Of a DNA stretch of 64,000 nt, positions 1 through 64,000 are shown in pieces. The position numbers were made by a program, and so were the translations under genes. The notes under the pieces were generated by a model, which was not told the DNA's origin, searched no databases, and saw only the letters and a list, made by a program, of their open reading frames with translations. The DNA comes from Escherichia phage ECO4. The DNA lies in the sequence record NC_054911.1. The stretch is one strand, 5' to 3'. Numbering within the stretch: the stretch's first letter is position 1; each line of letters starts with the position of its first letter.

Positions 1-1
1 A

Positions 2-616
2 CATGATATTGATACTTCTACCGTAGGTGTTAAAGTTATCATTGAAAGAGGCGAACTTGGCGACTGCGTTGAATTTATTAACTCGAATGGATCAATATCA
101 GTTACTAATCCTTTAACGATTCAAGCTATTGATTCAATTAAAGGCGTTTCAGGTAATTTAGTAGTAACTAGTCCATATAGTAAAGTTACTTTACGTTGTA
201 TTTCATCTGATAATTCTACGTCGGTTTGGAATTATTCTATTGAAAGTATGTTTGGGCAAAAGGAATCACCAGCTGAAGGTACATGGAATATTTCTACATC
301 TGGATCAGTTGACATTCCACTATTTCATCGTACTGAATATAACATGGCTAAATTGTTAGTTACATGCCAATCAGTAGATGGAAGAAAAATTAAAACAGCA
401 GAAATAAATATTCTTGTAGATACTGTTAATTCAACGGTCATTTCTTCTGAATATGCTGTCATGCGGGTTGGGAATGAAACTGAAGAAGACGAAATCGCTA
501 ATATTGCATTTAGTATTAAAGAAAATTATGTAACGGCGACTATAAGTTCTTCAACTGTCGGTATGAGAGCAGCAGTTAAAGTTATCGCTACGCAGAAAAT
601 CGGGGTGGCTCAATAA
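2..616 (+). CDS. 9: baseplate wedge protein gp9, C-terminal part (gene starts upstream of window)
   Basis: Frame open from window edge with no stop; TAA at 614-616 overlaps gp10 ATG (TAATG); sits upstream of gp10 in conserved T4 order. Confidence 0.8.
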   Translation, partial: HDIDTSTVGVKVIIERGELGDCVEFINSNGSISVTNPLTIQAIDSIKGVSGNLVVTSPYSKVTLRCISSDNSTSVWNYSIESMFGQKESPAEGTWNISTSGSVDIPLFHRTEYNMAKLLVTCQSVDGRKIKTAEINILVDTVNSTVISSEYAVMRVGNETEEDEIANIAFSIKENYVTATISSSTVGMRAAVKVIATQKIGVAQ

Positions 617-2421
617 TGAAACAAAATATTAATATCGGTAATGTTGTTGATGATGGTACCGGTGACTACCTGCGTAAAGGTGGTATAAAAATAAATGAAA
701 ACTTTGATGAACTTTATTATGAACTTGGTGATGGAGATGTTCCATATTCAGCCGGTGCCTGGAAAACTTATAATGCTTCATCTGGACAAACACTAACGGC
801 AGAATGGGGAAAATCATATGCCATTAACACTTCATCTGGAAGAGTAACTCTACAACTTCCTAAAGGAACCGTTAATGATTATAATAAAGTAATTAAAGCT
901 AGGGATGTATTTGCAACATGGAATGTTAATCCAGTTACTCTAGTAGCCGCTTCTGGTGATACAATTAAAGGGTCGTCATCGTCAGTTGAAATTAATATTC
1001 AATTTAGTGATTTAGAGCTCGTTTATTGCGCTCCAGGACGCTGGGAGTATGTCAAAAATAAGCAAATTGATAAAATTATCAGTTCAGACATTAGTAATGT
1101 AGCTCGTAAAGAATTTTTAGTCGAAGTTCAAGGGCAAACAGACTTTTTAGATGTTTTTAATGGAACTAGTTATAATGTCAATAACATCAGAGTAAAACAT
1201 CGTGGTAACGAATTGTATTACGGCGATGTATTTAGCGAAAACAGTGACTTTGGCTCTCCGGGCGAAAATGAAGGCGAATTAGTTCCTCTTGATGGATTTA
1301 ATATTCGATTAAGACAGCCTTGTAATATTGGTGACACTGTTCAAATTGAAACATTTATGGATGGTGTATCACAATGGAGAAGTTCATATACAAGACGCCA
1401 AATAAAAGTACTGGATTCAAAACTAACATCAAAGACTTCTTTAGAAGGAAGCATTTATGTTACTGATTTATCGGCGATGAAATCAATTCCATTCTCCGCA
1501 TTTGGATTAATTCCAGGAGAACCTATTAATCCTAATTCTCTTGAAGTTCGTTTTAATGGAATTTTACAACAACAAGCTGGAACAGCCGGATATCCTCTGT
1601 TTTTATGTGAAGGCGCTAATTCAGATACGCAAGAAGGATGTATATCTCTTGGTGGCGAATGGAAAGAATCAAACACCGATTATTCTATAGAATATGAAGA
1701 CGGAAAACCTATCAGTCTTTTATTTGATAGAAAATTTGAATCCGGTGACATTATCGTTATAACATGGTTCAATAATGATTTAGGAACTCTTTTAGAAAAA
1801 GATGACATTATTGAATTAACTGATGACCGTTATGTTAGTAAAGGATCATCTACTGAAGTTACTGGTGATGTAGCCTTAACAGATTTTGATAAAATCGGTT
1901 GGCCAAATGTTGAAAAAGTTGATTCTTATACTAGAACGTATAATTCAATATCATCTATTTTCGACAGCATTTATCCTGTTGGTTCAATTTATGAAAATGC
2001 TATAAACCCAAATAATCCGGTGACTTATATGGGATTTGGTTCATGGAAATTATTTGGTAAAGGACAAGTTTTAGTAGGATGGAATGATGATGTTACAGAT
2101 CCAAACTTTGCATTAAACAATAATGATTTAGATTCTAGCGGAAATCCTTCACATACCGCCGGTGGAACAGTTGGTACAACATCAGTAACGCTTGAAAACG
2201 CAAATCTTCCTGCAACTAAAACCGACGAAAGAGTTTTAATTGAAGACGAAAATGGATCGGTTATTATTGGAGGTTGCCAATATGACCCAGATGAAACTGG
2301 TCCTATATATACAAAATACCGTGAAGATTACGCAACAACAAACTCTTCACATACTCCTCCTGCTAATATTAGTAATATTCAACCGTCTATTACTGTATAC
2401 CGTTGGATAAGGATTGCATAA
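616..2421 (+). CDS. 10: baseplate wedge protein gp10
   Basis: 601-aa ORF, N-terminus [23 protein letters not shown] recognised as T4 gp10 (602 aa); synteny 9-10-11-12. Confidence 0.93.
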
Positions 2422-3080
2422 TGAGTTTACTTAATAATAAAGCGGGAGTTATTTCCCGCTTAGCAGATTTTCTTGGTTTTAGAACTAAGAAAAATGATAT
2501 TTCGGTTATGAATAATCAGCCAGTAGGTGCTGTAACAATTTCACAAATAGCAAAAGGTTTTTATGACCCAAATGTAGAATCTGCTATTAATGATGTTAGA
2601 AATATGGCAGAGCAACAGGTTGGAGCTGTATTAGTTAATATAAGCGGCGTATCTCCTACTGGAGTGCAACAAACAGACTACTGGTCATTTGAAGGAACTG
2701 TCAATGATACTTCAGCCAAACCGGGTGACACAGTTATTGTTAACATGTTTGGTATTCCAGTTAAAGCTACTAATGGAATGACTTCAATCGAATTTACCAG
2801 TGCCGTTAGAACAGCTCTACAGGAAATGGTTGCAAAATTTATTGCAATTGATTCATTTGAAGACCATCCTACCATAGGAAATAAAATACAAGTTAAGTAT
2901 TTAGATAACCAAGAACATATCTTAGAACAATACTCTGATAAAGGAATTACTTTCAAACAAGAAATAATTTCTCCTTCTAAACCTGGATACGGAACTTGGC
3001 AATTATTAGGTGCGCAAACTGTCACGCTAGATAGTCACACACAACCTACGGTATTTTATTATTTTGAGAGAATAGCATGA
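2421..3080 (+). CDS. 11: baseplate wedge / short tail fibre attachment protein gp11
   Basis: 219-aa ORF from ATG 2421 ([10 protein letters not shown]), matching T4 gp11 size; track start 2403 is an upstream extension. Confidence 0.9.
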
Positions 3081-4627
3081 GTAACAATACATATCAGCAC
3101 GTATCAAATGAATCAAAATATGTTAAATTCGATCCTACCGGATCGAATTTTCCTGACACTGTCACGACAGTGCAGTCTGCATTATCAAAAATAAGTAATA
3201 TCGGCGTAAATGGTATTCCTGATGCAACTATGGAAGTTAAAGGAATAGCAATGATTGCGTCAGAGCAAGAGGTTTTAGATGGAACTAATAATTCTAAAAT
3301 CGTTACACCCGCTACATTAGCAACAAGATTATTGTATCCAAATGCTACTGAAACTAAGTATGGTTTAACGCGCTATTCAACAAATGAAGAAACATTAGAA
3401 GGCTCAGATAATAATTCATCAATAACGCCGCAAAAACTGAAATACCATACTGACGATGTGTTCCAAAATAGATATTCGTCTGAGTCATCAAACGGGGTTA
3501 TTAAAATATCATCTACACCTGCAGCTTTAGCTGGAGTTGATGATACTACGGCAATGACTCCATTAAAAACGCAAAAACTTGCAATAAAATTAATTTCACA
3601 AATAGCTCCTTCCGAAGATACTGCATCAGAATCTGTGAGAGGTGTAGTTCAATTATCTACTGTTGCGCAAACTCGTCAAGGAACTCTCCGCGAAGGATAT
3701 GCAATTTCTCCGTATACCTTTATGAATTCTGTTGCAACACAAGAATATAAGGGTGTTATACGTTTAGGAACACAATCGGAAATTAACAGTAATTTGGGAG
3801 ATGTTGCTGTAACAGGTGAAACATTAAATGGTCGAGGAGCTACCGGTTCTATGCGTGGGGTAGTAAAATTAACGACGCAAGCCGGTATTGCCCCTGAAGG
3901 TGATAGCTCTGGAGCATTAGCATGGAACGCAGATGTAATTAATACTCGCGGTGGACAAACTATTAATGGTTCTTTAAATTTAGATCATTTAACAGCAAAT
4001 GGAATTTGGTCACGCGGCGGAATGTGGAAAAATGGCGATCAACCTGTTGCCACTGAAAGATATGCGTCCGAAAGGGTTCCAGTTGGAACTATTATGATGT
4101 TTGCTGGAGATTCAGCTCCTCCTGGTTGGATTATGTGCCATGGTGGAACTGTGTCAGGAGATCAATATCCTGATTATAGAAACACAGTTGGAACGAGATT
4201 TGGTGGCGATTGGAATAATCCTGGCATTCCTGATATGCGAGGTCTTTTCGTCAGAGGAGCTGGTACTGGTGGTCATATTTTAAATCAACGAGGGCAAGAT
4301 GGTTACGGGAAGGATAGACTTGGTGTAGGATGTGACGGAATGCATGTTGGCGGGGTTCAAGCACAACAGATGTCATACCATAAACATGCTGGCGGTTGGG
4401 GAGAATACCAAAGACATGAAGCTCCATTTGGCGCGTCCGTTTATCAAGGATATCTTGGAACTAGAAAATATGCCGACTGGGATAATGCTTCATACTTCAC
4501 TAATGATGGATTTGAATTAGGTGGACCGAGAGATGCCCTTGGTACACTTAATCGTGAAGGATTAATTGGTTATGAAACTAGACCATGGAATATATCATTA
4601 AACTATATTATTAAAATTCATTACTAA
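3077..4627 (+). CDS. 12: short tail fibre protein gp12
   Basis: 516-aa [17 protein letters not shown]-terminus and C-terminal NISLNYIIK motif typical of T4 gp12; synteny. Confidence 0.93.
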
Positions 4628-4636
4628 GGATTACAA

Positions 4637-6094
4637 ATGATTGAATTAAAAGATTTACCTTTTGTTGATAGCGTTCCTGGCGAAGGTCAGGAACGTATTT
4701 CATGGATTAAAAATGGTGAAGAAATACTAGGAGCTAGTACTAAGTATGGAAACGATGGATCAATGAATAGACCAACTGTGTCCGTATTTAAAAATGTTGA
4801 GGTTCTTGATGAAAATATAGGAATTCTTAAAACTGCCGTTGAAACATCACAGGAAGATATTAAAACAATTCAAGGCATTTTGGATGTATCTGGAGATATC
4901 GAAGCACTATCACAGATTAGCGTTAATAAAAATGACATATCAAATTTAAAGACGCTTACGAATGAACACACTGATATATTAAATGGTACAAATACTACGG
5001 TTGATAATATTCTTTCTGATATTGGTCCATTTAATTCGCAAGCAAATTCAGTTTATAGAACGATTAGAAATGATTTGTTATGGATTAAAAGGGAATTAGG
5101 ACAATATGCTGGGCAAGATATTAATGGTCTTCCTGTTGTAGGAAATAGCAGCACGGGGATGAAGCACCGTATCATTAATAATACAGATGCTATAACTTCC
5201 CAAGGAATACGTCTAAGTGATTTGGAAGAAAAATTTATTGAATCTGATGTAGGTTCACTGACAATTGAAGTCGGAAATCTTAGACAAGAACTTGGACAAA
5301 GACCATCTTCATTTAGTGAAAGCATATATTCACGTGTGCATAATTTAGATCAATCACAGATTAATCTTAGTTCCGAAATTAAATCTATCAAAACTTCTAT
5401 TGGATATCCAGGAAATACTTCAATAATCACAGATGTCAATGTCAACAGTCAAGAAATTTCAGCTTTAAATGATGAACTAAATAAAAGTGGCGGCGTTAAA
5501 CAGCGATTAACTGTTATTGAAACATCGATTGGTTCAGATGATATTCCTTCTAGTATTAAAGGTCAAATTAAAGATAATACCACTTCTATTGAATCTTTAA
5601 ATGGAATTGTAGGTGAAAACACCTCGTCCGGTTTAAGAGCTAACGTTTCATGGCTAAATCAGATAGTTGGAACTGATTCTAGCGGAGGTCAACCTTCTCC
5701 TCCGGGGTCTCTTTTAAATAGAGTTTCAACTGTTGAAACCTCTGTTAATAGACTTAACAATGATGTTCAAAACTTACAGGTTGAAATTGGTAATAACAAT
5801 TCCGGAATTAAAGGGCAAGTTGTAACACTAAATAAATTAGTAAATGGAACAAATCCGAATGGTTCAACTGTCGAAGAACGCGGATTGACTAATTCAATAA
5901 AAGCTAATGAGACTAACATTTCTTCAATTAATCAAGAGATTCGTAGTATTAAAGGTAATGTGTCCTCATTGCAGAGGGATGTCCAGACTTTACAAGAAGC
6001 TGGTTATATTCCTGAAGCTCCAAAAGATGGTCAAGCTTACGTTCGTAAAGACGGCGAATGGGTATTGCTTTCTACCTTTTTATCACCAGCATAA
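4637..6094 (+). CDS. wac: fibritin (whisker antigen control) with C-terminal foldon
   Basis: 485-aa ORF; coiled-coil-like repeats; C-terminal [27 protein letters not shown] is the fibritin foldon. Confidence 0.95.
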
Positions 6095-6097
6095 CAT

Positions 6098-6112
6098 GGG
6101 GCCGCAAGGCCC
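6098..6112 (+). other. GGGCC-GCAA-GGCCC stem-loop after wac
   Basis: GC stem with GNRA tetraloop just after the fibritin stop; no strong U-run. Confidence 0.45.
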
Positions 6113-6125
6113 TAAAGGATTTTAA

Positions 6126-7827
<1,702 letters not shown>

Positions 7828-7868
7828 TAAATATTATAAACTAATTAAAGCCCAGATTAGGAGAAATC

Positions 7869-11009
<3,141 letters not shown>

Positions 11010-11037
11010 TATTAAAGCATATTAAAGAGGATTAAAA

Positions 11038-13017
11038 ATGACTTTATTATCTCCGGGCATTGAGCTCAAAGAAACTACGGTTCAAAGCACCGTGGTTAAT
11101 AACTCTACTGGTACAGCAGCTTTGGCCGGTAAATTCCAGTGGGGTCCTGCTTTTCAGATCAAACAGGTTACAAATGAAGTAGATTTAGTTAATACTTTTG
11201 GTCAACCTACAGCTGAAACTGCTGACTATTTTATGTCTGCAATGAATTTCTTGCAGTACGGAAATGACTTACGAGTAGTTCGTGCTGTTGATAGAGATAC
11301 CGCTAAAAACTCATCTCCGATTGCTGGTAATATTGAATACACAATTTCTACCCCAGGTAGTAACTATGCAGTTGGAGATAAAATCACGGTCAAATATGTT
11401 TCAGATGATATTGAAACTGAAGGTAAAATTACTGAAGTAGACGCAGATGGAAAAATTAAGAAAATTAATATTCCTACTGCAAAAATTATCGCTAAAGCAA
11501 AAGAAGTTGGTGAATATCCAACACTAGGTTCTAATTGGACTGCAGAAATTTCTTCATCTTCTTCCGGTTTAGCTGCAGTAATAACTCTTGGAAAAATTAT
11601 TACTGATTCCGGTATTTTATTAGCTGAAATCGAAAGCGCTGAAACTGCTATGACAGCAGTTGATTTTCAGGCAAATCTTGAAAAATATGGAATTCCAGGA
11701 GTAGTAGCTCTCTATCCAGGCGAATTAGGCGATAAAATTGAAATTGAAATCGTATCTAAAGCTGACTATGCGAAAGGCGCTTCTGCATTACTCCCAATTT
11801 ATCCAGGTGGTGGTACTCGTGCATCTACTGCTAAAGCGGTGTTTGGATATGGACCACAAACTGATTCACAGTACGCTATTATAGTTCGTCGAAATGATGC
11901 TATTGTTCAAAGCGTTGTTCTTTCAACTAAGCGTGGTGAAAAAGATATTTACGATAGTAACATCTATATCGATGACTTTTTCGCAAAAGGTGGTTCAGAA
12001 TATATTTTTGCAACTGCACAAAACTGGCCAGAAGGCTTCTCTGGAATTTTAACTCTGTCTGGTGGATTATCATCAAATGCTGAAGTAACAGCAGGAGATT
12101 TGATGGAAGCTTGGGACTTCTTTGCTGACCGTGAATCTGTTGACGTTCAGTTGTTTATTGCGGGTTCTTGTGCCGGTGAATCTTTAGAAACAGCATCTAC
12201 TGTCCAAAAACACGTCGTTTCAATTGGTGATGCTCGCCAGGATTGCTTAGTATTGTGCTCACCACCGCGTGAAACTGTAGTTGGAATTCCTGTAACCCGT
12301 GCTGTTGATAACTTAGTCAATTGGAGAACTGCAGCAGGTTCATATACTGATAATAACTTTAATATTAGTTCAACCTACGCAGCAATTGATGGTAACTACA
12401 AATATCAGTATGACAAATATAATGATGTGAATCGTTGGGTTCCATTAGCAGCTGATATTGCTGGTTTATGCGCGAGAACCGATAACGTTTCTCAGACTTG
12501 GATGTCTCCAGCTGGTTATAATCGTGGCCAGATTCTTAACGTTATTAAACTTGCTATTGAAACTCGCCAGGCTCAGCGCGACCGTTTATACCAAGAAGCT
12601 ATCAACCCGGTAACTGGTACAGGTGGTGATGGTTACGTATTGTATGGTGATAAAACAGCTACTTCTGTTCCTTCTCCATTTGATCGTATTAACGTTCGTC
12701 GTCTGTTTAATATGTTGAAAACGAATATCGGACGTAGTTCAAAATATCGTTTGTTCGAATTAAACAATGCGTTTACTCGTTCTTCATTCCGTACAGAAAC
12801 TGCTCAGTACTTGCAAGGAATTAAAGCTCTTGGCGGAATTTATGAATATCGTGTAGTTTGCGATACAACAAATAACACTCCGTCAGTAATTGATAGAAAT
12901 GAGTTTGTTGCAACATTCTACATCCAACCGGCGCGCAGTATAAATTATATCCAGCTTAACTTCGTTGCGACTGCTACTGGTGCAGATTTCGATGAGTTAA
13001 CTGGTCTTGCTGGTTAA
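11038..13017 (+). CDS. 18: tail sheath protein gp18
   Basis: 659-aa ORF, MTLLSPGIELKETTVQ N-terminus (T4 gp18 is 659 aa). Confidence 0.96.
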   Translation: MTLLSPGIELKETTVQSTVVNNSTGTAALAGKFQWGPAFQIKQVTNEVDLVNTFGQPTAETADYFMSAMNFLQYGNDLRVVRAVDRDTAKNSSPIAGNIEYTISTPGSNYAVGDKITVKYVSDDIETEGKITEVDADGKIKKINIPTAKIIAKAKEVGEYPTLGSNWTAEISSSSSGLAAVITLGKIITDSGILLAEIESAETAMTAVDFQANLEKYGIPGVVALYPGELGDKIEIEIVSKADYAKGASALLPIYPGGGTRASTAKAVFGYGPQTDSQYAIIVRRNDAIVQSVVLSTKRGEKDIYDSNIYIDDFFAKGGSEYIFATAQNWPEGFSGILTLSGGLSSNAEVTAGDLMEAWDFFADRESVDVQLFIAGSCAGESLETASTVQKHVVSIGDARQDCLVLCSPPRETVVGIPVTRAVDNLVNWRTAAGSYTDNNFNISSTYAAIDGNYKYQYDKYNDVNRWVPLAADIAGLCARTDNVSQTWMSPAGYNRGQILNVIKLAIETRQAQRDRLYQEAINPVTGTGGDGYVLYGDKTATSVPSPFDRINVRRLFNMLKTNIGRSSKYRLFELNNAFTRSSFRTETAQYLQGIKALGGIYEYRVVCDTTNNTPSVIDRNEFVATFYIQPARSINYIQLNFVATATGADFDELTGLAG

Positions 13018-13052
13018 TACGGTGCATTCTAAAGGCCTGTTTCGACAGGCCA

Positions 13053-13060
13053 TATAAATA
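13053..13060 (+). promoter_or_regulatory. T4 late promoter TATAAATA (first of two before gene 19)
   Basis: Exact TATAAATA immediately after a GC stem-loop. Confidence 0.55.
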
Positions 13061-13112
13061 CACTATATCCTTAATTCTTTAATTCTATATGCCCTAGGTT
13101 AAACATAGGGAT

Positions 13113-13120
13113 ATAAATAC
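13113..13120 (+). promoter_or_regulatory. T4 late promoter TATAAATA for gene 19
   Basis: Exact TATAAATA 14 nt before the gp19 ATG, with GAGG SD between. Confidence 0.65.
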
Positions 13121-13133
13121 TACAGAGGCTAAT

Positions 13134-13625
13134 ATGTTTGTAGATGATGTAACACGAGCGTTTGAATCTGGTGATTTTGCTCGACCTAACTTATTCCAAG
13201 TAGAAATTTCTTATCTTGGACAAAATTTTACGTTCCAATGTAAAGCCACTGCTTTACCAGCTGGTATTGTAGAAAAAATTCCAGTCGGATTTATGAACCG
13301 TAAAATTAACGTAGCAGGTGATCGTACATTCGATGACTGGACTGTTACAGTAATGAACGATGAAGCTCATGATGCTCGCCAGAAGTTTGTTGATTGGCAA
13401 AGCATTGCTGCTGGTCAAGGAAACGAAATTACTGGTGGAAAACCTGCAGAGTATAAAAAGAGCGCTATTGTTCGTCAATATGCTCGTGATGCTAAAACAG
13501 TAACAAAAGAAATTGAAATTAAAGGTCTGTGGCCTACTAACGTGGGTGAACTTCAATTAGATTGGGATTCAAACAATGAAATCCAAACCTTTGAAGTAAC
13601 TCTTGCTCTCGATTATTGGGAATAA
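13134..13625 (+). CDS. 19: tail tube protein gp19
   Basis: 163-aa ORF, MFVDDVTRAFESGDFARPNLFQVEISYLGQNF (T4 gp19 is 163 aa). Confidence 0.96.
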   Translation: MFVDDVTRAFESGDFARPNLFQVEISYLGQNFTFQCKATALPAGIVEKIPVGFMNRKINVAGDRTFDDWTVTVMNDEAHDARQKFVDWQSIAAGQGNEITGGKPAEYKKSAIVRQYARDAKTVTKEIEIKGLWPTNVGELQLDWDSNNEIQTFEVTLALDYWE

Positions 13626-13657
13626 AATGAATGGGGAGAAATCCCCATCCTGCTTAA

Positions 13658-15282
<1,625 letters not shown>

Positions 15283-15283
<1 letters not shown>

Positions 15284-15531
15284 TGGAAGGTTTAATTGAA
15301 GCTATTAAATCAAACGACCTCGTAGCCGCTCGTAAATTATTTGCTGAAGCCATGGCTGCAAGAACGATTGATTTAATTAAAGAAGAAAAAATCGCTATCG
15401 CTCGTAATTTCTTAATTGAAGGTGAAGAACCTGAAGACGAGGATGAAGATGATGACGAAGATGGTGATGATAAAGACGACAAAAAAGACAAAGACTCTGA
15501 CGAAGATGACGAAGACGAGGATGATGAATAA
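15283..15531 (+). CDS. 67: prohead core protein gp67 with acidic C-terminal tail
   Basis: 82-aa ORF ending in a D/E-rich low-complexity tail; position between 20 and 68. Confidence 0.88.
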
Positions 15532-15956
15532 TGCTTCTGATCCCTGAAACTCATGAATTAGTTCTCGAGAATGTCGAAGCACTTATTCCTGAAGCACAGG
15601 GTCGCTTTGACGAATTGTCTTCTGCTTTAAATAAAGACGATATAAATACAATTGTCGAGAATATGCTTGATGATGAAACTGATTTAGCAGTTGCATTAGC
15701 TTCTATTAATGAAAATATGCCGTTAAATGAATTCATCGTTAAACATGTTTCTGCCCGTGGTGAAATTACTCGCACTAAAGATCGCAAAACCCGCGAACGA
15801 AATGCATTTCAAACCACCGGGCTGTCTAAAGCAAAACGTAGACAAATTGCTCGTAAAGCTACCAAAACGAAGATTGCCAATCCAGCAGGTCAATCTCGTG
15901 CTCAGCGTAAGCGTAAAAAAGCTCTTAAACGCCGTAAAGCATTAGGATTAAGCTAA
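15531..15956 (+). CDS. 68: prohead core protein gp68
   Basis: 141-aa ORF (T4 gp68 is 141 aa), basic C-terminus; synteny. Confidence 0.88.
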
Positions 15957-16594
15957 TGAATGAACCCCAATTACTAATTGAAACTTGGGGTCAACCTGGC
16001 GAAATTATTGATGGTGTGCCAATGCTTGAATCCCACGATGGAAAAGACCTAGGTTTAAAACCGGGTTTATACATCGAAGGAATATTCATGCAAGCGGAAG
16101 TCGTCAATAGAAATAAACGTCTTTATCCAAAACGCATATTAGAAAAAGCGGTAAAAGACTATATCAATGAGCAAGTTTTAACTAAACAAGCTCTCGGAGA
16201 ATTAAATCATCCTCCACGCGCTAATGTTGACCCGATGCAAGCCGCTATCATTATAGAAGATATGTGGTGGAAAGGAAATGACGTATACGGACGAGCTCGT
16301 GTTATTGAAGGTGACCATGGTCCTGGAGATAAATTAGCAGCTAATATTCGTGCCGGATGGATTCCAGGAGTTTCTTCTCGTGGATTAGGTTCATTGACTG
16401 ACACAAATAAAGGTTATCGTATCGTAAACGAAGGATTCAAATTAACTGTAGGTGTTGATGCAGTATGGGGTCCAAGTGCTCCAGATGCATGGGTAACTCC
16501 TAAGGAAATTACCGAATCACAGACGGCGGAAGCCGATACAAGTGCCGATGACGCCTATATGGCTCTCGCAGAGGCCATGAAAAAAGCGTTATAA
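15956..16594 (+). CDS. 21: prohead core scaffold protein and protease gp21
   Basis: 212-aa [23 protein letters not shown]; T4 gp21 size and position. Confidence 0.94.
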   Translation: MNEPQLLIETWGQPGEIIDGVPMLESHDGKDLGLKPGLYIEGIFMQAEVVNRNKRLYPKRILEKAVKDYINEQVLTKQALGELNHPPRANVDPMQAAIIIEDMWWKGNDVYGRARVIEGDHGPGDKLAANIRAGWIPGVSSRGLGSLTDTNKGYRIVNEGFKLTVGVDAVWGPSAPDAWVTPKEITESQTAEADTSADDAYMALAEAMKKAL

Positions 16595-16624
16595 ATATTA
16601 TTATCTAAACAACAGGACTACAAA

Positions 16625-17434
16625 ATGCTTAAAGAACAACTGATTGCCGAAGCGCAGAAAATTGATGCTTCCGTTGCTCTTGATAGTATTTTCGAATCAG
16701 TTAATATTTCTCCGGAAGCAAAAGAAACTTTCGGCACTGTATTCGAAGCTACCGTCAAGCAGCACGCCGTTAAATTAGCTGAATCTCATATCGCTAAAAT
16801 TGCTGAAAAAGCAGAAGAAGAAGTAGAAAAAAATAAAGAAGAAGCAGAAGAAAAAGCTGAGAAGAAAATCGCTGAGCAAGCTTCTAAATTCCTTGACCAT
16901 CTTGCAAAAGAATGGCTCACTGAAAATAAATTAGCAGTAGATAAAGGTATCAAAGCCGAACTGTTTGAATCCATGCTTGGTGGATTGAAAGAGCTCTTCG
17001 TTGAACACAACGTTGTTGTTCCAGAAGAATCAGTTGATGTTGTAGCTGAAATGGAAGAAGAGCTGCAAGAACATAAAGAAGAATCAGCTCGTCTGTTCGA
17101 AGAACTCAATAAGCGTGACGCATATATCAATTATGTGCAGCGTGAAGTGGCATTGAGCGAAAGTACTAAAGATCTGACTGAGTCTCAAAAAGAAAAAGTC
17201 TCTGCTCTGGTCGAAGGTATTGATTATTCAGATGCATTCTCAAGCAAATTGAGTGCCATCGTAGAAATGGTGAAGAAATCTAATAAAGATGAAAGCACTA
17301 TTACTGAGAGTATAAATACTCCTGATACTGAAGCAGCCGGACTGAATTTCGTCACTGAAGCTGTAGAAGATAAATCTGCACAAGGTGCAGAAGATATTGT
17401 AAGTGTATATGCGAAAGTCGCATCTCGTTTCTAA
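16625..17434 (+). CDS. 22: prohead core scaffold protein gp22
   Basis: 269-aa ORF, highly charged coiled-coil-like (E/K-rich); T4 gp22 size and position. Confidence 0.94.
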   Translation: MLKEQLIAEAQKIDASVALDSIFESVNISPEAKETFGTVFEATVKQHAVKLAESHIAKIAEKAEEEVEKNKEEAEEKAEKKIAEQASKFLDHLAKEWLTENKLAVDKGIKAELFESMLGGLKELFVEHNVVVPEESVDVVAEMEEELQEHKEESARLFEELNKRDAYINYVQREVALSESTKDLTESQKEKVSALVEGIDYSDAFSSKLSAIVEMVKKSNKDESTITESINTPDTEAAGLNFVTEAVEDKSAQGAEDIVSVYAKVASRF

Positions 17435-17452
17435 TTTTAAAGGTTAACACAA

Positions 17453-19018
17453 ATGACTATCAAAACTAAAGCTGAACTTTTGAACAAATGGAAGCCATTA
17501 CTGGAAGGTGAAGGTTTACCGGAAATTGCTAATAGCAAACAAGCGATTATCGCTAAAATCTTTGAAAACCAGGAAAAAGATTTCCAGACAGCTCCGGAAT
17601 ATAAAGACGAAAAAATTGCTCAGGCATTCGGTTCTTTCTTAACAGAAGCTGAAATTGGTGGTGACCACGGTTACAATGCTACCAACATCGCTGCAGGTCA
17701 GACTTCTGGCGCAGTAACTCAGATTGGCCCAGCTGTTATGGGTATGGTACGTCGTGCTATTCCTAACCTGATTGCTTTCGATATTTGTGGTGTTCAGCCA
17801 ATGAACAGCCCGACTGGCCAGGTATTCGCGCTGCGCGCAGTATATGGTAAAGATCCAATCGCTTCCGGCGCTAAAGAAGCATTCCACCCAATGTATGGTC
17901 CAGATGCAATGTTCTCTGGTCAGGGTGCTGCTAAGAAATTCCCAGCTCTGGCTGCTAGTACTGAAACTGTTGTAGGTGATATCTATACTCACTTCTTCCA
18001 GGAAACCGGTACTGTATATCTGCAAGCTTCAGCTGTTGTGACAATTGATTCTAGTGCAAATGATGCAGCTAAATTAGATGCTGAAATTAAGAAACAAATG
18101 GAAGCAGGTGTACTGGTAGAAATCGCTGAAGGTATGGCTACTTCTATCGCTGAACTCCAGGAAGGTTTTAACGGTTCTACCGATAACCCATGGAATGAAA
18201 TGGGCTTCCGTATCGATAAGCAAGTTATCGAAGCTAAATCTCGTCAGCTGAAAGCTGCTTACTCTATTGAATTAGCACAAGACCTCCGTGCTGTTCACGG
18301 TATGGATGCTGATGCTGAACTGTCTGGTATTCTGGCTACCGAAATCATGCTGGAAATCAACCGCGAAGTTGTTGATTGGATTAACTACTCAGCTCAGGTT
18401 GGTAAATCTGGTATGACCCTGACTCCAGGTTCTAAAGCTGGTGTATTTGACTTCCAGGATCCGATTGATATTCGTGGTGCTCGCTGGGCGGGTGAATCCT
18501 TTAAAGCTCTGTTGTTCCAGATTGACAAAGAAGCAGTTGAAATTGCTCGTCAGACCGGTCGTGGTGAAGGTAACTTCATTATCGCTTCCCGTAACGTAGT
18601 TAACGTTCTGGCTTCAGTTGATACCGGCATTTCTTATGCTGCACAGGGTCTGGCTACCGGCTTTAACACTGATACTACCAAGTCAGTATTTGCTGGTGTT
18701 CTGGGTGGTAAATACCGCGTATATATCGACCAGTATGCTAAACAAGATTATTTCACTGTAGGTTATAAAGGTCCGAACGAAATGGATGCTGGTATTTACT
18801 ATGCTCCATATGTAGCTCTGACTCCGCTGCGTGGTTCCGATCCGAAGAACTTCCAACCAGTAATGGGATTCAAAACTCGTTACGGTATCGGTATCAACCC
18901 ATTTGCAGAATCCGCTGCTCAGGCTCCGGCTTCTCGCATCCAGAGCGGTATGCCTTCTATCCTGAACAGCCTTGGTAAAAACGCTTACTTCCGCCGTGTA
19001 TATGTTAAAGGTATCTAA
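17453..19018 (+). CDS. 23: major capsid protein gp23
   Basis: 521-aa ORF, MTIKTKAELLNKWKPLLEGEGLPEIANSKQAIIAKIFENQEKDF recognised as T4 gp23. Confidence 0.98.
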   Translation: MTIKTKAELLNKWKPLLEGEGLPEIANSKQAIIAKIFENQEKDFQTAPEYKDEKIAQAFGSFLTEAEIGGDHGYNATNIAAGQTSGAVTQIGPAVMGMVRRAIPNLIAFDICGVQPMNSPTGQVFALRAVYGKDPIASGAKEAFHPMYGPDAMFSGQGAAKKFPALAASTETVVGDIYTHFFQETGTVYLQASAVVTIDSSANDAAKLDAEIKKQMEAGVLVEIAEGMATSIAELQEGFNGSTDNPWNEMGFRIDKQVIEAKSRQLKAAYSIELAQDLRAVHGMDADAELSGILATEIMLEINREVVDWINYSAQVGKSGMTLTPGSKAGVFDFQDPIDIRGARWAGESFKALLFQIDKEAVEIARQTGRGEGNFIIASRNVVNVLASVDTGISYAAQGLATGFNTDTTKSVFAGVLGGKYRVYIDQYAKQDYFTVGYKGPNEMDAGIYYAPYVALTPLRGSDPKNFQPVMGFKTRYGIGINPFAESAAQAPASRIQSGMPSILNSLGKNAYFRRVYVKGI

Positions 19019-19033
19019 TCTTTGACGATTTAA

Positions 19034-19062
19034 GGGACCTTCGGGTCCCTTTAGTTGTTTTT
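19034..19062 (+). terminator. rho-independent terminator after gene 23 (CUUCGG-type hairpin plus U-run)
   Basis: GGGACC-TTCG-GGTCCC followed by TTTAGTTGTTTTTAT. Confidence 0.75.
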
Positions 19063-19066
19063 ATGG

Positions 19067-19074
19067 TATAAATA
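19067..19074 (+). promoter_or_regulatory. T4 late promoter TATAAATA for gene 24
   Basis: Exact TATAAATA just after the gene 23 terminator, 27 nt before gp24 ATG. Confidence 0.7.
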
Positions 19075-19101
19075 AATCATATAAACTGAAAGGAAAGCGC
19101 A

Positions 19102-20385
19102 ATGGCTAAAATCAACGAACTTCTGCGCGAATCAACCACAACGAATAGCAACTCAATCGGTCGCCCAAATCTCGTTGCTTTGACTCGCGCTACCACTAAA
19201 TTAATATATTCTGACATTGTAGCAACGCAAAGAACTAATCAACCTGTTGCTGCTTTTTATGGTATCAAATACCTTAACCCAGACAATGAATTTACATTTA
19301 AAACTGGTGCTACTTATGCTGGCGAAGCTGGATATGTAGACCGAGAACAAATCACAGAATTAACGGAAGAGTCTAAATTAACTCTTAATAAAGGCGATTT
19401 ATTCAAATATAATAATATCGTTTATAAAGTATTAGAAGATACACCATTTGCTGATATTGAAGAAAGTGATTTAGAATTAGCTCTTCAGATTGCAATTGTT
19501 CTTTTAAAGGTTCGTCTATTTTCTGACGCAGCGTCAACAAGCAAATTTGAAAGCTCTGATAGTGAAATTGCGGATGCTAGATTCCAGATTAATAAATGGC
19601 AAACCGCAGTTAAATCTCGTAAACTTAAAACTGGTATCACAGTTGAATTAGCACAAGATTTAGAAGCAAATGGATTCGATGCTCCTAATTTCTTAGAAGA
19701 TTTGCTTGCAACTGAAATGGCAGATGAAATCAATAAAGATATTCTGCAGTCTTTGATTACAGTATCAAAACGTTATAAAGTTACAGGAATTACTGATACT
19801 GGATTCATTGATTTGAGTTATGCATCTGCACCTGAAGCTGGTCGTTCATTATACCGAATGGTATGTGAAATGGTTTCGCATATCCAAAAAGAATCAACTT
19901 ATACAGCAACGTTTTGTGTTGCTTCAGCTCGTGCCGCTGCGATTCTTGCTGCATCTGGTTGGTTAAAACATAAACCAGAAGATGATAAATATCTTTCACA
20001 AAATGCCTACGGGTTCTTAGCTAATGGTTTACCGCTTTATTGCGATACTAACAGCCCATTAGATTATGTAATCGTTGGCGTAGTAGAAAATATCGGTGAA
20101 AAAGAAATTGTTGGATCAATTTTCTATGCTCCGTATACAGAAGGTCTCGACTTAGATGACCCTGAACATGTAGGTGCATTTAAAGTTGTTGTTGATCCAG
20201 AAAGCTTACAACCGTCTATCGGTTTATTAGTTAGATATGCTTTATCTGCAAATCCTTATACCGTAGCAAAAGATGAAAAAGAAGCAAGAGTAATTGATGG
20301 TGGAGACATGGATAAAATGGCGGGTCGTTCAGATTTGTCTGTTTTATTAGGTGTTAAGCTACCAAAAATTATTATCGATGAATAA
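19102..20385 (+). CDS. 24: capsid vertex protein gp24
   Basis: 427-aa ORF, MAKINELLRESTTTNSNSIGRPNL; gp23 paralogue immediately downstream of gp23. Confidence 0.96.
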   Translation: MAKINELLRESTTTNSNSIGRPNLVALTRATTKLIYSDIVATQRTNQPVAAFYGIKYLNPDNEFTFKTGATYAGEAGYVDREQITELTEESKLTLNKGDLFKYNNIVYKVLEDTPFADIEESDLELALQIAIVLLKVRLFSDAASTSKFESSDSEIADARFQINKWQTAVKSRKLKTGITVELAQDLEANGFDAPNFLEDLLATEMADEINKDILQSLITVSKRYKVTGITDTGFIDLSYASAPEAGRSLYRMVCEMVSHIQKESTYTATFCVASARAAAILAASGWLKHKPEDDKYLSQNAYGFLANGLPLYCDTNSPLDYVIVGVVENIGEKEIVGSIFYAPYTEGLDLDDPEHVGAFKVVVDPESLQPSIGLLVRYALSANPYTVAKDEKEARVIDGGDMDKMAGRSDLSVLLGVKLPKIIIDE

Positions 20386-20390
20386 AACAA

Positions 20391-20412
20391 AGGGACCTTT
20401 CGGTCCCTTTTT
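20391..20412. terminator. bidirectional terminator between convergent genes 24 and rnlB
   Basis: GGGACC-TTTC-GGTCCC flanked by A-run upstream and T-run downstream. Confidence 0.7.
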
Positions 20413-20414
20413 AT

Positions 20415-21419
20415 TTAGCTCACCAACTCAATCCAAGCCGGACGAAGTACATCTTGTACCATTTTAACTAATTCCTTTTTAATCAAAGAAGGATTATCTG
20501 CTTGAGTTAGAGTAATACCTTCACGAGAAGTTTCTTCCAAAATATCTTGGACAGTTAGCCCCATCACCTTTCCAAAATCCTTTGGACCAATTTCGCCAAT
20601 TTTAGAAATAACGTTATTTACTCGGTTCAGTGTAACGTAACAAGCTAAAATTCCCACCAATTTGTTATCAGCTTCTGACAATTCAACTTTAGCTTTAATA
20701 GGCTTATCAGACTTTTTCTTTTCACTAAATTTAGAATTCTTGCATTTGATGGCTACACGATTGCGATTAGGCAGCCAAGAAGGCTAACAAGGTTTCAATA
20801 CATATCCTTCAGCGGTAAATACTTCGCCTTTGGCTTCGGCATTCCAAACGCATTTATTTGCATCAACTAATCCAGCATGGTCTACTGTAAAATTATAATC
20901 TTGGACGACAGAATCTAAATCATTTGGCAATTTAATAAGCTCTTCAAATTTACCGCGACCTAAAAGTGGAGCCATTTTAAATTTAAATGTATTGCAGAAT
21001 GATTCCATCATATAATCATCGACATAAGTCACGTCACCACTTTCTGTAGTGACAATAATGTCAAATACATAAAAATCTTTATCACCATAATCAACATTCT
21101 TCTGAATGCCAGGTCCAGCGAATTCGCCAAAAACTTGATAAGTCACAACAGCTGAAGTTTCCATAATATCTTGTACTGCTTTAATGGAATCAGCGTAATT
21201 CTTTAGAATAATTTCATACCCAAAGAAATCTTCAGCAGGAAGAATCGGTCCAGTACGTTTAGCGCAAGTTACTTTATCACGCTCAATAATCAATGAGAAA
21301 TTTGTGCCGTGAATCTTTTCACGAGCTACCCATTCGCCGCCAGTCAATCCCAAGCTATAAAGTTTTTCAATAAATTTAGAGTTGTAATGATTTTCAAGAC
21401 TGCTATACTTTTTAAACAT
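20415..21419 (-). pseudogene. rnlB: RNA ligase 2 (rnlB) interrupted by an in-frame amber (TAG) codon at codon 212 of a 334-codon frame
   Basis: Single frame of exactly 335 codons (334 aa + stop, the T4 Rnl2 length) from ATG 21419 to stop 20415; only interruption is TAG at 20784-20786; I translated the 34 codons between fragments and found no other stop; N-terminal part has the ligase KxHG adenylation motif (EKIHGTN). Confidence 0.7.
20784..21419 (-). CDS. rnlB: RNA ligase 2 N-terminal 211-aa truncated product (nucleotidyltransferase region)
   Basis: ORF with GAGGA SD before ATG 21419; ends at the amber codon; remaining 122 codons continue in frame to 20415. Confidence 0.7.
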
Positions 21420-21428
21420 AATTAATCC

Positions 21429-21707
21429 TCAAAATGTAATTTCTAACCAATCACCATCACGCTGATCACTATTGACTTTAAAATTAAATCCTTCTTTTCT
21501 CAGCCAATCACCAATTTCTTCAGTAATCAATTTATCACGAGCAGTACAATAATAACTAAAATATGTTTTACCTTGTTCAGCTGCTTTATTAGCAAGTTCT
21601 GAAAAATCTTTAATAAAACACTCTAGTTTAAACTGTTTACTTTTTAATGCTTTTTCACGTAATTGATTAGCAAAAGATTCATTTTCATAAAGATCATACT
21701 GTTCCAT
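21429..21707 (-). CDS. 24.2: hypothetical protein (position of T4 24.2)
   Basis: 92-aa ORF between rnlB and hoc in T4 order; symbol assigned by synteny. Confidence 0.75.
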   Translation of the reverse strand: MEQYDLYENESFANQLREKALKSKQFKLECFIKDFSELANKAAEQGKTYFSYYCTARDKLITEEIGDWLRKEGFNFKVNSDQRDGDWLEITF

Positions 21708-21909
21708 TTTTCACCTTTTTATTAATGTGTCTTTTTCTATAGACAACTTTTTCTCGAGTCTCAAATTTATTCTTTGCAGTCATAGCTCGAGCCCATAATA
21801 CAGCCACTTCTTTCGCCTGTAAGTTTAATTCACGAGCAATTTCAATGAATGACTTTCCAGACTCATGAAGTGTAAACACCACAACTTCAGTTCTCATAAT
21901 CAATCTCAT
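21694..21909 (-). CDS. 24.3: hypothetical protein (position of T4 24.3)
   Basis: 71-aa ORF overlapping 24.2 start; symbol assigned by synteny. Confidence 0.7.
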   Translation of the reverse strand: MRLIMRTEVVVFTLHESGKSFIEIARELNLQAKEVAVLWARAMTAKNKFETREKVVYRKRHINKKVKNGTV

Positions 21910-21975
21910 GTTATCGAGTTGGTGCCATTATATACATCATTTTCTGATTGTGTTTTGTGTGCTTTCAAAATGAAG

Positions 21976-21996
21976 AAAGGGGCCGAAGCCCCTTTC
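21976..21996 (-). terminator. rho-independent terminator after hoc
   Basis: Coding-strand AGGGGC-TTCG-GCCCCT followed by TTCTTCATTTTG. Confidence 0.65.
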
Positions 21997-21998
21997 GA

Positions 21999-23417
21999 TT
22001 ATGGATAAGTATAGATGATACCAGTTTCTAAAGCAGTTTTATGGATGATGTATCCATTACGTGATTCTTGAACATCAACTTCTGGATAATCTTTCATCAT
22101 CTTCTGAAGCGTATAACGATGCAAGTAGTACTTACTATCTGGATCTTCAGTTTTCCAATCTTTACCTTCTTCAGTCATTTTTTGGATTTCATCCATAACC
22201 CACCAACCGCACCAGATATAAGCTGAAGTACGATGTGGAAGAGGATGAACATAAGGCAATTCACCTTCTGGTTCCGGAGCAACTTTATCAGTTACCTGAA
22301 CTTGACCTGTTGTTTTAACTGTTTTGCTATCATAGTCAGTTGCTGTAACGACAGCAGTAACTTCAATAGTTTGACTTCCAACAGATGAGGTATCAACAGT
22401 ATATACGTTAGTTGACCCTTCTACAGGAGAAGAATCTTTCTTCCATGAGTAAGTAATTTGTGCTTCTTCTGGAGCATCCGTAACATTAGCAGTAAATGTA
22501 GCCGAAGCATCTTGCTGAACGTTAATAGAAGGAGGAGTCAATGTAACCTGTGGATTCATTGTCTTCTTATTAACTGTCAATGATACTTCATTAGAAGTAA
22601 CTTCCTTTTCATTGTAATTTTCTGCTGTTACTTGGGCTACGCATTTAATTCTTTTTACTCCACTTGTAGTTGGAGTATAGCTAAATGTAGAGCTAGTTTC
22701 TCCACCAACTTGTGAATCATCTACATACCACTGATACGTAGCAGATGCTCCATCAGGTTGAGAAGCTAAGGCAGCAGTAAATTGAACTGGGGTTCCAATT
22801 ACTCCAGCTGAAGGACTAGCAGGAGTTACTGCCAATGTAGTTGTCTGTGTCTTTTTATTAACAGTCAGTGATACTTCATTAGAAGTAACGGTTTTTTCAT
22901 CATAATTTGTCGCGGTTACTTGAGCTACACACTTGATTTTTTTAACTCCGCTTGCGGCAGGAGTGTAATTGAATGTAGCAGAAGTCGCTTCGTCTACAGG
23001 AGAACTGTCAACGTACCATTGATACGTAGCAGATGCACCTGATGGCTGCGAAGCTAAAGCAGCGGTAAATTTAACAGCTGTTCCAATTACTCCTGCTGGA
23101 GGACTATTGGGAGTTACGGCTAAGGTAGTCGTCTGAGTTTTGTTTTTGACTGTGATAGTTGTAGTAGCTTCTGCTGTTTCAGCTTCAGATTCTGGAACTG
23201 TATTTGTTGCAACAACTTTAATAGTCTTTTGACCAGCAGGACCTTTTAATACATAATCAAAAGTTGCTTCAGACCCATCTTGTGGAGCATTATCTACACT
23301 CCAAGCATAAGTAATAGTTCCACCTCCAGTTTCACCACTAGGTGCAGCAGTAAACTGCTTGGTTTCATCAATAACTCCTGACGGTGTTTTAGGAGTTATA
23401 TCAACTGTAAAAGCCAT
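21999..23417 (-). CDS. hoc: highly immunogenic outer capsid protein Hoc, 472 aa with four tandem Ig-like domains plus C-terminal capsid-binding domain
   Basis: N-terminus MAFTVDITPKTP and C-terminal YIWCGWWVMDEIQKMTEEGKDW capsid-binding region typical of Hoc; ~96-aa Ig-like repeats; about 96 aa longer than T4 Hoc (376 aa). Confidence 0.93.
   Translation of the reverse strand: MAFTVDITPKTPSGVIDETKQFTAAPSGETGGGTITYAWSVDNAPQDGSEATFDYVLKGPAGQKTIKVVATNTVPESEAETAEATTTITVKNKTQTTTLAVTPNSPPAGVIGTAVKFTAALASQPSGASATYQWYVDSSPVDEATSATFNYTPAASGVKKIKCVAQVTATNYDEKTVTSNEVSLTVNKKTQTTTLAVTPASPSAGVIGTPVQFTAALASQPDGASATYQWYVDDSQVGGETSSTFSYTPTTSGVKRIKCVAQVTAENYNEKEVTSNEVSLTVNKKTMNPQVTLTPPSINVQQDASATFTANVTDAPEEAQITYSWKKDSSPVEGSTNVYTVDTSSVGSQTIEVTAVVTATDYDSKTVKTTGQVQVTDKVAPEPEGELPYVHPLPHRTSAYIWCGWWVMDEIQKMTEEGKDWKTEDPDSKYYLHRYTLQKMMKDYPEVDVQESRNGYIIHKTALETGIIYTYP
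22566..23141 (-). repeat. tandem direct repeat, two diverged 288-bp units encoding Hoc Ig-like domains 2 and 3
   Basis: Protein residues 93-188 and 189-284 are the same length and highly similar (KTQTTTLAVTP...SNEVSLTVNK); DNA units 22854-23141 and 22566-22853 are clearly related but diverged (identity not computed). Confidence 0.75.
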
Positions 23418-23426
23418 AAGTTATCC

Positions 23427-24107
23427 TTATTTTAATGTTACGAAAGAAGAATTGCGTGTTTCACGAATTAAAACTGATCCGTCGCGATTAATGTAATAAA
23501 TTAAGCTAAACAAAGTTTGGTGTGCTGACGCGTGTTCAAAACTAGTTGGGTGAGATTTCCAATCCGGAGTTTCAGCAATCCACTGGTAAATCCACCAAGG
23601 AACGGTACAGAATCCTGGATTTTTTCCAATCAACTGAAGATTCGGACTAAAGTTTTCCGGAAGAGTAAATACAGACGGCTTTTCAGATTCAATAATCTCA
23701 GCTACAGCCTGTTCGAATTTTTCTTCAACAAAAGGAGTATCTTCAATTAAAACAGTAGTATTTTCAGGAATTTTATCCGTTTCTACTACTTCAATTTTAA
23801 TGTCAGATTTAACCGGAGAATCAATCAGAAGTGCTGCCTCTGGATTGACTTCTTCATCGTCATATTTTAATCCGTCTGCGGCATCAGCAGCATCAATTAA
23901 GTCTTTAATAGATAACCCATCAGTCTCTGGCATAGGTTCACTAGCGAGCTTCTGGAGAGCTTCTTCAATATCATTAACGATATTATCAAAAGATTTATTC
24001 TTTTTGACCTTTATACCAAACTGTTCAGCGTATTCAGCTAATTTAGCTTTAGCTTCTTTATTATCATCAAGAGCCTTCAGCTCTGCAATATAATCTTTAT
24101 CTATCAT
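23427..24107 (-). CDS. inh: inhibitor of prohead protease Inh
   Basis: 226-aa ORF downstream of hoc (T4 Inh is 226 aa); acidic N-terminal half. Confidence 0.85.
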   Translation of the reverse strand: MIDKDYIAELKALDDNKEAKAKLAEYAEQFGIKVKKNKSFDNIVNDIEEALQKLASEPMPETDGLSIKDLIDAADAADGLKYDDEEVNPEAALLIDSPVKSDIKIEVVETDKIPENTTVLIEDTPFVEEKFEQAVAEIIESEKPSVFTLPENFSPNLQLIGKNPGFCTVPWWIYQWIAETPDWKSHPTSFEHASAHQTLFSLIYYINRDGSVLIRETRNSSFVTLK

Positions 24108-24120
24108 AATATTTCCTCAG

Positions 24121-24128
24121 TATAAATA
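24121..24128 (+). promoter_or_regulatory. T4 late promoter TATAAATA upstream of the seg endonuclease gene
   Basis: Exact TATAAATA 28 nt before the seg ATG. Confidence 0.55.
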
Positions 24129-24156
24129 TAGATATATTTATTACTCGGAAAATAGT

Positions 24157-24774
24157 ATGTACCACTTTGTATATGAAACAACAAATCTAATAAATGGTAA
24201 AAAGTATATAGGAAAACACTCTACTGATGACTTGAATGATGGTTACCTTGGTTCCGGTAAGGCAATTCAGCAGGCTATAAAGAAATATGGTGAAAACAAT
24301 TTCTCTAGAACAATACTAAAAGAGTTTAAAACTTCCGAAGAAGCGTACATGTATGAAGAAGAAATTATAACTCCTGAAATAATAAAAAGCAAAAATTATT
24401 ATAATATGAAACCTGGTGGAATTGGTGGAATTGTTATGACTACAGAGGTTATAGCAAAGATGAAAGAATCTTCCGCTAAGAGATTTGAAAACTCACCGGG
24501 CACGGTATTAGGTACAACTTGTTACACTAATGGAACTAAAAATATTTTTATTAAACCTGGAGAACTTGTTCCAGAAGGATTTGTAAAAGGGATGGTTCAT
24601 CCTAATAGAAAGTCCAGAAAAGGATGTAAAGTCAAACCAACTACCACAGGAACTTTTTGGGTCAATAATGGTGCAATAAATAAATTAATACAACCAGACG
24701 GTATTATTCCCGACGGATTTATTAAAGGTCGTCTCATGAAAAGAGATTCTAAAGGCAAATTTAGTAAGGCATAA
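24157..24774 (+). CDS. segE: free-standing GIY-YIG homing endonuclease (Seg family)
   Basis: 205-aa ORF with N-terminal GIY-YIG motif (HFVYETTN...GKKYIGKH) and basic C-terminal DNA-binding half; sits between inh and uvsW with its own TATAAATA; segE versus segD naming is uncertain. Confidence 0.8.
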   Translation: MYHFVYETTNLINGKKYIGKHSTDDLNDGYLGSGKAIQQAIKKYGENNFSRTILKEFKTSEEAYMYEEEIITPEIIKSKNYYNMKPGGIGGIVMTTEVIAKMKESSAKRFENSPGTVLGTTCYTNGTKNIFIKPGELVPEGFVKGMVHPNRKSRKGCKVKPTTTGTFWVNNGAINKLIQPDGIIPDGFIKGRLMKRDSKGKFSKA

Positions 24775-24776
24775 TT

Positions 24777-26285
24777 ATGGATATTAAAGTACATTTTCAC
24801 GACTTCAGCCATGTACGCATCGATTGTGAAGAGAGCACGTTCCACGAATTAAGAGATTTCTTTTCGTTTGAGGCCGATGGATATAGGTTTAATCCTCGCT
24901 TCAGATATGGCAACTGGGATGGACGAATCCGTCTTTTAGATTATAATCGTCTTCTTCCATTCGGCTTAGTCGGGCAAATTAAAAAGTTCTGTGATAACTT
25001 TGGCTATAAAGCCTGGATTGACCCACAAATTAACGAAAAAGAAGAATTATCAAGAAAAGATTTTGATGAATGGCTTTCTAAATTAGAAATCTATTCAGGA
25101 AATAAAAGAATTGAACCACACTGGTATCAAAAAGATGCAGTGTTCGAAGGATTAGTTAATCGTCGTAGAATTCTTAATCTTCCAACATCTGCAGGTAAAT
25201 CTTTAATTCAGGCTCTGCTTGCGCGATATTATTTGGAAAATTATGAAGGTAAAATTCTTATCATTGTTCCAACAACTGCTCTGACAACTCAGATGGCTGA
25301 TGACTTTGTTGATTATCGTTTATTCAGTCACGCAATGATAAAGAAAATTGGTGGCGGAGCATCAAAAGATGATAAATATAAAAATGATGCACCAGTCGTT
25401 GTTGGTACATGGCAAACTGTAGTAAAACAACCAAAAGAATGGTTCTCACAGTTTGGAATGATGATGAATGATGAATGTCATCTTGCTACAGGAAAAAGTA
25501 TTTCATCTATCATATCAGGTTTAAATAACTGCATGTTCAAATTTGGTCTATCTGGTTCATTACGTGACGGCAAAGCCAATATCATGCAGTATGTTGGAAT
25601 GTTTGGCGAAATATTTAAGCCAGTAACGACTTCTAAGTTAATGGAAGATGGGCAAGTAACTGAGCTAAAAATTAATAGTATTTTTCTTCGTTATCCTGAT
25701 GAGTTCACTACTAAATTAAAGGGAAAAACTTACCAAGAAGAAATAAAAATTATTACTGGGCTCAGTAAAAGAAATAAATGGATAGCTAAATTAGCTATTA
25801 AGCTTGCGCAAAAAGATGAAAACGCTTTTGTCATGTTTAAACATGTATCACATGGTAAAGCTATTTTCGATTTAATTAAAAATGAATACGATAAAGTTTA
25901 TTACGTATCAGGGGAAGTTGATACCGAAACCCGCAATATAATGAAAACCTTAGCTGAAAATGGCAAAGGAATAATTATAGTAGCTAGTTATGGTGTATTT
26001 TCTACTGGTATTTCAGTTAAAAATCTGCATCACGTTGTTTTAGCGCACGGTGTTAAATCAAAAATCATTGTATTACAAACAATCGGTCGTGTATTACGTA
26101 AGCATGGTTCTAAGACAATAGCAACAGTCTGGGACCTCATAGATGACTGTGGTGTTAAGCCAAAATCTGCTAATACGAAAAAGAAATATGTTCATTTGAA
26201 CTATCTTTTAAAACACGGCATTGATCGTATTCAGCGCTACGCAGATGAAAAATTCAATTACGTAATGAAAACAGTTAATTTATAA
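24777..26285 (+). CDS. uvsW: UvsW RNA-DNA / DNA helicase
   Basis: 502-aa ORF with SF2 helicase motifs (PTSAGKS Walker A, DECH box); T4 UvsW size. Confidence 0.95.
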   Translation: MDIKVHFHDFSHVRIDCEESTFHELRDFFSFEADGYRFNPRFRYGNWDGRIRLLDYNRLLPFGLVGQIKKFCDNFGYKAWIDPQINEKEELSRKDFDEWLSKLEIYSGNKRIEPHWYQKDAVFEGLVNRRRILNLPTSAGKSLIQALLARYYLENYEGKILIIVPTTALTTQMADDFVDYRLFSHAMIKKIGGGASKDDKYKNDAPVVVGTWQTVVKQPKEWFSQFGMMMNDECHLATGKSISSIISGLNNCMFKFGLSGSLRDGKANIMQYVGMFGEIFKPVTTSKLMEDGQVTELKINSIFLRYPDEFTTKLKGKTYQEEIKIITGLSKRNKWIAKLAIKLAQKDENAFVMFKHVSHGKAIFDLIKNEYDKVYYVSGEVDTETRNIMKTLAENGKGIIIVASYGVFSTGISVKNLHHVVLAHGVKSKIIVLQTIGRVLRKHGSKTIATVWDLIDDCGVKPKSANTKKKYVHLNYLLKHGIDRIQRYADEKFNYVMKTVNL

Positions 26286-26310
26286 GGGCTTCGGCCCTTT
26301 GGAGAAAAAG

Positions 26311-26544
26311 ATGTTACTAGAATTTAAACAATTTCTTTATGAAGCTTCTATTGATGAATTTATGGGTAAAATTGCCTCTTGTCAAACATTAGAAGGTTTA
26401 GAAGAACTTGAAGCTTATTATAAGAAAAGAGTCAAAGAAACTGAATTAAAAGACACTGATGACATCTCTGTGAGAGATGCTTTAGCAGGAAAAAGAGCTG
26501 AATTAGAAGATTCAGACGATGATGAAGTAGAAGAAAGCTTTTAA
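26311..26544 (+). CDS. uvsW.1: UvsW.1 small acidic protein
   Basis: 77-aa ORF from ATG 26311 (MLLEFKQFLYEA) with GGAG SD; track start 26299 is a TTG extension. Confidence 0.8.
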   Translation: MLLEFKQFLYEASIDEFMGKIASCQTLEGLEELEAYYKKRVKETELKDTDDISVRDALAGKRAELEDSDDDEVEESF

Positions 26545-26599
26545 ATTAAAAAAGGCCCAACCGAAAAGGAAGGGCCAAAACTATAGACTAAAGGTCACA

Positions 26600-26767
26600 C
26601 TATAGCAAAAGTTGTGTTTCATTTAATTGTTCTTCCGAACTTTCTGAAACTGGTAGTTCTTTAATGTAATTATAGCAAGGCCCAGGATGTACAGGACCTT
26701 TGTCTGTTTCAACAACCAATGCAGAATCGATTGGAGTTTTACAGACAACACAAATCTTATCTGACAT
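26600..26767 (-). CDS. small Cys-rich protein (55 aa), not in ORF track
   Basis: My own translation: MSDKICVVCKTPIDSALVVETDKGPVHPGPCYNYIKELPVSESSEEQLNETQLLL; ATG 26767 preceded by AGGAGACAA; fills the gap between uvsW.1 and the uvsY-proximal ORF. Confidence 0.55.
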   Translation of the reverse strand: MSDKICVVCKTPIDSALVVETDKGPVHPGPCYNYIKELPVSESSEEQLNETQLLL

Positions 26768-26795
26768 GATTGTCTCCTCTGAATTATATATCTAT

Positions 26796-27020
26796 TTATA
26801 CAACTCTCATATGCATATCAATGCCCATATCTTTAGAATAAAAATATTCATCAAGATATCCGGCAAATTTTCCTTTAACATAAAGGACATCTTCACCGCA
26901 TGGATGGTCGGCCAGGATACGAATATCCTGACGCTTAAGATTATGCTTTTTCATTAAGAATTGAATCTCAGTTTCAAATTCTTCTTCATAATTAAAAGCA
27001 TCATCAATGTTATATCTCAT
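26796..27020 (-). CDS. uvsY.-1: hypothetical protein immediately downstream of uvsY
   Basis: 74-aa ORF, start overlaps uvsY stop; symbol by synteny. Confidence 0.7.
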   Translation of the reverse strand: MRYNIDDAFNYEEEFETEIQFLMKKHNLKRQDIRILADHPCGEDVLYVKGKFAGYLDEYFYSKDMGIDMHMRVV

Positions 27021-27433
27021 TATTTTCCAGCCTCAAATGCCCGCATGTCTTGAATATGCTTAATAGCAAATCCGCGTGATTTGATAGCATCAAGAGCTCC
27101 GCTACAGAAATCTAATAAAATTCCCCAATATTGTAATGAAGTATCAACCTTTAAAACATCCTTATCAGCTGATAGAACTGTTTTCATTTCTGATTTCTCG
27201 TAACGATCCATACTAAATTCATCACCATCTCCTCGTCCCGAGTAGTAGTCTAATTTAGCTTTAAGAGCAACTTTTTTCTGTGCTTCAATTCTAAGCATTT
27301 CCTTTTTAATACTTGAATGCTTATTAAGCCATTTACTATATAACATCACATTATTAGCTGCTTCATACTGTAATTTAGTCGAATCTATAAACACATCTTT
27401 CTTCAATTCTTCTTGAAGATCTTCTAATCTCAT
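27020..27433 (-). CDS. uvsY: recombination mediator protein UvsY
   Basis: 137-aa ORF, MRLEDLQEELKKDVFIDSTKLQYEAANN (T4 UvsY is 137 aa). Confidence 0.96.
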   Translation of the reverse strand: MRLEDLQEELKKDVFIDSTKLQYEAANNVMLYSKWLNKHSSIKKEMLRIEAQKKVALKAKLDYYSGRGDGDEFSMDRYEKSEMKTVLSADKDVLKVDTSLQYWGILLDFCSGALDAIKSRGFAIKHIQDMRAFEAGK

Positions 27434-27473
27434 ATTGTTCTCTATTCAATTGTTATTGGATGGACTTAGATTC

Positions 27474-27499
27474 ATTATACCACGTTTTAACGTGAAGCA
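27474..27499 (-). promoter_or_regulatory. MotA-dependent middle promoter for uvsY
   Basis: On the coding strand: MotA box TGCTTCA, 13-nt spacer, TATAAT, about 40 nt before uvsY ATG. Confidence 0.6.
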
Positions 27500-27898
27500 T
27501 TATACCCTATTACTGGAAGCCAGTTGCAGTTTTATCTGCTCAATATCATCAGGATTATCGATGACTGAAAAGCGTATTTCTACTATCAAAGTATAATCAT
27601 CATAAACCGGTATTACATTAACTGCTAATTTATCAATACGTGGCTCATAGTTTCTTACTGCGCTTTCGATATTACGCTCAACCGTGTCAGCAGTAAGAGG
27701 AGTCATATTCTCAAAAAGTTGGTCAGATAAATCGCATCCAAATTCAGGGTCAAACGGTCTTGAACCTTTTCTTGTTGTAATAATTCCTAAAAGACTATTT
27801 TTAATTGACCTTAATCCAAGTGATCTTGAAACGTCTTTGTTCCAATCCATTTTCATCTCTGGGTCAATATCAGAATAAAGCTTATTAATATTTGCCAT
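27500..27898 (-). CDS. 25: baseplate wedge protein gp25
   Basis: 132-aa [32 protein letters not shown] (T4 gp25 is 132 aa). Confidence 0.95.
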   Translation of the reverse strand: MANINKLYSDIDPEMKMDWNKDVSRSLGLRSIKNSLLGIITTRKGSRPFDPEFGCDLSDQLFENMTPLTADTVERNIESAVRNYEPRIDKLAVNVIPVYDDYTLIVEIRFSVIDNPDDIEQIKLQLASSNRV

Positions 27899-28524
27899 TA
27901 CAATAGCTCAAAGAATTCTTTGAGTCCTCTTATTACATGAGCGTGGGTTTTTCCACACTCTGGACATTTAATTGGAACAGCCAAATAAACAGTAGGCTTT
28001 AAAAGCATATCTTTTATAGCTACAATATCTGACTCTGTGATGATAGAATATAAATCTTCCAATTCTTTTTCATTTAAGTCTTCAACTGGAATGCTTTCAC
28101 CGTTAGCATGAATCGTTTCTATACATGATACTATCATGTGGGCTATATTTTTATCATCAAAAATTTTAGGGTAATGGAATTTAATTTTAATGTCACCCAG
28201 TGTATACCAGAGGTCTTCTGGTGCATCTATTTGTGTATGTAATAGATTTATATGGGTTGGTATTTCAGTTCCACAGGTGCACTTCCAGGAGTTTTCGTGA
28301 TTAACTTCTCCAAGAGAATGCGCCCATAAATGAATCAGTAATAGTTCTGATTCTTGGCGGTTTAAATCTTTTGCATTTGTGCAGTCTTTGATTAGCTTTT
28401 TAACAATTACTTCTACGGAACCATTATTTTTGGCAGTAATAAGTTCTAGATATTCTTTAAGAGTAAATGCACGACAGTTGATTATTTTAGAACCAACTCT
28501 CACGTCAAATTTGTATTCATACAT
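27898..28524 (-). CDS. 26: baseplate hub protein gp26
   Basis: 208-aa ORF divergent from gene 51; T4 gp26 size and position. Confidence 0.9.
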
Positions 28525-28545
28525 ATTTAGCTCCTTTATTTATCA

Positions 28546-28557
28546 TATTTATAAATA
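28546..28557. promoter_or_regulatory. palindromic bidirectional late promoter between divergent genes 26 and 51
   Basis: TATTTATAAATA reads TATAAATA on both strands, each 17-25 nt before a divergent ATG with SD. Confidence 0.6.
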
Positions 28558-28574
28558 GAATAAAAGGAGCATCT

Positions 28575-29324
28575 ATGGCAAACATTATTCGTTGTAAATT
28601 ACCTGATGGTGTTCATCGTTTTAAACCATTTACGGTAGAAGATTATCGAGATTTTTTGTTAGTTCGAAACGATATAGAACATCGGTCATCACAAGAACAA
28701 AAAGAAGTAATTGCTGATTTAATTGCTGATTATTTTGGAGACTATCCAAAGACTTGGCAACCATTTATATTTTTGCAGGTATTTGTAGGTTCAATAGGTA
28801 AAACTAAAGTACCAGTCACATTCATATGTCCAAAATGTAAAAAAGAAAAGACAGTTCCATTTGAAATATATCAAAAAGAATTAAAGGAACCTATTTTTGA
28901 TGTAGCTAATGTTAAAATTAAATTAAATTTTCCTTCTGAGTTTTATGAAAATAAAGCAAAGATGATTACTGAAAATATTCATTCTGTTCAAGTAGATGAA
29001 ATGTGGTATGATTGGAAGGAAATTAGTGAATCAAGTCAAATAGAACTTGTTGACGCCATCGAGATAGAAACATTAGAAAAAATTCTCGATGCAATGAATC
29101 CTATTAATTTAACATTGCACATGTCGTGTTGTGATAAGTACATTAAAAAATACACTGATATAGTAGATGTGTTTAAGCTATTAGTTAATCCAGATGAGAT
29201 ATTTACTTTTTATCAAATTAATCACACGCTTGTAAAAAGTAATTATAGCTTAAATTCAATAATGAAAATGATTCCTGCCGAGCGCGGATTCGTATTAAAA
29301 CTGATTGAGAAGGATAAACAATAA
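28575..29324 (+). CDS. 51: baseplate hub assembly catalyst gp51
   Basis: 249-aa ORF (T4 gp51 is 249 aa); synteny 26-51-27. Confidence 0.9.
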
Positions 29325-30496
29325 TGAGTATGTTGCAACGCCCCGGATATCCAAATCTCAGCGTTAAATTATTTGAGAGTTATGACGCTTGGAGTAATAA
29401 TAGATTTGTTGAATTAGCTGCTACTATTACCACATTAACTATGCGTGACTCTCTTTATGGTCGAAATGAAGGAATGCTACAATTTTATGATTCTAAAAAC
29501 ATTCATACAAAAATGGATGGAAATGAAATAATTCAGATTTCTGTAGCTAATGCAAACGATATTAATAATGTTAAAACACGAATTTATGGATGCAAGCATT
29601 TTTCCGTGTCAGTAGATTCAAAAGGCGATAACATCATTGCTATTGAATTGGGAACTATTCATTCTATAGAAAATCTTAAATTTGGTAGACCATTTTTCCC
29701 TGATGCCGGGGAATCTATAAAGGAAATGCTTGGTGTCATTTATCAAGACCGCACATTATTAACTCCAGCAATAAATGCTATAAATGCTTATGTTCCTGAT
29801 ATTCCATGGACTAGCACATTTGAAAACTATTTGTCATATGTAAGAGAAGTTGCTCTAGCGGTAGGAAGCGATAAGTTCGTATTTGTATGGCAAGACATCA
29901 TGGGAGTTAACATGATGGACTATGATATGATGATAAATCAAGAACCATATCCAATGATTGTGGGTGAGCCAACTTTAATAGGTCAATTCGTCCAAGAATT
30001 GAAATATCCATTAGCATATGATTTTGTTTGGTTGACTAAATCAAACCCGCATAAACGTGATCCAATGAAAAATGCTACTATCTATGCTCATTCATTTTTA
30101 GATTCTTCATTACCAATGATTACTACAGGAAAGGGTGAAAACTCTATTGTAGTGTCAAGGTCAGGTGCTTATTCTGAAATGACTTATAGAAATGGATATG
30201 AAGAAGCTATTCGTCTTCAGACTATGGCGCAGTATGATGGTTACGCTAAATGTTCTACTGTCGGTAATTTTAACTTGACTCCTGGCGTTAAAATTATTTT
30301 TAATGATAGTAAAAACCAATTTAAAACAGAATTTTACGTTGATGAAGTTATTCACGAATTATCAAATAATAATTCCGTAACTCATCTTTATATGTTCACT
30401 AATGCAACGAAACTGGAAACAATTGACCCAGTTAAGGTTAAAAATGAATTTAAAACTGATACTACCACTGAAGAAAGTAGTTCTTCCGATAAGTAA
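29324..30496 (+). CDS. 27: baseplate hub protein gp27
   Basis: 390-aa ORF; T4 gp27 size and position. Confidence 0.92.
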
Positions 30497-30977
30497 TAAA
30501 GAAGTTTCTATTCCTAAGATGGGTCTTAAACATTATAACATTTTAAAAGATGTTAAAGGTCCTGATGAAAATTTAAAGCTTCTTATTGATTCTATTTGTC
30601 CAAATTTATCACCGGCAGAAGTTGATTTCGTTTCTATTCATTTGCTAGAATTTAATGGAAAGATTAAATCTCGTAAAGAAATAGATGGTTATACTTATGA
30701 TATTAATGACGTTTATGTATGTCAAAGATTGGAATTTCAATACCAAGGAAATACATTTTATTTTAGACCTCCTGGAAAATTTGAACAATTTTTAACTGTA
30801 AGCGATATGTTATCCAAATGCTTGCTTAAGGTCAATGATGAAGTTAAAGAAATTAATTTTCTTGAGATGCCAGCATTTGTTTTAAAATGGGCAAATGATA
30901 TTTCTACAACTTTAGCAATTCCTGGCCCTAATGGTCCAATAACCGGAATTGGCAATATTATTGGATTATTTGAATGA
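30444..30977 (+). CDS. 28: baseplate hub distal protein gp28
   Basis: 177-aa ORF from ATG 30444 (T4 gp28 is 177 aa), overlapping gp27 3' end; track start 30402 is an extension. Confidence 0.8.
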
Positions 30978-32746
30978 AAAAGCCACAAGAAATGCAAACG
31001 ATGCGTAGAAAAGTTATTTCAGATAATAAACCAACACAGGACGCGGCTAAATCCGCTTCTAATACTTTATCTGGTCTTAATGACATTTCTACAAAATTAG
31101 ATGATGCTCAAGCTGCTTCTGAATTAATAGCTCAGACTGTTGAAGAAAAATCAAATGAAATAGTTGGAGCAATTGATAACGTTGAAAGCGCAGTAAGTGA
31201 TACTACTGCCGGTTCTGAGTTAATTGCTGAAACTGTTGAAATTGGAAACAATATTAATAAAGAAATCGGTGAATCGCTCGGAAGCAAATTAGATAAATTA
31301 ACAAGTTTACTGGAACAAAAAATTCAGACAGCTGGAATTCAGCAAACTGGAACGAGTTTAGCAGTAGTCGAAAATGCTATTCCTGTTAAAGTCGTCGAGG
31401 ATGATACAGCTGAATCTGTGGGTCCTTTATTACCGGCTCCTGAAGCAGTTAATAATGATCCTGATGCTGATTTTTTCCCTACTCCTCAGCCAATTGAACC
31501 AAAACAAGAGTCTCCAGAAGAGAAGCAAAAAAGAGACGCATTTAACTTAAAATTATCTCAAGCTTTAGATAAATTAACAAAGACAGTTGATTTCGGATTT
31601 AAGAAATCTATTTCAATTACTGATAAAATATCTAGCATGCTATTTAAGTATACCGTCAGTGCTGCTATTGAAGCTGCTAAAATGGTTGCATTGATAATGG
31701 CTGTTGTTATTGGAATAGACCTGCTGATGGTTCATTTTAAATACTGGTCAGATAAATTTTCAAAAGCCTGGGATTTATTTAGCACTGATTTTACTAAATT
31801 CTCTAGCGAAACCGGAACATGGGGTCCTTTATTACAGAGCATCTTTGATTCTATTGATAAAATTAAACAACTTTGGGAAGCTGGAGATTGGGGCGGATTG
31901 ACAGTAGCTATTGTTGAAGGGCTTGGAAGTGTTCTTTATAATTTAGGAGAGCTTATTCAATTAGGTATGGCTAAATTATCTGCAGCAATTCTTCGAGTCA
32001 TTCCTGGCATGAAGGATACTGCTGATGAAGTAGAAGGAAGAGCATTAGAAAATTTCCAAAATTCTACTGGAGCATCTCTTAATAAAGAAGACCAAGAAAA
32101 AGTAGCAAATTATCAAGATAAACGAATGAATGATGATCTTGGCCCAATAGCAAAAGGATTAGACAAAATTGCGAACTGGAAAACTCGTGCATCTAACTGG
32201 ATTCGTGGTGTAGATAATAAAGAAGCATTGACTACTGACGAAGAACGTGCAGCAGAAGAAGAAAAATTAAAACAACTTTCACCGGAAGAAAGAAAAAATG
32301 CTTTAATGAAAGCTAATGAAGCTCGTGCTGCGATGATTCGTTTTGAAAAATACGCTGATTCAGCTGATATGAGCAAAGACTCGACAGTTAAATCAATTGA
32401 AGCTGCTCATGAAGACCTTAAAAAACGAATGAATGATCCGGATTTAAATAATTCACCAGCAGTTAAAAAAGAACTTGCTTCTAGATTTGCTAAAATTGAT
32501 GCCACTTATCAAGAGCTCAAGAAAAATCAACCTGAAGCAAAACCTGAAACTTCTGCTAAATCACCAGAAGCAAAACAGGTCCAGGTGATTGAAAAGAACA
32601 AAGCACAACAAGCTCCTGTTCAACAAGCATCTCCTTCAATCAATAATACTAATAATGTTATTAAGAAAAATACTGTCGTTCATAATATGACACCTGTCAC
32701 AAGCACAACTGCTCCTGGTGTATTTGGTGCGACGGGAGTTAATTAA
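30974..32746 (+). CDS. 29: baseplate hub / tail length tape-measure protein gp29
   Basis: 590-aa ORF (T4 gp29 is 590 aa); synteny. Confidence 0.93.
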   Translation: MKKPQEMQTMRRKVISDNKPTQDAAKSASNTLSGLNDISTKLDDAQAASELIAQTVEEKSNEIVGAIDNVESAVSDTTAGSELIAETVEIGNNINKEIGESLGSKLDKLTSLLEQKIQTAGIQQTGTSLAVVENAIPVKVVEDDTAESVGPLLPAPEAVNNDPDADFFPTPQPIEPKQESPEEKQKRDAFNLKLSQALDKLTKTVDFGFKKSISITDKISSMLFKYTVSAAIEAAKMVALIMAVVIGIDLLMVHFKYWSDKFSKAWDLFSTDFTKFSSETGTWGPLLQSIFDSIDKIKQLWEAGDWGGLTVAIVEGLGSVLYNLGELIQLGMAKLSAAILRVIPGMKDTADEVEGRALENFQNSTGASLNKEDQEKVANYQDKRMNDDLGPIAKGLDKIANWKTRASNWIRGVDNKEALTTDEERAAEEEKLKQLSPEERKNALMKANEARAAMIRFEKYADSADMSKDSTVKSIEAAHEDLKKRMNDPDLNNSPAVKKELASRFAKIDATYQELKKNQPEAKPETSAKSPEAKQVQVIEKNKAQQAPVQQASPSINNTNNVIKKNTVVHNMTPVTSTTAPGVFGATGVN

Positions 32747-32754
32747 GGAATAAT

Positions 32755-33849
32755 ATGGCAATTGTTAAAGAAATAACTGCTGATTTAATTAAAAAGTCCG
32801 GTGAAACAATTTCAGCCGGACAGAGTACTAAATCAGAAGTAGGAACTAAAACATACACAGCCCAGTTTCCAACTGGGCGTGCTAGTGGTAATGACACTAC
32901 AGGGGACTTCCAGGTAACAGATCTATATAAGAATGGATTATTATTTACTGCATACAATATGTCATCTAGGGATTCTGGAAGTCTTAGAACGATGAGATCT
33001 AACTACTCTTCTTCATCTTCGAGTATTTTACGTACAGCCAGAAACACTATCAGTAATACAGTATCAAAACTATCAAATGGACTAATATCAGATAATAATT
33101 CAGGAACAATAAGTAAAGTTCCTGTTGCAAATATTCTTTTACCTAGATCTAAATCTGACGTCGATACGTCATCACATAGATTTAATGATGTTCAAGATAG
33201 TCTTATTACAAAAGGCGGAGGTACTGCTACTGGTGTGCTAAGTAATATGGCTTCAACTGCAGTATTTGGTGCGCTTGAAAGTATAACACAAGGAATAATG
33301 GCTGATAATAATGAACAGATCTATACAACAGCTAGAAGTATGTATGGCGGTGCTGAAAATAGAACAAAAGTGTTCACCTGGGATTTGACTCCGCGCTCAA
33401 CAGAAGATTTAATGGCTATTATTAATATCTATCAGTATTTTAACTATTTTTCTTACGGTGAAACTGGTAAATCTCAATATGCTGCTGAAATAAAAGGATA
33501 TTTAGATGAGTGGTATCGTTCTACATTTATTGAACCATTAACGCCAGAAGACGCGATTAAAAACAAGACGTTATTTGAAAAAATGACATCGAGTTTAACG
33601 AACGTTCTTGTAGTTTCAAACCCGACAATTTGGATGGTGAAAAACTTTGGTGCAACTTCTAAATTTGATGGAAAGACTGAAGTATTCGGTCCATGCCAAA
33701 TACAGAGTATTAGATTTGATAAAACACCAAATGGTAACTTTAATGGATTAGCTATTGCTCCTAACCTTCCAAGTTCTTTTACACTCGAGATTACTATGAG
33801 AGAGATTATTACGTTAAACCGTGCTTCTTTATATACGGGGACTTTCTAA
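32755..33849 (+). CDS. 48: baseplate tail tube cap protein gp48
   Basis: 364-aa ORF (T4 gp48 is 364 aa); synteny. Confidence 0.92.
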   Translation: MAIVKEITADLIKKSGETISAGQSTKSEVGTKTYTAQFPTGRASGNDTTGDFQVTDLYKNGLLFTAYNMSSRDSGSLRTMRSNYSSSSSSILRTARNTISNTVSKLSNGLISDNNSGTISKVPVANILLPRSKSDVDTSSHRFNDVQDSLITKGGGTATGVLSNMASTAVFGALESITQGIMADNNEQIYTTARSMYGGAENRTKVFTWDLTPRSTEDLMAIINIYQYFNYFSYGETGKSQYAAEIKGYLDEWYRSTFIEPLTPEDAIKNKTLFEKMTSSLTNVLVVSNPTIWMVKNFGATSKFDGKTEVFGPCQIQSIRFDKTPNGNFNGLAIAPNLPSSFTLEITMREIITLNRASLYTGTF

Positions 33850-34814
33850 TGTATTCTTTAGAGGAATTTAATAATCAAGCAATAAACGCAGACTTCCAAC
33901 GTAATAATATGTTCAGCTGTGTTTTTGCTACAACTCCATCAACTAAAAGCTCATCGTTAATAAGCTCAATTAGTAACTTTGCTTATAATAACTTGGGTCT
34001 AAATTCAGATTGGTTGGGATTAACTCAAGGTGATATTAATCAGGGAATTACCACGCTAATTACCGCTGGCACACAAAAACTGATAAGAAAATCAGGGGTT
34101 AGTAAATATCTTATTGGTGCCATGAGTCAACGTACAGTTCAAAGTTTATTAGGCTCATTTACAGTTGGTACATATTTAATTGACTTCTTTAACATGGCAT
34201 ATAACTCATCTGGATTGATGATATATTCTGTAAAAATGCCAGAGAATAGATTATCCTATGAAACTGACTGGAACTATAATTCTCCTAATATTCGTATAAC
34301 TGGAAGAGAATTAGACCCTTTGGTTATTTCATTTAGAATGGATTCAGAAGCTTGTAACTATCGTGCAATGCAAGACTGGGTTAACGCTGTTCAAGACCCA
34401 GTAACTGGATTGCGTGCTTTACCGCAAGATGTCGAGGCAGATATTCAGGTCAATCTTCATTCTCGCAATGGATTACCACATACTGCGGTGATGTTCACTG
34501 GCTGTATTCCAATATCTGTGAGTGCTCCTGAGTTATCATATGATGGAGATAACCAAATAACTACATTTGATGTTACTTTCGCGTATAGAGTCATGCAGGC
34601 TGGAGCAGTTGATAGACAAGCTGCCCTTGAATGGCTTGAATCTGCTACTATAAATGGTATTCAAAGCGTTCTCGGAAATAGTGGAGGTGTTACTGGACTA
34701 TCTAATTCGCTTTCACGACTTAGTAGATTAGGGGGAACTGCAGGAAGCATTTCAAATATTAATACTATGACAGGAATTGTCAACTCGCAAAGTAAAATAT
34801 TAGGAGCAATATAA
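33849..34814 (+). CDS. 54: baseplate tail tube initiator gp54
   Basis: 321-aa ORF; T4 gp54 size and position. Confidence 0.92.
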   Translation: MYSLEEFNNQAINADFQRNNMFSCVFATTPSTKSSSLISSISNFAYNNLGLNSDWLGLTQGDINQGITTLITAGTQKLIRKSGVSKYLIGAMSQRTVQSLLGSFTVGTYLIDFFNMAYNSSGLMIYSVKMPENRLSYETDWNYNSPNIRITGRELDPLVISFRMDSEACNYRAMQDWVNAVQDPVTGLRALPQDVEADIQVNLHSRNGLPHTAVMFTGCIPISVSAPELSYDGDNQITTFDVTFAYRVMQAGAVDRQAALEWLESATINGIQSVLGNSGGVTGLSNSLSRLSRLGGTAGSISNINTMTGIVNSQSKILGAI

Positions 34815-34818
34815 CAAT

Positions 34819-34848
34819 GGGGACCGAAAGGTCCCCATGTTTTTATTT
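34819..34848. terminator. bidirectional terminator between convergent gene 54 and the 96-aa ORF
   Basis: GGGGACC-GAAA-GGTCCCC followed by ATGTTTTTATTT on the + strand. Confidence 0.7.
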
Positions 34849-35133
34849 ACGGAATGAAATAAAAGCAGCAACTGAAGCAACAGAGGTTTCTTCAATATAA
34901 ACCTCAATTTTTATCGGAGCTTCTGACTCAAATTTACCTGTTACTACACCCTGAAAAATACTTTCAGTCTGTTCTGGCTTTGAAAAATTTTCAGAAGGAA
35001 AAATTCCGAACTTTTTATCTGTTCCAAAAATTTTGATAAATTCATCGTAAACTGCTTCATTGAAAGCGTTATCAGCGGGAATAACGCCTTCAACGACGAG
35101 TTCTTGACCTAAAAAGCGCAAAGAAGATTTCAT
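34843..35133 (-). CDS. hypothetical protein downstream of alt paralogues
   Basis: 96-aa ORF with GAGGA SD, driven by the duplicated early promoter cassette at 35141-35194. Confidence 0.7.
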   Translation of the reverse strand: MKSSLRFLGQELVVEGVIPADNAFNEAVYDEFIKIFGTDKKFGIFPSENFSKPEQTESIFQGVVTGKFESEAPIKIEVYIEETSVASVAAFISFRK

Positions 35134-35164
35134 TTTGTGTTCCTCATGTTATGTCAGTAAGACT

Positions 35165-35194
35165 ACTATAACACAACACGAGGGACTTGTAAAC
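35165..35194 (-). promoter_or_regulatory. T4 early-type promoter (GTTTAC -35, TATAGT -10), copy A of the 54-bp cassette
   Basis: Coding-strand GTTTAC, 18 nt, TATAGT, then leader and GAGGA SD to ATG 35133. Confidence 0.6.
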
Positions 35195-37251
35195 TACATT
35201 TTGAACTTTTTAGACATTCCGTTGATGTTAACCAAAGAAGCTAAGATTTGAGAAACTTCGTTTTCCTCTTCTTTTGATTCTTCTACAAGGAATTGATTAA
35301 ATCCAGCCATTGGACGAACTTCACCAGTTTCCATTAGATGGTCGCCATCATATACTGATTCTTCTAATTGTTCAGAAGGAGGAACGATTGTACCTTCGAT
35401 TAGATACTTGTTATAAGCAGTTTCTTTCATAAAGTAAGTACTTACTTTATTAATCTTCAGTAAAATTCCACGTGGTAGAATAACTTCAGCTTCTGATGGA
35501 AATCCTGACAAATGACCTGGAACGATAACTTTAACTCGTTCAGCTCCTTTAATTACCATACCCACGCTAGTTTCAGCATCTTCATTAGCATATGTAGAAT
35601 GACTACCCATATGCATCAAATCTTCTGCATCAACGGAACCTTCTCCTTCACCAGAAAATACTGCTCCGGAATCATCTAAGGCCATATAATTTTTACCATA
35701 CTCACCAAAGATATTTGGTTTAAGTGATGTAGATACGAAGTTCTTGAAATAGAACATTTTATTTTCAATGTTATGACGCAAAGTTTTAAAAGTAACTTCT
35801 TGTCCACGGTAAAGTGTAGTTCCTGGAGGAAGAACTGAACCTTTAGCAAACGCAGAATCCATAGTCTCGATGTGCTTAATAGCGCGCTCCATGTATTCTT
35901 CACGTGTAGAATCAGGTTTACCTAAAAGGAATGAGTTCATTTCAACATACGAATCTGCACAATAATCTTCAATTACATCAGATTCAGCCTGAGTCAATCC
36001 TTTTGGAGTTACTTCAGTGCTTGCATATTCATACGCCTGAGCAGCGGATTCATCAATTAATTTATAAATGCCATTCATGACAAATTGAATAATAGCTGTC
36101 TTTTCATCTGGCGTAGCTTTAGAACCTTTAACTAAATCATTGACAATTTTCTTAATAACATCAAAGCTATTAGAAATATTAATGTCAGCAAGATCGCTTA
36201 AAATTTTATCAGTTTTATAATCAAAAAATTCTTTATTCTTTAAATATTCTTGAGAACTTTGATATGTTATATCGCTCTGCAACTTGATAGATGGATCACG
36301 TAAACGTGCATGGGCTAATGCAATATGATTTCGGAAGCTTTCTAGTTCATAATCACTAGATTTAAAACGAGAAGCACTCCTCATACCACCGATAGCTCCT
36401 TTGCCGAAGTTTGAACCAATCTGAATAACGCCAGAGTTCATTGGTCCTTCTGCTTTATATACCGGAACTTTAGATTCAAACTCTTGATATTTCTTAGCAG
36501 CAAAGCTATCACCCTGAAGTGAAGCATCAACAGTAGAATATTGAGCTTGTGCTGCTAATCGACGACTAATTTTAGTTTTCTGAATAACAGCTTGATCCGT
36601 ACGCTTATCATTTTCTAAAGCAATAGAAGCAGCAACTGCGACAGCTTTAGGAACAGCATTACCTGTTTTAACGTCTACATAAACATCACCGACTTTCGAT
36701 TCAACTTTTGTGAATAACTCAGTTGAAATAGGAGGTACACCTGGAATGTCTTCTAAATTGGCATTTTTACGGTAAACCATAATATATGCATATTTCTTAT
36801 CATAGTCCCAGATTTCCTTTAAAAGAACATATCGACCTGCTCCTTTAGTACGTACTAAACGGTCAGCAATAACTTGCATTTGACGAGCAGCGCCATTTGT
36901 TTTACTTTTTAGTACGCGGAATAGGCATGCATCAATTTTATACTGTTTCATTGTTTGAAGAGCAGTATCAAAAACCGCATTAATGACACCAATTGGATTT
37001 CCACCCAAATTTTTAAGCTTAACTAACGATAATTTCTCATTAACACCTATCATTACGATATGCATCATTTTGTCGCCTGGCTTAACGTTTTTATTCGTAT
37101 CACCGCCAGAGGTGTATGTACAAAATCGAAATCCAGGAAGAACGCTTTCTTCACCGGCTTGAATAGCAAAAATTTGAGGTATTTTATGCTTAGGATTTAA
37201 GTTAACAACCGGCGCCGAAGCGCCGTCAAATAATTCTGTAATAAGTTCCAT
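35194..37251 (-). CDS. Alt-family mono-ADP-ribosyltransferase paralogue (685 aa)
   Basis: N-terminus MELITELFDGASAPVVNLNP shared with the upstream paralogue; C-terminal ART signature (Arg in TLYRGQ, STS in FVSTSL, catalytic EAE in EAEVILPRG). Confidence 0.85.
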   Translation of the reverse strand: MELITELFDGASAPVVNLNPKHKIPQIFAIQAGEESVLPGFRFCTYTSGGDTNKNVKPGDKMMHIVMIGVNEKLSLVKLKNLGGNPIGVINAVFDTALQTMKQYKIDACLFRVLKSKTNGAARQMQVIADRLVRTKGAGRYVLLKEIWDYDKKYAYIMVYRKNANLEDIPGVPPISTELFTKVESKVGDVYVDVKTGNAVPKAVAVAASIALENDKRTDQAVIQKTKISRRLAAQAQYSTVDASLQGDSFAAKKYQEFESKVPVYKAEGPMNSGVIQIGSNFGKGAIGGMRSASRFKSSDYELESFRNHIALAHARLRDPSIKLQSDITYQSSQEYLKNKEFFDYKTDKILSDLADINISNSFDVIKKIVNDLVKGSKATPDEKTAIIQFVMNGIYKLIDESAAQAYEYASTEVTPKGLTQAESDVIEDYCADSYVEMNSFLLGKPDSTREEYMERAIKHIETMDSAFAKGSVLPPGTTLYRGQEVTFKTLRHNIENKMFYFKNFVSTSLKPNIFGEYGKNYMALDDSGAVFSGEGEGSVDAEDLMHMGSHSTYANEDAETSVGMVIKGAERVKVIVPGHLSGFPSEAEVILPRGILLKINKVSTYFMKETAYNKYLIEGTIVPPSEQLEESVYDGDHLMETGEVRPMAGFNQFLVEESKEEENEVSQILASLVNINGMSKKFKM

Positions 37252-37254
37252 GAT

Positions 37255-39351
37255 TTATCCTTGAACGAACTTGTAAGGCATGTTTGTAATATCTATGCAA
37301 GACGCAATAATTCCAAGAGATGATTCTACTTTCTGTTTAACATTTGATGAAACAAATGATGCAAAGTCAACTCTATCTTCTATTTCAATATCACCTGTCA
37401 TTGCAACTACTTCACCGGTTTCCATTAAATGGTCTCCGTCATAGATTACCGATTCGGTGAGCTCTTCCGTGGTCATAACTTCAGCTTGAATGAGTTTTGT
37501 ATTATTAGATGTTGTTCCGTCATTATTAGAAGCATCAGTTATTTTATTAACTTTGACCATCAATCCACGCGGTAGAATAACTTCAGCTTCTGTTGCTATT
37601 CCGAGACTTCCTGGATATACAACATTAACTTTATGAGCTCCATCAATTGCCCATCCTATTTGAACTTTAACGTATTCAGGATTTTCTTTATACGCTCTTA
37701 TTTCGTTTGGATTAATAGTTATTCCTTCTTCATTTTTATCAACTGTTAATTCATTGCGAGCTTCTGGTTCTAAAAGACCAATACCAGCATGTGTGATTCC
37801 AAAACGTCCAAAAATGATAGGAGTTAAAGAAGTAGATACAAAATTTCTGAAGTAGAACACTTTATTTTTAACTAACGCTTCATATATAGGAGCAGTCATA
37901 CTTTGAGCACGATAAACTGTAATGCCTTCTGGTATACGGTCACCATTTTCAAAAGCTGAATCTAAGTTATTTATAGCAGATTCAATTTCTTTTTCACTCA
38001 TTACATCATATCGTTCTGGATTGTAACGACCTAAAAGAAGATTATTGATGTCAGTATATCCTGAACCGCAATATTCTCTAATGCCACGCTTTTGTGATGG
38101 AGTATATTTAGAACCATCGCGGGCAATAGTAATATCAATCATTGGACCAGCACCAATTCCAGAAAAACTGTAAATCATTCGTTTGAGGAATTTAGTTTTT
38201 GCTGCGTTCCAGGAATTTTTAGTTATTTCTTCCCAGACTTCATCTGGTTGTCCTTTACGATTTTTATTATGATTAGCAAGCCATTTATCTTTATAATCTT
38301 CAAAGAATTGATTTACAGCTGCTGCGTATTTCTCTAAACATTTTATTGAAGTAGTTGGTTCATTTTTAATTGCATTAAAAATTACTTCTTTAATTTTTTC
38401 TGAAACTTCACCGACTTGACTCATTGGAAAGAATTTATAATCATAGTGAAGTTCATCTGCCGTTCCTTCAGCAATAATTTTTGCTGCCTTTGTTTTAGAA
38501 GCTAATGAATTAATTCCAATTTTCATTTCTTCTGCTTCGGGAATTAAAGGTGCAGTAGCTGGTTTATTAAAATTAGCTGCTGTAGATTCATACTTCTGGA
38601 ATAATTCACTTTCAAATCTAGAAGATTCCAATGACTGACTTTGTGCAATTGCTCTACGGGAAATTTTAACTTTAACGATTACGGCTTGGTCAGAACGTTT
38701 ATCATTTTCTTGTGCAATAGATGCAGCAATTGCCTCATTTTTGGTTACTTGAGCTCCAGTATCTTTATTGATATAAACATCACCGACCTTCGATTCAACT
38801 TTAGTAAAAAGCTCGGTGCTAATTTCTGGAACTCCTGGAATGTCTTCTAGTGATACATTTTTACGATGTATAAGAATATATGCATACTTTTTATCGTAAT
38901 CCCAGAGTTCCTTAAGAAGGACGTATCTGCCACCTGAACGACTGCGGATGAGTCTATCAGCAATAAGTTGAATTTGTCGAGCTTGACCGGCGGTTTTAGA
39001 CTTAAGAATACGAAGCATGCAGGCATCAATTTTATATTGACGCATTGTTTGCATTGCAACAGTAAAAACTGAATTGATATAATTAATCGGGCTTGGACCA
39101 AGACCTTTTAATTTAGCAATTGAACCTTTAGCAGTTAATGTAAAAGGAACAATGTGCATCATTTTATCGCCCATCTTTAAATCACGATTAGTATCACCTC
39201 CAGATGTATAGGTACATAAACGAAAGCCTGGTTGTTCAATTGCATCATCAACATGAACTGAAAAAATTTGTGGTATTTTCTTCTTTGGATTTAAGTTTGT
39301 AATCGGAAGAGTAGTATCTTCGTCAAATAATTCTGTAATGAGTTCCATCAT
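37255..39351 (-). CDS. alt: Alt ADP-ribosyltransferase (698 aa), packaged internal head protein
   Basis: N-terminus MMELITELFDEDTTLPITNLNP; R-S-E ART motifs (TVYRAQ, FVSTSL, EAEVILPRG); late TATAAATA promoter upstream; position next to gene 30. Confidence 0.88.
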   Translation of the reverse strand: MMELITELFDEDTTLPITNLNPKKKIPQIFSVHVDDAIEQPGFRLCTYTSGGDTNRDLKMGDKMMHIVPFTLTAKGSIAKLKGLGPSPINYINSVFTVAMQTMRQYKIDACMLRILKSKTAGQARQIQLIADRLIRSRSGGRYVLLKELWDYDKKYAYILIHRKNVSLEDIPGVPEISTELFTKVESKVGDVYINKDTGAQVTKNEAIAASIAQENDKRSDQAVIVKVKISRRAIAQSQSLESSRFESELFQKYESTAANFNKPATAPLIPEAEEMKIGINSLASKTKAAKIIAEGTADELHYDYKFFPMSQVGEVSEKIKEVIFNAIKNEPTTSIKCLEKYAAAVNQFFEDYKDKWLANHNKNRKGQPDEVWEEITKNSWNAAKTKFLKRMIYSFSGIGAGPMIDITIARDGSKYTPSQKRGIREYCGSGYTDINNLLLGRYNPERYDVMSEKEIESAINNLDSAFENGDRIPEGITVYRAQSMTAPIYEALVKNKVFYFRNFVSTSLTPIIFGRFGITHAGIGLLEPEARNELTVDKNEEGITINPNEIRAYKENPEYVKVQIGWAIDGAHKVNVVYPGSLGIATEAEVILPRGLMVKVNKITDASNNDGTTSNNTKLIQAEVMTTEELTESVIYDGDHLMETGEVVAMTGDIEIEDRVDFASFVSSNVKQKVESSLGIIASCIDITNMPYKFVQG

Positions 39352-39371
39352 ATCCTCTCTAGTGTTTATTC

Positions 39372-39379
39372 TATTTATA
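39372..39379 (-). promoter_or_regulatory. T4 late promoter TATAAATA for alt
   Basis: Exact TATAAATA on the coding strand 20 nt before the alt ATG, just after a UUCG hairpin. Confidence 0.65.
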
Positions 39380-39384
39380 AAATT

Positions 39385-39403
39385 AAAGGCCCGAAGGCCT
39401 TTA
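39385..39403 (-). terminator. UUCG hairpin between the 62-aa ORF and the alt late promoter
   Basis: Coding-strand AAAGGCC-TTCG-GGCCTTT followed by AATTTTATAAATA. Confidence 0.5.
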
Positions 39404-39589
39404 ATAATCTATTGGTAATAGAGTACGATATATTTCAAACTTTGGACCTTTTTCATAAGCATCAAAAGTTTCTGTGAATTTATTATAAGCATATGCATCT
39501 ATAAATTCAATCATGATTTGCGATACAGAAGTAGAAACATCTCCACCTTCTTTTTGAGCCACGACAATTGTTTCTAAGTAAGCTTTCAT
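39401..39589 (-). CDS. hypothetical small protein coupled to the DNA ligase gene
   Basis: 62-aa ORF, start overlaps gp30 stop; followed by a UUCG-type hairpin. Confidence 0.6.
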   Translation of the reverse strand: MKAYLETIVVAQKEGGDVSTSVSQIMIEFIDAYAYNKFTETFDAYEKGPKFEIYRTLLPIDY

Positions 39590-41049
39590 AAACCAGTTAC
39601 CTCATGAAAATCGCCAAATACATCTTCGAACGTATTAGCTTTAGTTTTATCTTCACGTAAACGAATCGCAATTGGAAGAAATAATTTAACGTAATCGGTG
39701 CGGCCATCAGATTTTAACCAACCGTTGCATTCACACTCTAGAATTTTTCCAATATAATAATTTTGGTTTTCCATAATGCGAGTACGGTCAAGTTCATGCG
39801 ATTTTACACCAGCTTTATCTTTTAAGCCTGAACCAGCATTTACTTTAATTTTTCCACACTCTGACTCAAGAATAAATCCACCCGCTTTAGTAGGGTCTTT
39901 ACGGTGAGGATAAATTCCTACAATTTTTAAATCAACATCAATTACTTCTTTAAATTTATAAAGATTTTTTGAACGAGCATTTTCCCATAATCCATCGATA
40001 TTTTTGAGAATAATACCTTCAAGACCTTGGTCAATATACTTTTTATAAATTACCTTAGCTTCATCTAGGTTATTTACTACCTGGTTTTCAATTAAAATTA
40101 CTTTATCATAACCTGATGTCATTTGTTCTAGTTTAGAAAAACGTACATCATATTTCAAACGAAATGCAGGAAGACCGTATATTTCTACCAACGGGACATA
40201 ATCCCAGACCTGAAACTTCATGCATTGTGCTTCTTTTTCAGAAATGGTTCCCTTTAAAGATTTATTAGCGATTCCATTAGAAGTAGTACGTGATTCAGCT
40301 ACTTCGGCGAATTCTTTAGCTTTACTAATTTCAGGATAAGCATCAAAAAGAAAATCTAGGCCTTCTGGTTCCTTTTCAACTTGCTCATGGTATACCAATT
40401 CGCCATCAATTAACACACCTTCTGGATGAATCTGGCGAGCTTCTGCAGTCATTTTGATTAACTCTTCCTTGAGAAGATCTAATCCTAGATATTCATTACC
40501 AGCTCGTGATAAAAGACGAACATCATCTAATTCATCACCTCTGACTTCAGCAAAGCACCGAGCTCCATCAGCTTTTAATTGGGCAAAGGCTGGAAACTTG
40601 ATATTCTTACTAATGCCTTTTTCATCATAAGAACTTGCCAGCATTTGAGGTTGTTCAGGAATTAAACCTGGCCAAACTTTGTTTGCAATAGATACTGAAG
40701 CACCGCATTCAAGGTCTCGCATCATCACCCGACGCAAAACTTCAACATCATCTTTTTTACCGTCAGCAATATATCCAGTTAATTCCTCAATTGCCGCATT
40801 TCCGGTCAATTTCCGAGTAGCTAACGTGAATTCAATGAAGTCAAGCATATCGGTAAGAGTCAACATTCCAAAACTCTGGGTAGCAATACCAGGTTTAGGC
40901 CATTTCTTGATATAATACTGTAACCCACGAGAATAAGTCAGACGATATACTCGTTTAAGCAATTCATTATCTTTATTCTTTTCAAGAATTGCTTGCTTCT
41001 GCTTAGTTGAACCAATAGATGCTATTTCGTTCAGAATTTTAAGAATCAT
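39586..41049 (-). CDS. 30: ATP-dependent DNA ligase gp30
   Basis: 487-aa ORF, MILKILNEIASIGSTKQKQAILEKNKDNELLKRVYRLTY (T4 DNA ligase is 487 aa). Confidence 0.96.
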   Translation of the reverse strand: MILKILNEIASIGSTKQKQAILEKNKDNELLKRVYRLTYSRGLQYYIKKWPKPGIATQSFGMLTLTDMLDFIEFTLATRKLTGNAAIEELTGYIADGKKDDVEVLRRVMMRDLECGASVSIANKVWPGLIPEQPQMLASSYDEKGISKNIKFPAFAQLKADGARCFAEVRGDELDDVRLLSRAGNEYLGLDLLKEELIKMTAEARQIHPEGVLIDGELVYHEQVEKEPEGLDFLFDAYPEISKAKEFAEVAESRTTSNGIANKSLKGTISEKEAQCMKFQVWDYVPLVEIYGLPAFRLKYDVRFSKLEQMTSGYDKVILIENQVVNNLDEAKVIYKKYIDQGLEGIILKNIDGLWENARSKNLYKFKEVIDVDLKIVGIYPHRKDPTKAGGFILESECGKIKVNAGSGLKDKAGVKSHELDRTRIMENQNYYIGKILECECNGWLKSDGRTDYVKLFLPIAIRLREDKTKANTFEDVFGDFHEVTGL

Positions 41050-41315
41050 TGTTCATCCTTTAGAGTTTGGTTTACAGCTCTATTATAAATCAATTCATCA
41101 TTAAGCTCAGGCAAAGACTTATGATATGTAGTTCTAACTTTATTTCCTTGCATCCAGTGCTTAACGTAAATGAAACCTTGCTCTACACATTTTTTAAAAA
41201 TTCGTTCGTCTTTTTGAGCTCGGAATTCTGGATTACATCTAAAAAATTGATTTACGTGACCGTAATCACGTGTAGTATTACCTTCATTTTCATAAATAGT
41301 GTGAATAACAAACAT
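41046..41315 (-). CDS. 30.1: hypothetical protein
   Basis: 89-aa ORF; symbol by synteny (ten ORFs between 30 and rIII match T4 30.1-30.9 plus 30.3'). Confidence 0.7.
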   Translation of the reverse strand: MFVIHTIYENEGNTTRDYGHVNQFFRCNPEFRAQKDERIFKKCVEQGFIYVKHWMQGNKVRTTYHKSLPELNDELIYNRAVNQTLKDEQ

Positions 41316-42151
41316 TAGAATGCTCCTTGGAAAATATTATCACCACTAATAGGTCTATTATACAAATACTCTATGCCACCAGGTTTAATATAGTTCCATG
41401 TCTGAAACGGATGTGTCTGATATGGATGATATAGATTATAAGGATTAAATCCAGGCGTTCTCCAGGTAGTGTTCCAAGGAAAAGAATCGTTTTTAACCAT
41501 CTTCTCAATTAAATCTTTTATAGCTTTTTCACTATCAAAACTTTCTTTATTTTCCTTCGGCGAAAAAAGCTTATTTTCTACATCATTCCATGTATAAACT
41601 CGCTGCGCAGTTTTTGGAATATTGTCACGCTCTCCTCGAGCCATCCAATAAACCGGAACATTTAATATTTCACTCGCGTGGTCGCAGTGGTGAGCAAGAT
41701 CGTCAATATAACAAATTACGTTATATTTCTCTTTTGCCTTTTTGAACAACTCTTCTTTTGAAGAATCATGACCACACATCATTACTTCTGAGAAGGCACC
41801 AGGAAAAAGAGCATTCAAATTAAATTGACGATTCAGCAGAGCGTCAATAGAATCACCCAATGCTGTAACAGCTACAAAATTATAATCTTCTTTTAATTTG
41901 TTAATTACACACAGGGCATCTTTATATGGAGACAAGTAACGAATAAAATCTGATCGATTGTATTTTTCAATTAGCTTGACACCAAGTTCTTCATCACAAT
42001 TAAAGAGTTTACCTGGAGAAATAAATTTCTCATCTTGGATCATTTTTAAAATATGTTCTAACGGAAGATTATATTTCTGAGCAAAATAAGGAAGACCTGA
42101 TTGCCAGCTTAAACATACTCCATCAATATCAGTTAAAATAGTAGGCTTCAT
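41315..42151 (-). CDS. 30.2: HAD-like hydrolase family protein
   Basis: 278-aa ORF; N-terminal ILTDIDGVCLSW resembles HAD motif I (DxDG); symbol by synteny. Confidence 0.7.
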   Translation of the reverse strand: MKPTILTDIDGVCLSWQSGLPYFAQKYNLPLEHILKMIQDEKFISPGKLFNCDEELGVKLIEKYNRSDFIRYLSPYKDALCVINKLKEDYNFVAVTALGDSIDALLNRQFNLNALFPGAFSEVMMCGHDSSKEELFKKAKEKYNVICYIDDLAHHCDHASEILNVPVYWMARGERDNIPKTAQRVYTWNDVENKLFSPKENKESFDSEKAIKDLIEKMVKNDSFPWNTTWRTPGFNPYNLYHPYQTHPFQTWNYIKPGGIEYLYNRPISGDNIFQGAF

Positions 42152-42612
42152 AGAGAGTCTCTTAATAGGTTTAACACATCAATAAATTCAGCTTCGGTTA
42201 GTATTGTATCATCTTTTGTTAGACCACTAGCCATGCTATGCTTCAAAACTTTTCCTTTCGAGGCTAGTAATGCATCACGAAAGCCCTTGTTTTGAATCGC
42301 CGCTTCAAAATATGCATTTGTGTACAACTCTTTCCACGCTGGTGAGTATCTTGAAAACGGAACTCCAAGCCAGAAGAGGGTCCCACGGTCCTGAGCTCTA
42401 GCATAAGACCTTCCAGCTTGTTGGGCGGCAAGCCCGGATAACCCAAATACACGACGTTGCTGTTCAACATTTTTCACCTTACATCCTTGGAGAAATCCTT
42501 CAAGACCTCCAAATTGGATACCATCCATAACAAAAGGCCATTGGGCGAAATTACTTAATGCACACGATGGCCATCTAAAATTACTTCTAATCTCTAACTC
42601 AGGCATTTTCAA
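42148..42612 (-). CDS. 30.3: NADAR / YbiA-like (DUF1768) domain protein
   Basis: 154-aa ORF; LSNFAQWPFVMDGIQFGGLEGFLQGCK resembles the conserved SNFa.WP..vDG....E.f.Q..K core as I recall it from E. coli YbiA. Confidence 0.7.
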   Translation of the reverse strand: MKMPELEIRSNFRWPSCALSNFAQWPFVMDGIQFGGLEGFLQGCKVKNVEQQRRVFGLSGLAAQQAGRSYARAQDRGTLFWLGVPFSRYSPAWKELYTNAYFEAAIQNKGFRDALLASKGKVLKHSMASGLTKDDTILTEAEFIDVLNLLRDSL

Positions 42613-42805
42613 TACTTATAATTTCAACATCAGCCCAATGACCATAGCAAGGAAGACGAAATTCAACTGGCCAGTTAGGGTCCTTTTCTAATATAATAGA
42701 CTTAACTTGTGGTTCTTCATGTTCATCAGTATATGGATTTTTATCTGTTACTTTATATGTGACCTTAATGTACTGAATTCCAAAAATCTTATTAATTATA
42801 TTCAT
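42599..42805 (-). CDS. 30.3': hypothetical protein
   Basis: 68-aa ORF overlapping neighbours; symbol by synteny. Confidence 0.6.
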   Translation of the reverse strand: MNIINKIFGIQYIKVTYKVTDKNPYTDEHEEPQVKSIILEKDPNWPVEFRLPCYGHWADVEIISIENA

Positions 42806-42999
42806 ACTAATTCCTTTAATCCGTAAATAGGAGATAATTCATCACCCATACGAAGGTCTTCATTTCCATCTACCCAGGAAACAATATAAGCCTCTTTTAT
42901 TTGAACACCACTCCATTTAAATGGAGGTAGAACCTTAGAAATTAATCCAGGTATACCAACTCCCTTTAATTCAACAGTTTGACCTAAAAAGAATTTCAT
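42802..42999 (-). CDS. 30.4: hypothetical protein
   Basis: 65-aa ORF; symbol by synteny. Confidence 0.6.
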   Translation of the reverse strand: MKFFLGQTVELKGVGIPGLISKVLPPFKWSGVQIKEAYIVSWVDGNEDLRMGDELSPIYGLKELV

Positions 43000-43286
43000 C
43001 AGAACCTCATCTGAAAGCCGTGTGATTTAACATTACCGCCGCCAATATCAGAAATATTAATTTCACGCGCAATTGAAGGGTCAATGTCAATTTCACGATT
43101 AAGTTTAGCGATAGCTAAAGTATCACGCCCATTTACTGTACGGAATTCTAAAGGACAAACCACATCAACATAATTTTTAATCGATTCACTGGTAGGTTGC
43201 AAATGAGCAGGAAGGTCTTTAGGCGCCTTAGAGAAAACAACTTCACAGAAATTTTTGCGGGTATCAAAATAAGTAGTCATAAACAT
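42999..43286 (-). CDS. 30.5: hypothetical protein
   Basis: 95-aa ORF from ATG 43286 (MFMTTYFD) with GAGGA SD just after the GGGGCUUCGGCCCC hairpin; track start 43337 would read through the hairpin. Confidence 0.6.
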   Translation of the reverse strand: MFMTTYFDTRKNFCEVVFSKAPKDLPAHLQPTSESIKNYVDVVCPLEFRTVNGRDTLAIAKLNREIDIDPSIAREINISDIGGGNVKSHGFQMRF

Positions 43287-43303
43287 AGTATTTTCCTCAG
43301 TAA

Positions 43304-43330
43304 GGGGCCGAAGCCCCTGTTTTATTTTAA
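43304..43330. other. intercistronic GGGGC-CGAA-GCCCC hairpin between 30.6 and 30.5
   Basis: Perfect 5-bp GC stem with tetraloop; T-run on the + side only. Confidence 0.5.
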
Positions 43331-43692
43331 ATATCAAATTCGTTAAGAACTACATCAAAGATTGCTTCAAGATGCTCAGGTTTAGCTCTGTTACTCAAAA
43401 TATGACGAATCCAAGTTTTAACCAGAAGCTTACGATTAGCGCCATTCCAGCAAGGATGGGTCCCTAAATCGCGTTGACGAAAATCATCATCCAGAGCGAT
43501 TTTGAAGTTTGAACCTTCCATTGTGATTGAAACCGTGATGCCATTTTCAAATCGCATATAAACGTAGTTAGGAGTCATATACTGTTCAATTTCGCATACT
43601 GATCCATTTTGATGTTTCCAAAGGCAAATAGTATCAATAGAACCTGCAATACCATTAGAAACATATTTACGTTCAAAGTTGATGTAGTTCAT
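43327..43692 (-). CDS. 30.6: hypothetical protein
   Basis: 121-aa ORF; early promoter and stem-loop upstream; symbol by synteny. Confidence 0.65.
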   Translation of the reverse strand: MNYINFERKYVSNGIAGSIDTICLWKHQNGSVCEIEQYMTPNYVYMRFENGITVSITMEGSNFKIALDDDFRQRDLGTHPCWNGANRKLLVKTWIRHILSNRAKPEHLEAIFDVVLNEFDI

Positions 43693-43729
43693 TTTTATTC
43701 TCCGAGATGTTTAATTGCGGTACAGGTAT

Positions 43730-43758
43730 ATAATATCATATCCTGTACCAAAGTAAAC
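43730..43758 (-). promoter_or_regulatory. T4 early-type promoter with overlapping stem-loop (PeSL-like) upstream of 30.6
   Basis: GTTTAC, 17 nt, TATTAT; inverted repeat GGTACAGG...CCTGTACC spans the -10. Confidence 0.5.
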
Positions 43759-43760
43759 AA

Positions 43761-44093
43761 TTATTTTACTACTTTCCAGTGCTTCATGTCAAGTTTACCA
43801 ACTTTTTTCATCTTCTCAATCAAACGTTCGGCACGTTGGCGAGCTGTAACATAATACCATTCGCCTAATTCATTTTGTTCAATTTTTCCAACGATTACTG
43901 TATTCAATTCATAAATCCAACCAGTAAAGAAATTATGAACTTGAATTGTAAAGGTGAAATCTGTTCCCATACCTTCTGTTGTTTCTACTTCAATAATATC
44001 ACCTTCAACTGCCATTAAGAACCACATAGTTTCATCATATTTACCATTGAAGCATTTAGTTTTAACTGCAGCGTTCAGATTAATCGTTTTCAT
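43761..44093 (-). CDS. 30.7: hypothetical protein
   Basis: 110-aa ORF with AAAGGAG SD and GTTTAC-type early promoter upstream; symbol by synteny. Confidence 0.65.
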   Translation of the reverse strand: MKTINLNAAVKTKCFNGKYDETMWFLMAVEGDIIEVETTEGMGTDFTFTIQVHNFFTGWIYELNTVIVGKIEQNELGEWYYVTARQRAERLIEKMKKVGKLDMKHWKVVK

Positions 44094-44120
44094 TTTATTC
44101 TCCTTTGTTTGTGTAAGATA

Positions 44121-44150
44121 ATACTATCACAAAGGAACCATACTGTAAAC
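44121..44150 (-). promoter_or_regulatory. T4 early-type promoter upstream of 30.7
   Basis: GTTTAC, 18 nt, TAGTAT immediately after the terminator hairpin; AAAGGAG SD follows. Confidence 0.5.
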
Positions 44151-44170
44151 AACTTTGTGCAATCTTTGGA

Positions 44171-44199
44171 AAATAAAAAAAGGACTCCCGAAGGAGTCC
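44171..44199 (-). terminator. rho-independent terminator after the 58-aa basic ORF
   Basis: Coding-strand GGACTCC-TTCG-GGAGTCC followed by TTTTTTTATTTT. Confidence 0.75.
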
Positions 44200-44204
44200 T
44201 CAAC

Positions 44205-44381
44205 TTATGCTTTCTGCTTACCAAAACGAGAAGCATCATCTCGAAGAACCGCACGTGCTCGGCGCATGATCTTCTCAACAGTTTGATTGATACGAGAGTT
44301 CGACCCACGCTTGTAACCAGCGCGTTTAGAATCACCAACTTTCTTTTCAACTGCTTTCTTTGCTTTAACTTGTTTTGCCAT
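44205..44381 (-). CDS. 30.8: small highly basic protein (58 aa), possible nucleic-acid binder
   Basis: MAKQVKAKKAVEKKVGDSKRAGYKRGSNSRINQTVEKIMRRARAVLRDDASRFGKQKA; ATG 44381; followed by terminator hairpin at 44171-44199. Confidence 0.6.
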   Translation of the reverse strand: MAKQVKAKKAVEKKVGDSKRAGYKRGSNSRINQTVEKIMRRARAVLRDDASRFGKQKA

Positions 44382-44413
44382 TATAAATTCTCTTTTAAAT
44401 GAAAATGCAGGAC

Positions 44414-44602
44414 TTATTGGCATTGCCTGCGCAAGCCCTCAAGGGGGAACATAGGTTTTGTATATTTACCGACAGGATAACCATAAACCTCGTCAACATA
44501 CCACCAAGACTTACACAGATAACACTTTTCTGACGCATGATAGTAACATTCAAGAGGTACACCGTAAAACTGCCGGGGTCTTAAAACTATAATGATTCGC
44601 AA
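44414..44602 (-). CDS. 30.9: hypothetical Cys/aromatic-rich small protein; start codon uncertain
   Basis: 62-aa frame in the track begins at TTG with no good SD; retained only because ORF count matches T4 30.9. Confidence 0.35.
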   Translation of the reverse strand: MRIIIVLRPRQFYGVPLECYYHASEKCYLCKSWWYVDEVYGYPVGKYTKPMFPLEGLRRQCQ

Positions 44603-44670
44603 ATCATTAATCAGACAGTTCGACGGCTCCTCGATTTTAGCTCACACTAAGGCAGTGAATCTCCAATAAA

Positions 44671-44919
44671 TTACTTCAGTGTTACCACAAAGTGACGAAC
44701 TGCTTTTCGTGCAGCAGAAGCCAGAGGCTTAGCATACTTAAGTTCATCTTTTTCCTGAAGCTCAGCAGCTAATGCAGTTTGAGCAGGATTTAGATGTTTG
44801 AAATAACGCAGGATTTCAAGAGCTTCGGCTTCAACATCAATAGATGCGCCATAGTTTTCGTGACCATTATTCCATGCGTTTCGTTGCAGTTCAAGAGCGT
44901 GTTGTAATTGTTTAATCAT
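44671..44919 (-). CDS. rIII: lysis inhibition accessory protein rIII
   Basis: 82-aa ORF, MIKQLQHALELQRNAWNNGHENYG (T4 rIII is 82 aa); position upstream of gene 31. Confidence 0.88.
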   Translation of the reverse strand: MIKQLQHALELQRNAWNNGHENYGASIDVEAEALEILRYFKHLNPAQTALAAELQEKDELKYAKPLASAARKAVRHFVVTLK

Positions 44920-45058
44920 TTAAAAATTCTCGTTAGAGATTAAAACTCGGTAGTCACGTTCTTCTGAATTTCATCTTCTTTCGACAGATCTCTCAGTTGT
45001 AGACTACCACATAGAATTGTTCGGTTAACTTATTATTCCGACACCCAATTCATATTAT

Positions 45059-45066
45059 TATTTATA
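45059..45066 (-). promoter_or_regulatory. T4 late promoter TATAAATA downstream of gene 31, upstream of rIII
   Basis: Exact TATAAATA on the coding strand directly after gp31 stop. Confidence 0.45.
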
Positions 45067-45402
45067 TCACTTATAAAGACACGGAATAGCTTTATAGTGA
45101 CAAGTAACGAATTTTTGTTTAATTTCTTTTGGCTGCTTAAGACCCAGAGCTACAAAAGGATGCGGAACATTTCGAATTTGACCAACTGGAAGAGAAGTCA
45201 AATCACCAACTTCGCAGAAACCTTCAGGAACATCAGGACCGACAGAGTGAACTACACACAGTTCAGGAACTTCACCTTGAACACGTTTACCGATAATAAG
45301 TCCTGATTCTGTAACTTCTTCATCACCGGCTTGTGCGGGTTCAGAAACTAAAATAACATATTCACCGACAGCACGAATTGGTAGCTGTTGTACTTCAGAC
45401 AT
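45067..45402 (-). CDS. 31: co-chaperonin gp31 (GroES analogue for capsid folding)
   Basis: 111-aa [42 protein letters not shown] (T4 gp31 is 111 aa). Confidence 0.95.
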
Positions 45403-45432
45403 CGTTTTTCCTTTTTGTTAACAGATGAATTA

Positions 45433-45457
45433 ATAATAACAAATAATTCTTAAAGCA
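45433..45457 (-). promoter_or_regulatory. MotA-dependent middle promoter for gene 31
   Basis: MotA box AATGCTTTA, 12-nt spacer, TATTAT about 30 nt before gp31 ATG. Confidence 0.55.
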
Positions 45458-45458
45458 T

Positions 45459-45767
45459 TTATTTACCAATAAATTGGAGTAAATGCTCAACTTTCATACC
45501 ATTAACAGAAATCAATTTGTCAATAGAAAAACCTCGCCATGCACCAAGTTCAACATCAAATACTGGAATCATGTCAGTAGATTCTTTCCGAGTCGATTCA
45601 GTCAATTTACCAGTTTGCATGGTTGGCATAAAGTCAGCATCGCGAGTACCTTTCATAGTACGAATAGTACCATCAGACTTTTCAAAAACTACGTTTGAAA
45701 TACCCATGGACAATTTAGTTTTCAAAATTTCACGAATTGCTACTTTCTGTTCAGTTGTCAGTTTCAT
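45459..45767 (-). CDS. 31.1: hypothetical protein
   Basis: 102-aa ORF; symbol by synteny. Confidence 0.7.
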   Translation of the reverse strand: MKLTTEQKVAIREILKTKLSMGISNVVFEKSDGTIRTMKGTRDADFMPTMQTGKLTESTRKESTDMIPVFDVELGAWRGFSIDKLISVNGMKVEHLLQFIGK

Positions 45768-46004
45768 TTATTTACCTATTACAGTTTTAATATGAGTTCT
45801 TCCACGTTCTTTAAGGGTGGAAAGTAATTTTTGGCATTTTTCTAAATCAGATTTCCAACTATATGGTCTATCAATACTAGTCCAATCAGTTTTATAATAC
45901 TGTTTCCATTTAGAGAAAAAATATTTCTTATACTCTACAGCAAACGAGATGTTCTCGTTAGAATAAGAACTAATTGCTGTAAGCTTTACCAAACGAAATT
46001 TCAT
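45768..46004 (-). CDS. 31.2: hypothetical protein
   Basis: 78-aa ORF; symbol by synteny. Confidence 0.65.
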   Translation of the reverse strand: MKFRLVKLTAISSYSNENISFAVEYKKYFFSKWKQYYKTDWTSIDRPYSWKSDLEKCQKLLSTLKERGRTHIKTVIGK

Positions 46005-46585
46005 TATTCACCACAGAATTCGTTGATATTTTCCCAGTTTAACTTATTCAAGTTTTTCTTAGGAACATTAAACACTTCAATACCTGCATTTCGCAGAATA
46101 TCATCCCAGCCAGGTTTATTTTTATCGTATGTTTCGCAATAAACCAGTTTTTTAATACCAGATTGAGCTATCGCTTTTGCACAATCTGGACAAGGAGAAA
46201 GTGTTACATACATAGTAGCACCTTCAATAGAAGAACCATTTCGTGCAGCAAACAAAATTGCATTTAGTTCAGCATGAATTTCATTTTTAGACGACCATTC
46301 AGAGTGAGCACTACGATGTTCTTTAGCCAAGACAAAGCGATCAGTTGAACCAAATGATACGCATTCAGGTTTATGGCCTTGAATGATAGTGTGTTTAGGC
46401 TTATTCAACAACCAACCTTGCTCAGCAGCATAATCACAACAGTTCACACCACCAGCAGGTGAACCATTATATCCGGTAGAAATAATACGTCCATTCTTTT
46501 CAATTACTGCTCCTACCTTCCAGGAGCAACATTTTGATTCCTGCGATACTAAATATGCAATTTGAAGTACTGTACTCGCTTTCAT
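46004..46585 (-). CDS. cd: dCMP deaminase
   Basis: 193-aa ORF with cytidine/dCMP deaminase zinc motifs (HAELNA ... PCPDCA); T4 Cd is 193 aa. Confidence 0.95.
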   Translation of the reverse strand: MKASTVLQIAYLVSQESKCCSWKVGAVIEKNGRIISTGYNGSPAGGVNCCDYAAEQGWLLNKPKHTIIQGHKPECVSFGSTDRFVLAKEHRSAHSEWSSKNEIHAELNAILFAARNGSSIEGATMYVTLSPCPDCAKAIAQSGIKKLVYCETYDKNKPGWDDILRNAGIEVFNVPKKNLNKLNWENINEFCGE

Positions 46586-46920
46586 TTCATAATCACCAGA
46601 TAAGCAGATTTAGCAGTTTCAACACGATAAATTTCGTGACGAAGTTTAGTTATACTTTTAATAACAGAACTAATTATATTCTGCCCATCTTTAAAGCGGT
46701 TTTTCTTATCAATAAAAACTGCGCCAGTCATCTTTTTGTGAAGCTCAACTGGATACTTCGTCACAATAATAGCATCATATACAGAAGGATGAATACTATT
46801 TACTAGAGTGTCATTCATTAAAGTTATTCTAATGAACTGTGCTGTTTCAGAGTCAAGCGCTCTATGATCGCCAGTATCATTTTCAAGACAATTATCAATT
46901 ATATCAGTTAAATTCATCAT
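46582..46920 (-). CDS. cd.1: hypothetical protein
   Basis: 112-aa ORF; five ORFs between cd and pseT match T4 cd.1-cd.5. Confidence 0.65.
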   Translation of the reverse strand: MMNLTDIIDNCLENDTGDHRALDSETAQFIRITLMNDTLVNSIHPSVYDAIIVTKYPVELHKKMTGAVFIDKKNRFKDGQNIISSVIKSITKLRHEIYRVETAKSAYLVIMK

Positions 46921-47156
46921 AGTACGCCATACACCCTTTGTGCTTCAACTAATCCATCAAAATCTAATTTAAGATGCGATATTTGATCGCCATCACCTGG
47001 ATTCACAATTACTAATACTGAACGAGGAGTTTCAGTAATAACACGAACCGATGTTTCAGGAAATCGTTCAGAAACCTTATTTACCAATTCCTGCGCAAAT
47101 AGCTTAACTTTTTCTTGGAATTCTTTAACAGTAATCGGTTTTTCACTTAGCAGCAT
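46917..47156 (-). CDS. cd.2: hypothetical protein
   Basis: 79-aa ORF; early promoter plus stem-loop upstream; symbol by synteny. Confidence 0.65.
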   Translation of the reverse strand: MLLSEKPITVKEFQEKVKLFAQELVNKVSERFPETSVRVITETPRSVLVIVNPGDGDQISHLKLDFDGLVEAQRVYGVL

Positions 47157-47185
47157 TTTGTTTTCCTCATTTGTTTGGTAGAGCT

Positions 47186-47215
47186 ATAATATCACAACTC
47201 TACCGTAAAGTAAAC
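47186..47215 (-). promoter_or_regulatory. T4 early-type promoter with overlapping stem-loop (PeSL-like) upstream of cd.2
   Basis: GTTTAC, 18 nt, TATTAT; inverted repeat GGTAGAG...CTCTACC spans the -10. Confidence 0.5.
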
Positions 47216-47217
47216 TA

Positions 47218-47523
47218 TTAAATTGCTTTGAATTCTGATGTCTGTGATTCAAAACGAATGTCGCCTTTGATAACTAGCTCAGCATCAAGACCGAATACAA
47301 CAATGATATGCGCGGAACCTGGATACAACGTGATGGCAACAGAATCCACCTGGTCTGGAAGCAAAGTGTTCAATACATGAGTCACTTGAGCATGAATTCG
47401 AAGCTCGGCTGCGTTATCAAGCTTTTCAAACATATTATTAGCGATAATTTGACTAAACACTACTTCTACAATTTTAGAATAAGTCGGAAACATATTTACC
47501 TCACATAATTTTCTTCGAGCCAA
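47218..47523 (-). CDS. cd.3: hypothetical protein
   Basis: 101-aa ORF; symbol by synteny. Confidence 0.65.
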   Translation of the reverse strand: MARRKLCEVNMFPTYSKIVEVVFSQIIANNMFEKLDNAAELRIHAQVTHVLNTLLPDQVDSVAITLYPGSAHIIVVFGLDAELVIKGDIRFESQTSEFKAI

Positions 47524-47688
47524 TCAATAACATCCAACGCATTATCAAAAGTTGAACCATCTACTTTGTCTTCTGTTTCATAATCAAGAACATCTAAACC
47601 TACTCTTCCATCAACAATAGGCCATAAACAAAATAGATATTTCTTTTCTTTTTCAATTTTATCACAAAGACGATAAATCTTTTCTATG

Positions 47689-47696
<8 letters not shown>
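47496..47696 (-). CDS. cd.4: hypothetical protein
   Basis: 66-aa ORF; symbol by synteny. Confidence 0.6.
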
Positions 47697-49086
<1,390 letters not shown>

Positions 49087-49090
<4 letters not shown>

Positions 49091-49317
49091 TTATTTTTCT
49101 CAACCAATGATTGAATATAATCATGCAGGTCTTTAGATGCTTTACCCCACTTATTTTGATATTCATTTTTGAGATTAGCGCGTGATTGAGCTAATAAAAC
49201 ATCATTAGTTGGAGGTAAAGATTCTAATCGTTGAATCTGTCGTCCATAAATCATTGCAGCCATCTCGGATTCATAAATTAATCCTTTTAGATGTTCAAAT
49301 TGATACCATGAAATCAT
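49087..49317 (-). CDS. hypothetical protein
   Basis: 76-aa ORF in overlapping-stop/start series. Confidence 0.6.
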
Positions 49318-49613
49318 TTACATTTATCCTCTTTTAGCTCTTGACGATAATAACATATCATAGTTTTCTGGTCATGTACATATCGTTTTACATCATTAAG
49401 CCAAATACGAAATTCCTGAGAATCTTCAAATGGCATACCTACCCAAGCTTTACCATCAATAACTTTAACTTGCCAAGATAGTTTAGCTTCGTCATATGAC
49501 TTTATTTGCACAGGCCAATTAGGATGAACTGTTTCTTTCTTTACTTCTAGAGGCTTTGTCGAACAACCAACTAGAAGACCAATAGATAATATTACTGCAG
49601 ATAATTTAATCAT
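49314..49613 (-). CDS. pseT.2: o-spanin, outer-membrane lipoprotein
   Basis: 99-aa ORF with signal peptide and lipobox (MIKLSAVILSIGLLVGCS); immediately downstream of the i-spanin-like gene. Confidence 0.75.
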   Translation of the reverse strand: MIKLSAVILSIGLLVGCSTKPLEVKKETVHPNWPVQIKSYDEAKLSWQVKVIDGKAWVGMPFEDSQEFRIWLNDVKRYVHDQKTMICYYRQELKEDKCK

Positions 49614-49963
49614 TTAGAAAGGTCCTGGATGTCTTCTGCGAACTTGTTGAAGGAGTTGTTGATTTGTTTTTCAACCAATCCTGGCTTACGAGCCACCACA
49701 TCCGCCTTCTTTGCATCTTTGCGCAGTTTTTCATTTTCACGCTCAATAGCAGCAATCGCCTCACGATTTTTATTATTCATCGCATCAATATAATTATACT
49801 GAATTCGCAAATTATTTAATGCTAAGGCGTTTTCATTGGCCGTTTTTGTAATTTCTACAACAGACGTTTCTAATCTTTCTACCTTATTTTTTAAAATAAT
49901 AGATGTTCCGCCAAATGCTATTACAAGTAATAGCAATCCAGCTGTAAAATTACTTACATGCAT
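49610..49963 (-). CDS. pseT.3: i-spanin, inner-membrane anchored coiled-coil protein
   Basis: 117-aa ORF with N-terminal TM helix (FTAGLLLLVIAFGGTSIIL) then charged helical region; paired with the downstream lipoprotein. Confidence 0.75.
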   Translation of the reverse strand: MHVSNFTAGLLLLVIAFGGTSIILKNKVERLETSVVEITKTANENALALNNLRIQYNYIDAMNNKNREAIAAIERENEKLRKDAKKADVVARKPGLVEKQINNSFNKFAEDIQDLSK

Positions 49964-50460
49964 AAAGTTTTAATAACCTCTATAATATCGTCTTGAGAAA
50001 GACCGTTAATTAAAATATGATGTTCAGCCGGAGATTTAGAAATTTTAAAGCACGCCGCAACATCTTCTGCCATATCCGATGCGCTACGATTTGGATTACT
50101 AATTCCAAGACGATGCTTTCCTGTCAAAGGATTAACGATGATATAGCATTTGCAGCTATTGATATGAACATTAGGTTGAGTCTGATTAATAAACACTTCA
50201 CAATCATACTTAGCGAGTTGATTTTCTAAAAAGACTTTCATCTCCTCAACCGCATCAGGAAGCATATCACGGGCTTGCTCAAGACGACGATTTCGATATT
50301 CTTTAATGGTCGTTTTCCGCTTGACTTGCTTAGCTAAATCTTTCTTAAGATCGGTGATATATCCAACTCGACGATTTCCTTTGAATACAGAAATCCCATC
50401 TGTAGTATCACCGTATGCTTCAACGACCATTTCAGTAGTAATAAGCTGCAAATCCATCAT
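49954..50460 (-). CDS. alc: Alc, host transcription terminator / unfoldase protein
   Basis: 168-aa ORF, MMDLQLITTEMVVEAYGD; position between spanins and rnlA; early promoter cassette upstream. Confidence 0.85.
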   Translation of the reverse strand: MMDLQLITTEMVVEAYGDTTDGISVFKGNRRVGYITDLKKDLAKQVKRKTTIKEYRNRRLEQARDMLPDAVEEMKVFLENQLAKYDCEVFINQTQPNVHINSCKCYIIVNPLTGKHRLGISNPNRSASDMAEDVAACFKISKSPAEHHILINGLSQDDIIEVIKTLCM

Positions 50461-50488
50461 AAAGTCCTCATGTTATGTCAGTAAGACT

Positions 50489-50518
50489 ACTATAACACAA
50501 CACGAGGGACTTGTAAAC
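50489..50518 (-). promoter_or_regulatory. T4 early-type promoter, copy B of the 54-bp cassette, upstream of alc
   Basis: Identical to 35165-35194; followed by identical leader and SD to the alc ATG. Confidence 0.6.
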
Positions 50519-50521
50519 AGC

Positions 50522-52109
<1,588 letters not shown>

Positions 52110-52131
52110 AATAAAATGGGCCTTGCGGCCC
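52110..52131 (-). terminator. GNRA-loop hairpin plus U-rich tract after nrdB
   Basis: Coding-strand GGGCC-GCAA-GGCCC then ATTTTATT; same hairpin sequence as after wac at 6098-6112. Confidence 0.5.
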
Positions 52132-52136
52132 ACTCC

Positions 52137-53315
52137 TTAAAAGTATTTTTTAAAACTCATCATAACTTTATCATCAACATCATTATCAATCTGTGCAACA
52201 AGATAAGATGACAGTTCTACTTCTTGCGGCGCGGATTGAACATTATCAGAATTAAGGTATTCACGAATCCAAGGATATGGATGTTTAACCGGAGCATCGG
52301 TAATCGGGCATGGAAGACCACACTGTTTCATACGAGATACAGTTAAGTAATCAATAAAGCTCCACATGCTATTTGTATTTAATCCAGGAACATCGCCATC
52401 TTTAAATAAATGAACTGCCCAATCTTTTTCTTGGCGGTTAACTTCCATGAAAATATCAACTGCTTCTTGTTCACACTCTTTGGCAATTTTAACCCATTCA
52501 TCGCCATCAGTACCAGATTGAAGTTGACGAATAATATATTGTGTACCTTTAAGATGAAGCTGCTCATCACGTGCAATAAATTTCATAATCTTCGCATTAC
52601 CTTCCATGATTTCCATGTTCTTATGGAAGTTGAAAGTACATGCAAAGGATACATAAAAACGAATAGCTTCCAATGCGTTGATTACATGCAGACAAAGGTA
52701 AAGAGAACGCATTAGTTCGTATTTGCATTCTTCTACATGCATAAGGCTATTTGAATATGCGTCCAAATCATATTCATTCTCTGAAAAACACCTAAAAATT
52801 TCTTTTGCGTTTTCCCATTCACGAGTTTTCTCAATAACATCATCATAATAACGACCAATAGATTCAGCACGTTTCATGATAGCTTTATCTAATACAATCT
52901 CATCAAATACCTTTGACGGATCAGTATAAAGATTTCGCATGATATGAGTATATGAACGACTGTGAATAGTTTCACTAAAAGTCCATGTAGCAACCCATGT
53001 ATCAAGGCTTGGATCTGAAATTAATGACATAAGTACAGCAGACGGTGCACGACCCTGAATGCTATCTAAAAGTGATTGATACTTCAGGTTATTAGTAAAA
53101 ATATCTTGCTGATACTGGGGAAGCTTGTTAAATTGTGCAGCATCCATCATCAAGTTTACTTCTTCAGGACGCCAGAAAAAACTGATCTGCCGCTCAATGA
53201 GTTCTTCAAATACTCGATGTCGTTGAATATCATATCGAGCTAAACCTAATCCAGAACCAAAGAACATTGGTTCGTTCAAAACATCGACTTGTTGTGTATT
53301 AAAAACTGTACTCAT
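52137..53315 (-). CDS. nrdB: ribonucleotide reductase small subunit NrdB, intronless
   Basis: Continuous 392-aa ORF with R2 diiron/tyrosyl-radical fold features; no intron interruption (T4 reference has one). Confidence 0.95.
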   Translation of the reverse strand: MSTVFNTQQVDVLNEPMFFGSGLGLARYDIQRHRVFEELIERQISFFWRPEEVNLMMDAAQFNKLPQYQQDIFTNNLKYQSLLDSIQGRAPSAVLMSLISDPSLDTWVATWTFSETIHSRSYTHIMRNLYTDPSKVFDEIVLDKAIMKRAESIGRYYDDVIEKTREWENAKEIFRCFSENEYDLDAYSNSLMHVEECKYELMRSLYLCLHVINALEAIRFYVSFACTFNFHKNMEIMEGNAKIMKFIARDEQLHLKGTQYIIRQLQSGTDGDEWVKIAKECEQEAVDIFMEVNRQEKDWAVHLFKDGDVPGLNTNSMWSFIDYLTVSRMKQCGLPCPITDAPVKHPYPWIREYLNSDNVQSAPQEVELSSYLVAQIDNDVDDKVMMSFKKYF

Positions 53316-54010
53316 TTAGAATCCTTAAATTTACATTTATCATAATGCCATCTTAGAGCATTGCCTTTATTAACTTTCTTGCCACAATGCGGACAAGGTG
53401 GATATTCAGTACTTTGCTTAGTTCTCAAAGAAATCAAATCACGAGTTTCTTTAGTATGAGGAACATCTCTTGTTGGAGATATTGTACCATACATAGGATT
53501 AAGCACGCCGACTTTAGCAGCAGCTATATTCTTTTTAGCTTCTTCAGTTTTAGGCTTTCTCATCTTTTTCTTAGTTTCTTCGCTTTTAGCCCTTCCTTTG
53601 GTTGCCGCCGATATTTTGTGTTTGGTTTCTTCTGTTAAACGCAGACCTGTTTTCGCTTTTGACATTTTCAGTCTCGTTTCTTCAGAAATGACCGTACCTT
53701 TGCGAAATTGTGAATTTAACTTCTTTGCATGGGCATATATTTTAGAATGAACTTTATAATGACGTTTCTTAGTTCCTTTCATATTGCACATCATGAAAAA
53801 TGCGAATATAACAGATTTTACCGGATAAATCTTTGATAAAATAGCATGCGCTATAAAATGTTCTCTAGCTGTTAATTCAACTAAATTTTCTTTATCATCA
53901 GAACCTCCCATGCATCTAGGAACTATATGATGTGTCTCTTTATATTCAGATAAAGGTTCCCGAGCCTGAGCTCGGGAAATTAGGTCGTTATAGATTTTTT
54001 GATAATTCAT
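53312..54010 (-). CDS. mobE: HNH homing endonuclease between nrdA and nrdB (MobE-like)
   Basis: 232-aa ORF; HNH motif ETHHIVPRCMGGSDDKENLVELTAREHFIAH; repeated basic EET+xK+S..KG modules; start and stop overlap nrdA stop and nrdB start. Confidence 0.85.
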   Translation of the reverse strand: MNYQKIYNDLISRAQAREPLSEYKETHHIVPRCMGGSDDKENLVELTAREHFIAHAILSKIYPVKSVIFAFFMMCNMKGTKKRHYKVHSKIYAHAKKLNSQFRKGTVISEETRLKMSKAKTGLRLTEETKHKISAATKGRAKSEETKKKMRKPKTEEAKKNIAAAKVGVLNPMYGTISPTRDVPHTKETRDLISLRTKQSTEYPPCPHCGKKVNKGNALRWHYDKCKFKDSK

Positions 54011-56274
54011 TACAATTTACACGCTGCACAATCTTCAGCTTTAGGTGTTTCTAATTCATAGTCATCTGTACCTGACCCATCACGAGTGTTATGATAGTAG
54101 AGGTTTTTTCCGCCAAAGTACCAGAAGTAAAGTAGATCGTCAAGCATTACTGACATTGGTACTTTACCTTTCTCAAATACCGCAGGGTCATAATATGTAT
54201 TCGCTGAAGCTGATTGACATACCCATTTCAGCATAATAGCTACTTGCGTAAGATAAGGCTTATTACCTTTCTTAGCTAATTTCCACGTATAATCATACAG
54301 GTCTATGTTATGCTCAATATTGGGCACGACTTGATTAAAGGAGCCCTCTTTTGATTCTTTAACAGAGACTGGTCCACGTGGAGGCTCGATACCGTTTGTA
54401 CTGTTAGAAACTTGGGAAGATGACTCACATGGCATAAGTGCTGATAATGTGCTATTACGGATGCCAAAGAGCTTAAGGTCTTCCCGCAGCGACGACCAGT
54501 CACAAACGTATTTTGGAGCTGCGATTTGGTCAATCTTTTTATTGTACCAGTCGATAGGTAATTCGCCTCGAGACCAACGAGTGTCTGAATAATATTCGCA
54601 AGGTCCTTTTTCTTTGGCGAGTTTAATGGATGCTTTAATGAGTCCATACTGTAATCTCTCAAATAGTTCATGTGTTAAATCGTTAGCATCTTCATAAGAA
54701 GCAAAGTTACTTGCCAACCAAGCTGCATAGTTAGTAACACCTACACCGAGGTTACGACGCTTTTTAGCTTTTTCTGCTTCAGGAACTGGGTATCCTTGGT
54801 AATCCAAAAGATTATCAAGAGCACGAACCTGGACTTCTGCCAATTCATTAATTTTATCTTGGTCTTGCCAGTCAAAATTATCTAATACGAATGCAGAGAG
54901 AGTACACAATCCAATTTCAGCATCAGGACTATTCACATCATTTGTTGGAATAGCAATTTCACAGCACAAGTTACTCTGACGAATAGGTGCCTTTTCACGA
55001 ATAAACGGAGTATAGTTATTCGTATTATCAATGAACTGTACATAAATCCTTGCTGTTCCTGAGCGTTCAGTCATGAGCAATTCAAATAGTTCACGAGCTT
55101 TAATACGCTTTTTACGAATATTAGGGTCTTTTTCTGCGGCTTCATACAATTCACGGAAACGGTCTTGGTCTTTAAAATAAGAATAATAAAGCTCTCCGCC
55201 CATTTCATGGGGACTGAACAAAGTAATGTAATCGTTCTTTCCAAAACGTTCCATCATCAAATCATTCAGTTGAACACCATAATCCATATGACGAATGCGG
55301 TTTTCTTCTACGCCTTTGTTATTTTTCAAAACAAGAAGATTTTCAACTTCCAAATGCCAAATAGGATAATAAGCAGTAGCAGCGCCGCCACGAATTCCAC
55401 CCTGTGAGCATGATTTAACAGCAGTCTGAAAATGTTTCCAAAAAGGAATAACACCAGTATGGCGTACTTCACCCATGCCAATCTTAGAACCTTCAGCACG
55501 AATCATACCAACGTTAATACCAATTCCAGCACGTTTAGAGATATATTCAACAATTGAAGCGGAAGCCTTATTGATAGACTTTAATGAATCACCTGCCTCA
55601 ATAACAACGCATGAACTAAACTGCCGAGTTGGAGTACGGCAACCAGCCATAATAGGAGTTGGTAATGAAATCTGTCGAGTAGATACTGCTTCATAAAAAC
55701 GGATAACGTGTTTTAATCTATCAACAGGTTCATCTTGATGCAATGCCATTCCAATAGTCATAAATGCAAACTGTGGAGTTTCATAAATTTGACCAGTGGT
55801 TTTATCTTTAACTAGATATTTTTCTTTTAATTGCATCGCCCCGGAATAAGTAAATTCCATATCCCGCTCGTGCTTAATTTTTGATTCTAAAAATGTAATT
55901 TCTTCTGCAGAATATTTTGACAACAATTCAGGGTCGTATTTACCTTCATTTACACAGTAAGAAATATGGTCAATAAATGAACGTGGTTCATACTGCCCAT
56001 AAACATGCTTACGAAGAGCAAACATTAAACAGCGTGCAGCTACATATTGATAATCAGGTTCTTCAACCGAAATAGAATTCGCAGCGGCCTTAATGACAAT
56101 AGTCTGAATATCATCAGTTGTCATTCCATCACGGAGATAAGATTTAATATTTTCATATAATTCATAAGGATCTACTGATGTTCCTTCAGCTGCCCAAGAT
56201 AAAACTTTAATAATTTTTTGTGGGTCAAAGCTCTGAGAAACACCACTACTTTTGATAACATTAATTAATTGCAT
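54010..56274 (-). CDS. nrdA: ribonucleotide reductase large subunit NrdA
   Basis: 754-aa ORF with class I RNR catalytic motifs (NLCCEIA, C-terminal redox cysteines CAACKL); T4 NrdA is 754 aa. Confidence 0.97.
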   Translation of the reverse strand: MQLINVIKSSGVSQSFDPQKIIKVLSWAAEGTSVDPYELYENIKSYLRDGMTTDDIQTIVIKAAANSISVEEPDYQYVAARCLMFALRKHVYGQYEPRSFIDHISYCVNEGKYDPELLSKYSAEEITFLESKIKHERDMEFTYSGAMQLKEKYLVKDKTTGQIYETPQFAFMTIGMALHQDEPVDRLKHVIRFYEAVSTRQISLPTPIMAGCRTPTRQFSSCVVIEAGDSLKSINKASASIVEYISKRAGIGINVGMIRAEGSKIGMGEVRHTGVIPFWKHFQTAVKSCSQGGIRGGAATAYYPIWHLEVENLLVLKNNKGVEENRIRHMDYGVQLNDLMMERFGKNDYITLFSPHEMGGELYYSYFKDQDRFRELYEAAEKDPNIRKKRIKARELFELLMTERSGTARIYVQFIDNTNNYTPFIREKAPIRQSNLCCEIAIPTNDVNSPDAEIGLCTLSAFVLDNFDWQDQDKINELAEVQVRALDNLLDYQGYPVPEAEKAKKRRNLGVGVTNYAAWLASNFASYEDANDLTHELFERLQYGLIKASIKLAKEKGPCEYYSDTRWSRGELPIDWYNKKIDQIAAPKYVCDWSSLREDLKLFGIRNSTLSALMPCESSSQVSNSTNGIEPPRGPVSVKESKEGSFNQVVPNIEHNIDLYDYTWKLAKKGNKPYLTQVAIMLKWVCQSASANTYYDPAVFEKGKVPMSVMLDDLLYFWYFGGKNLYYHNTRDGSGTDDYELETPKAEDCAACKL

Positions 56275-56591
56275 AAGTCCTCAACTTGAAAATCGTCTTT
56301 AAACAATCGGTTAACTATATGAGCTATTATATCACCATGACACGGCTTTGGTTTACATGTGCATCCTAGCCTCATTCCACGTAAAGGCTCTAAATGTGCT
56401 TTAGTTATTTCTCCGGATTTAATTCGACGTATAAAATCTTTTTTGAATAATTCAATGGCAGCCTCCCGGCTGCCAGCATCTTTACCGACGTAATTTCCCC
56501 AAAATGTACCACGGTGAATATTAACATCAAAGTCGGATTTATATTTATTCACTACTCGGCATATACGGCCTGCGCGGTTGTAAGTGTTCAT
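56265..56591 (-). CDS. nrdA.1: hypothetical protein
   Basis: 108-aa ORF between td and nrdA; symbol by synteny. Confidence 0.7.
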
Positions 56592-56820
56592 ATTGTTCTT
56601 CCGTTAAAACAGTAATATCGTAGTAACAGTCAGAAGAAGTTTTAACTGTGGAAATTTTATTATCAAAATACTCACGAGTCATTTTATGAGTATAATATTT
56701 TTTACCATAAATGATAATAGGCTGATTTGGTCCTGGAACTTCTAGCTCACTTGGATTAGGAAGTGTAAAAAGAACTGCACCAGAAGTATCTTTAAATCGT
56801 AAAATCATATATCCTCGCAA
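56545..56820 (-). CDS. nrdA.2: hypothetical protein
   Basis: 91-aa ORF; symbol by synteny. Confidence 0.65.
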
Positions 56821-56831
56821 TTAAATTGAAA

Positions 56832-57143
56832 TTACACCGCCATCTTTCCTTTAATTGGCGGGTGAGATACATAGTTGTTAAGAACAAAATTATGCGGCTT
56901 TGCGAATTGACTCAACCAAAATACCTGTGATTCTGTACCCCATTCATCGAATTCATCTGGAAATTTTAATTGCAATTCGCATAAATCCATAGGTTCACGA
57001 CGCAAAATTTCTTTACATTGTTCTACGTGATTCATATAGATATGAGTATTACCACCAGAAAATATCAAATCTCCCGGAATAAGATTACACATCTTAGCTA
57101 CAATATGAACTAACGTAGCATATGATGCAATATTAAATGGAAG
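56832..57143 (-). CDS. td: thymidylate synthase, exon 2 (103 codons)
   Basis: Begins LPFNIASYA (conserved TS motif) immediately after the intron 3' end; joins exon 1 in frame to give 286 aa. Confidence 0.93.
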   Translation of the reverse strand, partial: LPFNIASYATLVHIVAKMCNLIPGDLIFSGGNTHIYMNHVEQCKEILRREPMDLCELQLKFPDEFDEWGTESQVFWLSQFAKPHNFVLNNYVSHPPIKGKMAV

Positions 57144-58159
57144 CATTATGTTCAGATAAGGTCGTTAATCTTACCCCGGAATTATATCCAGCTGCATGTC
57201 ACCATGCAGATCAGACTATATCTCCAACTTGTTAAAGCAAGTTGTCTATCGTTTCGAGTCACTTGACCCTACTCCCCAAAGGGATAGTCGTTAGGCATTT
57301 ATGTAGAACCAATTCCATTTATCAGATTTTACACGATAAGTAACTAATCCAGACGAAATTTTAAAATGTCTAGCTGCATCTGCTGCACAATCAAAAATAA
57401 CCCCATCACATGAAATCTTTTTAATATTACTAGGCTTTTTACCTTTCATCTTTTCTGATATTTTAGATTTAGTTATGTCTGAATGCTTATGATTAAAGAA
57501 TGAATTATTTTCACCTGAACGATTTCTGCATTTACTACAAGTATAAGCAGAAGTTTGTATGCGAACACCGCACTTACAAAACTTATGGGTTTCTGGATTC
57601 CAACGCCCGTTTTTACTTCCGGGTTTACTGTAAAGAGCTTTCCGACCATCAGGTCCAAGTTTAAGCATCTTAGCTTTAACAGTTTCAGAACGTTTCTTAA
57701 TAATTTCTTCTTTTAATGGATGCGTAGAACATGTATCACCAAACGTTGCATCAGCAATATTGTATCCATTAATTTTAGAATTAAGCTCTTTAATCCAAAA
57801 ATTTTCTCGTTCAATAATCAAATCTTTCTCATATGGAATTTCTTCCAAAATAGAACATTCAAACACATTACCATGTTTGTTAAAAGACCTCTGAAGCTTT
57901 ATAGAAGAATGGCATCCTTTTTCTAAATCTTTAAAATGCCTCTTCCATCTCTTTTCAAAATCTTTAGCACTTCCTACATATACTTTATTGTTTAAAGTAT
58001 TTTTAATCTGATAAATTCCGCTTTTCATAAATACCTCTTTAAATATAGAAGTATTTATTAAAGGGCAGTCCTACAATTTAGCACGGGATTGTCTACTAGA
58101 GAGGTTCCCCGTTTAGATAGATTACAAGTATAAGTCACCTTATACTCAGGCCTCAATTA
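57144..58159 (-). ncRNA. group I self-splicing intron of td (1016 nt)
   Basis: 5' end TAATTGAGGCCTGAGTATAAGGTGAC directly after exon-1 ...TTGGGT, 3' end ...GAACATAATG before exon 2; matches the T4 td intron I recall; contains the I-TevI ORF. Confidence 0.92.
57291..58028 (-). CDS. I-TevI: intron-encoded GIY-YIG homing endonuclease I-TevI
   Basis: 245-aa ORF, MKSGIYQIKNTLNNKVYVGSAKDFEKRWKRH, recognised as I-TevI; located inside the td intron. Confidence 0.96.
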   Translation of the reverse strand: MKSGIYQIKNTLNNKVYVGSAKDFEKRWKRHFKDLEKGCHSSIKLQRSFNKHGNVFECSILEEIPYEKDLIIERENFWIKELNSKINGYNIADATFGDTCSTHPLKEEIIKKRSETVKAKMLKLGPDGRKALYSKPGSKNGRWNPETHKFCKCGVRIQTSAYTCSKCRNRSGENNSFFNHKHSDITKSKISEKMKGKKPSNIKKISCDGVIFDCAADAARHFKISSGLVTYRVKSDKWNWFYINA

Positions 58160-58708
58160 ACCCAAGAAAACATCTACTGATCGTTGATACCACTGCAAAT
58201 CCAAATAGCCATTACGCACATTAAACTGATAGAACATATGACAGGGCGGTAATGCCATTTGATTGATTTCAGCTGGATTCCATGCAGAAACAATTTGACG
58301 CCTATCATTTGGCAGTTTTTTAATACGATCAATAACTTCTATAATTTGATCTACACCGCCAAAATCACGCCACTGTTTTCCATAAATTGGACCAAGTTCA
58401 CCGCTATGGTATCCTAAATCTTTTGCTTGATTTTCGTAATTTTCATCCCAGACTGTTTTGCCTTGAATTAATGAATCGTGCTGAATTAATCGTAAATCAT
58501 TGACATTTGTGCTTCCTGATAAAAACCAAAGCAGCTCAGCAATGCAAGCTTTCCAGGCGAGCTTCTTAGTTGTTACCGCAGGAAAACCTTTAGTTAAATC
58601 CCAGCGTAATTTAGTACCAAACAAAGCAATTGTTCCTGTGCCTGTTCGGTCATCGGTTTCATAGCCATTTTCAAAAATGTCTTTAATTAAATCTTGGTAT
58701 TGTTTCAT
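58160..58708 (-). CDS. td: thymidylate synthase, exon 1 (183 codons)
   Basis: MKQYQDLIKDIFENGYETDDRTGTGT...PPCHMFYQF (TS active-site region); ends ...VDVFLG at the 5' splice site. Confidence 0.95.
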
Positions 58709-58753
58709 TTAGTACCTTATATAAATTATAATACATTTTATGAAGCTAAATAA

Positions 58754-59101
58754 TCAATACGGTTTAGCATCAAATTTTCTCTCAATTTCAGGCGTGAAAT
58801 ATAATTCTTTACCGCGTTTGGAAAAGCGACCAATAATATGATAATTATTCTCATCAAACGTGATATTACCAATATCCATAGCTTTCAACCAAATATCGAT
58901 ATTTCTATCCAGCTTTATGTCAAAATTCCAATACGGAGAACTATTACCGAAAATACTACAAGCGGATTCAGTGAAACAACTGCTATAAATCTTGTCTTTA
59001 GGAACTACTAATTGATAGACACCTTTAATAAACTGAGGACCCTGCCACTTTGGCTGTTTCTCATCTTTTTCTAATAGAATAGGGTAATAATTAAAATTCA
59101 T
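58754..59101 (-). CDS. ORFan (115 aa) inserted between frd and td
   Basis: ATG 59101 lies 19 nt after the frd stop; no recognisable motif; flanked upstream by GC-rich CGCGCGGCGG and downstream by a promoter-like TATTATAAT and SD before td. Confidence 0.65.
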   Translation of the reverse strand: MNFNYYPILLEKDEKQPKWQGPQFIKGVYQLVVPKDKIYSSCFTESACSIFGNSSPYWNFDIKLDRNIDIWLKAMDIGNITFDENNYHIIGRFSKRGKELYFTPEIERKFDAKPY

Positions 59102-59120
59102 ATTTCCGCCGCGCGTTATT

Positions 59121-59943
<823 letters not shown>

Positions 59944-59947
<4 letters not shown>

Positions 59948-60303
59948 ATTACCTCCCACTGAAAGGGGCCAGAAGCAAATCCGCTATCTTTAATCATTTT
60001 AACTAAAGTTACCATTCCTCTGTTAACTGCTTGCGAGATTTCATCAAAAACTTCATCACTATCACCATAAAGATCGCTAAAAAGTTCTAACACGTTCTTC
60101 TGAACTTTTAATTTACAGCCAACAAATTCGCCTACAGTAAATTCGTTTCCGCCAACTCCAGCGTAAAACGTAATTACACCAGTTAATGGTCTTTCACTAG
60201 AACATAGGTCGTGTGATAAATTAATATAAGCCGTCCCGGGTGCAGTTTTAAGTTGGCAACGAATACTTACTCGAGCAATTCCAGCTACACGAATGTCAGA
60301 CAT
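59944..60303 (-). CDS. hypothetical protein
   Basis: 119-aa ORF; ATGA stop/start overlap with downstream gene; may correspond to T4 frd.2. Confidence 0.7.
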
Positions 60304-60313
60304 ATTATTTTCC

Positions 60314-60556
60314 TCAAATAGACTTTTTCACAATTTTCCAATCAGCTTTAAACTGCTCGACGTCAGAATGGTAAATCCAAAATCCTGCGCTTTCTCCATC
60401 CTCATAAAGAGGGCATCCATCACATTCATCTTCCCATCCCATATCGCGTAAAAGGTGTTCAGCTTTTTCAACAAGTTCAGAATCTTTACCGATGATATTA
60501 AAATACCATTTACCTCTAACTTCTGAATCTTTGATACTCTGACGTTGTAATCTCAT
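60314..60556 (-). CDS. hypothetical protein
   Basis: 80-aa ORF with AAGGAG SD; may correspond to T4 frd.3. Confidence 0.7.
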   Translation of the reverse strand: MRLQRQSIKDSEVRGKWYFNIIGKDSELVEKAEHLLRDMGWEDECDGCPLYEDGESAGFWIYHSDVEQFKADWKIVKKSI

Positions 60557-60566
60557 TTTATTCTCC

Positions 60567-60635
60567 TTAGCAAGCTTTAATCAAAAGATATAAACAGACC
60601 AACATAACTGCTGCCATAATATAAGGTGCGAACAT
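60567..60635 (-). CDS. 22-aa hydrophobic micropeptide (MFAPYIMAAVMLVCLYLLIKAC), not in ORF track
   Basis: My own translation; GGAGAAAAGAAAATG SD-start, stop TAA overlaps the SD of the next gene; early promoter 60666-60695 upstream; single predicted TM helix. Confidence 0.45.
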   Translation of the reverse strand: MFAPYIMAAVMLVCLYLLIKAC

Positions 60636-60665
60636 TTTCTTTTCTCCATTAGTTTTGATAGGGTA

Positions 60666-60695
60666 ATAGTATCACACTACTACCCCGTTGTAAAC
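60666..60695 (-). promoter_or_regulatory. T4 early-type promoter upstream of the micropeptide / small-ORF operon
   Basis: GTTTAC, 18 nt, TACTAT on the coding strand. Confidence 0.45.
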
Positions 60696-60697
60696 AA

Positions 60698-60958
60698 TTA
60701 TTTTTGAATTTTATCGAGCCACTTACCAAGCTTAATCATTTCTTTAGTAGCCTTTTCCATACTTCTGAACTTAACCAATAGAGGATAGGTATCGACACCC
60801 ATAACTAAACTGGTTACAAGACTGTGTTCACCCACAAGCCATAACGAATACGTTTGAATATCGAGTCCGTAATTTCTGTCTTTATGGACCCGTACACCCA
60901 TCACTTCAAATTTCTCACTAGCTTTTTCTACCGCATCCAGGAAATCATCTTTAGTCAT
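60698..60958 (-). CDS. hypothetical protein
   Basis: 86-aa ORF from ATG 60958 (MTKDDFLDAVEK), TAATATG coupling to upstream ORF. Confidence 0.6.
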   Translation of the reverse strand: MTKDDFLDAVEKASEKFEVMGVRVHKDRNYGLDIQTYSLWLVGEHSLVTSLVMGVDTYPLLVKFRSMEKATKEMIKLGKWLDKIQK

Positions 60959-60959
60959 A

Positions 60960-61346
60960 TTAGGCCTTAAAAGTTTTTCGCAAAAGTTCAATGATTTCAT
61001 CTACATTGTTTTCGTCAACAATGCAGTGAATTTTTGTTACGCCAGAAACTATACCTTCATTAGCGGATTGAGGCTTTTCTAAAGTTACCTCAGTAAAGTA
61101 TTTGAATTCTTCAGGGTAAATCTCAAAATACGTCTCAAGTGGGCCACCCGCCATGTATTCAGTGCCGTCTTCCATAGTTACACGTACCACACAGTCACCA
61201 GCACAATCATCACTTTCCATTTCATCTACAACAAAACTAGGTCCGTGCTTCTCTATTAAATTTAGCATCATTACATTGCAACGGCACTCGTTAGCAAAGT
61301 CATTTTTAAATAAAGGGTTAATGATATAAGTTTTTCCAACTTCCAC
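60960..61346 (-). CDS. hypothetical acidic protein; probable GTG start
   Basis: 128-aa ORF; GAGGA SD 7 nt before GTG 61346; first in-frame ATG is 25 codons in. Confidence 0.55.
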   Translation of the reverse strand: MEVGKTYIINPLFKNDFANECRCNVMMLNLIEKHGPSFVVDEMESDDCAGDCVVRVTMEDGTEYMAGGPLETYFEIYPEEFKYFTEVTLEKPQSANEGIVSGVTKIHCIVDENNVDEIIELLRKTFKA

Positions 61347-61392
61347 TTTGATTTCCTCATTTTAACGGGGCTATCAAATAGCCCCTTGATAA

Positions 61393-61623
61393 TTATTGTT
61401 CAATCAGTCCCATGTAAAATTCTGCGTCTTCAGAATCCATGCCATCGCAATATTCATTAGCCATAAAGCGGGTAAGGTCTTCAAGAGGACCTTCAATGAC
61501 AATAGAAAAATTGCAATAATTGGGATCATCATGAATACTTGTGATACTAAGTTCAGGATAACGATTACGAATAATCTCTTCAATATATTCAAAATCAACG
61601 ATGTCAATATCAACTTTAGCCAT
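61393..61623 (-). CDS. hypothetical acidic protein
   Basis: 76-aa ORF from ATG 61623 ([16 protein letters not shown]) with AAAGAGGAAAA SD; track extension to 61749 would span the gene 32 terminator. Confidence 0.6.
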
Positions 61624-61666
61624 ATTATTTTCCTCTTTAATCATCAGCAGTATTGCCGATAGTTGT

Positions 61667-61696
61667 ATAGTACCATAAAGCCTTATGTTTGTAAAC
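61667..61696 (-). promoter_or_regulatory. T4 early-type promoter downstream of the gene 32 terminator
   Basis: GTTTAC, 18 nt, TACTAT; precedes SD and ATG 61623. Confidence 0.45.
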
Positions 61697-61719
61697 CGTT
61701 TTGTGAAAAAATTTTTGAA

Positions 61720-61746
61720 ATAAAAAAAGGGGACCTCTAGGGTCCC
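61720..61746 (-). terminator. rho-independent terminator after gene 32
   Basis: Coding-strand GGGGACC-CTAG-AGGTCCCC followed by TTTTTTTATTTC. Confidence 0.8.
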
Positions 61747-61769
61747 CAATTAATTAGTAATATAATCTA

Positions 61770-62678
61770 TTAAAGGTCATTCAAAAGGTCATCCAGGTCC
61801 GTGTCATCAGCACTAGATGAACTGCCAGAGCTTGAGCTCATAAAATCATCTTCAGTTTTTGTATTGAAGTCATCAACATTGAATGCATCCAAATCATCAG
61901 CAACTTTATCAGCTTTCTTAGCAGCAGTTGCAGCGGCACCGCCAATCACAGCAGTTCCCATAACTTGACCGAATTTAGTATTCAGTTCTTCAAACGATTT
62001 GAATTTATCTTTAGAAGTCATTTCAGAAAGGTCAACCATTTGTTCGAACAGTTCTTTCTGGAAAGATTCATCGTCAATGTTTGGAATCGCAGATTGATTC
62101 AGGAATTTAGATTCGTCGTAGTTACTAAAACCAGAAACTTGTTTAACTTTCAGTACAAAGTTAGCACCTTCCCACGGACAAGTTACATCAACCGGAGTTT
62201 CACCCATTTCAACATCAACTGCAATCATTGCATTGATTTTATCCCAGATTTTCTTACCGAAACGGTATTTAAATACTTTACCTTCATTTTCTGGAGCAGC
62301 TGGGTCTTTTACTACAAGAATGTTAGCCCAGTAAGAAGTTTTACGTTTAACAAGACCGTACTCTTTATTGTCAGTGTTGTATAAATCATTTTTATTGATG
62401 TACTGACATACTGGGCAAGAATCGTAATCACCGTGGGTAGATGAACAGTTTTCAATATACCATTTACCATTTTTCTTGAAACCGTGATTTACAAGAATTG
62501 TGAATGGTGCTTGTTCATCATTTTTAGACGGAAGAAAACGAATTACTGCTTGACCGTTACCTGCATTGTCGAGTTTCAGTTTCCACTCGCCTTTATCTTC
62601 AGAAGAAAAACCACCTTTATTTCCAGCCAGTTTAGCCATTTGTGCAGCGAGTTCAGCAGTAGATTTACGTTTAAACAT
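61770..62678 (-). CDS. 32: single-stranded DNA-binding protein gp32
   Basis: 301-aa [40 protein letters not shown]; acidic C-terminal tail [12 protein letters not shown]. Confidence 0.98.
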
Positions 62679-62738
62679 TTTTATTTCCTTTTTAATTTAA
62701 TTAACAGTTGGTGCTATGACGATGTATGACCTCATAGC
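62679..62738 (-). promoter_or_regulatory. gene 32 5' leader: autoregulatory translational operator with pseudoknot-forming element
   Basis: Leader GUGCUAUGAGGUCAUACAUCGUCAUAGCAC followed by unstructured A/U-rich tract to the SD and ATG; matches the T4 gene 32 operator as I recall it. Confidence 0.7.
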
Positions 62739-62761
62739 TGGTCAGTGAGATAATTATAATC

Positions 62762-62769
62762 TATTTATA
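62762..62769 (-). promoter_or_regulatory. T4 late promoter TATAAATA for gene 32
   Basis: Exact TATAAATA on the coding strand immediately after gp59 stop. Confidence 0.55.
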
Positions 62770-62777
62770 ATAAGCAA

Positions 62778-63431
62778 TTAATACTTACAAGATTTCACAG
62801 TTTCAATAAAAACTTTTTTAGCTTCCTGTGAATCGATATTTAAAATTTTTCTATAAGCCTTTAACTTTATAGAATAATTATTCCAGACTAAATTATCAGT
62901 CTGTTCATCATGTTTATCGATTATATTTAAAAACGAATCAAGCAAGATAAACGTCTCAAACGAAATTATATTCGATTGCAGAAGTTTAAAAATATAACTT
63001 GACTGAACTTTTGGATTATACTCAAAGATTTCTTTAAAAGCAGAAACTTCAACTTTTTTACTAAAATAATAAATGTTGCGAATATCTTCTTCAAACTTAA
63101 ATTTAATTTGCTTTAAGCGTCCGATATATTCACGATAAAACACAAGTGCATCAGCGTCAGAGATGTCGCCAATCCAAGCGTCTTGGTTAGCAACCAAATT
63201 ACTTATAAAGATTAAAGCAAGTTCCTTTAATTTATATTTTTCTGATAACTTCTGGAAAAAATACTTATCCCTTCGCTTTTGATAAGCGGCATCAGACACC
63301 CGCATGCACCAATTATACTTAATAACATCATACTTTCCATTCATATGTTGTTTTATCATTAAGTATAATTTATAAACTGATTTACCATCAATGTATCTTT
63401 CACCACCAGCAGGCATGCGGAGTTTAATCAT
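62778..63431 (-). CDS. 59: helicase loader gp59
   Basis: 217-aa ORF (T4 gp59 is 217 aa), directly upstream of gene 32. Confidence 0.93.
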   Translation of the reverse strand: MIKLRMPAGGERYIDGKSVYKLYLMIKQHMNGKYDVIKYNWCMRVSDAAYQKRRDKYFFQKLSEKYKLKELALIFISNLVANQDAWIGDISDADALVFYREYIGRLKQIKFKFEEDIRNIYYFSKKVEVSAFKEIFEYNPKVQSSYIFKLLQSNIISFETFILLDSFLNIIDKHDEQTDNLVWNNYSIKLKAYRKILNIDSQEAKKVFIETVKSCKY

Positions 63432-63766
63432 AGCAGAAAATCTAATGTATTAGTTTTTTCACAACGAACAACAGAAGGACGTAAAAGATTTTCGTCAATA
63501 GCTTCTGACTGAATTTTTTCAATTATACCCGAAGGAATAAATTTAGCAAATTGAGTTTCAGGAATAGAATTTTCTTCTAAGAATGCTGTTGTAGCTTCAA
63601 GATAACTCATTCCAAACTCTTCTACCATTTTTTCAATGATAAATCCATTTTCTTGTCGATCAAGAAGCTTTGCGATTTCATCTTTTTCCTTTTTAAGGGA
63701 AAGTTCTTTTTCTGAAAGCCCGGCCTCATCGACCGGACGAATATCATTTAGAGAAAACTGTGTCAT
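63428..63766 (-). CDS. 33: late transcription co-activator gp33
   Basis: 112-aa ORF from ATG 63766 (MTQFSLNDIRPVDEAGLSEKEL); track start 63775 is a TTG extension. Confidence 0.9.
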   Translation of the reverse strand: MTQFSLNDIRPVDEAGLSEKELSLKKEKDEIAKLLDRQENGFIIEKMVEEFGMSYLEATTAFLEENSIPETQFAKFIPSGIIEKIQSEAIDENLLRPSVVRCEKTNTLDFLL

Positions 63767-63998
63767 AAAGTTCAACTACCTCTTCAGTTTCAGCTTCAAA
63801 CACATCACGGTTATCTTTATGATATAGAGCCAAAAGACGATTAAACATCTTGCCATCAACACCAAGTTCATCTTTGGCACGAATTCGAATATCTTTAATC
63901 AATTCATTATAACCGGAAATTTTCAGTTTATGATCAGATGCTTCTTTAATAAATTTAGCCAAGTCTTCGCCGTGGATAGCTTCATCAAATTCAACCAT
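63744..63998 (-). CDS. dsbA: dsDNA-binding protein DsbA (late transcription enhancer); start near window edge
   Basis: 84-aa ORF from ATG 63998, overlapping gp33 start; position upstream of gene 33. Confidence 0.75.
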   Translation of the reverse strand: MVEFDEAIHGEDLAKFIKEASDHKLKISGYNELIKDIRIRAKDELGVDGKMFNRLLALYHKDNRDVFEAETEEVVELYDTVFSK

Positions 63999-64000
63999 TT

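Follow-up and report, generated by a model that had tools for sequence, protein, structure and literature searches.

Introduction

In the public record of Escherichia phage ECO4, a Tequatrovirus (species Tequatrovirus ec04, RefSeq NC_054911), two separate coding sequences are each annotated as 'RNA ligase', one of 211 aa (ASZ77301.1 / YP_010068411.1) and one of 88 aa (ASZ77300.1 / YP_010068410.1). Both lie in a frame that shares its length (334 aa) and its position, between gene 24 and 24.2 / 24.3 / hoc, with rnlB (24.1) of phage T4, the gene encoding RNA ligase 2 (Rnl2; PDB 2hvq, 2hvr, 2hvs, 1s68). The question raised by this locus is whether the two entries represent a single broken gene and, if so, whether the break is real, how recently it arose, and what remains of the encoded enzyme. 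A first-pass annotation of the 64-kb stretch of ECO4 DNA analyzed here (hereafter, the window) had proposed that a continuous 335-codon rnlB frame is split by one TAG codon at 20784-20786, and that the lesion is recent, suppressed, or an error.

An in-frame amber codon within rnlB

Retranslation bore out all of the coordinates and counts in that proposal. Specifically, the minus strand from 21419 to 20415 reads as 335 codons, the sole internal stop being TAG at codon 212 (20786-20784) and the terminal stop being TAA (20417-20415), and the 122 codons downstream of the amber are, as had been stated, intact and free of stops. Within this frame, the list of open reading frames contains a 211-aa ORF beginning with ATG (20784-21419) and an 88-aa ORF beginning with TTG (20415-20681). 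The features of the locus are as follows.

20389-20410, both strands: bidirectional intrinsic-terminator-like hairpin between rnlB and gene 24, with a 9-bp stem
20415-21419, minus strand: rnlB frame, T4 RNA ligase 2 orthologue, of 334 sense-codon positions plus TAA, interrupted at codon 212 (translation, match to PDB 2hvq, TIGR02307, Pfam, synteny)
20454-20684, minus strand: part coding for T4_Rnl2_C (PF18043, 87.4 bits), covered by the 88-aa TTG ORF at 20415-20681
20739-20747, minus strand: codons for the motif V lysines K225 and K227, 3' of the stop and untranslated (codon positions; role from PMC3149579)
20784-20786, minus strand: in-frame amber TAG, codon 212, which is TAT (Tyr) in relatives (base-by-base comparison, 30-nt probes)
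20787-21419, minus strand: 211 sense codons of the truncated product, with motifs I, III and IV kept (PF09414 positions 2-157 of 171; ASZ77301.1 / YP_010068411.1)
21429-21909, minus strand: genes 24.2 and 24.3, upstream in the rnlB unit, with proteins 100% identical to those of phage AR1 (ORFs, tblastn)
21975-21996, minus strand: terminator-like hairpin after hoc, preceding the 24.3-24.2-rnlB unit (terminator search)

Several lines of evidence agree with the earlier identification of this gene as rnlB. When codon 212 is read as X, the repaired frame aligns end to end with T4 Rnl2 (PDB 2hvq, 1s68; E = 8e-224), a match that is far above chance, and the T4 residue facing the stop in the 2hvq alignment is Tyr. 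The repaired protein scores 458.7 bits against TIGR02307, the NCBIfam equivalog profile for Rnl2 (cut-off 197.15 bits), across profile positions 1-326, and the gene order 24 / rnlB / 24.2 / 24.3 / hoc is the same in AR1. At the nucleotide level the ECO4 and T4 genes are 96.2% identical, and the T4 motif residues K35, E99, E204, K209, K225, and K227 are all conserved in the ECO4 frame. ECO4 differs from T4 in having TAG rather than TAT (Tyr) at codon 212, as well as in S93T, R217P, and G219R, which are ordinary polymorphisms common to many other Tequatroviruses; R217P and G219R are also present in the close relatives SfPhi01, AR1, and ESH35.

Content and expected activity of the truncated product

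The two pieces of the frame divide the domains of the enzyme between them. TIGR02307 matches the 211-aa piece alone at positions 1-199 of 326 (288.9 bits) and the downstream piece at positions 204-326 (153.4 bits), while Pfam assigns the first to RNA_ligase (PF09414, positions 2-157 of 171) and the second to T4_Rnl2_C (PF18043). As had been noted previously, the KxHG motif is retained and the C-terminal domain is not: the motif I lysine (KxHGxN; K35 within EKIHGTN, 21317-21315) lies in the translated part, together with E99 of motif III and E204 and K209 of motif IV, while the Rnl2-specific domain PF18043 is encoded only 3' of the stop and is not joined to the 211-aa product. The codons for the motif V lysines K225 and K227 likewise persist in the DNA and, following the TAG at codon 212, are absent from the translated polypeptide. 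By these profile matches, ECO4 rnlB is a member of the Rnl2 family whose predicted product is not a complete ligase.

A useful comparison is offered by Rnl2(1-249), the 'T4 Rnl2 truncated' reagent, which resembles the ECO4 product in being a C-terminal truncation devoid of the C-terminal domain. Rnl2 residues 1-249 compose the full adenylyltransferase domain, and this protein still performs steps 1 and 3 (PMC3884662, PMC3149579) but is unable to seal nicks, step 2 being dependent on the C-terminal domain (PMC3884662). In contrast to Rnl2(1-249), which keeps motif V, the ECO4 product stops 38 residues earlier and is without it, such that even these partial activities should be lacking. In adenylylation of the enzyme, K225 and K227 act as key catalytic residues (PMC3149579), and since both motif V and the C-terminal domain are missing, the 1-211 fragment would be expected to be inactive, with neither self-adenylylation nor the ATP-dependent nick sealing (3'-OH/5'-PO4, duplex RNA) of the family, and is probably misfolded or unstable. 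Separate expression of the C-terminal domain appears unlikely, as no Shine-Dalgarno-like sequence was seen by eye 5' of the downstream TTG or GTG codons.

Origin and uniqueness of the amber allele

SfPhi01 and ESH35 (99.4% identity over 1251 nt), followed by AR1 and wV7 (99.2%), are the nearest deposited relatives. Base-by-base comparison reveals that codon 212 is TAT (Tyr) in SfPhi01, AR1, and ESH35, and that the lesion is a single T->G change on the coding strand at 20784 (C on the plus strand), converting Tyr-212 to amber. Only four of 1005 bases differ between the rnlB genes of ECO4 and ESH35, three of them synonymous and the fourth the base creating the TAG. A protein with Tyr put back at this codon (334 aa) shows no difference from Rnl2 of the Shigella phages ESH35 and Sf23 (100% identity), and that sequence is found on 11 contigs.

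The distribution of the allele was examined with 30-nt probes carrying codon 212 at their center; as megablast requires an exact 28-mer, the TAG probe matches only records bearing the G. Among 50,697 phage records this probe yielded no matches, in comparison to 171 matching records for the equivalent TAT probe, and the exact TAG-bearing 23-mer is absent from IMG/VR. The TAG allele is known from one deposited genome, ECO4 itself, in which it is present on one contig. These searches rule out a truncation shared with close relatives, and neither they nor the loci surveyed below revealed any relative whose rnlB ends at residue 211, the finding that would have pointed to a natural terminus.

The absence of other amino acid changes and the presence of only three synonymous differences from ESH35 indicate that the lesion is either very recent or an error. 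The options listed in the first-pass annotation were the right ones, and they can now be narrowed to these two; reassignment of TAG is discarded on evidence given below.

A separate observation concerns the sequence in which the substitution lies. With the T->G change at 20784, ATCC-TTCTT-GGCT becomes AGCC-TTCTT-GGCT, whose arms form a perfect inverted repeat of 4 bp (20776-20788, minus strand). The change could represent a quasi-palindrome (template-switch) correction, although the stem is short and may be a coincidence.

rnlB in related phages

Surveys of related loci found rnlB intact in 12 of 13 IMG/VR loci (L017 alone is broken, by a 1-nt deletion at approximately codon 222), in all 10 complete metagenomic copies, and in all 60 phage records sampled evenly from 684 matching records, including ESh34 and GiZh, in which the gene is unannotated and the ORFs are intact. 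To judge from these counts, rnlB is normally maintained by purifying selection in nature, and a stable null allele of natural origin is accordingly unlikely. Such selection fits a lesion acquired around the time of isolation, and it fits an error equally well.

Broken copies of rnlB do nonetheless occur in other isolates. In vB_EcoM_ACG-C40 (NC_019399), an intact 1005-nt frame carries W215 TGG->TGA, an allele confined to that phage, and in vB_EcoM_DalCa (NC_054908), in which codon 212 encodes Cys, G283 is altered from GGA to TGA. Both phages resemble ECO4 in that an intact 1005-nt frame contains one in-frame stop created by a single substitution, and in that rnlB is annotated as two 'RNA ligase' coding sequences; they differ from ECO4 (Y212 TAG) in the codon affected, the type of stop, and the haplotype. 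Given the differing haplotypes, the three alleles are independent events, and spontaneous knockouts of rnlB predicted in single isolates do recur. A protein-cluster look-up identified other lesions in SV76 rnlB.

The ECO4 and ACG-C40 stops are three codons apart, a proximity with a chance probability of approximately 0.015, a figure calculated post hoc from n = 2, while the third nonsense allele, at codon 283 of DalCa, lies 71 codons away. For these reasons a hotspot at codons 212-215 is not claimed. Fragment proteins had also suggested a mobile-element or homing target at codons 212-216; no consistent site was found, and the idea was dropped because the lesions are scattered, with the Rnl2 fragment of P0021 arising from a different rearrangement at approximately residue 130, the DalCa stop at codon 283, and the L017 deletion at approximately codon 222.

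Tequatrovirus Rnl2 proteins that share approximately 99% identity elsewhere are hypervariable at residues 216-219 (20760-20775), which lie in the loop separating motifs IV and V. Variants at this position include LPNR, LRNG, LHNG, MPNG, and MHNS (loci including L005, L008, L009, L020, L021, and L031), and across 13 sequences codons 212-219 hold 5 of the 19 codons at which the amino acid varies. Mosaicism is also seen in this part of the gene: GiZh rnlB begins with a divergent N-terminal part and changes to T4-type sequence for its C-terminal part at approximately codon 220, and the rnlB of L010 switches to an RB69-like C-terminus at approximately codon 243. A metagenomic contig, L023 (PPYE01646705.1), ends approximately 7 nt past rnlB codon 212, which may be an assembly break resulting from strain variation in the adjoining hypervariable patch.

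Divided annotation extends to another gene of the region. The hoc gene is represented by two annotated coding sequences in SfPhi01 (L001, 1133-2552) and in ACG-C40 (L005, 7128-8259), while ECO4 encodes an intact Hoc of 472 aa; accessory genes that are split are hence no rarity among deposited T4-like genomes.

Quality of the consensus and use of TAG within the window

Comparison of approximately 85 AR1 proteins with the window by tblastn revealed an internal stop in rnlB only, with about 80 other genes compared clean and no unexplained frameshift among the genes compared; td was recovered in two pieces, split by its intron. Many ECO4 proteins are 100% identical to their AR1 counterparts, and the consensus looks to be of high quality across the 64-kb window. 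An error-prone assembly, or a laboratory strain carrying multiple ambers, is rejected on the grounds that rnlB alone of the approximately 85 genes contains an internal stop and that every frame break is accounted for.

Among genes in the window that matched at full length, TAA serves as the terminal stop in 55, TGA in 23, and TAG in 3. The TAG-terminated genes are gp15, uvsY.-2, and one copy of alt, each of the same length as in AR1; by this usage in three conserved genes TAG is an ordinary terminator, and its reassignment is rejected. No tRNA genes are present within the window, the T4-type tRNA cluster lying outside it. A 101-nt segment around the TAG and 3' of it showed no unusual RNA structure (fold z = -0.25), and a structure stimulating read-through is rejected on that value.

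Dispensability of rnlB and explanations for the lesion

As the last gene of the minus-strand unit 24.3-24.2-rnlB, rnlB is followed directly by the terminator-like hairpin, such that a stop within it would have no polar effect on other genes. Data bearing on dispensability come from a transposon map of T4, in the supplementary files of which rnlB is hit at 84 of 84 TA sites and classed 'Non-essential' (bioRxiv 10.1101/2025.11.20.689424). In the two HIDEN-SEQ condition comparisons retrieved from the same source, T4 rnlB insertions are neither enriched nor depleted (log2 fold change of approximately 0), and in the retrieved files the Bas37 orthologue behaves in the same manner (bioRxiv 10.1101/2025.11.20.689424).

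The explanation we favor, with a probability of roughly 0.7, is that the sequenced ECO4 stock carries a real, very recent, and selectively neutral rnlB null allele. According to this explanation, a TAT->TAG point mutation (Tyr-212 to amber) would have arisen very recently in the ECO4 stock, and translation would halt after residue 211, leaving motifs I-IV, including the AMP-accepting K35. The motif V strand (K225, K227), which completes the adenylyltransferase active site, would be lost together with the whole C-terminal domain, and the phage would tolerate the loss since growth on laboratory E. coli does not require rnlB and polarity is absent.

We infer that the base is real and not miscalled, and the principal competitor of the favored explanation is an error of sequencing or consensus, or a minority variant called as consensus, with the true ECO4 possessing TAT and a functional rnlB. 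The singleton status of the allele, found on one contig of one deposited genome and in none of the other collections searched, the lack of accompanying amino acid changes in a frame whose repaired product is a common natural protein, and the integrity of rnlB almost everywhere else all speak for an error, the first and the last of them also against a real null, and both the singleton status and the otherwise perfect frame are equally well accounted for by an error. An error is nevertheless the less likely of the two given the clean consensus, in which some 80 other genes, many with products identical to those of AR1, lack internal stops and unexplained frameshifts. Assemblies contain fewer substitution errors than indel errors, and in deep-coverage consensus sequences substitution errors are rare. 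ACG-C40 and DalCa, moreover, carry comparable single nonsense changes, as real neutral knockouts would. An error consequently retains a minor share of the probability, well below that of the real allele.

Two further explanations accept the amber as real, and both seem very improbable, with nothing positive supporting either. Full-length Rnl2 might still be made by means of an amber suppressor in the host, a suppressor tRNA of the phage, or leaky read-through of UAG-C, C after UAG being a weak termination context in E. coli. A tyrosine-inserting host suppressor would restore the wild-type protein exactly, and several other inserted residues might be tolerated at position 212, which varies among homologues (Tyr, Phe, Ile, Val, and Cys in DalCa). 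The unchanged 122 downstream codons would fit suppression but are equally expected from recency alone; the absence of a tRNA gene from the window, the termination of three conserved genes by TAG at their AR1 lengths, which argues against recoding, and the unremarkable fold around the stop all weigh against suppression, which, with rnlB dispensable, is not needed to explain survival of the phage. Alternatively, loss of rnlB might have been favored on the isolation host, for instance if it let the phage evade a defence by which Rnl2 is sensed or exploited. Such selection would fit the finding, in Tequatrovirus isolates, of three independent alleles with a single nonsense change, two of which lie within four codons of each other in the motif IV-V loop, but the third allele is distant, each allele is confined to one phage, the proximity statistic was noticed after the fact with n = 2, and insertions in rnlB show neither enrichment nor depletion in the retrieved HIDEN-SEQ comparisons. 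Reports of rnlB triggering a defence were sought in the literature, and none was found. If selected loss were true, it would offer the first way into the biological role that Rnl2 plays.

Other features of the window

Several additional features of the window merit description. The td gene is split into exons at 58708-58157 and 57146-56832 on the minus strand (region 56832-58708), between which lies a 245-aa ORF of the GIY-YIG type (57291-58028) that starts MKSGIYQIKN, like I-TevI. This arrangement looks like the classic td group I intron; at the gathering threshold, Rfam returned no match in the window. A 232-aa minus-strand ORF (53312-54010) with an HNH-like motif (HHIVPRCMGG...), lying between nrdA and nrdB at a site without a gene in AR1, is probably a free-standing homing endonuclease of the MobE type. 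The adjoining nrdB is only 89.8% identical to that of AR1, which may reflect a co-conversion tract.

Two tandem alt (ADP-ribosyltransferase) paralogues of approximately 685 aa each occupy 35197-39348 on the minus strand; they are approximately 41% identical to each other's AR1 counterparts, and the same arrangement occurs in AR1, wV7, and RB51. AR1 has a gene of 176 aa, ar1_225, between cd.2 and cd.3 that the ECO4 window lacks (47156-47221), and frd.2 (60963-61355) shares only 46% identity with the corresponding AR1 protein; both are, as far as these comparisons go, typical mosaic differences in accessory genes.

Implications

Public sources already contain the gene family, this type of lesion, and the divided annotation; that the gene is broken is not flagged in the ECO4 record. 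The probable loss of rnlB in ECO4 is ordinary, and it matters little, being mainly a point of annotation: the two ECO4 'RNA ligase' entries represent one broken gene, for which a pseudogene label or a recheck is due. What Rnl2 does during infection has yet to be established (PMC3884662), and ECO4 constitutes a naturally occurring candidate for an rnlB-null T4-like phage. Together with ACG-C40 and DalCa, it offers free material with which to test for hosts or defences where Rnl2, through what is for now a hypothetical phenotype, would matter.

Follow-up and report, generated by a model that had tools for sequence, protein, structure and literature searches.

Hoc proteins are built from a conserved anchor and a variable string of Ig-like domains, as described by Fokine et al. 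(2023; PMC10385173) from 650 homologues. In their examples the number of Ig-like domains ranges from one, in Enterobacter phage PG7, to ten, in Serratia phage Muldoon, and varies greatly even between close relatives of T4 (PMC10385173), so that variable Ig-domain number in Hoc homologues is already a published phenomenon. The Hoc protein of T4 forms an 18-nm fibre of Ig domains with an anchor at its C terminus, and it is dispensable in the laboratory (PMC10385173). Fu et al. (2024; PMC11853027) reported a domain-loss "variant Hoc" with two Ig domains in phage PNJ-9, in which residues S183-T185 of D2 (an SLT motif) bind MUC2, and residues E29 and G33 are reported to bind MUC2 in PNJ-6 Hoc (PMC11150434). 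Our literature searches returned no explicit account of a D2 tandem duplication or copy-number polymorphism in a Hoc of 472 aa.

The window analysed here is a stretch of 64,000 nucleotides from Escherichia phage ECO4 (NC_054911.1), and the features discussed below are listed in Table 1. When the product of the minus-strand ORF was compared with T4 Hoc (PDB 5vf3_Z, 376 aa) by phmmer, the two matched with an E value of 7e-219. In the alignment, residues 1-103 of the window protein pair with T4 residues 1-103 and residues 189-472 pair with T4 residues 93-376; the window protein exceeds T4 Hoc by exactly one 96-aa unit. The T4 coding sequence is 1131 nt long. The initial annotation had given lengths of 376 aa for T4 Hoc and 472 aa for the window protein, and both values agree with these records. 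No other ORF of at least 60 aa lies inside hoc on either strand. The local genes follow the standard arrangement (24 - rnlB - 24.2 - 24.3 - hoc - inh - seg - uvsW), with hoc between 24.3 and inh as annotated in AR1, RB14, and KIT03, and a 20-kb stretch around the window hoc is 98.2% identical to Escherichia phage AR1, a Tequatrovirus. The gene and locus are the same as those of T4 Hoc (376 aa; PDB 5vf3, 8t1x, and others; PMC10385173). By sequence and gene order, the ORF is hoc, and the phage is of the T4 type (Tequatrovirus); the encoded protein decorates the head and is non-essential.

Table 1. Positions of hoc, its encoded domains, and neighbouring features in the window
Feature	Position	Strand	Remarks
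hoc CDS	21999..23417	(-)	472 codons, ATG start, stop codon 21999-22001; taken from the ORF list
Ig-like domain 1 (D1), aa 1-92	23142..23417	(-)	AF2 beta-sandwich, pLDDT ~86-94
Repeat unit 1 (domain 2a, D2a), aa 93-188	22854..23141	(-)	Type 1; central loop SSPVDEATSA
Repeat unit 2 (domain 2b, D2b), aa 189-284	22566..22853	(-)	Type 2; central loop DSQVGGETSS
Ig-like domain 3 (D3), aa 285-380	22278..22565	(-)	AF2 beta-sandwich, pLDDT 84-93
Putative C-terminal capsid-binding domain, aa 381-472	22002..22277	(-)	Near-identical to T4 Hoc 285-376
17-nt tract	23020..23036; second copy 22732-22748	(-)	GCATCTGCTACGTATCA; identical in both units; candidate crossover site
21-nt tract	22869..22889; second copy 22581-22601	(-)	GTTACTTCTAATGAAGTATCA; identical in both units; longest run in common
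Intrinsic-terminator-like hairpin	21975..21996	(-)	GAAAGGGGCTTCGGCCCCTTTC, then T-rich tail; 9-bp stem, 6 G-C pairs
rnlB (RNA ligase 2)	20415-21419	(-)	In-frame TAG at codon 212 (stop 20784-20786)
GIY-YIG-type homing-endonuclease ORF	24157-24774	(+)	205 aa; between inh and uvsW, ~740 bp upstream of hoc

The strong terminator-like hairpin begins 3 nt past the hoc stop codon, and a "terminator" is annotated at the equivalent place 3' of hoc in phage NBG2. Immediately upstream of hoc and of inh, the minus strand has no canonical T4 late promoter (TATAAATA). The counterpart of the GIY-YIG ORF is named segE in AR1, RB14, and KIT03. A homing endonuclease adjoining hoc could drive local gene conversion and might help account for hoc alleles that differ among near-identical genomes. 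On the other side of hoc, codon 212 of rnlB, which encodes Tyr in AR1 (VLKPCYPSW), is a stop codon in the window (VLKPC*PSW), leaving a 211-aa fragment and a residual 88-aa ORF in a gene that differs from that of AR1 by only 8 mismatches over 1005 nt with no indels. A real nonsense allele, an amber mutation, or an error in sequencing could each account for the TAG.

We modelled the window Hoc with AlphaFold2 (AF2), using an alignment of 26 long-form sequences. Over residues 1-378 the model contains four consecutive beta-sandwich domains, for the most part with pLDDT values above 90. Confidence in the C-terminal domain was low, the alignment being shallow and made up of closely related sequences. 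Foldseek searches of the PDB with this model returned strings of Ig-like domains (ICAM-5 D1-D4 and cadherins), as well as the N-terminal fragment of RB49 Hoc (3shs, E 7e-10). The Pfam PKD family matched unit 2 at aa 197-267 with 39.7 bits (cut-off 23.5), and aa 289-360 of D3 gave matches to Ig_3/Ig_2 that fell under the curated cut-offs; D3 pairs with T4 residues 189-284 in the phmmer alignment. The last 92 aa have a dN of only 0.009 relative to T4 Hoc. By analogy with the T4 protein (PMC10385173), this C-terminal domain would be the capsid-binding one, and its near identity to that of T4 suggests that the window Hoc binds mature capsids in monomeric form, centred on the gp23 hexamers. The architecture is D1 - D2a - D2b - D3 - C-terminal anchor. 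The protein had been described in the initial annotation as having four domains; the structure prediction corrects this to five, namely four Ig-like domains and the anchor. The linker TV-(K/N)-(N/K)|KT recurs at all three inter-domain junctions, where the DNA is similar and rich in A.

Relative to T4 Hoc, the window protein has one more D2-type Ig domain (aa 93-188), placed between D1 and the T4-like D2. Tandem Repeats Finder reported one tandem array in hoc, at 22560-23135, with a period of 288, 2.0 copies, 77% matches, and a score of 684. Units 1 and 2 align without gaps and are identical at 217/288 nt (75%) and 78/96 aa (81%), and the unit boundaries given in the initial annotation proved exact. 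The best identity between adjacent 288-nt blocks in hoc was 219/288, compared to 102 +/- 5 (maximum 116) when the codons of the gene were shuffled 200 times; the similarity of the repeats is thus far greater than chance would give. The unit borders fall on the inter-domain linker, and the array is an in-frame intragenic tandem duplication of one whole structural domain. The central observation, a diverged in-frame duplication that supplies a complete additional Ig-like domain, is borne out by Tandem Repeats Finder, the phmmer alignment to T4 Hoc, the ungapped unit alignment, and the AF2 model. D2a and D2b share 81% aa identity; every other pairing of D1, the D2 units, and D3 is roughly 30-42% identical and represents a paralogy older than that between the two D2 units.

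Synonymous divergence points to a great age for the two units. Between unit 1 and unit 2, dS is about 1.35 and dN is 0.13 (dN/dS 0.10), and 45 of the 71 nucleotide differences occupy third codon positions. Since dS in the flanking hoc domains of the window is only 0.18-0.45 when compared with T4 or RB14, the units must have separated long before these hoc alleles diverged. D2a and D2b are old paralogues with synonymous sites near saturation, both under purifying selection, and with a duplication this ancient, the event did not take place in the lineage of the window phage itself. Each unit has a much closer counterpart in another phage. Unit 2 is 91.7% identical in nucleotide sequence to T4 D2 (dS 0.19), and unit 1 is 88.5% identical to the sole D2 of the 376-aa RB14 Hoc (dS 0.28), while dS between the D2 domains of T4 and RB14 is 0.80. 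On these values, unit 1 is orthologous to RB14 D2 and unit 2 to T4 D2. The RB14-type short Hoc thus has a type-1 cassette like window unit 1 as its only D2 and lacks the T4-like type-2 unit that the window also has. Because each unit is the sole D2 of some short allele, which of the two is called "extra" depends on the reference chosen: the description of an extra domain in the initial annotation has meaning relative to T4 only. The window D1, D3, and C-terminal domain are each nearer to RB14 than to T4.

The long form of hoc is common in public records. The best 60 tblastn matches in a phage collection, among them PP01, Sf23, G28, UFV09, ECP52, and PhiZZ30, are all 1416-1422 nt long (472-474 codons), the top full-length match being UFV09 with 98.9% aa identity. 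We estimated the proportion of long forms from two systematic samples of 60 evenly spaced rows each, sorting rows into long and short by their span in the record and the number of pieces. With the window hoc as the query, the spread sample contained approximately 15-17 long and 33-35 short rows (the latter including T4, T6, RB32, and HY01), and with T4 hoc as the query it contained approximately 19 long, 30 short, and about four two-Ig forms. By this estimate, roughly one in three Tequatrovirus-type hoc genes in the GenBank phage records is long; the isolates in GenBank are a biased sample of nature. The 569-579 records with at least 80% coverage are unusable as a count of long forms, as the paralogous pieces of short alleles join into a single full-coverage place. 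Likewise, megablast searches with unit 1, through which the two allelic D2 types came to light, give no count of long alleles because they also match short type-1 alleles (RB14, RB27, and CM8). Among the best 120 cluster representatives from a collection of 5.8 billion proteins, 80 were 376 aa, 29 were 472 aa, and eight were 568-570 aa in length; several 472-aa clusters are large, with 167, 72, 68, and 58 members.

The long Hoc proteins of PP01, AR1, Sf23, G28, UFV09, ECP52, and approximately 200 other Tequatrovirus records (472-474 aa) share the architecture of the window protein and are 93-99% identical to it in aa sequence, with point differences only; in the records they go by the names Hoc, head decoration protein, or PKD domain protein. 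The long hoc is an ordinary, widespread allele class that has already been deposited and annotated, with nothing distinctive to the window phage. The initial annotation implied that this Hoc is unusual, an implication that does not survive the uniformly long best 60 matches, the proportion of about one third among Tequatrovirus hoc genes, and the ancient date of the duplication. It had set its claim against the possibility that the longer Hoc is the common state among close relatives, and this is largely what was found: the best 60 matches are all long, as are about a third of Tequatrovirus hoc genes. Among the closest genome-level relatives AR1 is long (474 aa, as annotated), whereas KIT03 and G157lw are short (376 aa). 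The genes 24.2, 24.3, and inh of these three phages are 95-100% identical to those of the window, and near-identical genomes can therefore differ in D2 copy number.

Across these phages, the D2 module behaves as a cassette that is present in one, two, or three copies. The single copy is type 2 in T4 and type 1 in RB14, and the two-copy order is type 1 followed by type 2, as in the window. The first unit was nearer to window unit 1 than to unit 2 in 29 of 30 two-copy representatives. Only three aa columns, all in the central loop, are strictly diagnostic between unit 1 and unit 2; on the most diagnostic loop columns, the second unit was type 2 in 22/30 two-copy alleles (26/30 when near-matches are included), and on the same columns the 80 short-form representatives comprised 46 with a type-1 and 27 with a type-2 D2. 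In certain short alleles, D2 is 97-98% identical to window unit 1. Relaxed columns show mosaics between unit 1 and unit 2 in both directions. In some two-copy and most three-copy alleles, the D2 array ends with a unit of a third sequence type. The three-copy proteins (568-570 aa) of phages UGKSEcP1 and UGKSEcP2 and metagenomic relatives have 96-aa D2 units in tandem between D1 and D3, as in the window, but with three units rather than two, the additional one often being of the third type; their usual order is type 1, type 2, type 3. The mosaics that run both ways are compatible with either an ancestral duplication followed by recurrent loss or the assembly of the array from two single-copy alleles.

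The single D2 of KIT03 hoc (nt 720-1850 of the locus examined, L026) is a three-segment mosaic. Unit nt 1-48 are T4-like, nt 49-102 are of the unit 1 type at 12/12 informative sites, and nt 123-288 are of the unit 2 type at 43/43. The switch from unit 1 to unit 2 falls within nt 102-122, an interval that holds the 17-nt tract common to both units (GCATCTGCTACGTATCA). We rejected a simple deletion chimera, with a 5' part from unit 1 and a 3' part from unit 2, as the origin of this domain, since the T4-like first 48 nt make it multi-segment. The switch from unit 1 to unit 2 is clean; it is consistent with unequal crossover and is what recombination between units or types would be expected to give, without proving a simple deletion.

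Other Hoc forms differ from the window protein by whole Ig modules. The 283-aa Hoc of EP01 (L004, OM135583, nt 601-1452) consists of D1, D2, and the anchor, having lost D3 where the window has gained a domain; this is the architecture of the "variant Hoc" of PNJ-9 (PMC11853027), and these proteins belong to the same family as the window Hoc, separated by steps of one Ig module. In phages EH2, F2, and Jbel, hoc spans approximately 845 nt, akin to that of EP01. RB69-like (Mosigvirus-type) Hoc proteins encoded on two IMG/VR contigs (L009 and L012, with the hoc ORF near locus positions 1650-3330) are 471-472 aa long with four Ig domains and an anchor, as in the window, but it is D3 rather than D2 that is duplicated, segments 3 and 4 being 59-78% identical. 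By this comparison, the D3 tandem duplication of the RB69-like phages is independent of the Tequatrovirus D2 duplication. In IMG/VR, the RB69-like lineage has Hoc proteins of 282, 377, and 471-472 aa; the scan gave 21 loci, only four of them of the Tequatrovirus type, too few for an estimate of frequency. The Hoc homologue of Serratia phage Muldoon, with 10 Ig domains in 1174 aa (PMC10385173), also combines a conserved C-terminal anchor with a variable Ig string, although it is far longer and distantly related.

We considered how the two-unit array might otherwise have arisen. Tandem repeats can in general be mis-assembled, and the assembler might have expanded the repeat; here, however, the units differ at 71/288 positions and their longest exact run is 21 nt, so that reads place unambiguously, the reading frame is intact, and the same structure recurs in many independently sequenced genomes. 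The chance of an artefact is practically nil. A recent duplication private to the lineage of the window phage, which would make its Hoc unusual among T4-type phages, is very improbable as well. In its favour, the two homologous units lie side by side in the same frame, and the T4 laboratory reference has a single copy. Against this, dS between the units (1.35) far exceeds both their divergence from their orthologues (0.19-0.28) and that of the flanking domains from T4 and RB14 (0.18-0.45), and the two-unit arrangement with the same positional types is present in hundreds of records, unit 1 of phage G28 being 100% identical in nucleotide sequence to that of the window. The survey of long forms refutes a private origin.

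The remaining alternatives concern the direction of change and its consequences. The array could have been created when unequal recombination in a mixed infection joined an RB14-like type-1 allele to a T4-like type-2 allele at the linker, in which case the short form would be ancestral. T4-type phages recombine very actively, both cassette types exist as the sole D2 of short alleles (46 and 27 of 80), and the values given above (88.5% between RB14 D2 and unit 1, 91.7% between T4 D2 and unit 2, and dS 0.80 between the two short-form domains) fit such a joining. It must still account for D2 types that diverged far more than the domains around them; the three-copy alleles and the third cassette type fit a standing multi-copy array equally well, and D1, D3, and the C-terminal domain are all nearer to RB14, leaving no clear two-parent signature. 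We regard this origin as possible but lean against it. It is also rather unlikely, in our estimation, that the differences in D2 copy number are neutral to selection, a dispensable protein simply varying in length and the added domain being without function. Hoc is non-essential in the laboratory (PMC10385173), forms with two, three, four, and five Ig domains all circulate, and close relatives vary in copy number without an obvious correlate, all of which would suit neutrality. Yet purifying selection on both units is strong (omega 0.10) even though they are old, a copy without any use ought to have decayed or been lost when substrates for recombination are present, and the independent arrival of RB69-like phages at 471-472 aa through D3 hints at selection on fibre length or valency.

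The explanation that we favour, with good confidence, is that the window carries a widespread long hoc allele with the order D1-D2a-D2b-D3-anchor, in which two old paralogues represent a D2 cassette that probably undergoes recombinational turnover, and which would encode a longer fibre. D2 copies would be gained and lost by unequal homologous recombination, probably at the conserved stretch that codes for the linker (TV-K/N-N/K | KT) and at the identical 17-21 nt tracts within the units; a crossover at the linker or within these tracts would leave every product in frame. One added Ig module would make the Hoc fibre approximately 4-5 nm longer than the published 18 nm of T4, and the added D2 would offer a further adhesive surface of the D2 type, on which the SLT motif is repeated. 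The long form keeps an intact T4-like anchor. The added domain may in this way affect surface reach, adhesion, and display, as the initial annotation proposed. Overall, its observation is confirmed, and its interpretation is partly supported.

These considerations have a practical side. The SLT motif occurs twice in the window Hoc (183-185 and 279-281), the equivalent of T4 D246 is D342, and E29 and G33 are both carried in D1. Since published residues such as T4 D246 and PNJ-9 S183-T185 shift by 96 or occur twice in the long form, work on Hoc display or mucus adherence in Tequatrovirus phages other than T4 should begin by checking the hoc length class. The discovery value is small, given that hundreds of public phage genomes already carry the long allele class under the name Hoc, and spelling out the D2 duplication is a descriptive refinement of a known phenomenon and not a new kind of system.

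A broader reading, which we put forward tentatively and consider doubtful as it stands, is that D2 forms a recombination-driven cassette system with at least three types, arrayed in one to three copies and kept in the population because balancing or niche-specific selection acts on fibre length and adhesive valency, with RB69-like phages converging on the same four-Ig length via D3. Our literature searches returned no explicit account of such a system. If this reading were true, the system would resemble the repeat-number variation of bacterial surface adhesins, and copy number and cassette type would be natural variables for the mucus-adherence model of Hoc. The pattern of Hoc copy number offers a basis for a cheap test of fibre length and valency against mucin binding. 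D2 copy numbers of one, two, and three, along with the independent D3 duplication of the RB69-like phages, illustrate the modular evolution of a capsid adhesin.

Follow-up and report, generated by a model that had tools for sequence, protein, structure and literature searches.

The segE locus

In the window, by which we mean the whole stretch of 64,000 nucleotides analysed here, the gap between inh and uvsW is filled by an open reading frame (ORF) of 618 nt, stop codon included, which starts with ATG and encodes 205 amino acids; hoc lies further to the left. Position 24,108 is the first base past the inh start codon, and the spacer from inh to the ORF measures 49 nt. The genes of the locus are as follows:

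23427–24107, minus strand: inh
24157–24774, plus strand: segE coding sequence, 205 aa and stop (202/205 identity to T4 SegE, NP_049795)
24777–26285, plus strand: uvsW helicase gene, the SegE target gene in segE-less phages (PMC2988022)

A preliminary description of this DNA had recorded a 205-aa ORF with a GIY-YIG N terminus and a basic C-terminal half between inh and uvsW, and had stated that a seg-type endonuclease is reported from that site in T4. All of these elements lie where it placed them, and the T4 gene between inh and uvsW is segE, whose product matches the protein of the window at 202 of 205 residues without gaps. The three substitutions (I75L, E97D and T120K) are conservative, and none of them falls in a column conserved among 60 homologues. 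The order inh-segE-uvsW is identical in T4 (NC_000866), with segE on the uvsW strand and an ORF of equal length; T4 SegE shares with its counterpart here the length of 205 aa, the inh (hoc.1)/uvsW site, the leader and the 2-nt spacing to uvsW. At the DNA level, the 669 bp comprising the spacer, leader and ORF match those of Serratia phage PhiZZ30 at 100% identity and those of T4 at 98.8%; over 2.9 kb around segE, the window shares 98% identity with many Tequatrovirus genomes in which segE or a 'homing endonuclease' is annotated. The protein scores 37.6 bits against Pfam PF19835 SegE_GIY-YIG (cutoff 25) and matches PHROG 314 'homing endonuclease' at E 9e-44. The gene is free-standing: it is intergenic, with no intron or intein, and segE-less relatives have inh next to uvsW, with a 50-nt spacer between them and uvsW uninterrupted.

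Because of this protein identity and the same neighbours, we assign the ORF, by sequence, as an orthologue of T4 segE and not of segD. The comparison with SegD and SegE suggested in the preliminary description separates the two proteins. T4 SegD, encoded between genes 23 and 24, resembles the window protein in the nuclease domain alone (46% identity over 95 aa), where both have an Arg-less 'NDGYxGSG' loop. Its C-terminal half is unrelated, with an I-TevI-like helix-turn-helix end in place of the two β-hairpin/PxGFxKG modules of SegE, and its genomic site and orientation are unlike those of segE. The segE found here is an already known gene, a selfish element that spreads to related phages by means of the nuclease it encodes, in a near-identical copy at its usual place.

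The primary work on T4 SegE is that of Kadyrov et al. 1997, as cited in PMC2988022 and PMC2330249. These two sources describe segE as a free-standing GIY-YIG gene inserted between inh and uvsW, with uvsW as its target and its mobility demonstrated (PMC2988022), and report that T4 SegE cleaves the hoc.1-uvsW region of the segE-less phages RB30 and RB52 and, in T4 × RB30 crosses, drives homing at almost 100% efficiency (PMC2330249). Homing by SegE needs an intact segE and homology, and the flanks are co-converted (PMC2330249). The cleavage site is reported in two ways, as 'uvsW' (PMC2988022) and as the intergenic region between hoc.1 and uvsW (PMC2330249).

A GIY-YIG nuclease domain without an aligned catalytic Arg

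The protein divides into two halves:

24157–24441, plus strand: N-terminal GIY-YIG nuclease domain, aa 1–95 (from PF19835, the family profile, hhalign and the AlphaFold model)
24442–24771, plus strand: basic C-terminal half, aa 96–205, presumed DNA-binding region (pI 10.2)

The N terminus carries the motif FVY(6)-x10-Y(17)IG, in which G19 ends the YIG; Y6, Y17 and G19 are invariant in the 60 homologues, and the AlphaFold model places the GIY and YIG strands at aa 2–10 and 16–23. Mean pLDDT is 85, with values of 93–98 over aa 1–80 and 83 over aa 81–90. The best fold match in the PDB is I-TevI (Foldseek, 1MK0, probability 1.00, TM 0.65 normalised to the target). I-TevI was reached only by this fold search and by a family profile of 60 sequences. 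The best PDB sequence match of the profile is the catalytic domain of I-TevI (1LN0 and 1MK0), a marginal hit at E 0.07, and hhalign of the family against the I-TevI encoded in the window itself gives a probability of 81% at E 1e-5. Single-sequence phmmer against the PDB returned nothing relevant (a tail tube protein and comparable entries ranked highest, with E of at least 0.015), and the general GIY-YIG model PF01541 scored 20.9 bits, just under its cutoff of 22.6.

Both hmmsearch and hhalign pair Y6, Y17, E67 and N83 of SegE with the catalytic residues Y6, Y17, E75 and N90 of I-TevI; N83 is invariant and E67 conserved in at least 90% of the 60 homologous sequences. In neither alignment does R27 of I-TevI have a counterpart, the R27/H31 stretch being replaced by a 9-residue gap. 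In the AlphaFold model, a loop (aa 24–34) occupies the position at which I-TevI has a helix. This Arg-less region is itself well conserved, with D28, Y30, G32-S33-G34 and K43 invariant in the 60 homologues, and T4 SegD also has an Arg-less loop. The preliminary description had called the module canonical, and had named the absence of the core Tyr, Arg or Glu on alignment as grounds for doubting it. 'Canonical' is apt for the two Tyr, the Glu and the Asn, which align, and not for the Arg, which cannot be aligned; on that test the Arg is nominally missing, and Tyr and Glu are present. The missing Arg does not count as a refutation, since reports on the 99%-identical T4 enzyme describe it as cleaving DNA and homing (PMC2330249, PMC2988022). 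Judged by analogy with that enzyme, the Arg-less loop is a property of the SegE/SegD clade and not a sign of inactivity, and the SegE of this phage is almost certainly active. As the catalytic Arg has no aligned counterpart, the aligned residues do not fully explain the active-site chemistry.

The C-terminal half (21 K+R against 8 D+E) contains two modules, each a β-hairpin followed by PxGFxKG, at aa 121–146 (24517–24594) and aa 167–192 (24655–24732), with strands in the AlphaFold model at aa 121–124/129–132 and 167–170/175–178. Both modules are conserved among homologues, and residues G165, W168, G172, G187, G191 and R192 are conserved across the 60 used here. Searches of this half found no Pfam family at E ≤ 1 and, with Foldseek, no PDB fold match. 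We presume that it binds DNA from where it lies in the protein, from its charge and from the modularity of GIY-YIG homing enzymes.

The comparison with I-TevI extends beyond the active site. Like I-TevI, SegE combines the GIY-YIG fold and the aligned Tyr, Tyr, Glu and Asn with a modular build of N-terminal nuclease, linker and C-terminal DNA-binding region, and both home by double-strand-break repair. I-TevI is intron-encoded whereas SegE is free-standing and lacks the R27/H31 helix. Overall, the two sequences resemble each other only marginally (27% identity, profile E about 1e-5), and they have different DNA-binding domains; the C-terminal half of SegE is unlike the zinc-finger/helix-turn-helix tail found in I-TevI and SegD.

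segE lies behind the resident late promoter of uvsW

Upstream of and within segE, we distinguish the following elements:

24108–24144, no strand assigned: conserved inh/uvsW flank, the left homology arm, outside the insert (from identity with segE-less phages)
24121–24128, plus strand: T4-type late promoter motif TATAAATA, an exact match, with the same motif in segE-less relatives
24145–24156, plus strand: insert-specific 5' leader and segE translation initiation region, TCGGAAAATAGT (from alignments)
24675–24682, plus strand: AATAAATA, a one-mismatch late-promoter-like motif within segE, 95 nt before uvsW

The late promoter motif at 24121–24128 had been noted in the preliminary description, and it is indeed an exact match on the plus strand. 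It lies in non-coding DNA, 28 nt upstream of the segE ATG. The 8-mer occurs in 17 exact copies in the window, weakly above the 9.1 ± 2.8 found in shuffled sequences; this particular copy is credible because it is intergenic, in the right orientation and 100% conserved in relatives.

The motif had also been described as segE's own promoter, and here the comparison with segE-less phages speaks against the earlier view. The 37 bp from 24108 to 24144, TATAAATA included, recur with 100% identity in hundreds of Tequatrovirus records without segE, and with 94% identity in the Mosigvirus SA35RD. In segE-less wV7 and SA35RD the motif stands about 29 nt before the uvsW ATG, and in SA35RD it is an annotated late promoter. 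Carriers and non-carriers diverge only from 24145, the left flank being fully identical up to the junction, and the TCGGAAAATAGT leader stands in place of the 13-nt ATGGTATTTAGAC of segE-less phages. A late promoter, moreover, is known to drive UvsW expression (PMC3016281). Since the flank with its promoter is common to segE-less phages, segE sits behind a pre-existing promoter: by its sequence context, TATAAATA is the late promoter that uvsW already had, and segE was inserted downstream of it. That segE is instead a self-contained cassette that brought this promoter along is highly unlikely on the same evidence, although the placement of the motif in non-coding DNA shortly before the segE ATG would suit such a cassette, and a review counts segE among the genes that have an 'endonuclease-specific' promoter within the non-coding DNA upstream (PMC2988022).

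Signals for uvsW lie within segE in turn. Only 2 nt lie between the segE stop and the ATG of uvsW, whose Shine-Dalgarno sequence (AAGG) is inside the last segE codons. Promoters for the downstream gene are also reported to be embedded in segE and to favour its retention (PMC2988022). The motif AATAAATA is a weak candidate for such an embedded uvsW promoter, because one-mismatch versions of TATAAATA occur in the window at chance frequency (189 against 193 expected). A scan of 23900–25000 for sigma-70 promoters and terminators gave nothing above chance. A 5-bp hairpin with a T-run at 24921–24934, inside uvsW, is probably a chance occurrence.

These embedded signals bear on a further possibility, that segE is a decaying or domesticated remnant, an inactive nuclease kept for the uvsW ribosome-binding site and possibly a promoter. 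The Arg absent on alignment, the Shine-Dalgarno sequence and promoter-like AATAAATA inside the gene, and the retention attributed to embedded promoters all lend themselves to this idea. Against them stand a full-length ORF, 99% identical to a T4 enzyme that cleaves DNA and homes, and segE sequences that are 97.8–100% identical across carriers, with no truncations in the sampled rows. The Arg-less loop is conserved across the 60 diverse homologues and T4 SegD, and for that reason is a feature of the clade and not of decay. We regard a remnant as the least probable of the alternatives weighed here, and an intact, functional segE as the reading to carry forward.

A diverged uvsW 5' end is linked to segE

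The segE-linked unit does not end with the gene. Its left boundary is sharp, at 24144/24145, and its right edge lies at about 24912, so that the unit takes in the first ~135 nt of uvsW:

24777–24912, plus strand: diverged uvsW 5' end, a co-converted flank or cleavage-insensitive target allele (from differences with wV7)

Over these first 135 nt, uvsW differs from that of segE-less wV7 at 36 positions (~73% identity); identity is 98–99% further downstream, with 20 differences in the next 900 nt. The differing codons in the block comprise 22 synonymous and 5 non-synonymous ones relative to the segE-less allele, and the N termini differ by one codon (MD... in the carrier, MTD... in segE-less phages). 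T4 has the same linked uvsW 5' allele as the window phage (98.5% identical).

The distribution of the block was followed by allele-specific megablast against 50,697 GenBank phage records, duplicate RefSeq/GenBank entries included; GenBank was used for the population counts because IMG/VR yielded only four close (Tequatrovirus) loci. segE with both flanks is present in 156 records, the diverged uvsW block at ≥95% identity in 156, and the block in continuity with the 3' end of segE in 156–157; the segE-less (empty-site) uvsW allele at ≥95% identity is found in ~335 records. Linkage between the block and segE is complete across GenBank, as judged by matching record totals and not by a per-record table. 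segE itself is patchy among near-identical genomes, and 27 of the 33 related loci examined do not have it.

A similar pattern appears outside the close relatives. In a Mosigvirus-like pair, one locus (L010) carries, at the same site, a segE-like gene with 47% aa identity, which the other (L036/SA35RD) lacks; their uvsW genes are 98.3% identical over nt 150–1500 and 79.3% identical over nt 1–135. Homologues of segE with 64–67% aa identity also lie between inh and uvsW in Salmonella phage STML-198 and a relative. We considered the sampled distant carriers of segE-like genes as the source of the uvsW block and rejected them, as their 67–74% identity to it is no closer than that of the segE-less allele.

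Some segE-less phages have chimeric uvsW 5' ends, of the empty-site type at the start and the carrier type at the end, with three nested breakpoints: at about nt 122 in PD112, about nt 107 in BCPEco_001, and about nt 90 in UFV09, UFV11 and BCH953P4. The segE+-type bases run from the breakpoint to nt 137 only. The reciprocal chimera, in which segE is followed by a block that reverts to the empty-site type, was found in none of the 156 carriers, in each of which the whole block was matched at ≥95% identity and ≥80% coverage. On one reading of these sequences, drawn from few and partly related genomes, the chimeras may be resistance alleles acquired without segE, or short conversion tracts. Nucleotides 90–137 of uvsW correspond to ~24866–24912 in the window.

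The linked block fits the prediction of intron-less homing with co-conversion, and agrees with a target at the uvsW 5' end of which carriers have a re-coded version. It is also conceivable that the diverged block has nothing to do with SegE targeting and is a foreign piece of uvsW, imported with segE and kept by proximity. The differences occur throughout the 135 nt and most of the altered codons are synonymous (22 against 5), as would be expected from a diverged donor, whereas targeted escape mutations would cluster; physical linkage alone could also hold 136 bp to segE. Three observations weigh the other way. First, the ~135-nt pattern recurs in a separate lineage whose segE-like gene is only 47% identical. 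Second, the block does recombine, as the nested chimeras in segE-less phages indicate, yet 0 of 156 segE+ records have a segE-less-type portion, which suggests selection on the allele of the carrier. Third, according to the literature, cleavage occurs at the uvsW 5' end or in the intergenic region, with flanks co-converted. Mere hitchhiking of the block is therefore unlikely in our view, though less remote than a segE with its own promoter. An imported origin and a protective role of the block are compatible, and we favour homing with co-conversion of a re-coded target.

A stronger statement would be that the chimeras map the determinant of SegE sensitivity to uvsW nt ~90–137 and are resistance alleles, and that the SegE/SegD clade catalyses cleavage without the Arg helix, through a residue such as K20, H21 or K43. 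From sequence comparison, this combined proposal is tentative and somewhat doubtful as it stands.

The endonuclease complement of the window

The whole window is collinear with T4 87,470–149,765 by BLAST, and differs from it in its mobile endonucleases. Besides segE, two such genes are present:

53312–54010, minus strand: mobE
57291–58028, minus strand: I-TevI, in the td intron

The segD, segG and nrdB intron of the T4 genome are missing from the window. In place of T4 106522–107310 (segD), genes 23 and 24 are separated by 60 bp (window 19029–19090); T4 138458–139057 (the nrdB intron with I-TevIII) is absent, leaving a precise junction at 52639/52642; and T4 147919–148541 (segG) is absent, with 35 bp between genes 32 and 59 (window 62741–62777). 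Within the window, this bears out the earlier account of the complement, which had mobE and I-TevI present, no seg ORF between 32 and 59 or between 23 and 24, and no nrdB intron. A tblastn search with SegD, SegE, SegG, I-TevI and MobE found only the three known genes and no further endonuclease paralogues in the window. Hidden endonucleases in the other inserts relative to T4 were also considered and rejected, the ORFs of those inserts matching only PHROGs of unknown function.

Discussion

We are highly confident that the ORF between inh and uvsW is segE, the intact gene of a T4-type free-standing GIY-YIG homing endonuclease that works by the mechanism proposed here. Late in infection, segE would be transcribed from TATAAATA, and because this is the resident late promoter of uvsW, segE and uvsW are probably co-transcribed from it. 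On co-infection with a segE-less relative, SegE would cut the DNA of the relative at or near the uvsW 5' end, and the break would be repaired by T4 recombination with the segE+ genome as template. Through this repair the recipient would acquire segE together with the first ~135 nt of uvsW, a case of intron-less homing with co-conversion. The diverged, mostly synonymous uvsW 5' end of the carrier is expected to be a poor substrate for SegE, and we infer that it gives self-protection. In this scheme, cleavage activity, target gene and homing efficiency come from the literature on T4 SegE; the identity to T4 SegE, synteny, insert boundaries, shared promoter, linked block and patchiness come from the present analysis.

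The scheme has a parallel in SegF and SegG, which act in T4 × T2 marker exclusion. Like segE, each is a free-standing GIY-YIG gene that adjoins its target gene, and flanking markers are co-converted into endonuclease-less relatives, according to PMC2330249 and PMC2988022; the diverged block and nested chimeras described here fit this co-conversion model. Unlike segE, these two genes occupy the soc/56 and 32/59 loci and have other targets, and T4 SegG is not significantly similar to SegE (E 1.4).

As a discovery, segE in this phage matters little: it is a textbook case of intron-less homing, carried by about one-third of sequenced T4-type phage records. What is added here is the exact boundaries of the insert, the shared origin of the promoter, the re-coded uvsW block, linked to segE throughout the population, and the Arg-less loop, none of which changes the classification as a known gene. 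The endonuclease complement (segE, mobE and I-TevI, without segD, segG or the nrdB intron) predicts which markers would be imposed on, or lost to, T4 in mixed infection. Finally, the locus is a clear natural example of the way in which a free-standing endonuclease gene becomes part of a genome: segE sits behind the promoter of a host gene, supplies the ribosome-binding site of the gene downstream and carries a re-coded piece of its target gene.

SegE modules and segE-family genes at the inh/uvsW site

The C-terminal half of SegE, the free-standing GIY-YIG homing endonuclease encoded between inh and uvsW, contains two copies of a module consisting of a beta-hairpin followed by PxGFxKG (window 24517-24594 and 24655-24732). 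The module is kept across hundreds of homologues, has no Pfam model and found no match among solved structures. Residues 154-199 of SegE are also matched by PHROG 10820, an HNH endonuclease family.

Diverged members of the segE family also occupy the inh/uvsW site in three of the related loci compared.

segE-family genes at the inh/uvsW site (coordinates in the reverse-complemented locus; amino acid identity)
L010, 1183-1902: 47%, Mosigvirus-like metagenomic contig
L029, 4240-4854: 64%, Salmonella phage STML-198-like genome
L031, 4237-4851: 67%, Salmonella phage STML-198-like genome

The L010 protein has an additional insertion of ~40 aa that separates the nuclease domain from the hairpin modules and, judged by eye, looks NUMOD3-like. 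A segE gene at 97.8% identity, together with the linked uvsW allele, is also present in GenBank MG010123 (32 kb, labelled 'Staphylococcus phage SAJK-IND'), an entry that appears to be mislabelled or contaminated.

Chimeric uvsW alleles

Nested chimeric alleles of the uvsW 5' end (nt 1-140) are found in five phages that lack segE: UFV09 (L037), BCPEco_001 (L038), PD112 (L039), UFV11 (L040) and BCH953P4 (L041). Each begins as the empty-site type and switches to the segE-carrier type at nt ~90, ~107 or ~122. The reciprocal chimera was looked for among segE carriers and not found.

A candidate inh promoter

The following motif lies 28 nt upstream of the inh start.

24135-24142, minus strand: AATAAATA

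It stands back-to-back with TATAAATA, the plus-strand late promoter motif, both within a stretch of 37 bp that is conserved in every relative, and may be a late promoter of inh.

Other differences from T4 in the window

The mobE gene (53312-54010, minus strand) is a single intact HNH ORF of 232 aa (PHROG 655, E 9e-66), whereas the T4 reference annotation divides this interval between a 141-aa mobE and nrdB.1. The alt gene, encoding an ADP-ribosyltransferase, is present as two full-length tandem paralogues of 685 and 698 aa (35194-39351, minus strand), unlike in T4, which has one alt and the short remnants alt.-1/alt.-2. The hoc gene (21999-23417, minus strand) encodes 472 aa, compared with 376 aa for T4 hoc. 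The BLAST alignment runs twice over T4 110748-111053, which points to one extra repeat of ~100 aa, probably Ig-like in view of what is known of Hoc. The long form also occurs in wV7, a segE-less relative.

Small ORFs without a T4 counterpart lie at three places. Their PHROG matches are all to families of unknown function, and none of the ORFs resembles a nuclease.

Small ORFs absent from T4 (all on the minus strand)
58754-59101: between td and frd
59702-60303: between frd and frd.1
48788-49090: between pseT and pseT.1

Finally, uvsW and uvsW.1 are two distinct ORFs in the interval 24777-26544, the first encoding 502 aa and the second lying downstream of it at 26299-26544, whereas the T4 RefSeq annotation still gives a single fused uvsW of 587 aa. 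As resequencing of T4 also yielded two ORFs there (PMC1524935), this difference is a legacy of annotation or sequencing.

What the first reader, a model, noticed from the sequence alone, without database searches (positions are those of the whole stretch)
35141..35194. Perfect 54-bp duplicated early promoter/leader cassette at two loci 15.3 kb apart
TCCTCATGTTATGTCAGTAAGACTACTATAACACAACACGAGGGACTTGTAAAC occurs identically at 35141-35194 (upstream of the 96-aa ORF below the alt paralogues) and 50465-50518 (upstream of alc). On the coding strand it reads GTTTAC, 18 nt, TATAGT, leader, GAGGA SD: a complete T4 early promoter plus 5' UTR. Identity is far above the flanking sequence, implying recent copying of a regulatory module, as described for promoter-early stem-loop (PeSL) cassettes in T4-type phages. 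It is also a potential site for homologous deletion or inversion between the loci.
Basis: partly seen in the sequence, partly recalled or inferred. Interest (0 to 1): 0.5.

Follow-up and report, generated by a model that had tools for sequence, protein, structure and literature searches.

The report
Duplicated early promoter inside RBS-masking hairpin
Two identical 54-base stretches in this T4-like phage are copies of one gene-start module, a strong early promoter built into an RNA hairpin that hides the ribosome-binding site on longer transcripts; it is native to the alc gene across many T4 relatives and was copied long ago in front of a second gene, alt.-3.

Summary
The 54-mer occurs exactly twice (35141-35194 and 50465-50518), and the flanks are unrelated.

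The window is a Tequatrovirus (T4 genus). The copies lie between the alt paralogue and alt.-3, and between rnlA and alc. On the minus strand each reads TTTACA-17-TGnTATAGT, then a leader and GAGGA.

The copying is not recent. About 498 Tequatrovirus records carry two copies each. T4 has 53/54 and T2 49/54.

Its 5' arm is the promoter spacer plus the -10; its 3' arm is the leader plus the Shine-Dalgarno sequence (SD). Transcripts started at this promoter (about 35158 and 50482) lack the 5' arm. Read-through transcripts would mask the SD.

At alc this layout recurs, with different arm sequences, in 11 of 15 lineages. At alt.-3, five other genera have an ordinary promoter without masking. The alc module was therefore most likely copied onto alt.-3 in the Tequatrovirus ancestor.

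It fails the classic PeSL layout, which needs a stem-loop upstream of the promoter. Function is inferred, not shown. A viable deletion between the copies is unlikely, because genes 30 and 31 lie between them.

The parts
35141..35194 (-). Copy A of the 54-nt cassette, between the alt paralogue stop and alt.-3. Cassette position p corresponds to window coordinate 35194-(p-1).
   Evidence: Exact repeat. Folds at -22 kcal/mol, z = -5.4, 0/200 shuffles as good.
35188..35193 (-). Copy A -35 hexamer TTTACA (GTTTAC in T4 usage). The G at 35194 is also the last base of the alt-paralogue stop codon TAG.
   Evidence: Promoter scan; sequence.
35165..35173 (-). Copy A extended -10: TG at 35173-35172, one base, then TATAGT at 35170-35165.
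   Evidence: Promoter scan: spacer 17, TG present, 10/12 matches.
35164..35183 (-). Copy A 5' arm of the hairpin (cassette positions 12-31: anti-SD CCTC, the rest of the spacer, and the -10).
   Evidence: MFE and centroid structure.
35142..35159 (-). Copy A 3' arm (cassette positions 36-53: leader plus SD GAGG at 35145-35142). The predicted start site A37 is at 35158, so own-promoter RNA holds only this arm.
   Evidence: Fold. The leader alone is unstructured, z about 0. The TSS is inferred from -10 geometry and was not measured.
34843..35133 (-). alt.-3 ORF (96 aa), driven by copy A.
   Evidence: ORF list; T4 annotation; tblastn finds it in 833 phage records.
50465..50518 (-). Copy B of the cassette, between the rnlA stop (50522-50524) and alc. 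Position p corresponds to 50518-(p-1).
   Evidence: Exact repeat.
50489..50517 (-). Copy B promoter: -35 TTTACA at 50517-50512, TG at 50497-50496, -10 TATAGT at 50494-50489.
   Evidence: Promoter scan.
50462..50512 (-). Copy B hairpin, 22 bp. The 5' arm is 50512-50488, the loop 50487-50484 and the 3' arm 50483-50462, including SD GAGG at 50469-50466. The helix extends 3 nt beyond the repeat: AAGTC pairs with GACTT only in the alc context. The predicted TSS is 50482.
   Evidence: Fold at -24.4 kcal/mol, z = -5.9 to -6.4.
49954..50460 (-). alc ORF (168 aa), driven by copy B.
   Evidence: ORF list; annotation of relatives.
35194..37251 (-). alt paralogue (685 aa). Transcription through it reads into copy A.
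   Evidence: ORF list. A late-promoter motif TATAAATA lies at 39372-39379 (minus strand), just upstream of alt.
50522..51682 (-). rnlA (gene 63). Transcription through it reads into copy B.
   Evidence: ORF list; annotation.
34817..34838 (.). Bidirectional terminator hairpin that ends the alt.-3 unit (and gene 54 from the other side).
   Evidence: Terminator scan: 9 bp, 6 GC, T-runs on both strands.

Best explanation
Each copy is a compact expression module: a strong sigma-70 T4 early promoter nested inside an RNA hairpin that sequesters the downstream gene's Shine-Dalgarno (SD) sequence. The 5' arm of the hairpin is the promoter's own spacer, beginning with the anti-SD CCTC just after the -35, plus the -10. 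The loop is the discriminator. The 3' arm is the 5' UTR including GAGG.

RNA polymerase starting at this promoter (predicted +1 at cassette position 37, window 35158 and 50482) makes an RNA that lacks the 5' arm. Its SD is free, and alt.-3 or alc is translated immediately after infection. Transcripts that enter from upstream (alt and the alt paralogue, or rnlA) carry both arms, fold at -22 to -27 kcal/mol, and hide the SD. The downstream gene is then expressed essentially only from its own early promoter. This is the same logic as T4 e, soc, 49 and I-TevI, but with an early promoter in place of a late one.

Evolution. The architecture is native to alc across Tevenvirinae. In the ancestor of Tequatrovirus, the alc version replaced the interior of the older alt.-3 promoter by patch conversion between the shared ends GTTTACAA and ACATGAGGA. 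Both copies have been kept since then, so the perfect identity here is the common state of the genus and not a recent event.

Shown: the repeat, the promoter match, the predicted hairpin and its significance, strand specificity, conservation with compensatory change at alc, and absence at alt.-3 outside Tequatrovirus. Inferred: the start site, that read-through RNA exists and is translationally silent, the direction of copying, and the mechanism of copying.
For: Promoter:
- TTTACA-17-TATAGT with TG at both sites.
- Both sites are annotated as promoters in NC_054924.
- T4 alt.-3 and alc are early RNA and early protein. alt, alt.-1 and alt.-2 are middle RNA, and rnlA is late protein (PMC9697503 supplements).

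Hairpin:
- The 54-mer folds at -22 kcal/mol, z = -5.4, 0/200 shuffles as good. In context the values are -23 to -27.3 kcal/mol, z = -4.5 to -4.9.
- All four SD bases pair with the spacer.
- The leader alone has z about 0.
- The sense strand folds at -22 kcal/mol against -12.8 for the antisense strand, owing to G.U pairs. This points to selection on the RNA.

Conservation:
- At alc, 11 of 15 lineage representatives have a promoter-spanning hairpin (z = -3.3 to -6.8) with 3-4 of 4 SD bases paired to the spacer. These include Tequatro-, Karam-, Moon-, Gelderland-, Jiaoda-, Dhaka-, Kanagawa- and Winklervirus.
- The arm sequences differ between lineages, for example TCTCCTCAT/ATGAGGAGA, TCTCCGTTT/AAACGGAGA and TCCTCATCAG/CTGATGAGGA.
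- On a 12-bp helix alignment, 94.4% of cells pair against 64.8% when shuffled; 11/12 pairs show double changes; covariation is 0.825 against 0.26, with 0/500 shuffles as high.

Tequatrovirus variants:
- alc copies change only at pair-preserving positions (C13T, C15T, G16A) or in the loop or bulge (T27C, G32A, T33A, C34T).

Direction of copying:
- Five non-Tequatrovirus genera have a different alt.-3 promoter with 0/4 SD bases masked and z = +0.6 to -1.5.
- Cassette bases 7-11 (AAGTC) find their partner GACTT only in the alc flank.

Age: about 498 records with two copies each.

Precedent: e, soc, 49 and I-TevI (PMC3014915).
Against: - No 5'-end, structure-probing or translation data for these sites were available here. 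The start site, and the claim that read-through RNA is untranslated, are inferences.
- Mosigvirus, one Kanagawavirus (KLB31) and a PM2-like phage have an alc promoter whose hairpin leaves the SD free, or have no hairpin at all. SD masking is therefore not obligatory for alc.
- Several other T4 early promoters have hairpins centred on the -10 that do not reach the SD. This hints at a more general role for such hairpins.
- The upstream stop codon abuts the -35, so a terminating ribosome could open the anti-SD and allow coupled translation.
- The helix alignment for the covariation count was built from each sequence's own fold, so the percentage paired is inflated by construction. RNAalifold on a plain MAFFT alignment found nothing, because the helix register shifts between genera.
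- Overall sequence identity does not tell the donor locus: 0.72 to alc outgroups and 0.74 to alt.-3 outgroups.
Confidence: 0.55

Rival explanations
1. Translational-coupling device. The hairpin masks the SD in polycistronic RNA, but ribosomes finishing the upstream gene (the alt paralogue or rnlA) stop 0-3 nt before the -35. They cover and melt the anti-SD, so alc or alt.-3 is translated from long transcripts in proportion to translation of the upstream gene, rather than being silenced.
For: The upstream stop codon abuts the cassette at both loci: TAG overlaps G1 in copy A, and TAA lies 3 nt before copy B. The same holds in every genus examined. The anti-SD sits 8-15 nt downstream of the stop, which is within a ribosome footprint (general knowledge).
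Against: In T4, rnlA and alt proteins are classed late, but Alc and Alt.-3 are classed early. Tight coupling would not predict this. An embedded promoter placed exactly so that its RNA lacks the 5' arm is not needed for coupling.
Confidence: 0.15
2. Plain duplicated promoter/leader cassette of the PeSL kind. The copy is simply a strong early promoter plus RBS that moved between loci. The hairpin is incidental, or serves recombination or shuffling, and has no role in translation.
For: T4-type early promoter regions share a long consensus from the -35 to the ATG. PeSL papers show that such cassettes recombine (PMC2839356 and PMC4122927). Copy A borders a variable region: a full-length alt paralogue here, against the alt.-1 and alt.-2 remnants in T4.
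Against: The defining upstream stem-loop is missing. The hairpin has z about -5 to -6, is strand-specific, and is conserved with compensatory changes at alc across many genera. Chance does not explain this. There are only two copies per genome, both fixed in position across the genus, so the cassette is not actively mobile.
Confidence: 0.12
3. The hairpin acts on the upstream message. It would be a terminator, a 3'-end stabiliser or an RNase III-type processing site that ends or cuts rnlA and alt transcripts at the gene boundary, insulating the early gene.
For: The stem is long (18-22 bp), stable, and sits directly after the upstream stop codon. PeSL stem-loops are described as terminators. 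Other early promoters also carry hairpins centred on the -10 that do not touch the SD.
Against: No U-tract follows the stem at either copy or in other genera, and the terminator scan finds nothing at copy B or at the copy A cassette. In most lineages the 3' arm ends precisely on the SD, which a terminator or stabiliser does not require.
Confidence: 0.12
4. The perfect identity reflects ongoing gene conversion between the two copies within Tequatrovirus genomes (concerted evolution), rather than simple retention after one old transfer.
For: Three substitutions (C15T, G16A, G32A) are seen at both loci in different phages. One phage (L010) combines the T2-type spacer variant with the alc-type -10 at alt.-3, a mosaic within 54 nt. 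T4 recombination is very active and can use short homology (PMC2839356).
Against: Most variants are locus-specific: G29A is seen only at alt.-3, and T27C and T33A only at alc. Within-genome differences range from 0 to 5. Shared variants are all pair-preserving or loop changes, as expected if both loci are under the same constraint. Recombination between phages can also make mosaics. The sample holds only about 15 genomes with both copies.
Confidence: 0.25
5. DNA-level element: a dyad-symmetric operator for a dimeric regulator, or a cruciform, centred on the -10 and +1.
For: An inverted repeat spans the core promoter.
Against: Three of the 18 pairs are G.U. The antisense strand folds far worse (-12.8 against -22 kcal/mol). 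The arm sequences differ completely between genera while pairing is kept. This argues for RNA pairing and against a conserved protein-binding sequence.
Confidence: 0.03

Closest known systems
T4 RBS-sequestering hairpins with an internal promoter (genes e, soc, 49, I-TevI)
   Same: The SD lies in a helix whose 5' strand is encoded upstream of, or overlapping, a promoter. Transcripts from that promoter lack the 5' strand and are translated, while longer transcripts are masked (PMC3014915 section 29).
   Different: In those cases the internal promoter is late (TATAAATA), so the gene is silent early and expressed late. Here it is an early sigma-70 promoter whose spacer is the anti-SD, which would give the opposite timing: expressed early and silent on middle or late read-through. 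alc and alt.-3 are not in that review's list. Function here is predicted only.
PeSL (promoter-early stem-loop) cassettes of T4-like phages (Arbiol 2010; Comeau 2014)
   Same: A compact, repeated unit of early promoter + SD + start codon. The consensus TTTACW-N17-TAYWAT is given for PST/T4. The units are thought to move or recombine between loci.
   Different: A PeSL stem-loop lies just upstream of the -35 and acts as a terminator. Here no such stem-loop exists at copy A, and copy B has only a weak 5-bp one. The strong stem-loop overlaps the promoter and includes the SD. There are only two copies, fixed in place across about 498 genomes, 15.3 kb apart and around essential genes. They do not flank a shuffled ORFan.
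Canonical T4 early promoters (Pe)
   Same: -35 GTTTAC, 17-nt spacer, TGn, and a -10 with 5/6 matches (TATAGT), directly upstream of an early gene (review PMC2988021).
   Different: The pair is 54/54 identical, whereas other early promoters in the window share only consensus positions. The spacer carries an anti-SD.
Other T4 early promoters with promoter-spanning hairpins (motB.2, dmd, mrh.2, cd.2, 30.7, 30.8)
   Same: The spacer pairs with the initial transcribed region and the -10 sits in or near the loop. motB.2 (T4 8218) masks all 4 SD bases with z = -6.2.
   Different: The sequences are different. Several do not reach the SD. None is a near-identical copy of the alc cassette.

Membership tests
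T4 early (sigma-70) promoter | -35 GTTTAC/TTTACA, a spacer of about 17 nt, TGn, and a -10 close to TATAAT | tested here: met
   TTTACA-17-TATAGT with TG, 10/12 matches, at both copies.
T4 early (sigma-70) promoter | A/T-rich UP element upstream of the -35 | tested here: inconclusive
   The upstream sequence is coding DNA. It is A-rich at copy A (CTAAAAAGTTCAAAATGTA) and mixed at copy B. No UP-element scoring was done.
T4 early (sigma-70) promoter | Downstream gene expressed immediately after infection | tested here: met
   T4 alt.-3 and alc are early RNA and early protein, and the upstream genes belong to later classes (PMC9697503 supplements). This is indirect and comes from T4, not from this phage.
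T4 early (sigma-70) promoter | Mapped primary 5' end about 7 nt after the -10 | not testable with these tools
   No TSS data set was found. The T4 genome review is not held.
PeSL cassette | Sigma-70-like early promoter followed by SD and start codon | tested here: met
PeSL cassette | Stem-loop (terminator) located just upstream of the promoter | tested here: not met
   The 80 nt upstream of copy A fold with z = +0.22. Copy B has only a 5-bp UAUCC/GGAUA hairpin, z = -1.4, with no U-tract. No terminator-like site was found.
PeSL cassette | Sits in hyperplastic regions next to ORFs that differ between close relatives | tested here: inconclusive
   Copy A borders the alt-paralogue indel (full-length here and in T2; alt.-1 and alt.-2 remnants in T4). 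Copy B sits in the conserved rnlA-alc junction.
PeSL cassette | Mediates excision or mini-circle formation between neighbouring copies | not testable with these tools
   This needs inverse PCR. The copies are 15.3 kb apart with genes 30 and 31 between them.
RBS-masking hairpin with internal promoter (e/soc/49/I-TevI class) | SD and/or AUG paired in a stable helix in the long transcript | tested here: met
   Predicted: 4/4 SD bases paired, -22 to -27 kcal/mol, z = -4.5 to -6.4. Conserved with covariation at alc. Not probed experimentally.
RBS-masking hairpin with internal promoter (e/soc/49/I-TevI class) | Promoter placed so that its transcripts lack the 5' strand of the helix | tested here: met
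   The -10 occupies cassette positions 25-30 inside the 5' arm. The predicted +1, at position 37, is the second base of the 3' arm. The leader alone is unstructured.
RBS-masking hairpin with internal promoter (e/soc/49/I-TevI class) | The internal promoter is a late promoter (TATAAATA) | tested here: not met
   It is a sigma-70 early promoter. There is no TATAAATA in either cassette. It therefore works like the class but is a variant of it.
RBS-masking hairpin with internal promoter (e/soc/49/I-TevI class) | Measured loss of translation from the long transcript | not testable with these tools
   Requires reporters, toeprinting or ribosome profiling.
Intrinsic terminator | GC-rich stem followed by a U-tract | tested here: not met
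   No hit at either cassette. The only terminator nearby is at 34817-34838.
Any Rfam family | Match to a curated covariance model | tested here: not met
   Only chance-level hits, far below gathering scores, in 34600-35600, and none on the cassette.

The most novel reading that the evidence does not exclude
T-even phages use a portable 'immediate-early-only' switch: an early promoter whose spacer is the anti-Shine-Dalgarno strand of a hairpin. A gene embedded in a longer middle or late transcription unit is then translated only from its own early transcript. This would be the mirror image of the classic late-promoter-in-hairpin control of e, soc, 49 and I-TevI. The switch is ancestral at alc, recurs at other early genes (motB.2 and, partly, mrh.2 and 30.8), and was transplanted whole onto alt.-3 by patch conversion between two promoters. 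That transplant would show that regulatory logic, and not just promoter strength, can be copied between loci.
Probability: 0.45. Interest if true: 0.6.

Novelty: new variant of a known kind. Interest (0 to 1): 0.45.

Why it matters
The duplicated promoter by itself is ordinary T4 biology. The anatomy adds three points.

1. It explains why the spacer and the leader, normally free to drift, are conserved as one 54-nt unit.
2. It suggests a simple cis-acting way for T4-type phages to keep genes such as alc strictly immediate-early, even though they sit downstream of genes transcribed at middle and late times. This bears on the old distinction between immediate-early and delayed-early expression.
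3. It gives a dated example of a whole regulatory module, promoter plus translational gate, being copied from one gene to another.

It also cautions against filing every repeated early promoter as a PeSL. For phage engineering, the cassette is a 54-nt part that would couple strong early transcription to insulation from upstream read-through.

Tried and rejected
- PeSL layout. I folded the 80 nt upstream of each -35 and found no significant stem-loop, so membership was rejected.
- Structured 5' UTR in the own-promoter transcript. The leader alone folds no better than shuffles.
- RNAalifold on a plain MAFFT alignment of alc upstream regions from 8 genera gave no consensus structure. The helix register shifts by 3-4 nt between Tequatrovirus and the others. 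I used per-sequence folds and a helix-anchored alignment instead, with the stated caveat.
- Overall sequence identity as a way to pick the donor locus was uninformative: 0.72 against 0.74.
- An exact-pattern scan of IMG/VR found only 7 stretches, and the metagenome scan found 10. That is too few paired copies for a gene-conversion test, which stays inconclusive.
- Literature. The T4 genome review (PMC150520) is not held. Searches for T4 TSS maps, or for an early-promoter/RBS-masking description, found nothing specific. This library is incomplete, so prior description in older T4 literature cannot be excluded.
- Rfam gave no family.
- The BLAST hit to a Mosigvirus promoter next to ndd shares the -10, leader and SD consensus but not the anti-SD spacer. 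I judged it consensus-level similarity and not a third copy.
- Viable deletion or inversion between the copies. Inversion is impossible for direct repeats. A deletion would remove genes 30 and 31.

Full report
**1. Observation**

The 54-mer TCCTCATGTTATGTCAGTAAGACTACTATAACACAACACGAGGGACTTGTAAAC is present at 35141-35194 and 50465-50518 with no mismatch. No further copy exists in the window at up to 3 mismatches, and none is expected by chance. The identity stops abruptly: the neighbouring 54 nt match at 16/54 and 22/54. The two copies are direct repeats 15,324 nt apart.

**2. Context**

The window is a Tequatrovirus. It is about 99.5% identical to phages wV7, KMB40 and JY01 over both loci. All relevant genes are on the minus strand.

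- Copy A lies between a full-length alt paralogue (685 aa, 35194-37251) and alt.-3 (96 aa, 34843-35133). The paralogue's TAG stop shares its G with GTTTAC.
- Copy B begins 3 nt after the rnlA stop and precedes alc (49954-50460).
- Read on the coding strand the cassette is GTTTACAAGTCCCTCGTGTTGTGTTATAGTAGTCTTACTGACATAACATGAGGA.

**3. It is an early promoter**

- The scan finds TTTACA-17-TATAGT preceded by TG, with 10 of 12 matches, at both sites. This fits the T4 early type described in PMC2988021 and the PST/T4 consensus TTTACW-N17-TAYWAT (PMC4122927).
- RefSeq phage Lutter annotates a 'promoter' on the minus strand at both places.
- In time-resolved T4 omics, alt.-3 and alc are early RNA and early protein. 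alt is middle RNA and late protein, alt.-1 and alt.-2 are middle RNA, and rnlA is early RNA and late protein (PMC9697503 supplementary files 4 and 6). A change of class at each cassette is what a new early start predicts.
- No mapped 5' end was available. The start site (cassette position 37, window 35158 and 50482) is inferred from geometry.

**4. Not recent, and exactly two copies per genome**

- BLAST of either locus finds about 498 Tequatrovirus records and 995 places, which is two per record.
- T4 itself has 53/54. T2 has 49/54, and other members differ at 0-5 positions.
- The alt.-3 copy with the alc-type -10 and leader (TATAGTAGTC) is exact in 254 records. The TATAATAATC variant is exact in 50. 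Perfect identity is therefore the commonest state in the genus.

**5.

- As RNA of the coding strand, the 54-mer folds at -22 kcal/mol, with z = -5.4 and 0 of 200 shuffles as stable.
- In context, copy A gives -23 and copy B -27.3 kcal/mol.
- Cassette positions 12-25 and 28-31 (spacer and -10) pair with 36-53 (leader and SD). The loop is 32-35. GAGG (50-53) pairs with CCTC (12-15).
- In the alc context the helix is extended by AAGTC/GACTT, using 3 nt beyond the repeat.
- The leader alone is unstructured.
- The antisense strand folds much worse (-12.8 kcal/mol), because three pairs are G.U. This points to selection on the sense RNA and not on the duplex DNA.
- RNA started at the embedded promoter therefore has a free SD. 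RNA arriving from upstream has a masked one.

**6. Comparative test**

I collected alc upstream regions from GenBank and IMG/VR.

- At alc, 11 of 15 lineage representatives carry GTTTAC followed at once by an anti-SD that pairs with the SD across the promoter. These are Tequatro-, Karam-, Moon-, Gelderland- (two), Jiaoda-, Dhaka-, Kanagawa- (CIP9 type) and Winklervirus, plus two unnamed IMG/VR lineages.
- Their z-scores are -3.3 to -6.8, and 3-4 of 4 SD bases pair with the spacer.
- The arms differ in sequence but stay complementary.
- On a 12-bp helix-anchored alignment, 94.4% of cells pair against 64.8% in shuffles. Eleven of 12 pairs show changes on both sides. The covariation score is 0.825 against 0.26, with 0/500 shuffles reaching it, and slid registers drop to 41-57%.
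- Caveat: that alignment was built from each sequence's own helix. A plain MAFFT alignment gave RNAalifold nothing, because the register shifts.
- Exceptions:
  - Mosigvirus: a hairpin around the -10 with the SD free, or no hairpin.
  - Kanagawavirus KLB31: a hairpin that leaves the SD free.
  - A PM2-like phage: the SD pairs with the leader downstream of the -10, not with the spacer.
  - Gaprivervirus: an extra ORF lies between rnlA and alc.
  - Acinetobacter phage Ac42: no comparable hairpin.
- Within Tequatrovirus, the alc copies vary only at pair-preserving positions (C13T, C15T, G16A) or in the bulge or loop (T27C, G32A, T33A, C34T).
- The alt.-3 copies also carry pair-breaking changes: C12A, G18A, and G29A, which makes a perfect TATAAT.

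**7. Origin of the second copy**

- At alt.-3, Mosig-, Dhaka-, Gelderland- and Karamvirus and a Klebsiella phage all have an early promoter in the same place.
- It is of another type (for example GTTTACAACACCACAAGGATGTGGTA...), with no anti-SD, 0/4 SD bases masked and z = +0.6 to -1.5.
- Only Tequatrovirus has the alc-type cassette there.
- The outgroup alt.-3 promoters already share the ends GTTTACAA and ACATGAGGA with the cassette. A patch conversion of the roughly 37 nt in between is enough to explain the copy.
- Two observations make alc the likely donor. The architecture is ancestral at alc, and cassette bases 7-11 have a pairing partner only in the alc flank.
- Overall identity cannot decide this.
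- Whether conversion still goes on is unresolved. Three variants occur at both loci and one mosaic exists, but most variants are locus-specific.

**8. Mechanism proposed, and rivals**

The closest precedent is the control of T4 e, soc, 49 and I-TevI. There the RBS is sequestered in early read-through RNA and freed in transcripts from a late promoter inside the structure (PMC3014915). That review does not list alc or alt.-3. Here the internal promoter is early, which would restrict translation to the gene's own immediate-early transcript.

Read-through is plausible. A late-promoter motif lies just upstream of alt (39372-39379). No terminator lies between alt and alt.-3 until 34817-34838, and no terminator follows rnlA.

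Rivals:
- Translational coupling. The upstream stop codon abuts the -35 in all lineages, so a terminating ribosome would cover the anti-SD.
- A role in ending, stabilising or processing the upstream message. There is no U-tract, and the 3' arm ends on the SD.
- An incidental palindrome in a mobile promoter cassette.
- A DNA operator. This is contradicted by the G.U pairs and by arm sequences that are not conserved.

**9. Wider pattern**

- Of the five other early promoters in the window, three have significant hairpins centred on the -10 (z = -3.4 to -4.9), and one (30.8) partly masks its SD.
- In T4 1-50 kb, motB.2 has a strong SD-masking promoter hairpin (z = -6.2). dmd has a strong hairpin that leaves the SD free (z = -4.6). 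mrh.2 has a partial one.
- The alc/alt.-3 cassette is therefore the clearest member of a recurrent design, not an isolated oddity.

**10. Rearrangement claim**

Direct repeats cannot invert the interval. A deletion would remove alt, gene 30 (ligase, 487 aa, 39586-41049), gene 31 (111 aa, 45067-45402), cd and pseT. From established T4 genetics, genes 30 and 31 are essential. A 15-kb tandem duplication would exceed the headful capacity. Viable derivatives are therefore not expected.

**11. Verdict**

- The promoter, 5' UTR and copying parts of the interpretation are supported.
- 'Recent', 'PeSL' and 'inversion' are not supported.
- The most likely description is an old, genus-wide duplicate of an early promoter nested in an RBS-masking hairpin. 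This is a new variant of a known T4 control principle, and the function remains to be tested.

Noticed in passing
window 34817-34838: A perfect 9-bp, GC-rich hairpin with T-runs on both strands lies between the convergent genes 54 (ends 34814) and alt.-3 (ends 34843). It is a bidirectional terminator. PhAPEC2 annotates the equivalent site as a terminator.
   Followed up: partly
window 35194-39351: There are two full-length alt genes in tandem (685 and 698 aa). Repeat families with 2094-2097 nt spacing reflect this duplication. T4 keeps only the remnants alt.-1 and alt.-2, and its deletion ends about 20 nt before the stop codon that abuts copy A.
   Followed up: partly
window minus strand, -35 at 60694, 47214 (cd.2), 43757 (30.7), 44149 (30.8); L079 (T4) 8218 (motB.2), 20612 (dmd), 15288 (mrh.2): Many other early promoters have a hairpin that pairs the spacer with the first transcribed bases, placing the -10 in or near the loop (z = -2.6 to -6.2). 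motB.2 masks its whole SD, and 30.8 and mrh.2 mask theirs partly. This may be a general, undescribed feature of T-even early promoters.
   Followed up: partly
L004, L023-L026 (alt.-3 upstream in Dhaka-, Mosig-, Gelderland- and Karamvirus and a Klebsiella phage): The ancestral alt.-3 promoters share a short hairpin wholly inside the spacer (for example CCAC-AAGGA-GTGG and CACA-TGGA-TGTG), with compensatory differences between genera. Its function is unknown.
   Followed up: no
L002 1500-1562 (Mosigvirus O157 typing phage 3, next to ndd): A small ORF has a promoter whose -10, leader, SD and start junction (TATAGTAGTCCTACTGAAACATGAGGAACACAAAATG) closely resemble copy A, including the alt.-3-type junction. 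Its spacer is different, with its own GGTAGGA/TCCTAC hairpin.
   Followed up: partly
L019, L041, L042, L064 (Gaprivervirus rnlA-alc interval): An extra 77-aa ORF sits between rnlA and alc. It is preceded by a GC-rich terminator hairpin and by an SD-masking hairpin (GGTTCCATCA/TGATGAGGACC), with no sigma-70 promoter inside it.
   Followed up: no
window 22560-23135: A 288-nt unit is repeated in tandem at 76% identity (family D1). It probably encodes repeated protein domains, but this was not examined.
   Followed up: no
window 39372-39379 and 37968-37975 (minus strand): T4 late-promoter motifs TATAAATA occur just upstream of the alt start codon and inside alt. This is consistent with late transcription running through the alt genes toward copy A.
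   Followed up: partly
T4 alt.-3 (literature): alt.-3 is dispensable. C-terminal extension mutants of it let T4 escape the CmdTAC defence system by blocking CmdA degradation. The wild-type function is unknown (PMC11618068).
   Followed up: no

Follow-up and report, generated by a model that had tools for sequence, protein, structure and literature searches.

The alt locus of Escherichia phage ECO4 (NC_054911.1) appears, from its sequence, to be a two-gene late operon, alt-alt2, in a Tequatrovirus phage. The explanation that we favor, with a probability of roughly 0.78, is that this operon supplies two ADP-ribosyltransferases (ARTs) that are both packaged and injected and that most likely act on distinct substrates. 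The gene pair is common among relatives and is not a discovery. The RB14 annotation lists it as alt/alt.-2 and that of the BASEL phages as Alt/Alt2, and a 2006 paper already mentioned tandem alt duplicates (PMC1524935); the novelty implied by an earlier note on this DNA therefore does not hold.

Organization and expression signals of the alt locus

Two adjacent large ORFs, as described in the earlier note, were present on the minus strand of the window (the whole stretch of 64,000 nucleotides that was analyzed), one at 39351..37255 (copy 1, 698 aa counted from the first ATG) and one at 37251..35194 (copy 2, 685 aa). Both must be real because such lengths are not possible by chance in an AT-rich genome, and BLASTP aligned them as paralogues with 41% identity (E=1e-160). 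Copy 1 likely starts at the second ATG (39348), yielding a 697-aa protein that begins with MELITELFD, since GAGG lies 5 nt from the second ATG and only 2 nt from the first and since RefSeq annotates 697 aa for RB14. The pair is flanked by DNA ligase (gene 30)/alt.1 on one side and by alt.-3/gene 54 on the other, and the baseplate genes are encoded on the other strand. T4 mutants that escape CmdTAC carry their mutations in alt.-3 (PMC11618068). Rfam and tRNA scans of the window gave 0 matches. The features of the locus are as follows.

39383..39405, minus strand: stable UUCG-loop hairpin and U tract (-14.5 kcal/mol, z=-3.8, 0/200 shuffles as good)
39372..39379, minus strand: T4-type late promoter motif TATAAATA, exact match, 21 nt upstream of the first ATG of copy 1
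37255..39348, minus strand: alt (copy 1), 697 aa from the second ATG; maximal ORF start 39351
37968..37975, minus strand: second TATAAATA, within copy 1, 717 nt upstream of the copy 2 ATG
37258..37262, minus strand: putative Shine-Dalgarno AAGGA for copy 2, in the last codons of copy 1 and abutting TAA
35194..37251, minus strand: alt.-2/Alt2 (copy 2), 685 aa
35165..35193, minus strand: early-type promoter-like site TTTACA-17-TATAGT with TG, a consensus match only
34843..35133, minus strand: alt.-3, 96 aa, DUF5498, downstream neighbor, not an ART
34817..34838: GC-rich hairpin, a terminator in both directions that separates alt.-3 from the convergent gene 54

The late promoter motif that had been reported for the upstream copy was found as an exact match and, by analogy with the T4 late-promoter consensus, would function as the promoter of alt. 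The hairpin directly before it likely terminates transcription of the upstream gene 30/alt.1 unit. The window contains 17 matches to TATAAATA versus 9 expected by chance, and the match inside copy 1 may have arisen by chance or may mark an internal late promoter. No promoter motif was detected for copy 2 within 700 nt and no terminator was detected between the two genes; the first strong terminator downstream of the pair is the hairpin at 34817..34838. The early-type promoter-like site directly follows the copy 2 stop codon, ahead of alt.-3.

At the junction (...CAAGGATAAATCATG...), the TAA stop of copy 1 (37257..37255) is separated from copy 2 by a gap of 3 nt, and a spacer of 6 nt (TAAATC) lies between AAGGA and the copy 2 ATG at 37251. 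The coupled junction proposed in the earlier note was correct as to the Shine-Dalgarno sequence and the short gap, but AAGGA precedes and abuts TAA rather than following it. The junction sequence is identical in T4. Judged by these motifs, a shared promoter, a Shine-Dalgarno sequence for copy 2 and translational coupling of alt and alt2 are probable.

Domain organization and catalytic residues

Both proteins share a four-part build: a short N-propeptide, a basic alpha/beta N-domain, a helical middle module, and an ART domain with a tail. The predicted parts are listed below, all on the minus strand.

Copy 1, aa 1-6: N-propeptide
Copy 1, aa 7-238, 39330..38635: basic N-domain
Copy 1, aa 239-415, 38634..38104: helical middle module, class A
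Copy 1, aa 416-632, 38103..37453: ART domain (R480, S505/S507, E587/E589)
Copy 1, aa 633-697, 37452..37258: acidic C-propeptide
Copy 2, aa 1-6: N-propeptide
Copy 2, aa 7-238, 37233..36538: basic N-domain
Copy 2, aa 239-415, 36537..36007: helical middle module, class B
Copy 2, aa 416-631, 36006..35359: ART domain (R482, S507/S509, E587/E589)
Copy 2, aa 632-685, 35358..35197: acidic C-propeptide

Identity between the copies was about 67% over the N-terminal ~238 aa, about 36% over the ART core and about 40% over the tail. The N-terminal MELITELFD region is thus shared as claimed, although it extends over about 238 rather than 220 aa. The middles (~175 aa) do differ, with about 23% identity, and are essentially unalignable. 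AF2 models gave the same domain order in both proteins, with disordered tails from ~644 in copy 1 and from ~629 in copy 2.

The N-domain of both copies corresponds to Pfam Tevenvirinae_ADPRT (PF26846), for which precomputed matches exist on near-identical proteins (one 98% identical; 697-aa and 273-aa products). It is the best-conserved part of the protein and forms approximately one cluster at 60% identity among 120 homologues. A GNAT acyltransferase fold was considered for the N-domain and rejected; the combination of fold similarity and acetyl-CoA-binding motif A (Q/R-x-x-G-x-G/A) by which it would be recognized was not found. PHROG 802 matched both copies over their full length, and PF03496 (ADPrib_exo_Tox) matched both as well, with 129.9 bits for copy 1 and 71.5 bits for copy 2 (gathering cutoff 23.4).

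The ART domain is of the C3/VIP2 type and is followed by the acidic disordered tail. Every motif quoted for the R-S-EXE signature was located in both copies: TVYRAQ (R480, copy 1) or TLYRGQ (R482, copy 2), FVSTSL (S505-T-S507 and S507-T-S509, respectively) and EAEVILPRG (E587-A-E589 in both). In alignments with C3cer and BECa these motifs fall on the catalytic Arg and Q/E-x-E, and the helical N-terminal lobe and the ARTT loop carrying E-x-E that characterize the R-S-E clade fold are present. R482, S507, S509, E587 and E589 were invariant across 21 close and 12 genus-level-divergent homologues, and mutating the corresponding Glu of T4 Alt abolishes activity (PMC11404850). A sequence search found no solved Alt structure. 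Neither copy lacks a catalytic residue, so the identification of tandem Alt-type paralogues survives and both enzymes are apparently catalytically competent. From the intact motifs and fold, the activity of the family, NAD-dependent mono-ADP-ribosylation of RNA polymerase alpha and other host proteins, would be expected of them.

Predicted processing by the prohead protease and packaging

In T4, Alt loses 6 residues at the N terminus (ITE-6) and 63 at the C terminus (LTE-619) to gp21 cleavage (PMC5694885); the mature mass calculated from these mapped cuts, 68.2 kDa, agrees with the published mass. At the motif level, ITE-6 is present in both copies, LTE-632 is present in copy 1 and LEE-631 occupies the aligned position in copy 2. 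E6 was invariant and E631 nearly invariant in homologue alignments. The suggestion that the N-terminal region of ~220 aa is the protease-processed part was not borne out: only short termini are cut at the T4 Alt sites. Since both copies keep both sites, the N-domain should remain on the mature enzyme.

T4 Alt is a core protein that is packaged in the head at about 40 copies and ejected with the DNA (PMC9958956, PMC11404850). This description, together with the strong conservation of the N-domain, would fit a copy 2 that is mainly a structural component of the prohead core and whose enzymatic activity is vestigial. We consider this very improbable, because the catalytic and NAD-site residues are all invariant across genera, purifying selection acts on the ART domain and assembly can proceed without Alt (PMC9958956).

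Alternatively, copy 2 might be an active ART that stays out of the head and acts late in the producing cell, like a late counterpart of ModA/ModB. In the literature searched we found no study of Alt2 function, no virion proteomics of two-copy phages and no proteomic evidence for Alt2 in virions, as would be the case if it were not packaged; the genome paper on UFV-AREG1 does not discuss alt. Against this, the Tevenvirinae_ADPRT N-domain is retained in full in copy 2, with 67% identity, the gp21 motifs ITE-6 and LEE-631 and the tail block YDGD..E.GE...KF are conserved, and the gene is probably co-transcribed with alt from the late promoter. Because the N-domain, the gp21 motifs and the tail block have no obvious cytoplasmic purpose, we favor packaging of Alt2 and regard a purely cytoplasmic role as quite unlikely.

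Middle modules and substrates

The middle modules of both copies are helical and of similar length. In hhalign comparisons copy 1 paired with T4 Alt (99.3%) and copy 2 with the JS10-type (99.9%), versus <1% across classes. Homology between the modules of copy 1 and copy 2 was not detected by hhalign with profiles that are shallow (Neff about 1.3), and remote homology of class A and class B may exist. Against Mokosh type I, one Alt allele cannot stand in for another (preprint 10.1101/2025.11.20.689424). Because the middle modules have no detectable homology and because the alleles differ in this way, it is plausible, as the earlier note proposed, that the divergent middles direct the two enzymes to different host targets.

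Distribution, constraint and loss of alt2

The copy 2 gene was found at >=90% identity in about 400 of about 500 records. Both copies are under strong purifying selection; the constraint on copy 2, with dN/dS of 0.012-0.068 at dS up to 0.23, matches that on copy 1. The duplication dates far back: the copies show no gene conversion and agree at about 50% of third positions. Recent gene conversion between the copies was examined and rejected, the longest exact shared run being 22 nt (the EAEVIL codons).

Laboratory T4 is the exception, in that most of the second gene has been deleted. Whether T4 already carries a full-length equivalent was a point raised in the earlier note; the reference has only alt.-1 and alt.-2 (61 and 67 aa), a remnant of the copy 2 gene that is 95% identical to copy 2 nt 1-348. 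The PHROG families of these ORFs scored 138 and 131 bits on copy 2 versus 78 and 70 bits on copy 1. The lesions in T4 are a 1,699-bp deletion between 9-bp direct repeats of CTAAAAAGT and a 1-nt deletion in an A-run that causes a frameshift. The repeats lie at the following positions.

36904..36912, minus strand: upstream CTAAAAAGT repeat, 5' breakpoint of the T4 deletion (copy 2 nt 340-348)
35205..35213, minus strand: downstream CTAAAAAGT repeat, 3' breakpoint of the T4 deletion (copy 2 nt 2039-2047)

The T4 annotation and Nolan 2006 treat alt.-1/alt.-2 as a duplicated first part of alt (PMC1524935); on sequence grounds they are better read as the deletion remnant of a full-length paralogue. 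The T4-type deletion junction was present in only 91 of 497 records, and alt2 is split by an 8-bp duplication in another lineage (16 contigs).

Such losses, at least two in number, are what would be expected if copy 2 were a redundant duplicate doing the same job as Alt and drifting toward loss as in T4, where alt itself is non-essential (PMC9026906). We think this unlikely given that the constraint on copy 2 equals that on copy 1, that the gene is intact in about 400 records, that it stems from an old duplication not homogenized by gene conversion, that it has relatives in other genera (JS10-type) and that its middle module is of a different class. A distinct function for Alt2 would nevertheless not be essential, because T4 and 91 related records lack it and a second lineage has split it.

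Comparison with known systems

Copy 1 resembles T4 Alt (NP_049811), an NAD+--arginine ADP-ribosyltransferase, in its locus between alt.1/gene 30 and gene 54, its MELITELFD start, gp21 sites and catalytic motifs, its class of middle module, and its sequence over aa 1-246 (~99% identical) and the tail (about 94%). It differs in the middle (about 35% identical) and in the ART core (about 64%), and is 15 aa longer. It is a mosaic allele, with abrupt breaks in nucleotide identity near codons 240 and 660. By tblastn the T4-type cassette was only 44-46% identical, whereas the cassette of the window occurred in 342 records at >=80%. Copy 2 is 41% identical to T4 Alt overall, with no detectable homology in the middle. 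In contrast, alt.-2 of RB14/RB51 (RefSeq) and Alt2 of BASEL Bas35, Bas38 and Bas40 are the copy 2 gene (685 aa, 98-99% identical), with the same position, the same 3-nt junction after alt and no substantive difference.

Two full-length Alt genes also lie in tandem beside baseplate genes in Aeromonas phages (44RR ORF187c; L9-6) (PMC1524935), although these belong to another genus (Biquartavirus) and are about 33% identical. T4 ModA and ModB fall in the same R-S-E ART clade and phage group as Alt (PMC5512222), but they are about 200 aa long, early, not packaged, devoid of the Tevenvirinae_ADPRT N-domain and encoded elsewhere in the genome. The R-S-E ART toxins (Vis, C3, the enzymatic components of iota, CDTa and VIP2, and Certhrax) are arginine-specific; the Alt proteins differ in having an N-domain specific to phages, a helical module and propeptides for the prohead protease, and in that their delivery relies on ejection with the DNA and not on secretion or a binary-toxin B component.

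A model for two injected ADP-ribosyltransferases

In the explanation that we favor, the TATAAATA upstream of alt would drive late transcription of alt and alt2, and translation of the two genes would be coupled. Both proteins would be incorporated into the prohead core. Cleavage by gp21 after ITE-6 and LTE-632 in Alt, and after ITE-6 and LEE-631 in Alt2, would give mature enzymes of about 70 kDa and about 69 kDa, respectively. Ejected with the DNA, they would mono-ADP-ribosylate arginine residues of host proteins at the very start of infection, with NAD+ as the donor. Copy 1 would be an allele of T4 Alt, whose class of middle module it shares and whose ART core it matches at 64% identity, and copy 2 would represent a separate, older paralogue lineage. 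Since the middle of copy 2 has no detectable homology to that of copy 1, the two enzymes would most likely hit different substrates, plausibly including defense or toxin-antitoxin components. Alt2 would be conditionally dispensable, having been lost by laboratory T4 and its close relatives and split in another lineage.

More tentatively, the alt locus might be a two-slot cassette system for injected effectors that gives each phage a strain-specific ART pair, an idea that we hold to be possible but doubtful. The conserved N-domain and terminal propeptides would serve as packaging and processing handles and as recombination anchors flanking exchangeable substrate-recognition and ART modules. Slot 1 would have at least two alleles, slot 2 (Alt2) would carry a non-homologous module that is gained or lost independently, and the injected pair would be matched to the defense or toxin-antitoxin repertoire of the hosts. 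If so, Alt2 would neutralize a host factor against which T4 Alt is ineffective, and studies on T4 would have overlooked half of the ARTs that are injected.

Alt is the textbook case of an enzyme that a phage sends into the host together with its DNA to reprogram it, and almost all knowledge of it comes from laboratory T4, where the second gene has been lost. In most sequenced relatives in the phage collection (about 400 of about 500 records) Alt2 is intact and strongly constrained, and its putative substrate-recognition module is a different one. Since Alt alleles differ in defeating Mokosh, Alt2 may be considered a candidate second injected enzyme of counter-defense or host takeover.

Organization and probable expression of the alt-Alt2 pair

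The phage from which the window derives is a Tequatrovirus, and over the alt stretch Yersinia phages PYps32T and PYps47T, together with RB14, RB51 and RB68, are 99-99.9% identical to it. An earlier note had placed two adjacent Alt-type paralogues here. Both were recovered as long ORFs, with DNA ligase/alt.1 on one side and alt.-3/gene 54 on the other:

39379..39372, minus strand: late-promoter motif, exact match to TATAAATA upstream of copy 1
39351..37255, minus strand: copy 1 (alt, slot 1), maximal ORF
37251..35194, minus strand: copy 2 (Alt2, slot 2), ORF
36912..36904 and 35213..35205, minus strand: 9-bp repeat CTAAAAAGT, both in intact copy 2
34843-35193, minus strand: alt.-3 (96 aa, DUF5498) and promoter-like site
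34817-34838: first strong terminator past the pair, beyond alt.-3

At 41% identity (E=1e-160) the two proteins are clear paralogues, and all of the motifs quoted for them earlier were found. Copy 1 likely starts at the second ATG (39348), giving 697 aa, since a GAGG lies 5 nt from this codon but 2 nt from the first, and the RefSeq annotation of RB14 also gives 697 aa. The product of alt.1 (62 aa; window 39401-39589, minus strand; L012:345-533 in a metagenomic contig) has a precomputed Pfam match to PF24647, named 'Phage_blade', which is surprising for so small an ORF, located between alt and the ligase gene.

The late-promoter motif noted upstream of copy 1 is present as TATAAATA. Directly before it, a UUCG hairpin folds stably (-14.5 kcal/mol, z=-3.8) and is the probable terminator of the preceding transcription unit. 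The junction of the two copies reads CAAGGATAAATCATG, with 3 nt between the copy 1 stop and the copy 2 ATG. Stop, Shine-Dalgarno and ATG are all there, as had been described for a coupled junction, but the Shine-Dalgarno lies within the end of copy 1, abutting its TAA stop, and so precedes the stop rather than following it. No terminator-like site was found between the copies. A second exact TATAAATA occurs inside copy 1 (window 37968-37975, minus strand), in codons A-I-N-N of this allele and 717 nt 5' of the Alt2 start. This may be an internal late promoter that serves Alt2 in this allele only, or the match may be due to chance: the window holds 17, and 9 are expected. Since alt.-3 has an early-type promoter-like site of its own (TTTACA-17-TATAGT with TG), starting right past the Alt2 stop codon, it is probably outside the late alt-alt2 unit. 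In T4, the CmdTAC defence is escaped through C-terminal extension mutations of alt.-3 (PMC11618068).

Loss of Alt2 in T4 and its disruption in a second lineage

The T4 reference was checked for an equivalent full-length paralogue and has only a remnant: alt (682 aa) is followed by alt.-1 and alt.-2, small ORFs of 61 and 67 aa that the T4 annotation takes for the start of alt, duplicated long ago. DNA alignment points to a different origin. The alt.-1/alt.-2 segment lacks one base of an A-run but otherwise corresponds, at 95% identity, to the first 348 nt of copy 2, whose final 11 nt follow directly. With the PHROG families of the two fragments, copy 2 reaches 138 and 131 bits and copy 1 only 78 and 70. 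Because the join falls at CTAAAAAGT, which is present twice in the intact gene, T4 has lost 1,699 bp between direct repeats and also has a frameshift, and its small ORFs are not a partial duplication; alt.-1/alt.-2 is a microhomology-mediated deletion remnant of Alt2.

A 121-nt probe for the T4 junction matched in full in 91 of 497 phage records, and in the others, including T2, RB27 and RB51, the match ended exactly at the repeat. A copy-2-type protein at >=90% identity is present in about 400 records (counts are of records, some phages being listed in both GenBank and RefSeq). From these counts, the intact pair is the common state and T4 the exception. A disruption independent of the T4 deletion was found in a metagenomic Tequatrovirus lineage, seen on 16 contigs (L012:2683-4748 and L013:2683-4748). 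There, a tandem duplication of 8 bp at nt 770 (AGTTTGAA) leaves Alt2 as two ORFs, one of 273 aa for the N-domain and one of 415 aa for the ART, which restarts at Met271. The split point coincides exactly with the domain boundary. Alt2 is expendable in some settings.

Constraint, and predicted processing and packaging

Where intact, Alt2 is under strong constraint. Its dN/dS was 0.012-0.068, at dS up to 0.23, against RB14, Bas35, Bas38 and Bas40, all of which carry intact 685-aa ORFs; copy 1 fell in the same range (0.028-0.069). There was no sign of gene conversion between copies 1 and 2. The catalytic residues were examined in both copies, and Alt2 keeps all of them.

The shared N-terminus of about 220 aa had been proposed as the likely capsid-targeting part, processed by the prohead protease. 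The processing does not hold: published mass spectrometry shows T4 Alt losing both termini to gp21, which cuts after ITE-6 (six residues off) and after LTE-619 (63 residues off) to give a mature protein of 68.2 kDa (PMC5694885; PMC9026906), a mass reproduced when these cuts were applied to the T4 sequence. The N-domain (pI about 9.5) would be retained on the mature enzyme. The aligned motifs are ITE-6 and LTE-632 in copy 1 and ITE-6 and LEE-631 in copy 2, with predicted mature products of 626 aa (70.1 kDa) and 625 aa (69.1 kDa), respectively. Across genera E6 is invariant and E631 nearly so. The segment past the C-terminal site is acidic (pI 4.2-4.6) and is disordered in both structure models; it includes the invariant block Y-D-G-D...E-x-G-E and ends in K-F. 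Virion proteomics bearing on Alt2 packaging was not found in the literature; the best available argument is that every such feature is kept, from which we infer that Alt2 is packaged and processed like Alt.

Divergent middles and a mosaic slot 1

Clustering of 120 full-length homologues at 60% identity left the N-domain in essentially a single cluster and divided the ART core and tail into four or five and the middle module into nine. That the middles differ between the copies was borne out. Profile-profile comparison matched the copy 1 middle to that of T4 (99.3%, E=1e-20) and the copy 2 middle to a JS10-type lineage of another genus (99.9%, E=6e-36), and between the two classes nothing was detected (<1%, with shallow profiles). 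Searched alone against 1.84 billion representatives, the copy 2 middle had no match. Both middles are predicted to be all-helical and of similar length (170-176 aa), and given this and the shallow profiles the two classes may be remote homologues.

Compared with T4 alt (L001:5455-7503, NP_049811), copy 1 (window 37255-39348) is a mosaic allele. Protein identity is ~99% over aa 1-246 and ~94% over the last ~80 residues, vs ~35% in the middle and ~64% in the ART core; with sharp breaks near codons 240 and 660, nucleotide identity is >=0.95 before, 0.3-0.8 between and >=0.93 after them. Exchange of a middle-plus-ART cassette could use the conserved ends as recombination anchors. In 342 records the slot-1 cassette of the window occurs with >=80% identity; its identity to the T4-type cassette is 44-46%. 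Bas35 has an intact Alt2 next to a slot-1 gene of the T4 type, and variation in the two slots is therefore independent. The published inactive T4 mutant is 'Alt E577A' (PMC11404850), but the glutamates of the E-M-E in NP_049811 are E574/E576; position 577 holds Val, not Glu, and the published numbering seems to be shifted by one residue.

Significance

The tandem-ART reading of the earlier note was largely correct, processing aside, but the pair is not new. It is already known as an annotated, ordinary feature of T-even phages: RB14 and RB51 annotate the copy 2 gene as alt.-2, in BASEL records the two genes are 'ADP-ribosyltransferase Alt' and 'Alt2', Shigella phage Sf23 has a protein 100% identical to that of copy 2, and Nolan et al. 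2006 listed T4 alt.-1/alt.-2 and 44RR ORFs, one of them a full-length alt paralogue, as paralogous alt duplications (PMC1524935). No paper on Alt2 function was found. Alt variants are functionally non-equivalent, alleles not being interchangeable against Mokosh type I (preprint 10.1101/2025.11.20.689424); bas37_0033 is probably the slot-1 gene, judging by the numbering in Bas40.

Alt gene multiplication recurs across Straboviridae genera. Aeromonas phage L9-6 (L004:1-2226) has two adjacent Alt genes, and in Krischvirus Brandy (L008:223-3177) a 274-aa ORF, matching the C-terminal part of the query, comes after a full-length Alt.

What is added here is the origin of the T4 remnant, the gp21 sites, catalytic residues and constraint of Alt2, the non-homologous-looking middles of the paralogues, and the mosaic nature of slot 1 relative to T4. 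The interest is modest and rests on Alt2 as a candidate second injected effector.

What the first reader, a model, noticed from the sequence alone, without database searches (positions are those of the whole stretch)
42148..42612. NADAR/YbiA-like domain protein (30.3) a few kb from the Alt ADP-ribosyltransferases
The 154-aa ORF carries LSNFAQWPFVMDGIQFGGLEGFLQGCK, which closely resembles the conserved SNFa.WP..vDG....E.f.Q..K core of the NADAR (DUF1768, YbiA) family, linked to NAD/ADP-ribose metabolism and reported to reverse ADP-ribosylation. In a phage encoding two Alt ARTs about 3-7 kb away, this could process ADP-ribose adducts or counter host ADP-ribosylating defence toxins. An adjacent HAD-like hydrolase (30.2, DIDGV motif) could be part of the same small-molecule handling.
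Basis: partly seen in the sequence, partly recalled or inferred. Interest (0 to 1): 0.5.

Follow-up and report, generated by a model that had tools for sequence, protein, structure and literature searches.

The report
T4 AdfN (gp30.3) anti-DarT NADAR enzyme

Summary
The ORF is real (minus strand, 42148-42612; the true start is most likely the ATG at 42606, giving 152 aa). The window is a T4-like Tequatrovirus, and the protein is 148/152 identical, without gaps, to T4 gp30.3.

Pfam places it in PF08010 (Phage_30_3, E 3.7e-70) and gives no direct hit to PF08719 (NADAR). Remote homology to NADAR is nonetheless solid:
- hhalign against E. coli YbiA gives 85.5% probability.
- The published catalytic Glu36 and Lys43, the phage-clade His123 and the C-terminal helix are all present.

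T4 gp30.3 was characterised in 2024-2025 as AdfN. It is an orphan DarG1-like DNA ADP-ribosyl-guanine glycohydrolase that T4 and T2 need in order to plaque on DarTG1 hosts.

The core interpretation (NADAR, counters DarT-like toxins) is therefore correct and already known. The suggested link to the two Alt transferases is not supported, because Alt proximity disappears outside the conserved alt-30 block. Gene 30.2 is indeed a HAD-fold enzyme, closest to 5'(3')-deoxyribonucleotidases, but it tracks DNA ligase rather than 30.3.

The parts
42148..42606 (-). adfN / gene 30.3 coding sequence from the ATG start (152 aa plus stop codon at 42148-42150). It encodes a phage-clade NADAR DNA ADP-ribosylglycohydrolase.
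42607..42612 (-). Probably not translated.
   Evidence: The sequence reads TTG AAA ATG CCT. The T4 annotation and the published E36/K43 numbering use the ATG.
42499..42501 (-). Codon for Glu36 (GAA). Catalytic glutamate, equivalent to PnNADAR E43 and YbiA E48.
   Evidence: Invariant in alignment A1 (E38 in 154-aa numbering). Aligned to YbiA E48 by hhalign. E36A impairs AdfN-T4. Codon read.
42478..42480 (-). Codon for Lys43 (AAG). ADP-ribose-contacting lysine, equivalent to PnNADAR K50 and YbiA K55.
   Evidence: Invariant in A1 (K45). Aligned to YbiA K55. K43A impairs AdfN-T4. Codon read.
42238..42240 (-). Codon for His123 (CAT). This histidine in the last beta-strand marks the phage (gp30.3) NADAR clade, where YbiA-type proteins have Glu and DarG1-type proteins have Asp.
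   Evidence: Invariant in A1 (H125). It lies at the end of the last strand, E122-125, of the model. The clade rule is stated in PMC11125620, PMC11543638 and PMC12945103.
42151..42195 (-). Last 15 residues, forming the C-terminal alpha-helix. This is the segment lost in the frameshifted, DarTG1-sensitive RB69 allele. It is intact here.
   Evidence: Helix 140-153 in the model. Ungapped identity to T4 through the last residue. RB69 truncation and its effect are described.
41315..42151 (-). Gene 30.2 (context, not shown to be part of the mechanism). It has a HAD-fold, 5'(3')-deoxyribonucleotidase-like N-terminal domain (about residues 1-200) and a variable, disordered C-terminal tail. Its ATG overlaps the 30.3 stop codon (ATGA).
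   Evidence: Residues matching the four HAD motifs: D8, D10 and K132 are invariant and T96, D150 and D151 are conserved in at least 90% of 31 sequences. AF2 pLDDT above 90 over residues 1-200. Foldseek against PDB gives 121 hits at E<=1e-3, and all 50 listed are HAD-superfamily proteins; the top hit is 2jao at E 2.2e-8. Overlap read.
42599..42805 (-). Gene 30.4 (context). Its stop codon (42599-42601) lies 8 nt inside 30.3, so 30.4, 30.3 and 30.2 form a tightly packed co-directional unit.
   Evidence: ORF list and sequence. Same arrangement as T4. phrog_2042, function unknown.

Best explanation
This is the orthologue of T4 gene 30.3 = adfN (anti-DarT factor NADAR) in a T4-like Tequatrovirus. 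It encodes a minimal, core-only NADAR-fold ADP-ribosylglycohydrolase.

Proposed mechanism: when the phage infects a host carrying the DarTG1 toxin-antitoxin defence, the DarT1 toxin ADP-ribosylates guanines in phage DNA and blocks replication. AdfN hydrolyses the guanine-ADP-ribose N-glycosidic bond using Glu36, Lys43 and the clade-specific His123. This restores unmodified DNA and lets the phage replicate. It acts as an orphan antitoxin mimic without binding the toxin.

Shown here by computation: orthology, intactness, the NADAR fold, and retention of the catalytic residues and the C-terminal helix. Shown by others for the 97%-identical T4 protein: guanine-ADPr hydrolysis in vitro, and necessity and sufficiency for DarTG1 resistance among T-even phages. 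Inferred: that this particular allele, which carries four substitutions at variable positions, behaves the same way.
For: Identity and orthology:
- 148/152 identical to T4 gp30.3, ungapped and full length.
- Same gene order, 30.4-30.3-30.2-30.1-30-alt.1-alt, as T4.
- The window is 97-98% identical to RB14-type Tequatroviruses.

Family:
- PF08010 at E 3.7e-70.

Fold:
- AF2 model with pLDDT 86.3 and pTM 0.83.

Sequence link to NADAR:
- hhalign of the gp30.3 profile against YbiA gives 85.5% probability, E 5.6e-6, over 98 columns, aligning E to E48 and K to K55.
- YbiA is the top PDB profile hit, at E 0.051.
- Reciprocal sub-threshold Pfam cross-hits exist.

Residues:
- E38, K45 and H125 (154-aa numbering) are invariant across homologues down to 40% identity.

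Experiments on the T4 orthologue:
- Deleting adfN in T4 or T2 abolishes plaquing on DarTG1 hosts, and ectopic AdfN rescues RB69.
- E36A, K43A and the C-terminal truncation all impair function, and purified protein removes ADPr from DarT1-modified DNA.
- The protein hydrolyses G-ADPr but not T-ADPr in vitro, and is listed as inactive on C-ADPr.
- Transposon insertions in 30.3 are lost on DarTG1 hosts.
Against: - No direct experiment exists on this allele. It differs from T4 at four positions (S2P, I53V, Q114L, I125M), though all fall in variable alignment columns.
- There is no direct Pfam NADAR (PF08719) hit, and no NCBIfam or PADLOC hit.
- AdfN-T4 does not rescue DarT1 toxicity in uninfected cells and only weakly rescues non-T-even phages. 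The in vivo mechanism therefore needs something else that is still unknown.
- hhalign places His125 opposite YbiA H126 rather than E125, so the exact register of the third catalytic position is not settled by my alignment.
Confidence: 0.9

Rival explanations
1. The enzyme services the phage's own ADP-ribosylation programme. On this reading it removes or recycles ADP-ribose that the two neighbouring Alt transferases (or ModA/ModB) place on host proteins or RNA, and its position near alt reflects that coupling.
For: Two intact Alt paralogues lie 2.8-7 kb away on the same strand. Alt is also near 30.3 in the Acinetobacter and Proteus T4-like phages. NADARs remove G-ADPr from RNA as well as from DNA in vitro.
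Against: Alt proximity is inherited synteny of the alt-30 block. In RB49, Klebsiella KpV477, Aeromonas ZHF and CC2, Rhizobium RHph_I9 and Ralstonia RSP15, gp30.3 sits with no Alt within 8 kb. The known NADAR chemistry acts on a base-linked N-glycosidic bond, not on arginine-linked ADPr. The only reported phenotype of the adfN deletion in T4 is DarTG1 sensitivity, and the gene is non-essential on K-12.
Confidence: 0.03
2. It is a YbiA-type housekeeping N-glycosidase that destroys reactive riboflavin-pathway intermediates (or similar small molecules), not a nucleic-acid repair enzyme.
Against: The residue that defines the YbiA family, a Glu in the last strand, is replaced by an invariant His in the gp30.3 clade. 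The published phylogeny places the AdfN-T4 cluster nearest to the DarG1 NADARs. The genetic and biochemical data for the T4 protein point to DNA G-ADPr.
Confidence: 0.02
3. The allele in this phage is functionally impaired, like RB69's, so the phage is DarTG1-sensitive despite carrying the gene.
For: Natural loss-of-function alleles exist: RB69 has a single T insertion. Several close relatives align only over residues 1-146 in tblastn (H29-H32). This allele has four substitutions relative to T4.
Against: The reading frame is intact to the same stop codon as T4, and the C-terminal helix and all three key residues are present. The four substitutions fall in columns that vary among functional-looking homologues, and Met at T4 position 125 is common in the family.
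Confidence: 0.04

Closest known systems
T4 AdfN (gp30.3), the phage NADAR clade, Pfam PF08010 (Johannesman et al., Nat Commun 2025, PMC11825919; Toxins 2024, PMC11125620)
   Same: 97% identical, same length, same start, same gene neighbourhood, same catalytic E36/K43/H123 and the same C-terminal helix. This is the same gene in a sister phage.
   Different: Four conservative substitutions (S2P, I53V, Q114L, I125M). The host phage carries a second intact Alt paralogue, which T4 has only as remnants.
DarG1 antitoxin of DarTG1 (BC4488-type NADAR, e.g. Geobacter lovleyi 8bat, E. coli C7 NADAR)
   Different: It is an orphan gene with no adjacent DarT1. It lacks the N-terminal extension, being 152 aa of core domain only. 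It has His where DarG1 has the catalytic Asp. The T4 protein cannot replace DarG1 in uninfected cells.
E. coli YbiA / PnNADAR (YbiA family, Pfam PF08719)
   Different: About 20% identity. No above-threshold PF08719 hit. The last-strand Glu is replaced by His. YbiA has a housekeeping riboflavin-related role, and phage NADAR is not among the NADARs listed as removing C-ADPr.
T4 AdfM (Tk.4, macrodomain) and AdfA (gp61.2)
   Same: Both are other T4 anti-DarT factors. AdfM is likewise an orphan antitoxin-like hydrolase.
   Different: Different folds and targets. AdfM is a macrodomain acting against DarTG2 (thymine-ADPr). AdfA binds DarT1 directly. Neither is encoded at this locus.

Membership tests
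Phage gp30.3 / AdfN clade (PF08010) | Full-length match to Pfam PF08010 above the gathering score | tested here: met
   234.6 bits against a cut-off of 36, E 3.7e-70, profile positions 1-138 of 138.
Phage gp30.3 / AdfN clade (PF08010) | Orthology to T4 30.3: high identity and conserved position between 30.4 and 30.2 | tested here: met
   148/152 identical, ungapped. Flanking genes 30.4, 30.2, 30.1 and 30 are 95-99% identical to T4 and in the same order.
Phage gp30.3 / AdfN clade (PF08010) | Histidine in the last beta-strand in place of the Glu (YbiA type) or Asp (DarG1 type) | tested here: met
   His125 (His123 in T4 numbering) is invariant in 10 homologues down to 40% identity and sits at the end of the last strand, 122-125. 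The register against YbiA is off by one in hhalign.
Phage gp30.3 / AdfN clade (PF08010) | Intact C-terminal helix (its loss inactivates the RB69 allele) | tested here: met
   Helix 140-153 in the model. The sequence is identical to T4 through the last residue.
NADAR superfamily | Direct profile match to Pfam PF08719 (NADAR/DUF1768) | tested here: not met
   No PF08719 hit at E<=1 for the window protein. There are only sub-threshold cross-hits: RB49 gp30.3 to PF08719 at E 0.021, and YbiA to PF08010 at E 0.0041.
NADAR superfamily | NADAR fold | tested here: met
NADAR superfamily | Conserved catalytic Glu and ADPr-binding Lys in the E-x(6)-K motif | tested here: met
   E38 and K45 (E36 and K43 in T4 numbering) are invariant and align to YbiA E48 and K55. 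Mutational support comes from the T4 protein.
NADAR superfamily | Guanine-ADP-ribose glycohydrolase activity | not testable with these tools
   Shown for the 97%-identical T4 protein in vitro. Not measured for this allele.
DarG1 antitoxin (DarTG1 operon NADAR) | Encoded next to a DarT1 toxin gene, and carrying the N-terminal extension with a catalytic Asp | tested here: not met
   The neighbours are 30.4 and 30.2, with no ART adjacent. The protein is the 152-aa core only, with His instead of Asp. No PADLOC hit.
HAD superfamily (for neighbour 30.2) | Four HAD motifs (DxD, S/T, K, DD) and a Rossmannoid HAD fold | tested here: met
   D8, D10 and K132 are invariant, and T96, D150 and D151 are at least 90% conserved in 31 sequences. 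Foldseek top hits are 5'(3')-deoxyribonucleotidases and other HADs, with E down to 2.2e-8. There is no Pfam hit.

The most novel reading that the evidence does not exclude
The unidentified T-even-specific factor that AdfN needs for full activity in vivo could be its translationally coupled downstream neighbour 30.2, an uncharacterised deoxyribonucleotidase-like HAD phosphatase. AdfN and 30.2 would then form a two-gene module.

For: the 30.3 stop codon and the 30.2 start codon overlap (ATGA). A NADAR immediately followed by an NT5C-type HAD also occurs in a distant Vibrio Straboviridae phage.

Against: 30.2 follows DNA ligase rather than 30.3 across lineages. RB49, Klebsiella, Rhizobium and Ralstonia phages have gp30.3 without an adjacent 30.2. 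A genome-wide T4 transposon screen on DarTG1 reported adfN and did not mention 30.2.
Probability: 0.05. Interest if true: 0.5.

Novelty: already known. Interest (0 to 1): 0.1.

Why it matters
The result confirms that a sequence-only reading can recover a real counter-defence function. The gene, its fold, its catalytic residues, its substrate (guanine-linked ADP-ribose on DNA) and its role against DarTG1 were, however, published for T4 in 2024-2025, and this allele is 97% identical. The practical value is annotation. Nearly all of the GenBank records listed for this region still label the gene 'hypothetical protein'; it should be called adfN / NADAR-family DNA ADP-ribosylglycohydrolase. This phage can be predicted to resist DarTG1.

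Tried and rejected
- NCBIfam and PADLOC scans of gp30.3 and gp30.2 returned nothing.
- Single-sequence and shallow-profile searches of PDB sequences were only marginal: YbiA at E 0.051 for gp30.3, nothing meaningful for 30.2 alone, and 2jao at E 0.95 then 0.02 with deeper profiles. Fold comparison was needed in both cases.
I spent one protein search to build an allowed alignment.
- The promoter/terminator scan of 39300-45200 found no more sites than shuffled sequence (22 against 22.3 expected). I make no claim about transcription units beyond the overlapping start and stop codons.
- hhalign of the 30.2 profile against the window's own Pnk HAD domain matched only motif I (40% probability).
- I considered the Alt-coupling idea and rejected it on the basis of the neighbourhood survey.
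- I did not use the exhaustive representative-protein search or the metagenome and genome scans, because the answer did not depend on them.

Full report
**Observation**

The minus strand carries an ORF at 42148..42612 (154 aa from a TTG) that contains the quoted motif LSNFAQWPFVMDGIQFGGLEGFLQGCK. The sequence at the 5' end reads TTG AAA ATG CCT.

T4's annotated gene 30.3 is 459 nt / 152 aa. This corresponds to the ATG at 42606, and the published residue numbers E36 and K43 fit only that start. The real gene is therefore most likely 42148..42606.

The ATG lies 8 nt inside the end of 30.4 (stop codon at 42599-42601). The 30.3 stop codon overlaps the 30.2 ATG as ATGA. These three genes are thus tightly packed and co-directional.

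**Where the window comes from**

The 2.4 kb around the gene is 97-98% identical to RB14-type and other Tequatrovirus phages of Escherichia and Shigella. It matches 736 phage records.

The gene order alt, alt.1, 30, 30.1, 30.2, 30.3, 30.4, 30.5 is that of T4, and the flanking proteins are 95-100% identical to T4's.

**What the protein is**

- Pfam assigns it to PF08010 (Phage_30_3, E 3.7e-70, full length) and gives no hit to PF08719, the NADAR/DUF1768 family.
- PHROGs gives phrog_652, function unknown.
- NCBIfam and PADLOC give nothing.

That does not mean the protein is unrelated to NADAR:
- An alignment of ten homologues down to 40% identity gave a profile whose best PDB hit is E. coli YbiA, at E 0.051.
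- hhalign of that profile against YbiA gave 85.5% probability, E 5.6e-6, over 98 columns. It aligns the invariant Glu and Lys with YbiA E48 and K55.
- YbiA itself weakly hits PF08010 (E 0.0041), and RB49 gp30.3 weakly hits PF08719 (E 0.021).

**What is already known**

T4 gene 30.3 has been characterised and renamed adfN (PMC11825919).
- Recombination mapping between DarTG1-resistant T2 or T4 and DarTG1-sensitive RB69 identified the 3' end of 30.3 as the resistance determinant.
- RB69 carries a one-base insertion that truncates the last 15 residues.
- Deleting adfN from T4 or T2 abolishes plaquing on DarTG1 cells.
- Ectopic AdfN-T4 rescues RB69.
- E36A, K43A and the truncation all impair function.
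- Purified protein removes ADP-ribose from DarT1-modified DNA.
- AdfN does not bind DarT1.

An independent study showed that T4 gp30.3 hydrolyses guanine-ADPr but not thymine-ADPr in vitro (PMC11125620). A later paper lists phage NADAR as active on G-ADPr but not among the NADARs that remove cytidine-ADPr (PMC12945103). A T4 transposon screen found insertions in 30.3/adfN to be lost specifically on DarTG1 (bioRxiv 10.1101/2025.11.20.689424).

These papers also define the phage clade by a histidine in the last strand, where the YbiA family has Glu and DarG1 has Asp.

**Is this copy a functional AdfN?**

- The window protein is 148/152 identical to T4 gp30.3, with no gaps and the same stop codon.
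- The four differences (S2P, I53V, Q114L, I125M) fall in alignment columns that vary among homologues.
- Glu36 (codon 42499-42501), Lys43 (42478-42480) and His123 (42238-42240) are present and invariant in the family.
- His123 sits at the end of the last beta-strand of the model, and the C-terminal helix that RB69 lacks is intact.

I therefore conclude, with about 0.9 confidence, that this is a working adfN and that the phage would resist DarTG1. The enzymology is inferred from the T4 orthologue and was not measured here.

**The Alt connection**

The window does carry two full-length tandem Alt paralogues (35194..37251 and 37255..39351).

I surveyed the +/-8 kb around gp30.3 homologues in nine divergent phages.
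- Alt is nearby only where the ancestral alt-30-30.3 block is retained: in the two Acinetobacter T4-likes among the nine, and also in Proteus phage Pm5461, which I fetched separately through its 30.2 match. An Alt gene on the opposite strand also lies about 6.5 kb away in one Vibrio phage.
- RB49, Klebsiella KpV477 (gene located in the tRNA cluster), Aeromonas ZHF and CC2, Rhizobium RHph_I9 and Ralstonia RSP15 have gp30.3 with no Alt in range.

Proximity to Alt is therefore inherited synteny and not evidence of coupling. The known NADAR chemistry is on base-linked ADPr, not arginine-linked ADPr. I rate the Alt-servicing idea at about 0.03.

**Gene 30.2**

- Across 31 homologues, D8, D10 and K132 are invariant, and T96, D150 and D151 are at least 90% conserved. 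This is the HAD motif I-IV pattern.
- An AlphaFold2 model is very confident over residues 1-200 and disordered in the variable C-terminal tail.
- Foldseek against the PDB gives 121 hits at E <= 1e-3, and all 50 listed are HAD-superfamily proteins. They are led by cytosolic and mitochondrial 5'(3')-deoxyribonucleotidases (2jao, E 2.2e-8).
- Pfam has no model for it.

Its linkage to 30.3 is weak, however. 30.2 lies next to, or within one or two small ORFs of, DNA ligase in Proteus, Aeromonas 31, Vibrio VH7D, Klebsiella SmallBear and Acinetobacter phages, whether or not 30.3 is upstream. 30.3 also occurs without an adjacent 30.2 in RB49, Klebsiella, Rhizobium and Ralstonia phages. Both genes are widespread in Straboviridae (1,509 and 1,438 phage records), which shared ancestry alone would produce.

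One point in favour of a link: in Vibrio phage 6E35.1a, gp30.3 is immediately followed, with overlapping start and stop codons, by a bona fide NT5C-family HAD (PF06941). That protein is remotely similar to the 30.2 profile, at 82.6% hhalign probability.

The AdfN paper reports that an unknown T-even factor is needed for full activity, so 30.2 is a cheap candidate to test. I give it about 5%, because the T4 transposon screen on DarTG1 highlights adfN and never mentions 30.2.

**Verdict**

The feature is an ordinary, intact copy of an already characterised anti-defence gene. Novelty: already known. Interest: low.

The useful outputs are a corrected start codon, a firm functional annotation for a gene that nearly all of the listed GenBank records still call hypothetical, and the side observation on 30.2.

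Noticed in passing
window 35194-37251 (-) and 37255-39351 (-): The window has two tandem, full-length Alt ADP-ribosyltransferase paralogues (685 and 698 aa). The upstream-encoded one (37255-39351) is 71% identical to T4 Alt. The other is only 41% identical to T4 Alt, but its first ~116 residues are 95-98% identical to T4's alt.-1/alt.-2 fragments. T4 therefore keeps a decayed remnant of a second Alt gene that is intact in this phage.
   Followed up: partly
window 41315-42151 (-): Gene 30.2, which has no Pfam family and is usually annotated as hypothetical, is a HAD-fold enzyme closest to 5'(3')-deoxyribonucleotidases. D8, D10 and K132 are invariant and T96, D150 and D151 are at least 90% conserved. 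Its variable C-terminal ~80 aa are disordered. It stays next to or within one or two small ORFs of DNA ligase across Straboviridae.
   Followed up: yes
window 42264-42470 (-): A 68-aa ATG ORF lies in another frame inside 30.3. It corresponds to T4's annotated 30.3' ('internal translation, in a different reading frame', 75 aa in T4). I did not test whether it is expressed or conserved as a protein.
   Followed up: no
L005 8001-8959 (Vibrio phage 6E35.1a): The gp30.3 homologue is immediately followed, with overlapping stop and start codons, by a PF06941 NT5C deoxyribonucleotidase that is remotely similar to the 30.2 profile. This is a second NADAR + dNT-like HAD pairing in a distant lineage.
   Followed up: partly
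L010 8001-12947 (Aeromonas phage CC2): The gp30.3 homologue lies 0.4-3 kb upstream of genes annotated as ribose-phosphate pyrophosphokinase and nicotinamide phosphoribosyltransferase. This is an NAD-salvage context, different from that in T4.
   Followed up: no
L009 and L004 (Klebsiella phage KpV477; Ralstonia phage RSP15): In these phages the gp30.3 homologue has moved into the tRNA gene cluster, far from ligase and Alt. This shows that the gene relocates independently of its T4 neighbours.
   Followed up: no
L007 8001-8450 (Aeromonas phage vB_AsM_ZHF): The gp30.3 homologue is annotated as two short CDSs (8001-8201 and 8238-8450), although tblastn aligns it as a single piece at 45% identity. 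It may be an interrupted allele or an annotation artefact.
   Followed up: no
phage collection hits H29-H32: Several close relatives (ESh15, PNJ-6, APCEc01, WFK; 93-95% identical) align only over residues 1-146 of 154. Their C-terminus may be altered, as in the DarTG1-sensitive RB69 allele. Not examined.
   Followed up: no
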